A stretch of DNA of 38,336 bases from Fidelibacterota bacterium (GTDB lineage Bacteria > Fidelibacterota > Fidelibacteria > Fidelibacterales > Fidelibacteraceae), in the NCBI GenBank assembly GCA_034723415.1, contig JAYEOX010000115.1, positions 1 to 38,336 of the forward strand. The letters are read 5' to 3'. Below the pieces are notes generated by a model, which was not told the origin of the DNA, made no database searches, and saw only the letters and a program-made list of their open reading frames with translations. Below are positions 1 to 38,336 of the stretch, piece by piece. The number at the start of each line of letters is the position of its first letter. The stretch's first letter is position 1. The position numbers were made by a program, and so were the translations under genes.

Positions 1-31
1 TTATACATTTTTAATAATTATAAAGTAATTT

Positions 32-394
32 TTAATTACTCATTATTCCCTCTTTCATATTTTCCAATTTGATCAGCTGCATTTTGTAGACTTCTATCAA
101 CACCTCATATTTTTTCTCATTTTCCATTTTTTCAATTTCAAATAATATTTTTTCTATATTCTCTCGTTTTTCCAACATTTTTGTATATTTATAAAATTGT
201 CCTTTAGAAAAAAATGGTTCAATAAAAGGTCCAAAAAAATTAAGAAATTGCGCTCCAATAAAATTTAGCGGTTTTGTAATATCTAAAAATAATATTGAAG
301 GAACGGATAAATGTCTATCAACGATTTTTTTTGCTATTAATTTTATTAGTTCTTCTTCATTGTAATTTTTATGTTTTTGAATTTGTTTTTTCAT
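32..394 (-). CDS. Conserved hypothetical protein
   Basis: 120 aa ORF whose start overlaps the upstream stop (ATGA); protein-like core 'PSILFLDITKPLNFIGAQFLNFFGPF'; no function recognised. Confidence 0.7.
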   Translation of the reverse strand: MKKQIQKHKNYNEEELIKLIAKKIVDRHLSVPSILFLDITKPLNFIGAQFLNFFGPFIEPFFSKGQFYKYTKMLEKRENIEKILFEIEKMENEKKYEVLIEVYKMQLIKLENMKEGIMSN

Positions 395-825
395 TTTTCT
401 ATTTTTCTTTTTACTATTTCAATTATTTGATCGCGATTATTATCAAATATCAAATTCAAAGCTCTATAATTATCTAATCGAGATGCACTTAATGATGTAT
501 ATAATTTTAACATTTTTTTATCATAATCAAATCTTCTGAAATATTCCCATTTATGTTCTTTTGTAAAAGGTCCGTTTTGTACAATTACTTTTTGATCTGT
601 TAAAATAAATTTTGTTGGAAAATAATAAGGTAATAGCACAAAAATAAAAAAAACTATTAAAATAATGAAAAAAAATAGAATGTTATTCATTAACATACAT
701 GAATAAATTGAAACTATTAGAATAAAAATTCCTGCAACTGTTCCCTTCAATGGGTTTTCCTTTAATGGATAAATTCGCCATTGAAGTAATGTATGATTAT
801 TATAATTTATTTTCTCATTTTCCAT
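391..825 (-). CDS. Hypothetical membrane protein (2 TM helices plus a bacterial PH-like C-terminal domain)
   Basis: The track ORF 391..1083 overlaps glgC antisense, so the start was reset to the ATG at 825 (MENEK...); two hydrophobic helices followed by 'PTKFILTDQKV...HKWEYFRR'. Confidence 0.65.
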   Translation of the reverse strand: MENEKINYNNHTLLQWRIYPLKENPLKGTVAGIFILIVSIYSCMLMNNILFFFIILIVFFIFVLLPYYFPTKFILTDQKVIVQNGPFTKEHKWEYFRRFDYDKKMLKLYTSLSASRLDNYRALNLIFDNNRDQIIEIVKRKIEK

Positions 826-952
826 TGTAATAATGTAAAAAATAATATTTGCAAAAGAAATAAAAAAATTCATAATTTTAATAATATTTTTATTGGAAAT
901 AACTAATACTTTTATTAACATATTATAAAGGAAAAAAATAGGAAGAAAGTTT

Positions 953-2188
953 ATGAGAAATGTAATGACACTTATTCTTGGAGGGGGGCAAGGGACACGA
1001 TTAGCTCCTCTAACGACTGTAAGAGCGAAACCTGCAGTGCCAATTGGGGGAAAATATCGACTTATTGATATTCCAATTAGCAATTGTCTGAATTCAGATA
1101 TTAGAAAGATTTATATTTTAACTCAATTTAATAGTGAGTCATTACATAGACACATTAGTCAAACATATAGATTGGATTATTTTACTAATGGCTTTATAGA
1201 AGTTCTCGCTGCTTCTCAAACTTTGGATAATTTAGGATGGTATCAGGGAACTGCCGATGCTGTAAGGCATAATATTCATCATTTTGAAGCGTATAATTTT
1301 GATCAATATTTGATTCTTGCCGGTGATCATCTATATAGAATGAATTATAAAAATTTTGTTCAACAACACAGAGATAAAAAATCAGATCTCACCGTTTCTG
1401 TAAAACCTGTAACTCGAGAAGAAGCGAAATCATTTGGTATTTTAAAAGTAAATAATGATGGAAGAATAATTGATTTTGCAGAAAAACCTAAAAAGGATGA
1501 ATTATTAGATAAAATGAAAAGTGATACCGGTATTTCAGAAAAACCATTTTGGGGATCAATGGGAATATATGTGTTTGATAAAGATATATTGGCTTTGCAA
1601 TTAAAAAATATAAAAGAAGATGATTTTGGTGGTAACATTATTCCGGGTTCTATAAAAGATTACAAAGTAGATGCTTATTTCTTTGATGGGTATTGGGAAG
1701 ATATTGGTACTATAGGTACATTTTATCAGGCGAATTTAGCTTTAACAGATATGCAACCACCTTTTAAATTTAATGATCATTCATTTCCTATTTATACACA
1801 TGCCAGAATGTTGCAGGGATCTCGCATTGGCGATACAAAAATATTTCATTCTATTATAAATGACGGCTGTTTTATTGGTGCGGAATCTATTAAAAATTCA
1901 ATTATTGGTATTAGAAGTGTTATCGGTGATAACACGATAGTTAATAATAGCATTATTATGGGAAATGATTTTTTTAGTGATAAAAAATGTAATGAAATAT
2001 ATTTAGGAATTGGGAGAAATTGTCAGATCCAAAAAGCTATTATTGATAAAAATGTTTGTATTGGTGATAATGTAAAAATTATTAATAAAGATAATAAAGA
2101 ATTTGAAGAAACAGAAAATTATTGTATAAAAGATGGAATCGTAGTTATTAAAAAAGAAGCAATAATCCCGAATAACACAGTAATATAA
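953..2188 (+). CDS. glgC: Glucose-1-phosphate adenylyltransferase (ADP-glucose pyrophosphorylase)
   Basis: GGGQGTRLAPLT, RAKPAVPIGGKYRLID, WYQGTADAV, FAEKP, YWEDIGT motifs and C-terminal beta-helix repeats. Confidence 0.97.
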   Translation: MRNVMTLILGGGQGTRLAPLTTVRAKPAVPIGGKYRLIDIPISNCLNSDIRKIYILTQFNSESLHRHISQTYRLDYFTNGFIEVLAASQTLDNLGWYQGTADAVRHNIHHFEAYNFDQYLILAGDHLYRMNYKNFVQQHRDKKSDLTVSVKPVTREEAKSFGILKVNNDGRIIDFAEKPKKDELLDKMKSDTGISEKPFWGSMGIYVFDKDILALQLKNIKEDDFGGNIIPGSIKDYKVDAYFFDGYWEDIGTIGTFYQANLALTDMQPPFKFNDHSFPIYTHARMLQGSRIGDTKIFHSIINDGCFIGAESIKNSIIGIRSVIGDNTIVNNSIIMGNDFFSDKKCNEIYLGIGRNCQIQKAIIDKNVCIGDNVKIINKDNKEFEETENYCIKDGIVVIKKEAIIPNNTVI

Positions 2189-2201
2189 ATTTGGAGGAAG
2201 A

Positions 2202-3581
2202 GTGAAAGAAGACCAAAAGACAATTAATAGAAAAATTTCATCATTTGCTGTTAATCTAAAATATGATGATTTACCAAGAAAAGTTATTGAACAGGCAAAA
2301 AGATTTTTATTTGATTCTATAGGATGTGCTTATGGGAGTATGAATACAAAAGATGTAAATATTATAAAAGACATTTATACAGAAATTGGTGGTAAAGAAG
2401 AAGCAACAATTATTGGATTTGGCAACAAAATTCCGGCTGTAAATGCTTCATTTTTAAATTCTTTAATGATCAGATCGTTGGATTTTAATGATATTTATTG
2501 GAAAGAAGATCCTTCACATCCATCTGATATAATTCCTGCTGCCTTATCATTAGGTGAAAAAGTAAATGCTTCAATGAAAGATGTGATTGTTGCTATTGTT
2601 TTAGGATATGAATTTGAACAACGATTATGTGAATTTGCAAAACCGGGATTAAGAGAAAGAAAATGGCATCACGCTACAATAACTCAATTCGTTTCACCTA
2701 TAGTTGCAGGAAAAATTCTAAATTTAAATATTGATCAAATGGTAAATGCAATTGGTATTAGTGGGAGTCATAATCATACAATTGGTTGTCCTACTGCTGG
2801 AAAATTAACAATGATGAAAAATACAGTTGACCCAATGGCGGTTCAATCCGGAGTATTTGCTGCTTTAATGGCAGAAAAAGGTTATACGGGCACAGAAGCG
2901 ATATTTGAAGGAAAGGAAGGGCTGATGGATGTATATGGCCCCGATTGGGATTTAAATGCTCTGTTTTCTGATTTAGGAAAAAAATTTAAAATAATGGAAT
3001 GTTCGATGAAAGCATTTCCTACCGAAGCATTAACCCATACACATATTAGTGCAACGATAGAATTAGTAAAAGAAAACTCAATTGATTATAATGATGTTGA
3101 TGAAATTACAATTACTACGATAGCACGAGCTGCTGATATTTTATTTGATCCTGAAAAATATAAACCGGATTCACGAGAGACAGCAGATCATAGTTTACCT
3201 TATTGTATTGCATGTGCAGTTATCGACAAGAAAATAACAAAAGAATCATTTACTGACGCTAATATTAAACGAAAAGAAATAAAAAAAGTAATAAATAAAA
3301 TCAAAGGTGAAGCATCTGAGGATTTTGAAAAAATATTTCCTGAAAAACAACCATCTCGTGTAAAAATAATAATGAAAAATGGAAAAATTTTTGAAAAATA
3401 TTTAGAATATCCGAAGGGAGATCCTCGTGAACCAATGAATTTAGAAGATTTGAGAATAAAATTCAATTCATTGATAGATAGTAATATTGAAATTAATAGA
3501 TTAAAAGAGATTGAAAATACGGTTTTTAGCTGTGAAAAATATAATTATGTTAATAATTTTATGAGAAAATTAGTTATTTAA
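2202..3581 (+). CDS. MmgE/PrpD family protein (2-methylcitrate dehydratase-like)
   Basis: LDFND, HPSD, WHH, ADHSLPY and PKGDP motifs; GTG start with GGAGG RBS. Confidence 0.9.
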   Translation: MKEDQKTINRKISSFAVNLKYDDLPRKVIEQAKRFLFDSIGCAYGSMNTKDVNIIKDIYTEIGGKEEATIIGFGNKIPAVNASFLNSLMIRSLDFNDIYWKEDPSHPSDIIPAALSLGEKVNASMKDVIVAIVLGYEFEQRLCEFAKPGLRERKWHHATITQFVSPIVAGKILNLNIDQMVNAIGISGSHNHTIGCPTAGKLTMMKNTVDPMAVQSGVFAALMAEKGYTGTEAIFEGKEGLMDVYGPDWDLNALFSDLGKKFKIMECSMKAFPTEALTHTHISATIELVKENSIDYNDVDEITITTIARAADILFDPEKYKPDSRETADHSLPYCIACAVIDKKITKESFTDANIKRKEIKKVINKIKGEASEDFEKIFPEKQPSRVKIIMKNGKIFEKYLEYPKGDPREPMNLEDLRIKFNSLIDSNIEINRLKEIENTVFSCEKYNYVNNFMRKLVI

Positions 3582-3599
3582 AAAAAAATAAAAAAAAAC

Positions 3600-3628
3600 T
3601 TGCATATTAATAATTAAATGATTAACAT
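3600..3628 (+). promoter_or_regulatory. Putative sigma70 promoter of the beta-barrel gene
   Basis: TTGCAT-17 bp-TAACAT upstream of the AGGAGG RBS. Confidence 0.35.
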
Positions 3629-3684
3629 AATACGACATTGAAATAAAGGTAATTTTAAATCGAAAATAATTAGGAGGAATAGGC

Positions 3685-4464
3685 ATGAAGAATTTTTTGA
3701 AACTTTTGTTTGTTTTATCATTGGTGTTTTCTTTTTCGTTTTTGTTTGCGCAAGAAGAAACAAGTAGTGATGAAGAATTTCAACAACTTTTAGAAGAAGA
3801 AAATGTTGACACTGAAGAGGTAGAAGCTGTTGAAGAAGAGAGTAGTTTTCTTGACGAGGTTTCTGGTATTGAGGAAGAGGAAGAAACTGTAGAAGAAACT
3901 ACTGAAGTAGATACTTGGGGTATTAAAGCTTATGTAAATGTTGGACCAGTTGAACCTTGGGGTGATCCCGGAACCGGTCAATTATTTGATATGGGTTTTC
4001 ATTTCGGTGGTGGTGCTATTGTTAAACTTGCTAATTTTATTGATTTGCCGGCAGTATTAAATCCGTTAAATGTAGAAGGTTTAGTAAGCTATACAAGCTT
4101 TGCACAAAAAGATGACGGTGATGGAACAGCTAGTGTTATTGGTGTTGGAATAACACCTCGTTATGATGCAACTGATTTGATTTATGATGCACTTGATGTT
4201 GAACCTGTCGTTGGTGTTTTTGGATTATTAGGATTACGGTACAACTATCATTCTTGGGATAGTTATACAGGATTAGATTCAGAAAACGCATCATCTTTCG
4301 GTCTTGATATTGGAGCAGGAGTTAAATATAATATTAATGAATCTGTTGGATTGGATCTAAGATTTACACAAGGTCTATATATTATGTCAGATGTTGGAGA
4401 TTATGGCGACTATTCTCATGGAGAAAATGGGTTTCTTTTAGGTGTTACTTTTAAAATACAATAA
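3685..4464 (+). CDS. Outer-membrane beta-barrel protein (OmpA-like TM domain) with acidic N-terminal extension
   Basis: Signal peptide ending FLFA/Q, Glu/Asp-rich stretch, amphipathic strands 'FGLDIGAGVKYNINESVGLDLRF', terminal 'GVTFKIQ'; strong RBS. Confidence 0.75.
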   Translation: MKNFLKLLFVLSLVFSFSFLFAQEETSSDEEFQQLLEEENVDTEEVEAVEEESSFLDEVSGIEEEEETVEETTEVDTWGIKAYVNVGPVEPWGDPGTGQLFDMGFHFGGGAIVKLANFIDLPAVLNPLNVEGLVSYTSFAQKDDGDGTASVIGVGITPRYDATDLIYDALDVEPVVGVFGLLGLRYNYHSWDSYTGLDSENASSFGLDIGAGVKYNINESVGLDLRFTQGLYIMSDVGDYGDYSHGENGFLLGVTFKIQ

Positions 4465-4483
4465 TTATTAAATCTGAATAAAT

Positions 4484-4520
4484 TAAAAAAAGCTCTCAAT
4501 TTATTTGAGAGCTTTTTTTA
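4484..4520. terminator. Bidirectional rho-independent terminator
   Basis: taaaaaaagctctcaa-tttat-ttgagagcttttttta hairpin between convergent genes. Confidence 0.9.
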
Positions 4521-4538
4521 TTACTTATGTTTTATTTT

Positions 4539-5456
4539 TTATATAGGTAATATTTTTTTAATTTTATCGTTTTTCAAAAAGGTATTTGCTAATTTATTTC
4601 CAATAGATTGGCTATTATTTTTAAATGTTTTTGTAATATTATCTTTGATAAAGATATCGCCTTCATTATTAGATAAAAACGCAGTTAAAGAAAGATCTTT
4701 GTCATTCATCTCTGCATAAGCGCCAACGGGATAATTATTATTAATATTTAATTTTGAGATGAATGCTCTTTCTGCGGTAACTGTATTATATGTTTCTTTG
4801 TCTAATATTGGTTGAAGTAATTCAATTATATCAAATCTATGACCTGAAGTTATTAATGCTGTGGCGCCTTGCCCTGCGGTCGGGATAAATTTATCTTTCT
4901 CCAAATCTACGGCAGTCGCTTTTGAAACATTTAGTCGTTTAATTATTATTTTGTCAAGAATAATTCCATTAAGTTTAAAATTTTTTAATTTGTAAATGCG
5001 GGATTTTACGTCACCATTTAAAATAACTAATCTTGTATTTGGATAATATTTTTTCATTAATGTAAAATTTCGTAAATTGCTAACTCCAACAACAAACTTT
5101 GGCAAGTCATCATCTATTTTAAGATCATTAAATGTTACAAATACATCTTCAGAATAGTCCCTTTTTATGTAGCCGGCAATAATCAACCCCGGGTCAATTG
5201 TATATGATAAATGTTTGGCATTGTGTACTGCTAACTGAATATCATTGTTCAATAATTGTTCCTCTATCTCTAAACTATAAGGTATATCTACAATTTCGTC
5301 ATTGAGCTGAAAATCATTATTACTTTGATCATCTGTTCTAATAATTTTAATACGAATATTTAGTTGAGGATATTGTGATTTTAACAATTCTTTAATATGA
5401 TTTGTTTGCCAAATAGCTAATTTGTCTTCATTTGTTGCAATTGTAATGTTTTTCAT
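4539..5456 (-). CDS. hemC: Hydroxymethylbilane synthase (HemC)-like protein, catalytic residues degenerate
   Basis: Colinear with HemC (LAIWQ, AVH, LR, KRL, GQGA, AERAF, PVGAYAE) but lacks the catalytic Asp and cofactor-binding Cys. Confidence 0.8.
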   Translation of the reverse strand: MKNITIATNEDKLAIWQTNHIKELLKSQYPQLNIRIKIIRTDDQSNNDFQLNDEIVDIPYSLEIEEQLLNNDIQLAVHNAKHLSYTIDPGLIIAGYIKRDYSEDVFVTFNDLKIDDDLPKFVVGVSNLRNFTLMKKYYPNTRLVILNGDVKSRIYKLKNFKLNGIILDKIIIKRLNVSKATAVDLEKDKFIPTAGQGATALITSGHRFDIIELLQPILDKETYNTVTAERAFISKLNINNNYPVGAYAEMNDKDLSLTAFLSNNEGDIFIKDNITKTFKNNSQSIGNKLANTFLKNDKIKKILPI

Positions 5457-5580
5457 TTTTACTCCTGATCATTACACTATTATGTATAATGAAATCCCAA
5501 AATTATATTATACTATTATAACCATATTTTAATATAATATAAATAATTGTAAAAATCTACTAAAATATTACTATAATTAA

Positions 5581-5611
5581 TAAAAAGGAAGTATTTTCTA
5601 CTTCCTTTTTA
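5581..5611 (-). terminator. Rho-independent terminator downstream of dnaK
   Basis: taaaaaggaagta-ttttc-tacttccttttta hairpin ending about 20 bp after the dnaK stop. Confidence 0.8.
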
Positions 5612-5631
5612 TATCAATATGATTGAAAATG

Positions 5632-7554
5632 TTATTTTTTCTTATCTTCGTCAACTACTTCATAGTCAGCATCTTCCACATTATCTTTCGATTTTGTATC
5701 TGCTGATTCGGATTTTGACTGTGATTGTTGATCTGTTTGATTTGTTTTATCTGTTTTTGTATTTTGATACATCTTTTCTGAGATTTTTGAAAAAGCTTGA
5801 GTAACTGCTTCTATTTTTGATTTTATCTCATTTGCGTCTTTACTATCTTTAACTTTTTCTAATTCCTCTAATGCGTCTTCAATAGGTTTTTTGTCTTCAT
5901 CAGAAATTTTATCTTTGAGTTCGTCAAGTTGTTTCTTTGTAGAAAATATTGTTTGTTCGGCTTGATTATGAGCATCGATTGTTTCTTTCCATTTTTTGTC
6001 TTCTTTTTCGTGTTCTTCAGCGTCTTTTTTCATATTTTCTATCTCGCTTTCCTTTAGTCCACTTGACGATTCAATTGTAATATGTTGTTCTTTGTTGGTA
6101 GCTTTATCTTTTGCGGAAACATTTAAAATTCCATTTGCATCAATATCAAATGAAACTTCTATTTGTGGTACTCCTCTTGGAGAAGGTGGAATTCCATCCA
6201 ATGTAAATCTTCCAAGTGTTCTATTACTGGTAGCTTGCGATCTTTCTCCTTGCAGAACATGTATTTCAACGGCAGGTTGATTGTCAGCAGCAGTACTGAA
6301 TATTTCTGTTTTCTTAGCCGGTATAGTTGTGTTTTTATCTAACAATTTTGTAGATACTCCACCTAGTGTTTCTATTCCCAATGATAATGGTATCACATCC
6401 AATAATAATACATCTTTTACATCACCTTGTAATACACCACCTTGAATTGCAGCTCCTAAAGCAACAACTTCATCCGGATTAACTGTTTTATTAGATTCTT
6501 TACCGAATATTTCTTTAACTAATTTTTGTACAGCAGGTATTCTTGTTGAACCTCCAACTAAAATAATTTCATCAATATTACCTTTTGAAACACCCGCATC
6601 TTTCATAGCATCTATACAAGGTTGTTTTGTTTTTTCCACTAAATCTTCTGTTAGTTGATCAAATTTGGCTCTGGAAATAGTAATATTTAAATGTTTTGGA
6701 CCACTGGAATCTGCTGTTAAATATGGTAAATTAATTTCTGTTTGTTTTGAGGTTGATAATTCCATTTTCGCTTTTTCTGCAGCATCTTTTAATCTCTGAA
6801 CAACCATTGGGTCTTTTGAAATATCAATGCCTTCCTGTTTTTTGTATTCTTTAATCAAATAATCAATCAATCGTTTGTCAAAATCATCTCCACCCAAATG
6901 TCCATCACCATTTGTAGATTTTACTTCAAATACACCTTCACCGATTTCAAGTATTGATATATCAAAAGTTCCACCTCCAAGATCGAAAACCGCTATTGTT
7001 TCATCTTTTTTCTTGTCTAAACCATAAGCTAAAGAAGCAGCTGTGGGTTCATTTATTATCCTTTTTACTTTCAAACCGGCAATCTTTCCCGCATCTTTTG
7101 TTGCCTGTCTTTGAGAATCATTGAAATATGCCGGGACTGTGATAACAGCTTCATCAACTTTTTCACCTAAATATTCTTCAGCTATTTGTTTTGCCTTTTG
7201 TAGGATCATTGCACTGATCTCCGGCGGTGAGTATTTTTTGTTATTTACATTAACGCGTACATCTCCATTTGAGCCCTTTTCAACTTTAAAAGGTACTTCG
7301 TGTATTTCTTGATCAACCTCTTTATGCATACGTCCCATAAATCTTTTAATACTGGATATAGTATTATTTGGATTTGTAATTGCCTGTCTTTTTGCACCTG
7401 TCCCAACTAATCTTTCACCTTCTTTTTTAAATGCAATAATTGACGGAGTAGTTCTTCCACCCTCCGAATTTAATAATATTTTTGGTTCCTTACCTTCTAT
7501 TATTGCTACACAAGAGTTGGTAGTACCTAAATCAATTCCTATTATTTTTCCCAT
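5632..7554 (-). CDS. dnaK: Molecular chaperone DnaK (Hsp70)
   Basis: [44 protein letters not shown] motifs; start reset to the ATG at 7554 (MGKIIG) behind a GGAGG RBS. Confidence 0.99.
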
Positions 7555-7600
7555 TTTTTCCTCCATTTTATTTTCAATTTTCATTTTCATTGAAGTATAG

Positions 7601-7617
7601 TGCAAATATTATGCCAA
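7601..7617 (-). promoter_or_regulatory. Putative sigma54 (-24/-12) promoter of dnaK
   Basis: Minus strand TTGGCATAATATTTGCA = GG-N10-GC with conserved flanks. Confidence 0.55.
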
Positions 7618-7823
7618 CATGTCAATTGCCATTATTGTAATAGATAGTGCCATAATGACAATTTTATCATCTAATGTTACTTAATATAAAAGTGTTAGGA
7701 AAAAAAGTAAGTAATGATATTTATGAATACAAATAAATATTTAATGAAAAATAACTTCATTAAATTTAATTCAAGAAATAAATATATTTATGGATTGACT
7801 ATTTAGCAGATTTGTTATTTTTC

Positions 7824-9122
7824 TTATAAGAACAGATATTTCAAAATAAATAAAACAGCTATTATGTAAGAGAGTATTGAGACCTTTTTACCTTTTCCTG
7901 CTAATAATTTTAGAATTACGAAAGCAATCATTCCGAATGCAATTCCTTCGGCAATGCTATATGCTAGAGGCATAATAATAATTGTTAAAAATGCCGGAAT
8001 AGCTTCTGTGTAATCCGTAAGATCGATTTTTTTGATTGGACTCATCATAAAAAGTCCGACTAATATCAAAGCCGGTGCCGTTGCAGCACTTGGAACCATT
8101 GTGAATAATGGTGCCATTAGTAATGCTATTGCAAATACAACGGCTGTGGAAAAAGCTGTCAATCCCGTTCTGCCTCCGGCTGCAACTCCAGATGCACTTT
8201 CTACATAAGTTGTAACTGTAGAAGTTCCGAGCATTGCGCCAACAGTTGTCCCTGCTGCATCGGCAAATAATGCCTTTTTAACACCCGGTAAATTTCCATT
8301 TTCATCAATAAAACCAGCTTTTGTTGAAACGCCGATCAAAGTTCCTGCAGTATCAAATAGATCAATAAATAGAAAAGTGAATAATACGATCAACATGTCG
8401 AGTGAAAAAATATTAGAAAAGTCAAATTGTAAAAATGTAGGAGCGATAGAAGGAGGGAGGCTAATAAGTTGAAAGTTTGCAGGCAAATGAGTTACACCAA
8501 GCGGAACTCCTAATAGGGTTGAGAAAATTATTCCTAAAATTAATGCACCTTTGATATTTTTTGTAAGCAGAAATCCGGTAACAATTAAACCAATAATTGA
8601 TAGAATGACAGGTTTAGTTGTAATATTTCCCAGTGTAACTAATGTTGTAGAATTTGCCGTAATAATTCCTGCATGTTGTAAACCGATAAAGGCAATAAAT
8701 AATCCGATACCAACAGAAACGGCTTTTTTCAGATTGAATGGAATGCTATTAATGATCGCTGTTCTTATATTGAAAAAAGTGAGTATGAGAAAAATTATTC
8801 CTTCAATAAAAACTGCTGTTAAAGCAAATTGCCAAGAATATCCCATCTGTTTTACAACCGTGAAAGCGAAGAATGCATTCAAACCCATTCCGGGAGCTAA
8901 TGCAAAAGGTTTATTAGCATAAAAAGCCATCACCAATGTTGCAAATATTGCAGATAATGCCGTTGCAGTAAAAACCGCACCTTTGTCCATTCCGGAAATC
9001 GCCAATATTTGTGGATTTACAATGAGAATATATCCCATCGTTGCAAATGTAGTTATGCCGGCAATAATTTCTGTTTTGACATTTGTTTGGAATTTGTCGA
9101 GTTTAAATAATTTGTTCAACAT
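7824..9122 (-). CDS. NCS2/AzgA-family purine permease
   Basis: APGMGLNAFF, DLFDTAGT, TTYVESASGVAAGGRTGL motifs; many TM helices. Confidence 0.93.
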   Translation of the reverse strand: MLNKLFKLDKFQTNVKTEIIAGITTFATMGYILIVNPQILAISGMDKGAVFTATALSAIFATLVMAFYANKPFALAPGMGLNAFFAFTVVKQMGYSWQFALTAVFIEGIIFLILTFFNIRTAIINSIPFNLKKAVSVGIGLFIAFIGLQHAGIITANSTTLVTLGNITTKPVILSIIGLIVTGFLLTKNIKGALILGIIFSTLLGVPLGVTHLPANFQLISLPPSIAPTFLQFDFSNIFSLDMLIVLFTFLFIDLFDTAGTLIGVSTKAGFIDENGNLPGVKKALFADAAGTTVGAMLGTSTVTTYVESASGVAAGGRTGLTAFSTAVVFAIALLMAPLFTMVPSAATAPALILVGLFMMSPIKKIDLTDYTEAIPAFLTIIIMPLAYSIAEGIAFGMIAFVILKLLAGKGKKVSILSYIIAVLFILKYLFL

Positions 9123-9287
9123 AATTTTTTCTCTTTTACTTTTTTAATTTTTGTAAAGGATCGGTATTTGGTTTTTTTTGTGATTTATTTTTTTTGTTCA
9201 TTATTAATATTACATTAGATTTTGGATTTTTTCAAGAAGAATATAATATAAAATATTTTTTAACTATCTTTACAAAAAGTAACATTA

Positions 9288-10040
9288 TTATACTTTTGTG
9301 AGAATTTCAGCTCCTTTATCAGTTACTAAAATTGTATGTTCAAATTGAGCACTTAATTCTCCATCAGCTGTTGTAACCGTCCATCCATCAACCGAAGATG
9401 TGTTTACTTCGTAAGAACCTAAGTTGATCATTGGTTCAATAGTAAATATCATCCCTGATTTTAATCGTATTCTGTTTTCTCTTGAATAGTGATGAAAAAC
9501 ATGCGGATCTTCGTGAAAAACTTTCCCTATTCCATGTCCGCCGTAATCTCTAACAATTGAATATCCGAATTTACTAATGTATTTTTCAATTGTCTTACCA
9601 ACTTTATATAAATATTCTCCGGATTTTACGGCATCAATTCCTCTATACATCGCTTGCTCGGTCCGTCTAACTAAACTTTCCGTTTTTTCATCAACATCTC
9701 CAATCATAAAAGTGCGGGATGTATCACCGTGGAAACCATTTAAAATTACAGTAACATCTATATTCACAATATCACCATCTTTTAAAATATCTTTTTCTGA
9801 AGGAATTCCATGACAGACAACATTATTTATTGAAGTACAGATGCTTTTTGGGAATCCGTTATAATTTAAAGGAGCAGAAGTAGCACCATGCTTTTTTGTG
9901 TATTTTTCACATAGATCATTCAGATAAAGTGTTGAAACACCTTTTTTCACAAACGGTTCAATATAATTTAATAATTGTGCAGCAAGTTTTCCGGCTTTTC
10001 TCATTTTTACAATTTCTTTAGCATTTTTTATTGTTATCAT
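9288..10040 (-). CDS. map: Type I methionine aminopeptidase
   Basis: CTSINNVVCHGIP, DIVNIDVT, HGDTSRT, GHGIG..FHEDP, TIEPMIN, SAQFEHT. Confidence 0.97.
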   Translation of the reverse strand: MITIKNAKEIVKMRKAGKLAAQLLNYIEPFVKKGVSTLYLNDLCEKYTKKHGATSAPLNYNGFPKSICTSINNVVCHGIPSEKDILKDGDIVNIDVTVILNGFHGDTSRTFMIGDVDEKTESLVRRTEQAMYRGIDAVKSGEYLYKVGKTIEKYISKFGYSIVRDYGGHGIGKVFHEDPHVFHHYSRENRIRLKSGMIFTIEPMINLGSYEVNTSSVDGWTVTTADGELSAQFEHTILVTDKGAEILTKV

Positions 10041-10414
10041 TTTGACTCCTTTATTTCAAAAATATTTCCAGTATTATCCTTGATAAATATTAAATCAGAT
10101 TTTTTTCGTTCTTTGATAATAACTTCATAATCATTTTCCATTGCTTTTTTTACAATATTTTGCCTATCATTAAAAGAAAGACAAAAATGATCAAAAGAAG
10201 GTCTCTTTATCTCATTATGAACAAACAATTCTATCATAATATAATCATTTTGCATTAAATATACTTCAACCGATTGTGAAATATTGAATATTTTCTCAGC
10301 AAGATTTGTATTCAGTTCAAAAGATCTTACTTTCTTCATTTTAAAAATATTCTCATAAAAGTTGGTTACCTCATTAACATTATTAATAGTTATTCCTAAA
10401 TGTTCAAATTTCAT
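10037..10414 (-). CDS. VOC/glyoxalase family protein
   Basis: EHLGI, IELF, DHFCL and KDNTGNIFEI metal-ligand pattern. Confidence 0.85.
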   Translation of the reverse strand: MKFEHLGITINNVNEVTNFYENIFKMKKVRSFELNTNLAEKIFNISQSVEVYLMQNDYIMIELFVHNEIKRPSFDHFCLSFNDRQNIVKKAMENDYEVIIKERKKSDLIFIKDNTGNIFEIKESK

Positions 10415-10524
10415 AAATCTCCTTTTTTATTAAAATTATATTTTACAAATTTTAAGCTGATGAATTTTACTGTTATTATAAATAATATCCAAAAATCTTT
10501 CATTATTTTTTATAAATGTTACTC

Positions 10525-11082
10525 TCAATTTTTATCCATTTTTTTCAGTTTACTAAAATTTTCAAGAGATTTGAATATAAATTCATTGTGATATAATATT
10601 GATGCAGGATGAGATAAGGGAAATATTTTGTAATTTTCTGTAATAAATATTTTCCCGATTAATGTAGCAAATTCTTTTTTTGAAAACTCTTCTAATCCAT
10701 TTTTCTCAAATATATATTTTGTTGCATAATAGCCAAGTGGAACTAATATTTTGGGCTTAATTTCAGTAATTTCCATATCTAAATATTTAGAACATGCTTT
10801 TATCTCTTTTTGTTTTGGTCTTCGGTTTTGTGGAAGATTACATTTTATGAGATTTGTAATATAAATTTCATTTCTGGGGATTTGAGCGTGCTGTAACAAT
10901 TTATTAAGCATTTTCCCTGAGGGACCGACGAACATTTTATTTGCTTTATCTTCTAATTCTCCCGGAGCTTGAGCTATCAGCATTATATTGGAATTTATAT
11001 TTCCCTCACCGACTAAAGCATTTAAGCGAGTTTTATATAATTCACAAAGTTTGCAATTTTGAAGTTCTTTTTTTGAATACAT
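10525..11082 (-). CDS. Uracil-DNA glycosylase family 4 (Fe-S type)
   Basis: CKLC, AQAPG (GEAPG-like), FVGPSG, YITNLIKC, HPAS; start set at ATG 11082. Confidence 0.88.
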   Translation of the reverse strand: MYSKKELQNCKLCELYKTRLNALVGEGNINSNIMLIAQAPGELEDKANKMFVGPSGKMLNKLLQHAQIPRNEIYITNLIKCNLPQNRRPKQKEIKACSKYLDMEITEIKPKILVPLGYYATKYIFEKNGLEEFSKKEFATLIGKIFITENYKIFPLSHPASILYHNEFIFKSLENFSKLKKMDKN

Positions 11083-11100
11083 TCTAAAATTCAAATATCT

Positions 11101-11193
11101 TTACTGTTTCACACTCAATAAACAAGAAAATCCTCGATCAGTTATCAAACCTGGTTTACTTGCAATATTATCATAAACAATTGCTATTTTCAT
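11101..11193 (-). pseudogene. Truncated N-terminal fragment of an MBL-fold hydrolase
   Basis: Translates MKIAIVYDNIASKPGLITDRGFSCLLSVKQ*, matching the N-terminus of ORF 23517..24155 (MKITIVYDN...DWGFSC); starts 1 bp after the sirtuin stop. Confidence 0.75.
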
Positions 11194-11194
11194 T

Positions 11195-11929
11195 TTACTT
11201 TTTCTCCAAAGATTTCATTAATTTTGCCATTACTTCTGTTGCTTTTCCTTTCAAAAAAATATCTGTTATTGAATTTGTATAATTGCTTTCGTATGTATTA
11301 ATCTCAATAATTTTCGCACCATTTCTTTTTGCTTCAAATGGAATCATAGATGCAGGCATAATTTCACCAGTTGTTCCAATCAAAATAAAGACATCAGCCT
11401 TTTCTGTTTCTGCAAAAGAATTTGTTCTTGCCAGTTCGGGAATTGGTTCACCAAAAAAGACAAAATCTGGTTTAAGAACAATTCCGCACTTTTCACATTT
11501 CGGAGGTAAATTAGATAGATCAATGCTTTTTGCAGAATAGATTCTATTACAGTTTGTGCAAATTAAATTTCGAGATGTTCCGTGAAATTCATAAACTTCT
11601 TTACTTCCTGCTTTTTGATGTAAATTATCAATGTTTTGAGTAATTACAGAATTTAGATATCCCATACTTTCCATCTTTGCCAAAGCAAAATGAGCTTTAT
11701 TCGGTTTTGCTTTTCCAAAAAAATCATAAAAGATCTCTTTTATCAATTTCCAAGATTCTAAAGAATTTTGATGGAAATAATTAATATCCAAAAATATCGG
11801 ATTGAATTTACTCCACAACCCATCTTTACCTCGAAATGGCGGAATACCGCTTTCTACTGAAACTCCAGCTCCTGTAAAAGCAGTAACATGTTTAGCATTA
11901 TTTATTAATTGTATTGCTTTTTCTATCAT
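11195..11929 (-). CDS. cobB: NAD-dependent protein deacylase (sirtuin)
   Basis: TGAGVSVESGIPPFRG, ITQNIDNLH, EFHG, CxxC..CxxC, KPDFVFFGE. Confidence 0.93.
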   Translation of the reverse strand: MIEKAIQLINNAKHVTAFTGAGVSVESGIPPFRGKDGLWSKFNPIFLDINYFHQNSLESWKLIKEIFYDFFGKAKPNKAHFALAKMESMGYLNSVITQNIDNLHQKAGSKEVYEFHGTSRNLICTNCNRIYSAKSIDLSNLPPKCEKCGIVLKPDFVFFGEPIPELARTNSFAETEKADVFILIGTTGEIMPASMIPFEAKRNGAKIIEINTYESNYTNSITDIFLKGKATEVMAKLMKSLEKK

Positions 11930-12340
11930 TTAGAATTCCTTGAAAACTCTTGCTAATGACTCGCCGGGAGCTTGAATATCTAGATCTAAAAAATAACCGA
12001 ACGGTGTTTGTGAAACATTGTAATCAGAATTTTTTAATCTTGTTTCAGCACGGTCAAATAAGTTCTTTGTTATTTTTTCATCTGCTTTACTCATAGATAA
12101 ATGAGCAAAAGAGTGTAGAACAATATTGGTTGTTTCATTTTTCTTTGCTGCCCATTTTAGGTTTTTTATCATCTTGGTTTCTGTTTTAGCAATATTTTCT
12201 TCATCTTTTTCTTCTACTTGAATAAATCCAATAAGTGCATTTTCTATCTGTTTCTCTTCATTGTATTTTTCAACGGCTTCCAAATTTTTAATGTTAGTTC
12301 TGTAACCAAATTTATCAGAATAAATCATCAGTAATTTCAT
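11930..12340 (-). CDS. Stand-alone archaeal-type threonyl-tRNA synthetase editing domain protein
   Basis: MKLLMIY start (GAGG RBS), 'LHSFAHLS', 'TPFGYF', C-terminal 'LARVFKEF'. Confidence 0.8.
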   Translation of the reverse strand: MKLLMIYSDKFGYRTNIKNLEAVEKYNEEKQIENALIGFIQVEEKDEENIAKTETKMIKNLKWAAKKNETTNIVLHSFAHLSMSKADEKITKNLFDRAETRLKNSDYNVSQTPFGYFLDLDIQAPGESLARVFKEF

Positions 12341-12370
12341 TGTTTTCCTCACTTAATATGATTAACATTT

Positions 12371-14233
12371 TCAATTAATACTCATCGCTAATTCATAACC
12401 TTCGTTTATTGCACTTTGTGCATCTCCTGTTTTTTTGGCATCTCCAATTTTATAAATTGGAATTTTGCCTTTCAATTTTTCTTCGAGAGGATTATAACTC
12501 TTCATACCGGTGGAAACAACGATTAAATCAATATTTTCAAAAGTTATTTGTTCTCCGTTCTTTTCTGCATAGACAGTTGCTCCATCTATTTTTTTAATAT
12601 TTGTATGATCGCTGAAAACAGTCTGATTTTTTTTCATAATTGCCAGTGAGAGCTTTTTGGAGATCATTTCCATATTTTCACCAAAATCTGTTGTTCGTTT
12701 CACGATAGTTACTTTGTTGTTTTTGGGAATTAAGGCGGTTGCAATGTCAACTCCGATCAAGCCACCACCAATAATTAGAACATTTTTATTTTCTGGTAGA
12801 TTTTCTTCCAAGAGAATTTCTGCCCAGTAAAATTTATCTAAACCTTCAATTTTTGGAACAGCAGGTTGTGAACCGGTTGCCAAAACAGCAGAATCATATT
12901 TTAAAATATCTTCAAGTTTTTTGATTTCTTTAAATATCACATTTACATTAGATGTTTCCAATTCATTTTCAAAATAGCGAATCAGTTTCTCCATTGATTT
13001 TTTATGAGGAGTTAGGGGAGCGTATATAAATTGTCCGCCCAAATTTTCTTTTTCATAAAGATCAACTTGATGTCCTTGCTTTGCTAACATAAGTGCTGCT
13101 TCCATTCCGGCAAGTCCTGCTCCGACTACGGCAATTTTCTGCGGTTTTTTTGTTTTTACGGGCAGAACATCAGTTTCTTTTCCTACTTCCGGATTCACTA
13201 AGCATTGCAAGCCCTTACCTGCTTTTATTCCACCCAAACAGCCTTCCGCACAAGCAAGACAAGGAACAATATTTCCGGTAATTTCTCCGAGATATTTTCC
13301 GACAAATTCAGGATCTGTAACAAGTGCTCTCCCAACTGCAAGATAATCAGCCATATTGTTTTTTTTGATTTTCTGAATATCTTTAGTTTCGTTTATTTGT
13401 CCAACTGCAATAATAGGAATATCAACTTTTTCTTTGATTGCTTTTGCAAATTCCCAAGTTTTTCCTTTGGGAACAAACATATGTTGAAAATACCAAGGTG
13501 GTGTGGAACAAACTGTTCCTGCAGAAATATGAATGGCAGAAATTCCATTTTCTTTGAGAATTTCTGAAAATTTAATCATCTCTGGAAGTTTTATTCCTTT
13601 TTCAATCATTTCATCACCGCTAATACGGGCAATTACTGGAATTTTCACTGCTTCTTTGACAGCTTCTAATGTTTCGAGTGGAAATTTTATTCTATTTTCA
13701 AAACTTCCACCATATTCATCAGATCTATCATTTACTTGCGGTGAAAGAAATTGAGCCATTAAATAGCCGTGGCCAAATTGTAACTCTATAATATCAAAAT
13801 TTGCCTTTTCCGCTCTTAAAGCTGCATCAACAAACAATTTTATGACATCGTTCATTTCGCTATTTTCCAATTTTTTTGGAGTTGCACCGCCCGCTTCACA
13901 AGCACGATCGGTGGAAGAAATGAAATAATTTCCCGGAATTTTTGGATTTGCCATTCTGCCCGGATGATTCAAATGAGCTATTGCTTTTGTATTATCAGAA
14001 TGTAAAAGTTCTGTTAATTTTTTTAGTCCGGCAATTTTATCATCAGTATCTATTCCCAATTGAGTTGGAATCTCTCTTAATCCCTTATCAATATAAAGTG
14101 GTTCTGGAGTTACTGCTCCCAAAAACTTGCTTCTTTTTTCATAAAAAGTAAGATGCTTATCATTAATTTCTCCGTTTTTAGTATAACCAAGTTTTATCGG
14201 TGCAAAGATAAATTCATTTTTTAGATTTAACAT
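12371..14233 (-). CDS. NADH:flavin oxidoreductase (OYE TIM barrel + Fe-S + FAD/NAD domains; 2,4-dienoyl-CoA reductase-like)
   Basis: GHGYLMAQFLSP..NDRSDEYGGSFENR, CLACAEGC...CLVNP, GAGLAG and GGGLIG. Confidence 0.9.
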   Translation of the reverse strand: MLNLKNEFIFAPIKLGYTKNGEINDKHLTFYEKRSKFLGAVTPEPLYIDKGLREIPTQLGIDTDDKIAGLKKLTELLHSDNTKAIAHLNHPGRMANPKIPGNYFISSTDRACEAGGATPKKLENSEMNDVIKLFVDAALRAEKANFDIIELQFGHGYLMAQFLSPQVNDRSDEYGGSFENRIKFPLETLEAVKEAVKIPVIARISGDEMIEKGIKLPEMIKFSEILKENGISAIHISAGTVCSTPPWYFQHMFVPKGKTWEFAKAIKEKVDIPIIAVGQINETKDIQKIKKNNMADYLAVGRALVTDPEFVGKYLGEITGNIVPCLACAEGCLGGIKAGKGLQCLVNPEVGKETDVLPVKTKKPQKIAVVGAGLAGMEAALMLAKQGHQVDLYEKENLGGQFIYAPLTPHKKSMEKLIRYFENELETSNVNVIFKEIKKLEDILKYDSAVLATGSQPAVPKIEGLDKFYWAEILLEENLPENKNVLIIGGGLIGVDIATALIPKNNKVTIVKRTTDFGENMEMISKKLSLAIMKKNQTVFSDHTNIKKIDGATVYAEKNGEQITFENIDLIVVSTGMKSYNPLEEKLKGKIPIYKIGDAKKTGDAQSAINEGYELAMSIN

Positions 14234-14244
14234 GTTTCCTCCAA

Positions 14245-14511
14245 TTATATTTTTAATTTAATTTTATTTTCATATTCCGGAAAGAAATTATTTATAATTT
14301 TCAAATCAAATTTTGATAAAATTGATTCTTTGGATTCTCTTTTAAGTAAAAATTCAAAAGATCTTTTAATTAGATTTTCTTTTGAAATTTTTTCATCAGC
14401 AAACTCTCTATAATATTCATCGTCTAAAGTAACTAAATGTTCAGAACTGCTGTTTTCTTCCTTTATTGTTACTATATATTTTTGTTCATTGATTTTTTTT
14501 ACTTCAATCAT
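14245..14511 (-). CDS. Conserved hypothetical protein
   Basis: 88 aa, translationally coupled to the upstream gene; 'SFEFLLKRESKESIL' motif. Confidence 0.7.
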   Translation of the reverse strand: MIEVKKINEQKYIVTIKEENSSSEHLVTLDDEYYREFADEKISKENLIKRSFEFLLKRESKESILSKFDLKIINNFFPEYENKIKLKI

Positions 14512-14864
14512 TTTGATTCCTTTTCATAATTTATAAGTAAATTTTTTAATACTTCTCTAATTTTACCATTTCTGAAAAAAAGTTTTACACCTTTTTCTTC
14601 TAATCTTTTGATTCCTTTTTTACCAATTTTATTTGAAATAATAGTGTTGCAATCGCTGATAATCTCATAAACATCAAGAGTTTTCAAATGTTGCAAAGTT
14701 TTTTCAAAAGGATTTTTTCTTTTTTCCAGAAATCTGATCTGTTTGTTTTTAGCTTCATAAATATAAAATTCTTTTGCCATACCTAACATTTTTGGGAAAA
14801 TATTCCCTCCATCGTTTGTAGGAATAGCGATTCTTATTTCATTTGGTAATTTTAAATTTTTCAT
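14508..14864 (-). CDS. NifB/NifX (dinitrogenase FeMo-cofactor binding) family protein, divergent
   Basis: RIAIPTNDG...LGMAKEFYIYE...IISNKIG pattern. Confidence 0.7.
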   Translation of the reverse strand: MKNLKLPNEIRIAIPTNDGGNIFPKMLGMAKEFYIYEAKNKQIRFLEKRKNPFEKTLQHLKTLDVYEIISDCNTIISNKIGKKGIKRLEEKGVKLFFRNGKIREVLKNLLINYEKESK

Positions 14865-15508
14865 TTTTTTGCCTTTAATAGGCGAATATATTTTCCTAAA
14901 AATAGTTTCTTTTCAAAATTTTTAAATCCATATTCCGATAAAATTTTCTCCCAATCTCGTTTAGTATATTCAAAAGCATATTTACATTCAATTGCTTTAA
15001 AAGGAATTCTGAAATAGAATGGTGTTTTTTCCGTATCAAAATGTCCAAAGTCGAGTATAACAAATTCGCCATCATTTTTTAAATTATTAAAAGCATTTTT
15101 GATAATATTTTTTTGAATTTCAAATGGGAATCCATGAAATACAAATGAGATAAATATTTTATCATATTTTTTCTCAAGTTGAAATGGTTGGTCAATTCGT
15201 TTATTTATTGCATTTATATTTGGATGATTCTCTGTCTTTTTTTTGAATTGACTTATCATCAAATCGGAAATTTCCAAACCGAGAATTTCACCTTTGTCAG
15301 AAAGTTGTTTATCCATTAAAAGTGCATTTCTACCAGTGCCGGCTCCAAAGTCCAAAATATTATCATCTGGATTTAATTTTACTGATTTGATAGCATTTTT
15401 AATGAATATACTGTATCCACCAAATGTCATAATATTCATAACTTTGTCATAGAATTTTGCTGTAAATCCTTGTAATTCTACACCTGAGTCCGGATAAAAT
15501 TTTGTCAT
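14861..15508 (-). CDS. Class I SAM-dependent methyltransferase (UbiE-like)
   Basis: ILDFGAGTG motif I, GLEIS, SFVFHG; start set at ATG 15508. Confidence 0.88.
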   Translation of the reverse strand: MTKFYPDSGVELQGFTAKFYDKVMNIMTFGGYSIFIKNAIKSVKLNPDDNILDFGAGTGRNALLMDKQLSDKGEILGLEISDLMISQFKKKTENHPNINAINKRIDQPFQLEKKYDKIFISFVFHGFPFEIQKNIIKNAFNNLKNDGEFVILDFGHFDTEKTPFYFRIPFKAIECKYAFEYTKRDWEKILSEYGFKNFEKKLFLGKYIRLLKAKK

Positions 15509-15516
15509 AATTTTAC

Positions 15517-16743
15517 CTATTCGCATTTTAAATTTTTTATAAAAATAGAACTTGAAGCAATAATCAATAGCACTAAAATAAAAGTGAAATAATAACCTAA
15601 AATGGTTATTAAAATACCGGTGATGAGCGGGAAAATAGTTGGTAAAATACTTCCTGCCCCGGAAATTCCAGTGTAAGTTGCTCTGTTTTCATTATTGGAT
15701 ATTTCAACCAATATTCCATTTTTGGCAATTTTAAAAGAGGATAGAAGAACACCTGCCAGAATAAATATTAATTGATACATAAAATAATTACTGCTAAAAA
15801 TTAAACTAAAAATTGGAATAGAAATACCAATGGCAAAACTAAAATACAACAGTTTTTTATAATCTATTTTTCGAGATATTTTATATAAAATTAAACTTGT
15901 TACCAGCATTCCTATTATCTTAAAGAGGAGTATATTCCCAATTAGACCATAATTTAATTCAAAATTTTTCTTAGCAAATAACACCATAAATGGGATAAAA
16001 CTTAAACCAAGTCCTAATAAATTTATTATAAATAAGTAATTTTTCAGATTACTATTTTCTGAAATTTCTCTTGGAATTATTTTAATATATTCCCAAAATT
16101 TTCTTTTATTTTTTATTTTTATTACAATTTCATTGATTTTCCAAAATCCTATGCTGGCAATTAATAAAAGTATTCCGGCACATAGAAGTGATATTCCATA
16201 ATTTACAGGATATGAAAATCTTTTTAATAATGCTCTAACAATAATAGCCGATGCGAAAATTCCAATACTGCTAATTGTTTGCTTCAATGAGAAAAAATGT
16301 TTTCGCTTTTTATCAATTATAGATTTACCGACTATATCAATATAAGAAATATTCGCAAATGAGCCACTGAAAGAAAAAATAGAAATAAGAATAAAAATGA
16401 ATAAAATGATTGCATTGTTACTAAAGAATTCAGATTGAAGCAGTATAAATGCTAAAAATAGAAGGGCAATAACTCGTAAATTAATTCCTAAAATAAGCGG
16501 AGCTTTTTTATTTGTTTTATTTGACAAATATCCTGCAAAAACAATTTGCATTAAACTAGATCCACCGACCATTATGGTAGTAAGAATTCCTAATAAAATT
16601 GCATTTCCCCCGGCTTTTATTAGCATGGAAGGAATTATCGTATGAATATCCATAAAGTTTGTAGCAAGTGATAAAAAAATCCCATGCCAAATAAAGGCGT
16701 AATAATTGTTTTTTGAATTTTCTTTTGTTAGGATCGAGTCCAT
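15517..16743 (-). CDS. MFS transporter
   Basis: About 12 hydrophobic segments in two halves, 408 aa. Confidence 0.85.
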   Translation of the reverse strand: MDSILTKENSKNNYYAFIWHGIFLSLATNFMDIHTIIPSMLIKAGGNAILLGILTTIMVGGSSLMQIVFAGYLSNKTNKKAPLILGINLRVIALLFLAFILLQSEFFSNNAIILFIFILISIFSFSGSFANISYIDIVGKSIIDKKRKHFFSLKQTISSIGIFASAIIVRALLKRFSYPVNYGISLLCAGILLLIASIGFWKINEIVIKIKNKRKFWEYIKIIPREISENSNLKNYLFIINLLGLGLSFIPFMVLFAKKNFELNYGLIGNILLFKIIGMLVTSLILYKISRKIDYKKLLYFSFAIGISIPIFSLIFSSNYFMYQLIFILAGVLLSSFKIAKNGILVEISNNENRATYTGISGAGSILPTIFPLITGILITILGYYFTFILVLLIIASSSIFIKNLKCE

Positions 16744-16778
16744 TTTTATTAGTTTCCAATAATTTAATTAACTATTTA

Positions 16779-17069
16779 CTACATTCCTTCCCAGGCACTT
16801 TTTTCCATAGCAAGAAATTTTTGTATTTCTTCCTGAGTCATTACAACTTTTTCAATATCAGTTTCATAATTCAGTTCACTTAGTGGTTGGCTAATACTTT
16901 GTATCAGCATATCAATTATTGGAATATTTAAAGCTGGTAAAGCCATAATAATTTTTACGACATTTCCATTTATTTTATATGATTTGATAATCCCGAGATC
17001 ATATAGTGTGTGGTTTATTGCAGGATGTTTAACTTTTTTAATAATTTCTTTTGCTTTTTTTTTCGTTAT
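16779..17069 (-). CDS. DUF59/MIP18-like (Fe-S cluster assembly) protein lacking a canonical start codon
   Basis: Open frame ITKKKAKEIIKKVKHPAINHTLYDLGII...KFLAMEKSAWEGM* filling the pepC-MFS gap; 'V.HP.I...L.DLGII' is the DUF59 N-terminal signature; AAGGA RBS upstream; absent from the ORF track. Confidence 0.7.
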   Translation of the reverse strand: MTKKKAKEIIKKVKHPAINHTLYDLGIIKSYKINGNVVKIIMALPALNIPIIDMLIQSISQPLSELNYETDIEKVVMTQEEIQKFLAMEKSAWEGM

Positions 17070-17089
17070 TTATTTTATTTTCCTTTTTT

Positions 17090-18430
17090 TTATAATGCGA
17101 GTGATCCCATTGGGTCCCAAGGTTTCAAAACTATTGGTTCCGTTTCCCAAGCTTTTTTCAATTCGTCAGAAAGATATTTTTTGTTAATTACAACTTGATA
17201 TGTATATTCTTCAAACCATCTATCGCTCATAACGAAATAACCTTTTTTGCCATTTTTTTCACCCCAACTGTTTTCAACTTTCCATCTGTTTGGAATATCA
17301 TTTATTAAATTTACACCAGTGAAAACCATTGCGTGAGTCATCAAACTTTCGCCATAATCAAGTCGTCCCGCTTTATCCAAATCAAATTTGGAATTCAAAG
17401 CATCTTCATACGAATATATATTTTCATCAAGAATTCCTTTTTCTCTTTGCATTTTTTTACCAACATCGCTACCAAACCAAACAGGTGTTCCATCTTTTAA
17501 TTGGCTGAGTGCAAGCTTTTTGAATTCTTTCATATCAACATTGAGATATTTAACTTTGTTTCCGCCTTCAACATTCCCAAGATATTGCACTGTAAATGTT
17601 TTATTAAACGGTTTATCTTTTGTTGGTGCGTTAATGATACTTACAAAATCTTTCAGATCAATATCTACATATTTAGTATAAAATTCTTTTGGTGTAATAT
17701 CAGAATCGCGATGGAATTTTTTGTCTTTATCTTTATATTCAAATGTAAATTCCTTTGGGGGAATTCCAAGAAACATAGTTAGCAAGCGATAAAATTCTGT
17801 TACCATCTCTTTTTTATCATCTTTTAATTGCTCAATTGTTCTTCCGTTTTTAAAATCTTTTCTTAATTTTGAAGCATATTCACGAAGTTTCAGAGTAAGA
17901 ATATGATTCATTCTTGCGGAATTACTACTTGCGTAAGTTTCCGGCATTGTCTCTTTTGGAACAACTCCATATTTTTCTACAATGCTTGTGAACATATCCC
18001 ATTGTCCACCGTCATTAAGTGGAGCATTTAAAAGCCACATTATAATTCTCGAATCGGTTTTTTCCTCAATCGTTTCAAGAATATTTTCCAAAAAGTAATT
18101 TGCTTTTTCAATTTTATCAAAGAACATTTGATATGTTTGTGAGAGTTCAAAATTTTTCAAATTCAAATCTTCCATTATTTTAAATCTCATAGTATTTAAT
18201 CCTGCAAAAAGCCAACATCTCCCACTTTTATTTTGGGATGTTATTTTACCGGTTTTTAATTCCAAAGAAAAAGAGTGCTGCATATCTGTTTTTGAGTTGT
18301 GATCCAAAGCCGTTTCATCTAATCCAACATTCAAAATGCTATTTCTAATAACTTTATCACTTTTATTCTTTGAAGCTTTTAATTCCATTTCCTTGTAAAT
18401 ATTTTCGTTGATTTTTGTTCGTTTTGACAT
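17090..18430 (-). CDS. pepC: Aminopeptidase C / bleomycin hydrolase (C1B peptidase)
   Basis: QNKSGRCWLFA, DGGQWDM, THAMV, WKVENSWG, C-terminal PWDPMGSLA. Confidence 0.95.
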   Translation of the reverse strand: MSKRTKINENIYKEMELKASKNKSDKVIRNSILNVGLDETALDHNSKTDMQHSFSLELKTGKITSQNKSGRCWLFAGLNTMRFKIMEDLNLKNFELSQTYQMFFDKIEKANYFLENILETIEEKTDSRIIMWLLNAPLNDGGQWDMFTSIVEKYGVVPKETMPETYASSNSARMNHILTLKLREYASKLRKDFKNGRTIEQLKDDKKEMVTEFYRLLTMFLGIPPKEFTFEYKDKDKKFHRDSDITPKEFYTKYVDIDLKDFVSIINAPTKDKPFNKTFTVQYLGNVEGGNKVKYLNVDMKEFKKLALSQLKDGTPVWFGSDVGKKMQREKGILDENIYSYEDALNSKFDLDKAGRLDYGESLMTHAMVFTGVNLINDIPNRWKVENSWGEKNGKKGYFVMSDRWFEEYTYQVVINKKYLSDELKKAWETEPIVLKPWDPMGSLAL

Positions 18431-18444
18431 TTTATCTCCTTTTT

Positions 18445-18984
18445 TTATTTATAACTTTTTTCACCGGCTTTAATTTCTACTTTTAAAATGTTTTCGAACG
18501 GGATCAATGGGCAGACATAATTTGGACTATACGCACACCAAGGGTTAGTTGCCAAATTGAAATCCAGAATCCATTTATTCCCAATTTTATCTCTTTCTTC
18601 ATAAAGATCCAAATATCTGCCTGCGCCGTAGGTTTCTTTTCCGCTGGTTGCATCTTTGAATGGAATAAATAGTCGAGTTTCTGGTGCTTCGGATTTGTAT
18701 GCAAATAATACACATTTTTGATCATTTATTGTAAAAGTAAATTTTCCCCACTTAAGAAAATCTCTCAAATTTCCGCCGGTATCTTCAATTTTAACTTTTT
18801 CTTTTTGCCCAAATTCCTCTAACTCCAATTTAAATCGATAATCAATATTAGGTTCAAAATAGTTTAATTTTGTGAAATTTGCTCTCTCTTTTTGTGGAAT
18901 CGGTGATTGATCGTGTTCTTTGAAAAATTCATCTTTTCCAATTCTGTTTTTTATAATTTCTGTTTTGTAATTTTTCATATTCAT
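18445..18984 (-). CDS. DUF1684 domain protein
   Basis: FIPFKDATSGKETYGAGRYL, DFNLATNPWCAY...CP. Confidence 0.9.
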   Translation of the reverse strand: MNMKNYKTEIIKNRIGKDEFFKEHDQSPIPQKERANFTKLNYFEPNIDYRFKLELEEFGQKEKVKIEDTGGNLRDFLKWGKFTFTINDQKCVLFAYKSEAPETRLFIPFKDATSGKETYGAGRYLDLYEERDKIGNKWILDFNLATNPWCAYSPNYVCPLIPFENILKVEIKAGEKSYK

Positions 18985-19004
18985 ATTTCCTCCATGAAAA
19001 TTTA

Positions 19005-19646
19005 TTATATTAATTTAGATTTTTTTGCTTTAATAACAACGAAACTACCTTTTCCGTATCCTTCTATAGTTTCTTGGATAGTTTTAACTTCATCTAATTT
19101 CCCAAAAATTGTTTGATAAGTTTCTACAATTTCAAATCCTGTTTTTTGTAATATTTTATAAACTTCTTTAGTTCCAAAAAAAATTGCATCGCGATAGAAT
19201 AAACTCTCATTCTTATGTTTTAAATAGTTTTTCCCAAGTGGACTGTTTTTATCTACAAATCCAATTATAAGATTTCCATTATTTTTAAGAACACGATTTG
19301 CTTCTTGAAAGGATTTATAAATGTCATCTACAAAACAGATAGTTGTAACCATTAATGCAAAATCCTTGCTTTTATCGGGATATGGTAAATTTTCAGCAAC
19401 TGCGTTAATAACTTTAAGATCTCTTTGTTTAGCTTTTTCTCTCATTTTTGAAGAAGGTTCAATTCCTTCCTTTATACTAAATGGTTGGGCAAACAAACCA
19501 CTTCCAATTCCGATTTCAAAGCCATTTTTATTTTTTGGAATGACTTTTTCTACAGCTTTTAATTCGGATTGATACACAAATTTATTGGATACAAACCAAT
19601 CTTCATATTCCTGTAAATTTTCATCAAATGGTTTTGTTTTTGCCAA
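19005..19646 (-). CDS. Class I SAM-dependent methyltransferase
   Basis: EIGIGSG, GIEPS, AENLPY, VTTICFVDD; TTG start with AAGGAG RBS. Confidence 0.88.
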   Translation of the reverse strand: MAKTKPFDENLQEYEDWFVSNKFVYQSELKAVEKVIPKNKNGFEIGIGSGLFAQPFSIKEGIEPSSKMREKAKQRDLKVINAVAENLPYPDKSKDFALMVTTICFVDDIYKSFQEANRVLKNNGNLIIGFVDKNSPLGKNYLKHKNESLFYRDAIFFGTKEVYKILQKTGFEIVETYQTIFGKLDEVKTIQETIEGYGKGSFVVIKAKKSKLI

Positions 19647-19670
19647 AAATTCTCCTTAATTACAGATTAT

Positions 19671-20243
19671 TTATTTATCACTTTTCATAAAATTAATAGT
19701 ACATCCATTTTCTAAATGCTCGTCATGACTTAATTCGCCACAGATTTTTTTACTATATTTAAAATCAATATTTTCAATTTCATTAATAAGTTCTTGTAAA
19801 GTTACATTCTGTAATTCCATTAAAGGGAAATTGCCAATAATATGTTTTGGGTGAATAGAGAGAGTCGCATCTTTTTTTAAAATTCTAAATATTTCTTTAT
19901 ATAGAATTTTTCTTTGTTTAGAATTCAAATAATGCAAGACATCATAAAGCATAGCAAAGTCAATTGAGTTATCAGCAAAATCAAGTTTAAGTTTACCGTT
20001 TGTATTGATTATTTCAATATTATCAAATTCTAAAAATTTGGATTTTTTCTTTAATTCATTAAGAGCGGATTTATTTTCATCAATAGCAAAAACAATTCCA
20101 TTTCTCCCAACAACATTTGAAGCCGGAATAGTATAATTTCCATCATTAGCACCAAAATCAAGAACTTTGAATCCTTTTTTTATTCCAACTTTTTTTAAAA
20201 AATTAACTCCTTTTTTATTTTCCCAATTTGATAATTTTTTCAT
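19671..20243 (-). CDS. Class I SAM-dependent methyltransferase
   Basis: VLDFGANDG, VFAID, YDVLH. Confidence 0.82.
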   Translation of the reverse strand: MKKLSNWENKKGVNFLKKVGIKKGFKVLDFGANDGNYTIPASNVVGRNGIVFAIDENKSALNELKKKSKFLEFDNIEIINTNGKLKLDFADNSIDFAMLYDVLHYLNSKQRKILYKEIFRILKKDATLSIHPKHIIGNFPLMELQNVTLQELINEIENIDFKYSKKICGELSHDEHLENGCTINFMKSDK

Positions 20244-20290
20244 ATTTCCTTTAATAAATTTTTTATTAAATTCTGTTAAATATTAATATT

Positions 20291-21226
20291 TTATTGTTTT
20301 ATTTTATAAAATGTTCCTCTCGTTTGGCGATTAATTTCAATTTTTTCATCTGCTTCTAATACATCAAGATACTTATTTATTTCATTTCTGTGAATTCCAA
20401 GAATTTCTGTAAGATCTTGAAGAGTGCAAGGTCTTCTATGAATTGTTTCTAAAATTGCTGATTCGGTATCTTCTCGATAAGATTTTATTTCTTTTCTTTT
20501 TGGTGCAGATGCAATTATTTCAACATTATCAAGATTCCAAAAATCAGCGATTTTTTGTAAATTATTTTTAGTAGCAGGATAAAGGTTTTTTAATATTCCG
20601 GGCCTATCAAGAGTGTTTAATTGTATTCTATCAGGTTTAATTTTTACAAATGCATCTTTTAGTGATTTTAAATTTTCTTTATCATCATTGTATTCCGGGA
20701 GGATTAACACTTCAAGCCATATTTTCCCACTATATTCTTTTCTAAAATTAATCAATCCTTGAATATATTTGTCAATAGATAATGAATGAAATGGTCTGTT
20801 GATTTTTTTGAAAGACGATTCCGTTGCCGCATCAAGTGAAGGTAAAACAAGATCGGCTTTTAACAATTCTGTTCTTACTTTTTTTTGATTAAATAAAGTT
20901 CCATTTGTTAAAACAGCAATTGGAATATTAGTGTATTTTGATTTTAAAAATTTGATAATGTCACCAATTCTTGAATTTAAAGTTGGTTCGCCTGAACCGG
21001 AAAAAGTTATAAAATCAGGTGCAGGATTATTATCTAAATAGTGGCTTAATTCTCTAATTACATCGCTATATGGAACATATTCTCTTCTTTCAATTGTTAA
21101 ATTTGTAGTTTCACCACATTCGCAGTAAACACAATTTAACGAACATACTTTTGCCGGAATTAAATCTATCCCCAAAGATATGCCTAATCGACGAGATGGT
21201 ACCGGTCCAAAAAGATATTTATACAT
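20291..21226 (-). CDS. Radical SAM protein (COG0731/TYW1-like) with C-terminal HTH-like extension
   Basis: FGPVPSRRLG.SLG, CSLNCVYC, TFSGSGEPTL, VLTNG, SLDA. Confidence 0.9.
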   Translation of the reverse strand: MYKYLFGPVPSRRLGISLGIDLIPAKVCSLNCVYCECGETTNLTIERREYVPYSDVIRELSHYLDNNPAPDFITFSGSGEPTLNSRIGDIIKFLKSKYTNIPIAVLTNGTLFNQKKVRTELLKADLVLPSLDAATESSFKKINRPFHSLSIDKYIQGLINFRKEYSGKIWLEVLILPEYNDDKENLKSLKDAFVKIKPDRIQLNTLDRPGILKNLYPATKNNLQKIADFWNLDNVEIIASAPKRKEIKSYREDTESAILETIHRRPCTLQDLTEILGIHRNEINKYLDVLEADEKIEINRQTRGTFYKIKQ

Positions 21227-21261
21227 TTTATTTCCTTCAATACAATATTATTTTTTATTAA

Positions 21262-21297
21262 TTTTTTTCGTGTTATTTTTTCGTGTTTTTAGTGGCT
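21262..21297 (-). repeat. Short CCAC...CACGAAA intergenic repeat
   Basis: Minus strand AGCCACTAAAAACACGAAAAAATAACACGAAAA overlapping the DUF89 stop. Confidence 0.45.
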
Positions 21298-22140
21298 AAC
21301 ATTTATACTTTTTAATACAATGTCATTTTCTTCAACACCAATATGATTAGCGATAACGGGGCATTTAGCTTTTAGTAGAAAGAAAATAGACCTTTTTACA
21401 TCCGAGAGTCCTTCATAATTCCCCTGTCCTTTACTTATCACCATACTTGCATCATTAAATTTTTTAATAAAGTTTTCATTACATAGATTTAAAATAGTTC
21501 CCGGAGCAGTAGTTCCGGAAGAGATGATTTTAGCTATTTTGTCAATGCCAATATATTTTGCTTCATCAATTGTTATATCATTTATTATTGGAATATCTCT
21601 AACAACATAAGTAACAGAGTGGGGGAGCTCTTCGATAAGAATTTTGTCAAAAACCGTCTCACCTGCATTGTCCCCAATATATAGAATTTCATCGTGTAGA
21701 TCTAAATGTTGTTTAAATTGTTCATAATCAAAAATAGCAAAATCCTGTTTTAGTATTTTTTCTACATCTTTCACAATATCAAATTCTTTATCCATTCCGA
21801 GATCAATCACATTTCCTGCAATTGCAAGACGAACTGCAGTTAGAAGTCTATCGTCAGAATTTTTTACAATTTCTTTCAATTTCGGATATAATGCTAATCC
21901 TTCTTTAATATTTTGTTCTTTTATTTTTTTATAAGGATCATTATTCCCTGTTATTTCTGCTATTTTTTTATAAATGATTTCACCAGTTTCCGGTGGTGTA
22001 TTTTCCATAGGAATATCTTTTAGCATCATTCCAACTTCATCGAGAAGCTTTTTGATCTTTGTCTCATCATTTGTTGATATTCTTGCCGCTCTGAGAGTTT
22101 GTTGCATAAAACAAGGGAAGCAATCAAGATAAGTTTTCAT
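21289..22140 (-). CDS. DUF89/ARMT1-like damage-control phosphatase
   Basis: N-terminal CFPC, GNVID, DNAGE, INDIT, KGQGNYEGL, KAKC. Confidence 0.9.
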   Translation of the reverse strand: MKTYLDCFPCFMQQTLRAARISTNDETKIKKLLDEVGMMLKDIPMENTPPETGEIIYKKIAEITGNNDPYKKIKEQNIKEGLALYPKLKEIVKNSDDRLLTAVRLAIAGNVIDLGMDKEFDIVKDVEKILKQDFAIFDYEQFKQHLDLHDEILYIGDNAGETVFDKILIEELPHSVTYVVRDIPIINDITIDEAKYIGIDKIAKIISSGTTAPGTILNLCNENFIKKFNDASMVISKGQGNYEGLSDVKRSIFFLLKAKCPVIANHIGVEENDIVLKSINVSH

Positions 22141-22324
22141 CTATTTCTCCATTTGGTAATAAGTTATCGGGGTGATAAATCCCATTTTCTTCTTTTTGAA
22201 ATCTGACACATTTTTCCCAATCGCCGTGACAGTATTTTTCTGACCATTTTTTATCTAATTTGCCGGCTTCGGTAAAATATCTTATTGGACAGCAACAGTA
22301 CCATTTACACTCTTTTTGATTCAT
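22124..22324 (-). CDS. Small Cys-rich hypothetical protein
   Basis: 66 aa, CKWYCCCP...YCHGDWEKCVRF...HPDNLLPNG; overlaps the DUF89 start. Confidence 0.7.
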   Translation of the reverse strand: MNQKECKWYCCCPIRYFTEAGKLDKKWSEKYCHGDWEKCVRFQKEENGIYHPDNLLPNGEIDENLS

Positions 22325-22336
22325 AAATTAATAACT

Positions 22337-23494
22337 TTATTTAAAATATTTATCCATTCTATCAAATGCTTTGTTGATCATTTCTTTGGAAACGCAGAAA
22401 GATAGTCTTATATGACCTTCACCTGTTGGACCGAAAGCAATCCCAGGAGTTGTGGAAACCTGTATATCTTCGAGCAGTTTTTTACTGAATGCTATGGAAT
22501 CTTTCCCGGCACTTCCTAAAATTTTTGGAAACATTAAATATGAACCGCCTGGTTTAGAATATTGAAAGACAGAATCTAAATTATCCAATCGTTCACACAT
22601 TAAATTTCTTGTTTCTAAATAATGTTGTTTAAATTCTTTTATGCATTCTTGACTACCTTTTAAAGCACCGATTGCCGCATATTGAGAAACGACAGGAGCA
22701 CAAATAGAAAAGGGAATATGTGCTTTTTTTATTTGGGTAATATTTTCTTCACTTGCATATAGATAGCCGATACGCCATCCTGTCATTGCATAACTTTTAG
22801 TAAATGTGTATGTTGTAATAATATTATCTTTTATTTCCGGTATTGAAGCTATGCTAAAATGTTTTTTATTGTCAAATGTAAAATATTCATAAGCTTCATC
22901 AGTAATAATTGTAAGATTGTTTTCTAAAGCAAGATCTGCTAATTTTCTTAAATTACTTTCTGAAAAAACTGTACCTGTTGGATTATTTGGTGTGCAATAC
23001 ATTATTGCTTTTGTTTTGTCAGTTATTGCATTTTTTATTGCTTCAATATCTAATGCAAAATCTTTTTCTTCAATTAAGGGAACTAATACAGGTTTACCGG
23101 AAGCTAATTCTACTTGACGAATATGAGTTGAATAAGTTGGCGTTGGTAATATTACTTCATCACCAGGATCAATTGATGACATGACAGCTGCTGCTAATCC
23201 TTCAATTGCTCCAACAGTTACAAGTAATTGTGAAGTATCTGCTTCAATATTATTATCTTTTTGTAATTTTTTCACAATTTCTTTTCTTAATTCGGGTAAT
23301 CCATCACTTTGAGAATAACCACCTACTAATCCATTTTCAATTGCAGAAATAGCAGCTTTATTAATGTGCTCGGGAGTTCCTGAAGTTGGTTTTGCCCAAG
23401 ATAAAAAGGCTACATCATCATATTGTTTTGATAATCGAGTCATTTCATGGATTGCAGATTTTCTAATATTACTTACACGATTTGATATTTTCAT
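22337..23494 (-). CDS. PLP-dependent aminotransferase class I/II
   Basis: PNNPTG, DEAY, TKSYAMTGWRIG; start reset to ATG 23494 (MKISNRV) behind a GGAGG RBS. Confidence 0.92.
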   Translation of the reverse strand: MKISNRVSNIRKSAIHEMTRLSKQYDDVAFLSWAKPTSGTPEHINKAAISAIENGLVGGYSQSDGLPELRKEIVKKLQKDNNIEADTSQLLVTVGAIEGLAAAVMSSIDPGDEVILPTPTYSTHIRQVELASGKPVLVPLIEEKDFALDIEAIKNAITDKTKAIMYCTPNNPTGTVFSESNLRKLADLALENNLTIITDEAYEYFTFDNKKHFSIASIPEIKDNIITTYTFTKSYAMTGWRIGYLYASEENITQIKKAHIPFSICAPVVSQYAAIGALKGSQECIKEFKQHYLETRNLMCERLDNLDSVFQYSKPGGSYLMFPKILGSAGKDSIAFSKKLLEDIQVSTTPGIAFGPTGEGHIRLSFCVSKEMINKAFDRMDKYFK

Positions 23495-23516
23495 TTTATT
23501 ACCTCCATAATAATTA

Positions 23517-24155
23517 TTAAAATTCAATAACTTTTCCAACTCCACCTTCAATATATTTTGTTGGATATAAAGATTTGATTTTTTCTTTATATTTTGTGCA
23601 GTGGGTAGGGCAGACATATTTGACATCTTGTAAAATTTCAAAATCTTTAAAGCCATGTAATCCGCCAACGATTGCAAATATATTTCCAAACTTTGATACA
23701 GAATTCATAATTTTTTCTACACCGGGATGTCCACAACCAATTATTAAAACTAAACCTTTTTCGGTTTTAATTGCTAATGATTGCTCTCTTTTATCTAATT
23801 CTCCTGATAAAAAAATATTCTTATAAATTTTTGTCGGTTCATCGTAATATTTCACTTCATTTGGATAACGAATTCCACGAAATGAAATTGGAATATGCAC
23901 AGTTGCTGTTTTGTTCAAAAGTAAAAATGTAGAAAGTCCTCCGATGTGATCAAAATCCGGATGAGAAATAACAATATCATCGATAGATGTTGGATCAATA
24001 TCTAAATTCGTAATGTTTTCTAAAAGAATTTTTCCACTCCCACCGGTATCAAACAATATTTTTTTATTATTGGTTTCGATAACACAAGAAAATCCCCAAT
24101 CAGCTTTTAAATTATTACTTATTGAAGTGTTGTCATAAACTATTGTGATTTTCAT
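23517..24155 (-). CDS. MBL-fold metallo-hydrolase (COG1237-like)
   Basis: WGFS, LFDTG, SHPDFDHIGG, GCGHPG, GGLHG, PTHCT. Confidence 0.88.
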   Translation of the reverse strand: MKITIVYDNTSISNNLKADWGFSCVIETNNKKILFDTGGSGKILLENITNLDIDPTSIDDIVISHPDFDHIGGLSTFLLLNKTATVHIPISFRGIRYPNEVKYYDEPTKIYKNIFLSGELDKREQSLAIKTEKGLVLIIGCGHPGVEKIMNSVSKFGNIFAIVGGLHGFKDFEILQDVKYVCPTHCTKYKEKIKSLYPTKYIEGGVGKVIEF

Positions 24156-24185
24156 AAATACTCCCTTTAAAAATTAATTGTATAA

Positions 24186-24575
24186 TTAAAAAGATAGATG
24201 CCTTCTTTTATCACCTTTTTCCCATTCATTAAAAATATTTTCAATATTATTACAAATATTGTCTATACTTTTTTTGATGTTTTCTTCTTTTACAACAATA
24301 CAAACAAATTTTTTCTTGATTCGTTTTATGTTTGGACCAAAAATTTTTGAAACAACTACATTAACATTTTCTTTACTGAGTAAATTTGTAATTCCTTTTG
24401 CTTTTTTTGGATCAGCATGCATTTTTTCTTCTTCAGTTGTATTGTCAATTATTTTTATAAAATTAGCATTATTATTATCTATTTCATAAATATAGTAATG
24501 TTCTGCATCTCCAAAATGGCGACCCATAAAGGATTTACCGTCATCTGTGGCAAAAGCTACTTTTATTTTTTCCAT
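24186..24575 (-). CDS. NifB/NifX family protein
   Basis: VAFATDDG...HFGDA..Y.IYE...FGPN. Confidence 0.82.
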   Translation of the reverse strand: MEKIKVAFATDDGKSFMGRHFGDAEHYYIYEIDNNNANFIKIIDNTTEEEKMHADPKKAKGITNLLSKENVNVVVSKIFGPNIKRIKKKFVCIVVKEENIKKSIDNICNNIENIFNEWEKGDKRRHLSF

Positions 24576-24594
24576 TTAATTCTCCAAATAAATA

Positions 24595-24933
24595 TTAGAA
24601 TTTTTTCAATTTGTCCTTTTTATAGGCATCATAAGCTTCTTTTAAAGTCATATTACCCGCACCAACAAAAATATTCAAGTTGCCACTTTCTAAAACGGTT
24701 TTAGCATTTCCGCCCGGTCCGTTTCCTGTAATTAATACATCTGCATTTGCTTCAAAAATCTTTTGAGCTGTTTTTGGTCCAACTCCATGAGCTTCGGAAG
24801 CAACTGCTGTATTATCTAAAATGTCAATCTTATCACTATCTTCGTTATATATAAATATATATTCCGTTCTTCCAAATCTTGGATCTATTTTAGAATCCCA
24901 TTCTTTACCTTTTGCTGTTAATACAATCTTCAT
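24595..24933 (-). CDS. NifB/NifX family protein (Orange protein/MTH1175-like)
   Basis: DPRFGRT, AHGVG, ITGNGPGGNA. Confidence 0.88.
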   Translation of the reverse strand: MKIVLTAKGKEWDSKIDPRFGRTEYIFIYNEDSDKIDILDNTAVASEAHGVGPKTAQKIFEANADVLITGNGPGGNAKTVLESGNLNIFVGAGNMTLKEAYDAYKKDKLKKF

Positions 24934-24999
24934 TTTTCTTCTCCATTTAATTAATGTTATATTTATAAATTCTGTAAAATTATGTTTAATAAATTTTTA

Positions 25000-25875
25000 T
25001 TATTTTGTTAATTTCTTTATTTTTTTCCAGCTATCTTCTAATATCTTTTTTATTTCCCCATTATCATATTCAACAATCGTTTTTCCATAAGTCATTGCTT
25101 TTGTAAAATTTTCATCATAAGGGATTTCAGAAATAAATTCAATTTTTTCTTCTTTAATAAAATTGTGTATCTCTTTTAGTTTGTTTTTATTTACATCTGC
25201 TTTATTAATTATACATCCGGCTTTTATACCGAATTTTTTTATTACTTGATATACTCGTTTTAAATCGTGAATTCCTGAAACCGATGGTTCTGTTACCAAT
25301 ACAACAAAATTTGCTCCGGAAAGTGAAGAGACAACAGGACAACCAATTCCGGGTGAGCCGTCAACTATTACAAATTCTTTTTTACTATTTTCTGCTAAAG
25401 CTTTTGTTTCATTTTTTACTTTAGCTACTAATTTTCCTGAATTGTCTGCACCAATTTTAAGTGATGCATGAACCATTTTTGTATCTGTCCGAATATTTGA
25501 AACGAACAATTTTCCAACATTTTCTTCACTCATATCAATTGCATCTGTCGGACAAACTAATGGACAATATCCACAACCTTCACAACTTAATGGTTCTACA
25601 ATAAATTTTCCATCAATTATAGGAATAGCATCAAATCTACACACATCGGCACATTTACCACATTTAATGCATTTTTCTTGATCTATTTTTGCAAGCAATC
25701 CGCTGTAAAAATCTTCAGAACTTTCAAAATCCGGATTTAATAAAAGATGCATGTCTGCAGCATCTACATCGCAATCGGCAACAACCACATTTTTACCGCC
25801 AAGGTATGCAAATGAAGCCGTAATTGATGTTTTCCCAGTTCCGCCTTTTCCGGAGACAATAACTATTTCTTTCAT
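25000..25875 (-). CDS. MinD-superfamily P-loop ATPase with inserted 2x[4Fe-4S] ferredoxin domain (COG1149)
   Basis: SGKGGTGKT, DCDVDA, CIKCGKCADVC, CEGCGYCPLVCP, SPGIGCP, TEP. Confidence 0.92.
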   Translation of the reverse strand: MKEIVIVSGKGGTGKTSITASFAYLGGKNVVVADCDVDAADMHLLLNPDFESSEDFYSGLLAKIDQEKCIKCGKCADVCRFDAIPIIDGKFIVEPLSCEGCGYCPLVCPTDAIDMSEENVGKLFVSNIRTDTKMVHASLKIGADNSGKLVAKVKNETKALAENSKKEFVIVDGSPGIGCPVVSSLSGANFVVLVTEPSVSGIHDLKRVYQVIKKFGIKAGCIINKADVNKNKLKEIHNFIKEEKIEFISEIPYDENFTKAMTYGKTIVEYDNGEIKKILEDSWKKIKKLTK

Positions 25876-26741
25876 TTTATTTTCTCCGTTTGATATTTTA
25901 AAATATAATCTCTCACTTTCTCAAGTTGTTTTTTCACTTCTGGAATTTCTTTATAAAGTAGTTTCCCATCAGAATACAAATCTGCAATTTTTCTATCGTT
26001 AAGTATTTTTGCGATTATTGGAATATTATTATCTTTGCAATATGAAAGAACTTTGTCATCTCCTATTCCATATCTGTTAATCACAATTCCAAAATCTTTG
26101 TTGAGTTCTTTCATCGTTTCTACTGCTAATTTTAAATCATGTAATCCAAAAGGAGTTGGTTCTGTAACTAATAAAATCAAATCAGCATCTTTAGTAGATT
26201 CAATTACAGGACAAGAAGTTCCGGGTGGGGAATCGTAAATTTTGATAATATCATTCTTTGTAAATTTTTTATCAATGTATTCTAATGTTTGCTTGATCAA
26301 TGGAACTGCCTGTTCTTCACCAATAATTAGTTTACTTTCAATAAAATCAAGATTCCTCAATTTAAAATGCTTCAACTCTCCCATTTTTTTTGGTTTCATC
26401 GGTAAAGAGTTTGTCGGACATAATTCTGAGCATGCATAACAACCATGACAAAGTTCCGGAAAAACCATTATACTTTCACCAAGTTTTATTACGGCATTAA
26501 AATTACACACTTTTTGGCAATTTGCACATAGTTGGCAATTGTTATTAATCCATTCGGGAATCATTTTAAATTTATCTTCTTGGTGAATCAGCTTACCTTT
26601 AATAAATAAACCGGAATTTGGTTCTTCTACATCTAAATCTGTTAAAATAATTGGAGTAGTCTCAGATAAAAAATGTGCCAAATTAGTTGATAAAGTTGTT
26701 TTGCCTGTTCCACCTTTTCCACTTGCTATTGCAATTTTCAT
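25872..26741 (-). CDS. MinD-superfamily P-loop ATPase with inserted 2x[4Fe-4S] ferredoxin domain (COG1149)
   Basis: SGKGGTGKT, DLDVEEPN, CQLCANCQKVC, CHGCYACSELCP, PPGTSCP, TEPTPFGLHDL. Confidence 0.92.
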   Translation of the reverse strand: MKIAIASGKGGTGKTTLSTNLAHFLSETTPIILTDLDVEEPNSGLFIKGKLIHQEDKFKMIPEWINNNCQLCANCQKVCNFNAVIKLGESIMVFPELCHGCYACSELCPTNSLPMKPKKMGELKHFKLRNLDFIESKLIIGEEQAVPLIKQTLEYIDKKFTKNDIIKIYDSPPGTSCPVIESTKDADLILLVTEPTPFGLHDLKLAVETMKELNKDFGIVINRYGIGDDKVLSYCKDNNIPIIAKILNDRKIADLYSDGKLLYKEIPEVKKQLEKVRDYILKYQTEKIK

Positions 26742-26753
26742 TTTACCTTCTTT

Positions 26754-27092
26754 TTAATGATCGCATAGATTATCTTTTGATTCTAATTCGTCAGATATAT
26801 AAGCTTCTACTAATCCTTTAAGATTATCAGATTGTAATCCGATAATTACTTCAATATTATTTTGTTGGAATAATTGTTGTGCTTTTGTTCCCATTCCACC
26901 TGCAATAATTGTATCACAACCCAGTTCTCTTAGAAAAACCGGATGTGAACCCGGAGTATGTGTCGGAGGATCTACAAAATATTCTTTAATAACTTTATTA
27001 TTTTTAACTTTATAAATTGCGAATTTTTCACAATGTCCGAAATGTCTACTTAAAATTCCATTTGTAGTTGGAATCGCTATTTTTTTATTCAT
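26754..27092 (-). CDS. NifB/NifX family protein
   Basis: IAIPT...HFGHCEKF...PPTHTPG...IAGGMG; C-terminal CDH. Confidence 0.88.
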   Translation of the reverse strand: MNKKIAIPTTNGILSRHFGHCEKFAIYKVKNNKVIKEYFVDPPTHTPGSHPVFLRELGCDTIIAGGMGTKAQQLFQQNNIEVIIGLQSDNLKGLVEAYISDELESKDNLCDH

Positions 27093-27190
27093 TTACTCTC
27101 TTTTTTTTAAAATTTTTTCACAAAAAAATAATTTTTATCCGATTGAATTTAGATAAATTTAATATGCAACAGTTTTTAGAATAAATTTTA

Positions 27191-27610
27191 TTATTCAACC
27201 ATTCGTATTTCTGAAGTCAACTTCATTGCTTGTCTATATGTTTTAGTAACACCGCAATATCTCTCTTCCGAAAGTTTAACAGCTTTTTTTATTTTATCCA
27301 TTGGTAAATTTTTACCTTTGAATTCAAAAATTGTATGCATTTTGTGATAGTGTTTTGGATGTTCTTCTGTTAATTCACCTTCAACTTTAACATGAAAATC
27401 TTCAACATCGACTCTCATTTTCTTTAAGATAGAGATCACATCCATTCCGGTGCATCCACCTAAAGCAATTAACATAAATGGTTTCGGAGGTGGACCTTTG
27501 TCCTCACCTCCGACATTTTTTTCTGCATCTAAAATAATTTCATGGCCATTCAAAGATGTTTTAAATGACATCTTTTTATTCCAAGCAATATCAATTGATG
27601 ATTTACTCAT
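27191..27610 (-). CDS. OsmC/YhfA family protein
   Basis: LGGCTGMD...ILKKMR...EEHPK...YCGV. Confidence 0.88.
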   Translation of the reverse strand: MSKSSIDIAWNKKMSFKTSLNGHEIILDAEKNVGGEDKGPPPKPFMLIALGGCTGMDVISILKKMRVDVEDFHVKVEGELTEEHPKHYHKMHTIFEFKGKNLPMDKIKKAVKLSEERYCGVTKTYRQAMKLTSEIRMVE

Positions 27611-27622
27611 ATGACTTAATAG

Positions 27623-27811
27623 TTATTCGTGAGAAATTGCATCTGTTGGACATGATTCTTCTGCTGCTAGAGCATCTTCTTCCATATCAGCTGGGACTGG
27701 ATCTAAAATCACATGTGCTTTTGCATCATCTTGCATTTCAAATACTGTATCACATTCACTTTCACATACTCCACATCCAATGCATAAATTTTCATCAACC
27801 TTAAATTTCAT
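27623..27811 (-). CDS. Monocluster ferredoxin
   Basis: CIGCGVC...CPTDAI; acidic 62 aa; AAGGAG RBS. Confidence 0.9.
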   Translation of the reverse strand: MKFKVDENLCIGCGVCESECDTVFEMQDDAKAHVILDPVPADMEEDALAAEESCPTDAISHE

Positions 27812-27831
27812 TTTTTCTCCTTTTTTTTCTT

Positions 27832-28044
27832 TTACTTGTTTAATAATTCTTCTCTTACCAATCTATTTCCACATTTTGGGCATTTTAATTCTGTACATTT
27901 CTTTCCGCGTTGATGAGCAACTTTTTCTCCGCATTTGGGACATACACACACACCACCGGGTCCAAAAGCTCCACCTTTATTTCGTCCCATGCCTTTTTCT
28001 TGTTCTCGGCCTCTTCCTTGTCCTGTTCCTCTATTTTTTCCCAT
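27832..28044 (-). CDS. Small Gly/Arg-rich protein with double CxxC zinc ribbon
   Basis: GPGGVCVCPKCG...C...CPKCG; start set at ATG 28044 behind AGAGGTG. Confidence 0.75.
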   Translation of the reverse strand: MGKNRGTGQGRGREQEKGMGRNKGGAFGPGGVCVCPKCGEKVAHQRGKKCTELKCPKCGNRLVREELLNK

Positions 28045-28063
28045 TCCATCACCTCTTTTAAAG

Positions 28064-28345
28064 TTAGTCATTTTTATCTCCTTTTACAACATTTTTATAT
28101 TCAGTATCAATAATTTCTTTTTCGTCAATTTGATTATGTTTAATTTCGGGTTTATCTTTAAGTTTTTTATTAGAGGGAAACTGTTTAAATATTTTTTTTA
28201 TTTTACTATTTCCACTTGTGAGATCTTTAATAACTGTTCCTGTAATAGCAGTAAAAATTGTTCCAATTATAGAATTTCTACCTCTATGGCTTTTATCTCT
28301 TGCATTCCGATATTTAAAACCGCCTTGATGTTTTCCGTCATTCAT
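28064..28345 (-). CDS. Hypothetical protein
   Basis: 93 aa with AAGGAG RBS, co-oriented with neighbours; short hydrophobic stretch. Confidence 0.55.
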   Translation of the reverse strand: MNDGKHQGGFKYRNARDKSHRGRNSIIGTIFTAITGTVIKDLTSGNSKIKKIFKQFPSNKKLKDKPEIKHNQIDEKEIIDTEYKNVVKGDKND

Positions 28346-28364
28346 TATTTATCTCCTTTTTTTA

Positions 28365-28399
28365 GAAAAAAATGATAGGCGACAATAATGCCGCCTATC
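28365..28399 (-). terminator. Rho-independent terminator/attenuator after DUF5320
   Basis: Minus strand GATAGGCGGCA-TTAT-TGTCGCCTATC followed by ATTTTTTT. Confidence 0.7.
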
Positions 28400-28408
28400 T
28401 TTGATGAT

Positions 28409-28777
28409 TTAATCATCTTTTTTCTTCAATTCTGACAGGCGTTCTTCTGTAACTGTAACTTGTTCCTTAAGTGCTTTAATTTCTGATTCGAGGAATTTCT
28501 CTTCGTCTTTTTTAGAATATTGTGGAACGCCATAATTTGGATTTTGCATAAATCCTGCATTTTCATATCCACGACCATAATTACCAAAGCCTCTTCCGAA
28601 ACCTCTTCCGTATCCACGGCCATTACCATGACCGTATCCTCGTCCAAAGCCAAATCCACCACCTCCTCGTGGTGCACCCTTTGTAAATCCAGGGCTATCG
28701 TAACCATTGCAGTATCCTAATCCTCTGCCTGTCATTGGTCCCATTTCGTCAGGACCTTGTCTGTTACCTCTTGCCAT
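28409..28777 (-). CDS. DUF5320 family protein
   Basis: GP..MGPMTGRGLGYC, GRG(Y/F) repeats, C-terminal coiled coil; AAGGAGG RBS. Confidence 0.88.
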   Translation of the reverse strand: MARGNRQGPDEMGPMTGRGLGYCNGYDSPGFTKGAPRGGGGFGFGRGYGHGNGRGYGRGFGRGFGNYGRGYENAGFMQNPNYGVPQYSKKDEEKFLESEIKALKEQVTVTEERLSELKKKDD

Positions 28778-28827
28778 AATTTACCTCCTTTATTTTTATT
28801 AATAATTTCATTGTTAAATTTATTTCT

Positions 28828-28865
28828 TTAATCTCAACCTTAATCTCAACCTTAACCTTAATCTC
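28828..28865. repeat. Short tandem repeat (TTAATCTCAACC x2, TTAACC, TTAATCTC)
   Basis: Hexamer-based tandem units overlapping the DUF134 stop. Confidence 0.7.
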
Positions 28866-29322
28866 TTCTTCTTCCTCTTCCTCTACCTCTTTTTTGACAA
28901 TATTCACCATGCCCAAATCTTTCAGCCAGATCAATCAGATTTTTCGAACCGCAGGAAGGACATGTTGTAATTTTATCTCCAAAATTTGAATTAAACATAT
29001 ATCCGCATGAATAACATTTAATAATATTCTCACGAAAATGAATGTTACCACCATTTATTTTTAAACTTTTTCCTTCAATAATAAATTCTGCTATTTTTTT
29101 ATGAGCATTTTTTATTAATCTTGTAAATGTCGAGCGAGATATTTCCATTTTTTTTGCAGCTTCTAAATGATCATCACCAAAATAATCATATAGACGAATT
29201 GCTTCATATTCATCAATTGTTAATGATATTTTATTTAAAATATTGCTTCTGACTCCAACAGGTTTAAAATCTGTAAAAACAGGTGGTCTGAAAATAATTC
29301 TATCTTTTTGATGTCGTGACAT
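28858..29322 (-). CDS. DUF134 (UPF0251) predicted DNA-binding protein with zinc ribbon
   Basis: FKP.G, EYEAIRL.D, AAKKMEISRSTFTR (HTH), CYSCG..CPSCGS; start reset to ATG 29322 behind AAGGAG. Confidence 0.9.
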   Translation of the reverse strand: MSRHQKDRIIFRPPVFTDFKPVGVRSNILNKISLTIDEYEAIRLYDYFGDDHLEAAKKMEISRSTFTRLIKNAHKKIAEFIIEGKSLKINGGNIHFRENIIKCYSCGYMFNSNFGDKITTCPSCGSKNLIDLAERFGHGEYCQKRGRGRGRRRD

Positions 29323-29349
29323 TTTACTCCTTCCTTTCAATTATCTTAT

Positions 29350-29378
29350 AATATAATGAACATAAGTGCAAAATGCAA
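29350..29378 (-). promoter_or_regulatory. Putative sigma70 promoter with an internal dyad (candidate DUF134 operator)
   Basis: Minus strand TTGCAT-17 bp-TATATT; the spacer holds the imperfect palindrome TGCACTTATGTTCA. Confidence 0.5.
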
Positions 29379-29474
29379 ATGTTTTTTTATTTTTTTCTAC
29401 TAATTATTTAAATATTTAAAATAAATTTAAATGAAATATATTGTACTATAATTAAATGATTTAACAGGATAAAT

Positions 29475-30191
29475 TTATTCAATAAAAAAAGAGTTTTTCA
29501 AATATTTTTCATCATCAGCATAAACAAAAATGCAACTTCCATCTTTTATTGTATCAATTATTTCATCTTTAATATTCATTGGTAATGCCGGACAGCCCCA
29601 ACTTGTACCGAGGCGATTATTTTCTGCAATAAATTTTTCACTTACATAATCTGCACCGTGAATTACAATATCCCGTTTTCGTGCTTTGTGATTAATGCCT
29701 TTTTCAATTCCATCAATGCGAATAGAATATCCGTGGTTGCCGAAATATGTTTCCCCTGTAACAAAAAATCCCAAGCTACTTTGTCTTGATTCACGAATAT
29801 TTGAGAAGTCAACTGCAATATTTTCGCCTGAATTTTCTCCGTGAGCTACAAAAGTATTAAATAACAATTTTCGTTTATTTATATCTATGATATACAATCT
29901 CTTTTTTGTTGAAATTTGTGAAAAATCAATAATTGTGATTATATTTGGATTTTGTAATTCAATAAATTTTTGTCCGATCATTGCTTTTCGAAAAATATTA
30001 TATTTTAAATTATAAGAATTTAATTTGCAGTCATCATATAACTTTTTAATTGCTTGATTAAATTTTTCTGATACTTTTGGAATATTTTCTTTTCTATATT
30101 TTATTGTAGAGCAACTATTTATCAAAATTGCAATTACTGTTAATAGTCCAAAGAATAGTAAATTTGATTTTTTAAATACTTCTTTTTTCAT
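29475..30191 (-). CDS. Murein L,D-transpeptidase catalytic domain (YkuD_2) lipoprotein
   Basis: Lipobox-like INSC, VAHG, SSLG, IVIHGA, SWGCPA. Confidence 0.88.
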   Translation of the reverse strand: MKKEVFKKSNLLFFGLLTVIAILINSCSTIKYRKENIPKVSEKFNQAIKKLYDDCKLNSYNLKYNIFRKAMIGQKFIELQNPNIITIIDFSQISTKKRLYIIDINKRKLLFNTFVAHGENSGENIAVDFSNIRESRQSSLGFFVTGETYFGNHGYSIRIDGIEKGINHKARKRDIVIHGADYVSEKFIAENNRLGTSWGCPALPMNIKDEIIDTIKDGSCIFVYADDEKYLKNSFFIE

Positions 30192-30258
30192 TGTTAAAAA
30201 CTCCTTATTATTTTATATTTAAATATAAAAAATATATTGTAATTATGTAATTTAAAAA

Positions 30259-30759
30259 TTGGAAAAATTAATGAAAGAAATAGAAATAAAATTTAAACCA
30301 ATCGGAATAATTCATTCATCATTTAAAACAGTAAAAGGAACTCCAATACAGTCAAATGCAAGTAAAAAGGCAAAGGGAACTATAGAAATATTTCCAGAAT
30401 TTACAGATGGATTAAAAGATTTAGAAGGATTTTCTCATATTCAATTATTATTCCATTTTCATTTATCTAAAAAATTTAAATTAAAAGTTAAGCCATATAT
30501 GGATGATCAATTTCATGGTGTTTTTGCTACGCGTGCTCCATCTCGACCAAATTTAATCGGATTATCCATTGTTGAATTGATAAAAATAGATGGAAATATT
30601 CTTCATATAAAAAATTTGGATATGATAGAAGGAACGCCATTACTTGATATTAAACCTTATGTGTCAAAATTTGATGATGTCGAAGTGAAAAAAATCGGAT
30701 GGCTAAAAAATAGAATACATAAATTGGATAAAACAAAAGATGATGGAAGATTTAATTGA
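30259..30759 (+). CDS. tsaA: tRNA t6A37 N6-methyltransferase TrmO/TsaA family
   Basis: PIGII, LEGFSH, GVFATRAPSRPN, GTPLLDIKPY; true start may be ATG 30271. Confidence 0.9.
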   Translation: MEKLMKEIEIKFKPIGIIHSSFKTVKGTPIQSNASKKAKGTIEIFPEFTDGLKDLEGFSHIQLLFHFHLSKKFKLKVKPYMDDQFHGVFATRAPSRPNLIGLSIVELIKIDGNILHIKNLDMIEGTPLLDIKPYVSKFDDVEVKKIGWLKNRIHKLDKTKDDGRFN

Positions 30760-30797
30760 ATTGTTAATAGTCAATTGTGAATTTATAATTAGAGAAA

Positions 30798-31394
30798 ATG
30801 AAAATGTGTGACAATAAGAAAATAAAAAGATGTGATTGGGTTGGAAATAATCCGTTATATATTAAATATCATGATAGCGAATGGGGAGTTCCTGTTTTTG
30901 ATGATGATAAGTTATTTGAGTTTTTGGTATTGGAAACATTTCAAGCAGGGTTGAGTTGGTTGACTATTTTGAAAAAGAGAGAAAATTTTATAGAAGCATT
31001 TGAGAATTATGATTATAAAAAGATAGCTAAATATAATAATGAAAAGTATGAAGAATTGTTACGAAATAAGGGAATTATTCGTAATAAATTAAAGATCAAA
31101 GCGACAATTTTCAATGCGAAAGAATTTATAAAAATCCAAGATGAATTTGGTTCATTCAGTAAATATATTTGGGGATTTATTGATAATAAACCAATTGTAA
31201 ATGAATTCAAGACGATAGATGAAATTCCCACAAAGACAGAACTTTCAGAAAAAATTAGTAAAGATCTAAAGAAACGCGGATTTAAATTCGTTGGTCCAAC
31301 TATAATTTACGCTCATATGCAGGCAACCGGAATGGTGAATGATCATACTATTGATTGTTTCAGATATGATGAGATAAATGATTTGATTGAATAA
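30798..31394 (+). CDS. tag: DNA-3-methyladenine glycosylase I
   Basis: RCDW, YHDSEWG, FQAGLSW, IIRN..KI, GFKFVG, VNDH..DC. Confidence 0.95.
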   Translation: MKMCDNKKIKRCDWVGNNPLYIKYHDSEWGVPVFDDDKLFEFLVLETFQAGLSWLTILKKRENFIEAFENYDYKKIAKYNNEKYEELLRNKGIIRNKLKIKATIFNAKEFIKIQDEFGSFSKYIWGFIDNKPIVNEFKTIDEIPTKTELSEKISKDLKKRGFKFVGPTIIYAHMQATGMVNDHTIDCFRYDEINDLIE

Positions 31395-31397
31395 AAT

Positions 31398-31473
31398 ACT
31401 TCCGAAGTTTTAAGGAAATAAATGAGAATAAAATATAATTATCGAGAATAAATAAATTGTAAACTTCGGAAGT
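31398..31473. repeat. Inverted pair of REP-like palindromes
   Basis: ACTTCCGAAGTTT (31398-31410) and AAACTTCGGAAGT (31461-31473) are exact reverse complements. Confidence 0.7.
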
Positions 31474-31554
31474 TTATAGTACTTTTTTTGTTTTATTTGA
31501 AAGTAAAATTTACTATATTTATAGAAGTAAAATTTAAAAGTGGGAGTTGTAATA

Positions 31555-32868
31555 TTGAAATTATCAACCTTTAAAAGTGGAATTCATCCGAAGAGTTATA
31601 AAGAATTCACTGATAAGAAAAAAATTGAAAAAATGCCGTTGCCGGATGAGATATTTGTTCCATTAAACTTGCATATTGGGAAACCGGCAAAACCGGTTGT
31701 GCAGAAAAAAGATGAGGTGAAAACCGGCCAAATTATTGCTGAAGCTGATGGATTTATTTCAAGTGCAATTCATTCACCGGTAACCGGAGTTGTTAAAAAA
31801 ATCGATGAATTTGATCATCCGGTTGGTATTCGTTCCACAATGATTCACATAAAAAGAACTGGCGAAGATGAGTGGGATTTAATTGATATTCCAAAAGATT
31901 GGAAAAATGTTGAAAGTGGTGAACTGCTTGAAATAGTTAAGAAAGCCGGAATCGTTGGACTTGGTGGAGCAACATTTCCGACTCATGTCAAATTATCACC
32001 ACCGGAAGAAAAATCGATTGATTCTTTTATTTTGAATGGAGCTGAGTGCGAACCATTTCTTAATGCCGATAATAGAATGATGCTTGAAAATACGGATAAG
32101 GTTCTGAAAGGCATGGAGATTACGATGAAAATTCTCAATGTAAAGAATGGATATATTGGAATTGAAAATAACAAACTCGATGCGATTGCAGAGATGAAAA
32201 AACGAGTTATGGAATTAAATTATGATTATAAGGTTATTCCACTGAAATTAAAATATCCTCAAGGTGCTGAAAAGATGTTGATTGATGCAATTCTAAAAAG
32301 AAAAGTGCCTGTTGGTGGACTTCCAATGGATGTTGGAGTTGTTGTCAATAATATAGGAACTATGATTGCGATTTTCGAAGCGGTGACGGAAGGAAAACCG
32401 CTGGTAGAACGAATTGTCACTGTATCAGGAAATGGAGTGAATGACCCGAAAAATATACTTGCAAGGATTGGAACGCCACTTGAGAAATTGATAGATTTTG
32501 CCGGTGGCTTGAAAGATGAAACCAATCTCGTTTATATGGGTGGTCCAATGATGGGAATTCCTCAGCACACGACTTCGGTGCCAATGATAAAAGCAACAAG
32601 CGGTGTAATTTGTTCCGTTGTTCCTATTGAAAAAGAAAAGGAATATCCTTGTATTCGGTGTGGAACTTGTATCAGAGTTTGTCCAATGAATTTAATGCCT
32701 ACAAAATTATCTCGTTTAGCGGAATTAGGTAGATATGATGAGTTAGGAAAATACGAAATACAAAGTTGTATCGAATGCGGTGCTTGTGCTTACTCCTGTC
32801 CTTCAAACATTCCATTGGTTCAATGGATAAGAGTTGGTAAGTTAAAATCCAATCAATTAGATAATTAA
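31555..32868 (+). CDS. rnfC: Rnf electron transport complex subunit C
   Basis: GIHP, GLGGATFPT, NGAECEP, YPQGAEK, MGGPMMG, two CxxCxxCxxxCP motifs; TTG start at 31555 behind GGGAG. Confidence 0.96.
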   Translation: MKLSTFKSGIHPKSYKEFTDKKKIEKMPLPDEIFVPLNLHIGKPAKPVVQKKDEVKTGQIIAEADGFISSAIHSPVTGVVKKIDEFDHPVGIRSTMIHIKRTGEDEWDLIDIPKDWKNVESGELLEIVKKAGIVGLGGATFPTHVKLSPPEEKSIDSFILNGAECEPFLNADNRMMLENTDKVLKGMEITMKILNVKNGYIGIENNKLDAIAEMKKRVMELNYDYKVIPLKLKYPQGAEKMLIDAILKRKVPVGGLPMDVGVVVNNIGTMIAIFEAVTEGKPLVERIVTVSGNGVNDPKNILARIGTPLEKLIDFAGGLKDETNLVYMGGPMMGIPQHTTSVPMIKATSGVICSVVPIEKEKEYPCIRCGTCIRVCPMNLMPTKLSRLAELGRYDELGKYEIQSCIECGACAYSCPSNIPLVQWIRVGKLKSNQLDN

Positions 32869-32891
32869 AAAAATAATAAACGGAAAAAATT

Positions 32892-33914
32892 ATGGAAGAA
32901 AAATCAAAAACAGCAAGTAAAAAATCAAAGAAAAAAGATCCGCGTGCAAAGTTAAAAAAGCCGGACAGAGAATCAATGTTATTAAGATCATCACCACATT
33001 TAAAAAGTGATTACAGTGTTAAAAAAATAATGAGAGGTGTACTATTTGCACTGTTACCAACTACAATACTTGGAGTTGTTTTTTTTGGTTGGCATGCTTT
33101 ATTAATGATTGGTGTTGGAATCGTTAGTTGTGTGTTGACCGAATTAATATTCAATTTAGTAAGTGGAAAGAAGTTTAAATTGACGGATGGCACTTCGGTT
33201 TTGACAGGATTATTATTGGTTTTGACATTGCCGCCTTCTTTTCCAATTCCCGGTGTAATTTTGGGAAGCGTAGTTGCGATTTTTATTGGTAAAATGATAT
33301 TCGGTGGTTTGGGTTATAACATTTTTAATCCGGCATTACTGGGAAGAGCTTTTTTGCAAGCAAGTTATCCTGTAAAGATGACTACATGGACTTTACCAAA
33401 ATTTGTTGGAACAGATGCGGTTACAGGGGCAACTCCTTTAGGATTATTTAAATTTGAACATATTATGACGAATATTAAGCCATTAATTTTAGGAAATGTT
33501 GGTGGGACGATTGGCGAAACATCTGCGATAGCTATCATACTTGGCGGGATTTTTATTCTAATTAAAAAGTATGCCGACTGGAGAATTCCTTTAAGTTATA
33601 TTGGAACCGTTTTTATACTTGGTGGAATTTTTTGGTTGATTGATCCTGCTCAATATCCAAATCCTGTTTTTCATATTTTTGCTGGTGGATTAATGTTGGG
33701 AGCATTTTTTATGGCAACTGATATGGTAACTTCTCCTGTTACACCAAAAGGCAGTTGGATATTTGGAATTGGAGCTGGTGTGGTTTTGATTACGATACGG
33801 CTTTTCGGAGGATTACCGGAAGGAGTGATGTATTCAATAATTTTTATGAATGGATTAGTTCCTCTTATTAATAGATATACACGACCAAAAGTATTTGGAG
33901 AGGTAAAAAAATGA
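32892..33914 (+). CDS. rnfD: Rnf subunit D
   Basis: SSPH, FGGLGYNIFNPA, DAVTGATPL (FMN-Thr), GETS, FMATD. Confidence 0.96.
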   Translation: MEEKSKTASKKSKKKDPRAKLKKPDRESMLLRSSPHLKSDYSVKKIMRGVLFALLPTTILGVVFFGWHALLMIGVGIVSCVLTELIFNLVSGKKFKLTDGTSVLTGLLLVLTLPPSFPIPGVILGSVVAIFIGKMIFGGLGYNIFNPALLGRAFLQASYPVKMTTWTLPKFVGTDAVTGATPLGLFKFEHIMTNIKPLILGNVGGTIGETSAIAIILGGIFILIKKYADWRIPLSYIGTVFILGGIFWLIDPAQYPNPVFHIFAGGLMLGAFFMATDMVTSPVTPKGSWIFGIGAGVVLITIRLFGGLPEGVMYSIIFMNGLVPLINRYTRPKVFGEVKK

Positions 33915-34486
33915 ACAAATCGCTGAAAATGATTTTGGTTTTAACTATTATTACAATTATTTCCGGATCTATATTATCTTATTGGGATAGTTTTACGAAG
34001 CCAATAATTAATGAATATAAAAGTAATAAATTAGATAAATTAATATTAGAAATTTTACCGGAACATAATTCTATTGAAGAATTGAAACTTGGTGAATATA
34101 ATTTATATATTGGTAAACTTGATGAAAAAATAGTTGGAATTGCATTTAAAGTTGAAGGTAGTGGATATCAAGATATTATTTCAATGATTGTTGGTGTAAC
34201 GCCGGACTTTTCTAAGATCACTGCTTTGAAAATATTAAGTCAAAAAGAGACGCCGGGTTTAGGAACTAAAATCGTTGAAGATCCGTCAAATAAAAATCCA
34301 TCTTGGTTTACAGAACAATTTAAAGATGTAAAAGTGGAACCGGAAATTATATATGTAAAAAATGCTAAGCCATCAAAAGACAATGAAATTCAAGCAATAA
34401 CGGGAGCAACAATTTCATCAAAATCAGTTGTAAATATTTTAAATACAAATATCGGTAAAGTGAAGAAGATGTATAATGAAAAATAA
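33911..34486 (+). CDS. rnfG: Rnf subunit G
   Basis: N-terminal TM, GYQ, ETPGLG, AITGATISS (FMN-Thr). Confidence 0.93.
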   Translation: MNKSLKMILVLTIITIISGSILSYWDSFTKPIINEYKSNKLDKLILEILPEHNSIEELKLGEYNLYIGKLDEKIVGIAFKVEGSGYQDIISMIVGVTPDFSKITALKILSQKETPGLGTKIVEDPSNKNPSWFTEQFKDVKVEPEIIYVKNAKPSKDNEIQAITGATISSKSVVNILNTNIGKVKKMYNEK

Positions 34487-34522
34487 TAAAATGAACCATA
34501 TATAAATAATAAAGGTGAATAT

Positions 34523-35137
34523 ATGTCACAAAAAAAAGTAACACTTTTTCAAGAATTCTTGAAGGGAATTTGGAAAGAAAATCCGATTCTTGTTTCGCTA
34601 TTGGGATTATGCCCGACACTTGCTGTTACAGTCTCAGCTGAGAATGGATTAGCTATGGGATTGGCATCAACTTTCGTAGTTATCAGTTCAAGTGTTTTTG
34701 TATCAATATTGAGAAAAATTATTCCTTCACAGGTTAGAATTGCAAGTTTTATTGTAATTATTGCAACATTTGTTACTATAGCAGATAGATTTTTAGCTGC
34801 ATATTATCCTGAAATTAGTAGTAGTTTGGGGCCATTTATTCCATTGATAATTGTGAATTGTATGATATTGGGAAGACAGGAAGCATTTGCTTCAAAGAAC
34901 AATATTGGGCGATCATTTTTGGATGCATTCGGTGTTGGAATTGGTTTTACAGTTGTATTAGTTTTATTGGGTGGAGTTAGAGAAATTCTTGGGTCGGGAA
35001 CTCTTTTTGGTGTCGAAGTAATGTGGAATAGTTTTCATCCATGGGCAGTGATGATATTGCCACCGGGAGCTTTTTTAGCTTTAGGTTTAATAATCGGTGC
35101 ATCAAATTGGTTAAATGAATTGGGGGAGAAAAAATGA
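34523..35137 (+). CDS. rnfE: Rnf subunit E
   Basis: ENP..LGLCPTLAVT, PLIIVNC, REILG, LPPGAF. Confidence 0.95.
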   Translation: MSQKKVTLFQEFLKGIWKENPILVSLLGLCPTLAVTVSAENGLAMGLASTFVVISSSVFVSILRKIIPSQVRIASFIVIIATFVTIADRFLAAYYPEISSSLGPFIPLIIVNCMILGRQEAFASKNNIGRSFLDAFGVGIGFTVVLVLLGGVREILGSGTLFGVEVMWNSFHPWAVMILPPGAFLALGLIIGASNWLNELGEKK

Positions 35138-35706
35138 ATTTAATAATTATTTTTATATCAGCTGCTTTAATAAATAACTTTGTCTTAATTCAATTTTTGG
35201 GGATTTGTCCATTTGTTGGAGTTTCAAAAAAAATGGATTCGGCAGTAAGTATGGGGCTTGCAGTTACTTTTGTGATGGTAATAAGTGCAGCTGTAACTTG
35301 GTTGATCTATAATTTGATTTTAGTTCCTTTTGAAATGCAAATTTTGGAATATGTTTCATTCATTTTGGTTATCGCTTCATTAGTTCAATTAGTAGAAATG
35401 TTCATAAGAAAAGTTAGTAAGCCATTATACGATTCGTTAGGAATTTTTCTTCCACTGATAACAACAAATTGTGCAATTTTGGGATTGGCATTAATTTCGG
35501 TGTTACGAGATTATAGTTTTATTGAAAGTGTAATCTTTGGAGTTGGCGCCGGAGTTGGATTTACTTTAGCATTAGTAATTATGGCTGGAATAAGAGAGGA
35601 ATTAGAATTAGCTCCTGTCCCAAAACATTTTAAAGGTGCGGGCATCACGATGATAGTTGCCGGTTGTTTGGGATTGGCGTTTATGGGGTTTTCAGGACTA
35701 ATTTAA
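35134..35706 (+). CDS. rnfA: Rnf subunit A
   Basis: NNFVL..FLGICP, MGLAV, LGIFLPLITTNCAILG, GIRE. Confidence 0.96.
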   Translation: MNLIIIFISAALINNFVLIQFLGICPFVGVSKKMDSAVSMGLAVTFVMVISAAVTWLIYNLILVPFEMQILEYVSFILVIASLVQLVEMFIRKVSKPLYDSLGIFLPLITTNCAILGLALISVLRDYSFIESVIFGVGAGVGFTLALVIMAGIREELELAPVPKHFKGAGITMIVAGCLGLAFMGFSGLI

Positions 35707-35740
35707 AAAATATTATGGAATGTTTAATTAAGAATTTATA

Positions 35741-36454
35741 ATGGGTAATAAGAAAATAAGAAATATAACAATTATTTTTTTAATCTTTTTTTTAGTAAGT
35801 ATTAAATTTGTTTACGCAAATGAAGGATTTAAAGATTTAAGTGTATCAATTAACACATCTTGGAATAGTAAATATTTTTCCGAAGGTAGAAATAATTTAA
35901 ATGATGGAGGAATGTTCGTTATTGGATCAAATTTTGGTTTAAATGGATTCTCTATTGGTTCTTGGCTTGGAATAGGCGATACTGAAGATTATCAGGAATT
36001 ACAAATGTTTATTCAATATGGGAAAAAAATCTCAAATTTTGATTTATATATTCAATATCAAAGATTAAGATTTTTTAAAAGTAAAAAAAATGATAACGAA
36101 TTAGGTGTGGGTATAGCATATTCAAAATATCCTTTGTTATTGCCGTCAATTGATTATGTATATTCAACAGAATCTGAAGGAGCATATCTTTATTGTACAG
36201 TTAAATCTAATATAAATATAACTGAAAATTTCTCTTTTTCCCCATATTTATTAGAAGGAATAGATCTTGGATATGCCTCACAAAAATATGATGGTTTTAA
36301 TAATTTTCAAATTGGAATTGAAGCAATTTTTTCTTTAACAAATAAAATTAATTTGAATAGTAGTATTGCTTATAGTTGGGCGCAGGAAGATGTTAACAGA
36401 ACTAATGGTAAAGACCAATTTTGGGGTAATGTGGGAGTATCTTTTGAATTTTAA
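35741..36454 (+). CDS. Putative outer-membrane beta-barrel protein
   Basis: Signal peptide ending VYA, aromatic/Gly-rich alternating strands, C-terminal 'GVSFEF' BamA-type signature. Confidence 0.7.
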   Translation: MGNKKIRNITIIFLIFFLVSIKFVYANEGFKDLSVSINTSWNSKYFSEGRNNLNDGGMFVIGSNFGLNGFSIGSWLGIGDTEDYQELQMFIQYGKKISNFDLYIQYQRLRFFKSKKNDNELGVGIAYSKYPLLLPSIDYVYSTESEGAYLYCTVKSNINITENFSFSPYLLEGIDLGYASQKYDGFNNFQIGIEAIFSLTNKINLNSSIAYSWAQEDVNRTNGKDQFWGNVGVSFEF

Positions 36455-36487
36455 CTTGATGATAAATTATAATATAAAAGGATAACT

Positions 36488-37297
36488 ATGGAAATAAATT
36501 CATTATTAATTGCAGCAGGAAGTATGGGTGGATTAGGATTGATCTTTTCAATTGGATTGGCAATTGCAGATAAAAAATTACATGTAGAAGAAGATCCAAA
36601 AATCTCTCAAATACATGAAGTACTTCCAGGTGCAAACTGTGGTGCTTGTGGATTTCCGGGTTGCGGAGCTTTTGCTGAAAATGTTGTAAGTGGGAAAGCA
36701 GAATACAATGGATGCCCTGTTGGTGGACCTGAAGTTGCAGAAGAAATTGCGAAAATATTGGGAATAGATGCCGGTAATTCTGAAAGAATGGTAGCACAAG
36801 TTATGTGTCAAGGTGGAGATGCAGAAACAGCAAGAAAGGCGACTTACGATGGAATAAAGACATGCACAGCAGCAACATTAATAAGTAAAGGAGAAAAATT
36901 TTGTGAATATGGCTGCATCGGATATGGCGATTGTGTAGATGCTTGTCAATTTGATGCAATGTATATGAATGACAATGGATTACCAGTTGTGATAGAAGAT
37001 AAGTGTGTTGGATGTGGTGAATGTGTAAAAGCGTGTCCGCAAGGAATTATGGAAATGCATCCCATTAGTCATAAAGTTTTATTAAGATGTAAGAACGAAG
37101 ACAAGATCCTTTTCGCTAGACAAGTTTGTACAAGAGCTTGTATTGGATGTGGAATATGTGTTAGAGAAGCAGGAGAAGGTAAATTAACAATGTCAAATAA
37201 TTTAGCAAGAATTGATTATGAAAAATTCGGTGATGATACAAAAATTCCAACAGAAAAATGTCCTGGTAAATGTTTTACAAGTTCAGGTGAAATTTAA
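36488..37297 (+). CDS. rnfB: Rnf subunit B
   Basis: N-terminal TM, LPGANCGACGFPGC, CPVGG, several ferredoxin Cys motifs. Confidence 0.95.
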   Translation: MEINSLLIAAGSMGGLGLIFSIGLAIADKKLHVEEDPKISQIHEVLPGANCGACGFPGCGAFAENVVSGKAEYNGCPVGGPEVAEEIAKILGIDAGNSERMVAQVMCQGGDAETARKATYDGIKTCTAATLISKGEKFCEYGCIGYGDCVDACQFDAMYMNDNGLPVVIEDKCVGCGECVKACPQGIMEMHPISHKVLLRCKNEDKILFARQVCTRACIGCGICVREAGEGKLTMSNNLARIDYEKFGDDTKIPTEKCPGKCFTSSGEI

Positions 37298-37330
37298 CCA
37301 CAAGGAACGCAAAGAAATCACAAAGGACAA
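37294..37330 (+). repeat. Dispersed repeat copy 1 (TTAACCACAA-N10-GAAATCACAAAG)
   Basis: Begins at the rnfB stop; matching copy at 37901. Confidence 0.65.
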
Positions 37331-37448
37331 ATTATAGTTTTAGTAGAAATATCGCAAATTGTTAGAAATTTAAAATTATTTTCAACAAATATAAGGAGTC
37401 TTGATTTTTTTGTAGTCTTTGATGAGAATCTTAAAGAGAAAATTATTT

Positions 37449-37904
37449 ATGAAAAACACAAACACTATTGATAAAGAATTTGGAATAGTTACTAAACTTT
37501 TAGACAATAATATTGTTTTAATCAAAGTGGATTCTGTTGATAAAGCAGCTTGTAAACATTGCCAAGCAAGAATAATATGCAGACCGAATTTAGATCAGGA
37601 AAGCAATTATATTAAAGTAAAAAACTCTATCGGTTATAAAATTGGTGATAAAGTAATGATAATTAAAAAAGAAAATTTATTGTTAAAGATCAGTTTATTA
37701 CAATATGGATTCCCATTAATTGGTTTTCTATTGGGAATATTTATTTCATATTTTTTACGATTGACTATTTTCAATATTCCAAATGAATTGATTCATTTTA
37801 TTTTTGGAATTATTGGAGTTGGATTTGGTGGAGCAGCCGGTAGAATTTATGCGAATAATTTAAGTAAAAACCCTGAAGAATATTTTGAAATTATGAAGAA
37901 TTAA
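37449..37904 (+). CDS. rseC: RseC/MucC family protein (SoxR-reducing system / Rnf accessory)
   Basis: AC..C....C, GD.V, YGFPL, two TM helices; start probably ATG 37449. Confidence 0.8.
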   Translation: MKNTNTIDKEFGIVTKLLDNNIVLIKVDSVDKAACKHCQARIICRPNLDQESNYIKVKNSIGYKIGDKVMIIKKENLLLKISLLQYGFPLIGFLLGIFISYFLRLTIFNIPNELIHFIFGIIGVGFGGAAGRIYANNLSKNPEEYFEIMKN

Positions 37905-37939
37905 CCACAATGGGCATAGAGAAATCACAAAGAACACAA
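37901..37939 (+). repeat. Dispersed repeat copy 2 (TTAACCACAA-N10-GAAATCACAAAG)
   Basis: Begins at the rseC stop; matches the copy at 37294. Confidence 0.65.
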
Positions 37940-38043
37940 TTAAAAAAATTATCTATTTTATACAATTCTAAAGTTATAAATATTTCTTTACGTCTTGGCG
38001 TCTTCTTGCACTGGGCTTGTCGAAGTGTGCGAGAACCATTTAA

Positions 38044-38336
<293 letters not shown>

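Follow-up and report, generated by a model that had tools for sequence, protein, structure and literature searches.

The closest described relative of the protein reported here is hydroxymethylbilane synthase (HMBS, or HemC; PDB 1ah5 and 1ypn), which is commonly treated as a single-purpose enzyme and as a marker for tetrapyrrole synthesis. In the parts of PMC8561815 drawn on here, Asp84 is described as the catalytic residue and Cys242 as the link to the cofactor. Likewise, parts of PMC7959689 report that the E. coli variants D84A and D84N form no product, that R11L and R11H retain 1.4–3.9% activity and the human variant S28N 0.8%, and list the substrate and pyrrole sites of the enzyme. A second point of comparison is the type-2 periplasmic-binding-protein (PBP2) fold of solute-binding proteins, of LysR effector domains such as those of CcpE and OxyR, and of the BvgS and EvgS sensors, in which ligands are bound non-covalently by a two-lobed clamp. 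Other proteins with this fold are enzymes, including MqnA, MqnD and cyclohexadienyl dehydratase.

Here we describe a HemC homologue, identified as such by descent and fold, which nevertheless fails the defining residues and context of the enzyme and should therefore not be filed as HemC. Named homologues put the source genome in Marinimicrobia/Fidelibacterota (Marinisomatota). The bacterial group concerned (class AB16) consists of peptidoglycan-auxotrophic anaerobes according to PMC11652737, in which haem goes unmentioned. Within the literature searched, which excluded subscription journals and supplements, no such protein is described, and the passages of PMC13564367 on moonlighting concern PBG synthase alone.

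An intact HemC-derived gene with no hem neighbours

The window, meaning the whole 38,336-nt stretch of DNA that was analysed, is contig C115 of genome G000 (1.94 Mb, 94% complete). The HemC-derived gene reads from 5456 to 4539 on the minus strand in a frame free of stops and frameshifts (Table 1). Its product matches PF01379 over residues 4–203 (E 7.6e-34) and PF03900 over residues 225–294 (E 5.4e-12), passes the TIGR00212 cut-off (189.5 bits against 164), and contains no hydrophobic segment. The closest profile matches are HemCs of the same phylum, the ESM Atlas matches are to PBG-deaminase clusters only, and the HMBS motifs LxxWQ, GQG and ER persist. The first-pass annotation of this DNA had claimed an intact 305-aa reading frame aligning with HemC from end to end, and the matches to both Pfam domains and to TIGR00212 bear this out. 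It was also correct that no hem gene lies nearby, that the terminator is shared with the neighbouring gene, and that the listed substitutions are real when the protein is aligned to the E. coli HMBS chains. The complete absence of Cys, to which it also drew attention, is true but weak alone, and 15% of the 343 open reading frames of 250–350 aa in G000 are Cys-free.

Table 1. Features of the locus, with positions in the window.
Feature	Position	Strand	Basis
HemC-derived gene, 305 aa, three HMBS domains, lacking D84 and C242	4539..5456	-	domain matches, alignment, model
His82 codon, site of catalytic Asp84	5211..5213	-	alignment to E. coli HMBS
Asn240 codon, site of cofactor-bearing Cys242	4737..4739	-	alignment to E. 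coli HMBS
Asn79 codon (Ser81 in HemC), new residue, fixed in 20/20 family members examined	5220..5222	-	
Asn127 codon (Ser129 in HemC), new residue, fixed in 20/20 family members examined	5076..5078	-	
Shine-Dalgarno-like AGGAG, 5 nt 5' of ATG; AGGA in 5/5 g1 members	5462..5466	-	
Sigma-70-like promoter candidate TTTATA-17-TATAAT, weak	5515..5543	-	
Terminator-like hairpin 3' of dnaK, between dnaK and the HemC-derived gene	5580..5612	-	z -4.98
Bidirectional terminator-like hairpin, common to the HemC-derived gene and the convergent beta-barrel gene	4484..4520	.	z -8.0, -6.4
Convergent neighbour, outer-membrane beta-barrel protein (PF13505)	3685..4464	+	domain match
Upstream neighbour dnaK, g1 only	5632..7605	-	

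In what follows, g1 denotes the window's own genus, g3 the second genus that carries the gene, and g2 a third genus of the family. The ribosome-binding site and terminators around the gene are conserved, with the stem of the dnaK-proximal hairpin preserved in 5/5 g1 members, and the gene is likely to be monocistronic. The promoter candidate is weak because comparable sites occur at chance level in this AT-rich region (16 found, 14.5 expected). A similar convergent beta-barrel gene adjoins the orthologues in both g1 and g3, which probably reflects synteny and not function. Upstream neighbours differ between the genera, and none of the neighbours points to a ligand or partner. A functional link to dnaK was rejected, since a terminator belonging to dnaK lies between the two genes and dnaK is adjacent in g1 only, as was a link to prpD, which is present in g2, where the HemC-derived gene is missing, and truncated in some carriers.

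Several other features of these loci were recorded. The MmgE/PrpD-family gene at 2202–3581 of the window has its full length of 459 aa. Truncated orthologues of 91–117 aa occur in one g1 lineage (L044:7451-7723, L100:5913-6263 and L101:2717-3067), and G002 has no such gene at this site. Some outer-membrane barrel genes adjoining prpD (L006:1-699 and L054:2030-3007) bear an N-terminal segment, which we take to resemble an acyl-carrier-protein helix bundle; the L054 barrel protein has no Pfam match. In g3, a conserved AT-rich element (L007:2290-2560 and orthologous regions) lies about 170 nt ahead of the HemC-derived gene and directly 5' of a TTGAT promoter-like box, with the core AATATATTAAA in 5/5 and a 14-bp palindrome in 3/5, and may be an operator or UP element. 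The window also contains, at 31540–37297, a cluster that from its translations is presumably rnfCDGEAB.

The catalytic and cofactor residues are lost and the cleft appears remodelled

Residues were assigned by aligning the window protein to the E. coli HMBS chains 1ypn and 1ah5. Besides the loss of Asp84 and Cys242, this alignment gives R11>N9, S13>D11, TRGD>TDDQ, the replacement of the lid sequence GGKGLF by IVDIPY, and the loss of the basic residues R132 (N130) and R149 (N147). Further changes in the cleft, beyond those listed in the first-pass annotation, are S81>N79, S129>N127, N151>D149 and A170>D168, while Q19, K83, R131, R155 and R176 are retained. For comparison we used 139 HemCs, namely those rows of a 161-row alignment with D84 and a Cys, so that counts at these two positions are circular whereas those at other positions are not. 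All 139 carry R11, S13, S81, K83, S129, R131, R132, R149, N151, R155 and R176, and the departure of the window protein from HemC is therefore beyond chance. These HemCs are at least 95% invariant in 41 columns, 22 of which the window protein retains; across 20 distinct family sequences, 10 of the 41 are lost in every member and 13 kept in every member.

These losses are common to the whole family. The D84 position is His, Asn or Tyr in 20/20 distinct sequences and never Asp, and the C242 position is Asn, Asp, Pro or Ser in 20/20 and never Cys. Just two of the eight substrate-site residues R11, S13, Q19, S81, D84, R149, N151 and R155 are kept (Q19 and R155), by a list taken from the available parts of PMC7959689 in human numbering, with part of the E. 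coli mapping inferred by offset. Basic residues in the cleft fall from seven in HemC to between two and four in the family, half of them being gone in all members, and acidic residues rise from one to two or three. New residues have also become established: at three of the ten columns lost throughout, N79, N127 and S152 are fixed across g1 and g3, genera that are only ~37% identical, and acidic or amide residues occupy positions 11 (Asp or Asn) and 168 (acidic) across the family, in which 53 of 300 positions are invariant. This pattern suggests that the cleft was remodelled in an ancestor and has been maintained since. As a homologue of an enzyme family without the essential catalytic residues the protein is a probable pseudoenzyme, and we regard the loss of HMBS activity as virtually certain.

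The family has two forms and probably no tetrapyrrole pathway around it

Orthologues were found in 5/5 g1 genomes (67–86% identical to the window protein) and 6/6 g3 genomes (36–41%) and in 0/22 g2 genomes; named homologues include those of records TCS52 (86% identical) and 46_43 (39% identical). All 11 carrier frames are open, one of them losing its 5' end where the contig stops. The gene is the sole PF01379 match in G000, as in every one of the 11 carriers, and a search of 33 family genomes found no canonical HemC. The suggestion that the protein is the partner of a real HemC can therefore be largely discarded, and regulation of an active paralogue, a common mode of pseudoenzyme action, is ruled against by the same absence.

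The rest of the early pathway was not found either. Neither hemA nor hemB was detected in 25 family genomes (two of them single-contig), and hemD exceeded the cut-off in none of the 25, the one fragment scoring below it being from g2. By comparison, in a set of 16 genomes from outside the family the same nine possess hemC, hemB, hemA and hemD. A tblastn search of G000 with the hem operons of three relatives returned no hemA, hemB, hemD, hemE or hemH; for hemY/G and hemL it gave nothing beyond weak cross-hits. G000 does contain weak, partial URO-D matches, which, given that HemE found nothing by tblastn, are probably relatives of the URO-D fold and not HemE; PF13241 gave weak Rossmann cross-hits only.

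The sister family has a working hemC inside a hem operon. PF01379 is present in 55 of 301 phylum genomes, and of 32 checked among the 44 such genomes outside the family, the HSxKD motif is present in 31, the remaining one being clipped by a contig end; a Cys-loop pattern matched 28 of these 32 and missed four. Among the genomes checked, the dead form of HemC thus appears confined to this family. In profile searches (1.84 billion representatives; 90% set) only the family's two forms scored above a wide gap, and D84 was present in every one of 242 further top homologues having a residue at that column, a sample limited to the 150 highest-scoring of 13,772 matches and the 120 highest-scoring of 2,807, and hence compatible with dead HemCs at greater distance. 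One of the 242, P0271, lacks the cofactor Cys. The second form is represented in culture by Fidelibacter multiformis, whose protein WP_400167688.1 (P0410) is annotated as hydroxymethylbilane synthase and is 39% identical to the window protein, with VHNALN at the catalytic motif and a Cys-free cofactor loop.

Other unusual HemC homologues were noted in passing. P0271, P0012 and P0095 are unrelated to the family and have D84 without the cofactor Cys; P0271, which groups outside the dead-HemC family, also has S13>N, S81>A, S129>G, R149>K and R176>F. Long, divergent HemCs of 503–506 aa with intact D84 and Cys motifs (L087:3623-5131, L088:3241-4758 and L089:3158-4672) occur in hem-like clusters in other families of the phylum and are probably HemC fusions of different origin.

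The dead HemC sequences form one clade (SH-aLRT 99–100) in what are quick trees with composition bias flagged, and these trees point firmly to a single origin before the split of g1 and g3. The position of the clade among working HemCs varies, being sister to the HemC of the order at a support of 74 in one tree and outside it in another. A single-gene PrpD tree places g1 and g2 as sisters with g3 outside (98/98); if this is the species tree, HemC was already dead in the ancestor of the family and was later lost in g2. No remnant was detected in five g2 genomes with the family profile (E<=0.1, in a search without a positive control), nor at the syntenic site in four g2 genomes.

The gene is under strong purifying selection

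Pairwise dN/dS values (NG86) were 0.12–0.25 in all 10 g1 pairs and 0.04–0.09 in the six unsaturated pairs of 15 in g3, where eight pairs were saturated and one had a dS of 3.0. Maximum-likelihood estimates were 0.070 for g1 and 0.055 for g3 as against 0.114 for five working HemCs, and the HemC-derived gene is under strong purifying selection in both genera. Compared with the median of neighbouring genes it had a dN/dS of 0.115 against near 0.11 for G000–G001 (16 genes), 0.196 against about 0.11 for G000–G002 (13 genes), a hint of looser constraint, and 0.085 against about 0.07 for G010–G006 (12 genes). Constraint thus falls within the span of the neighbours' values, ordinary to slightly relaxed and never neutral. 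The adjacent prpD-like gene has been cut to 91–117 aa in G001, L100 and L101, and the HemC-derived gene is whole there.

The first-pass interpretation of a repurposed and not a decaying gene accordingly stands, with 11/11 intact copies in two genera, pairwise values of 0.04–0.25 and maximum-likelihood values of 0.055–0.07, even as its idea of a HemC partner falls. Its other idea, a ligand sensor, is a conjecture, with a cleft that is conserved in g3 but not specially so in g1. A selected protein function almost certainly exists.

The predicted structure combines the HMBS fold with unequal pocket conservation

A model predicted from a 134-row alignment (pLDDT 90.3, pTM 0.88) has a disordered lid and superimposes on 1ah5 with a Z of 36.4, an rmsd of 2.0 Å over 291 residues and a TM of 0.88. 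Because 119 of the 134 rows are not family members and are mostly canonical HemC, this test of the HMBS fold is partly circular, and an alignment of the family only gave a poor model (pLDDT 49). With that proviso, the protein matches HMBS over its full length in sequence and in its predicted three-domain fold; it differs in the missing Asp84 and Cys242, in the replaced lid, and in the lack of a hem operon and of any upstream or downstream pathway enzyme found in G000.

After HMBS, the model most resembles ligand-binding PBP2 proteins and the effector domains of LysR regulators (Z 12.1 and lower), and one dehydratase-like solute-binding protein is among the matches. The two-lobed clamp of the model is predicted to be common to these systems and the BvgS/EvgS sensors (Z 10–12), and non-covalent binding would be the mode of action of the HemC-derived protein as it is of theirs. 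Unlike them, it is of HemC descent, retains domain 3 of HMBS, and has no signal or membrane segment, DNA-binding domain, or transporter or kinase neighbour; likeness to the PBP2 fold in itself demonstrates no function.

Conservation of the pocket differs between the two forms. In g3 the share of invariant columns is 79% among the 19 of the pocket and 50% in the background, while in g1 the figure is 42% against 52%, so that the pocket is not specially conserved there, and the lids of g1 and g3 are only 7% identical. A cleft ligand may be restricted to g3, or g1 and g3 may have evolved forms with different functions.

Possible functions

The explanation that we favour, with modest confidence, is that the protein is a soluble, non-catalytic binder of either a small metabolite or a protein partner. 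It would be what is left of HemC in a lineage where searches did not recover the other early genes of the haem pathway, would make no hydroxymethylbilane, and would be expressed alone from its own promoter. Domains 1 and 2 are predicted to form a Venus-flytrap clamp of the PBP2 type, on the floor of which Q17, H78, N79, N127, R174 and Q196-G197, together with the new acidic residues 11 and 168, would make up the remodelled cleft. Such a cleft may hold, non-covalently, a ligand smaller and less anionic than a polypyrrole, and closure of the clamp or a conserved surface would pass a signal or cargo to a partner. The pocket of g1 and the unrelated lids of the two genera would argue against a shared cleft ligand, and the 22 g2 genomes, which live without the gene, also weigh against this explanation.

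The sequence data suit a new enzyme activity nearly as well as they do such a binder. Here the cleft would have been reshaped to catalyse some other reaction of a small metabolite without a cofactor, as might be read from the fixed polar residues N79 and N127, the acidic residue at 168 and Asp or Asn at 11, set beside invariant H78, Q17 and R174, from the tightly conserved pocket of g3, and from a dN/dS as low as in working HemC. The former catalytic position, however, varies between His, Asn and Tyr within g1, no new invariant acid, base or nucleophile other than ancestral H78 is common to g1 and g3, and no metabolic gene cluster surrounds the gene, which leaves this explanation possible but fairly unlikely. 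We consider it improbable that a tetrapyrrole auxotroph has kept a pyrrole-binding scaffold as a haem or corrinoid salvage factor, for holding or trafficking scavenged tetrapyrroles. The family does lack tetrapyrrole synthesis while having B12-binding domains (in 5/5 genomes tested) and HemW-like genes in all three genera and SdhC/D in g3, and some carboxylate-binding basic residues persist in the cleft. Against this, the distribution of the gene does not track haem users: SdhC/D is present in 0/5 g1 genomes, which have the gene, and in 22/22 g2 genomes, which do not. Cytochrome bd, catalase and haem peroxidase were not above the cut-off in five genomes each, none of the eight single-CXXCH reading frames of G000 appears cytochrome-like at its N-terminus, and the cleft has exchanged basic for acidic residues. 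Co-variation was examined with SdhC/D, cytochrome bd, catalase, peroxidase, B12-binding domains, HemW-like genes and ferrochelatase (in five genomes per marker, except for SdhC/D and HemW-like genes), and none tracks the gene; the SdhC/D membrane anchors as such divide the family into 0/5 g1 genomes and 28/28 genomes of g2 and g3.

Slow decay of a pseudogene or neutral relic might be suspected from the long branches to g1 and g3, the loss in g2 and the variable pocket of g1. It is rejected because the maximum-likelihood dN/dS of 0.055–0.07 lies below that of working HemC (0.11); moreover, no unsaturated pair comes anywhere near a dN/dS of 1 (bootstrap upper bounds reach 0.34 at most), the copies in 11/11 genomes are unbroken except by one contig end, the ribosome-binding site and terminators are conserved, and in g3 the protein is still more than 70% identical where synonymous sites are saturated. 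We judge decay very improbable, and would give even less credence to the protein being an HMBS with an unusual active site or the regulatory subunit of a real HemC. Its score above the TIGR00212 cut-off, the name hydroxymethylbilane synthase in public records and the fold retained in the predicted model are points in favour of this reading, but there is neither D84 nor a Cys in the cofactor loop, no supply of PBG (hemB in 0/25), no HemD downstream, and no second HemC in any carrier.

Implications

The protein belongs to a HemC-derived family, real and under selection, whose members are probably pseudoenzymes, carry the wrong annotation in databases and occur in a cultured species. Since its members pass the HemC cut-off and are annotated as HemC, including in Fidelibacter multiformis, the cultured type species of the phylum, pathway reconstructions would wrongly score a haem step in these organisms. 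A more general proposal, which we think doubtful, is that HemC has a hidden second, non-catalytic function that alone is retained whenever a lineage drops tetrapyrrole synthesis, with this family and the Cys-less P0271 among the independent cases; if it were true, the cultured F. multiformis would make such a cryptic function directly testable.

The family offers a natural case in which an enzyme has outlasted the entire pathway it served, with selection no weaker than that on the working enzyme, and its two diverged forms, one of them in a culturable host, capture successive stages in the remodelling of an active site. Should dead HemCs recur independently, they would point to a second role, so far hidden, for an enzyme that is universal.
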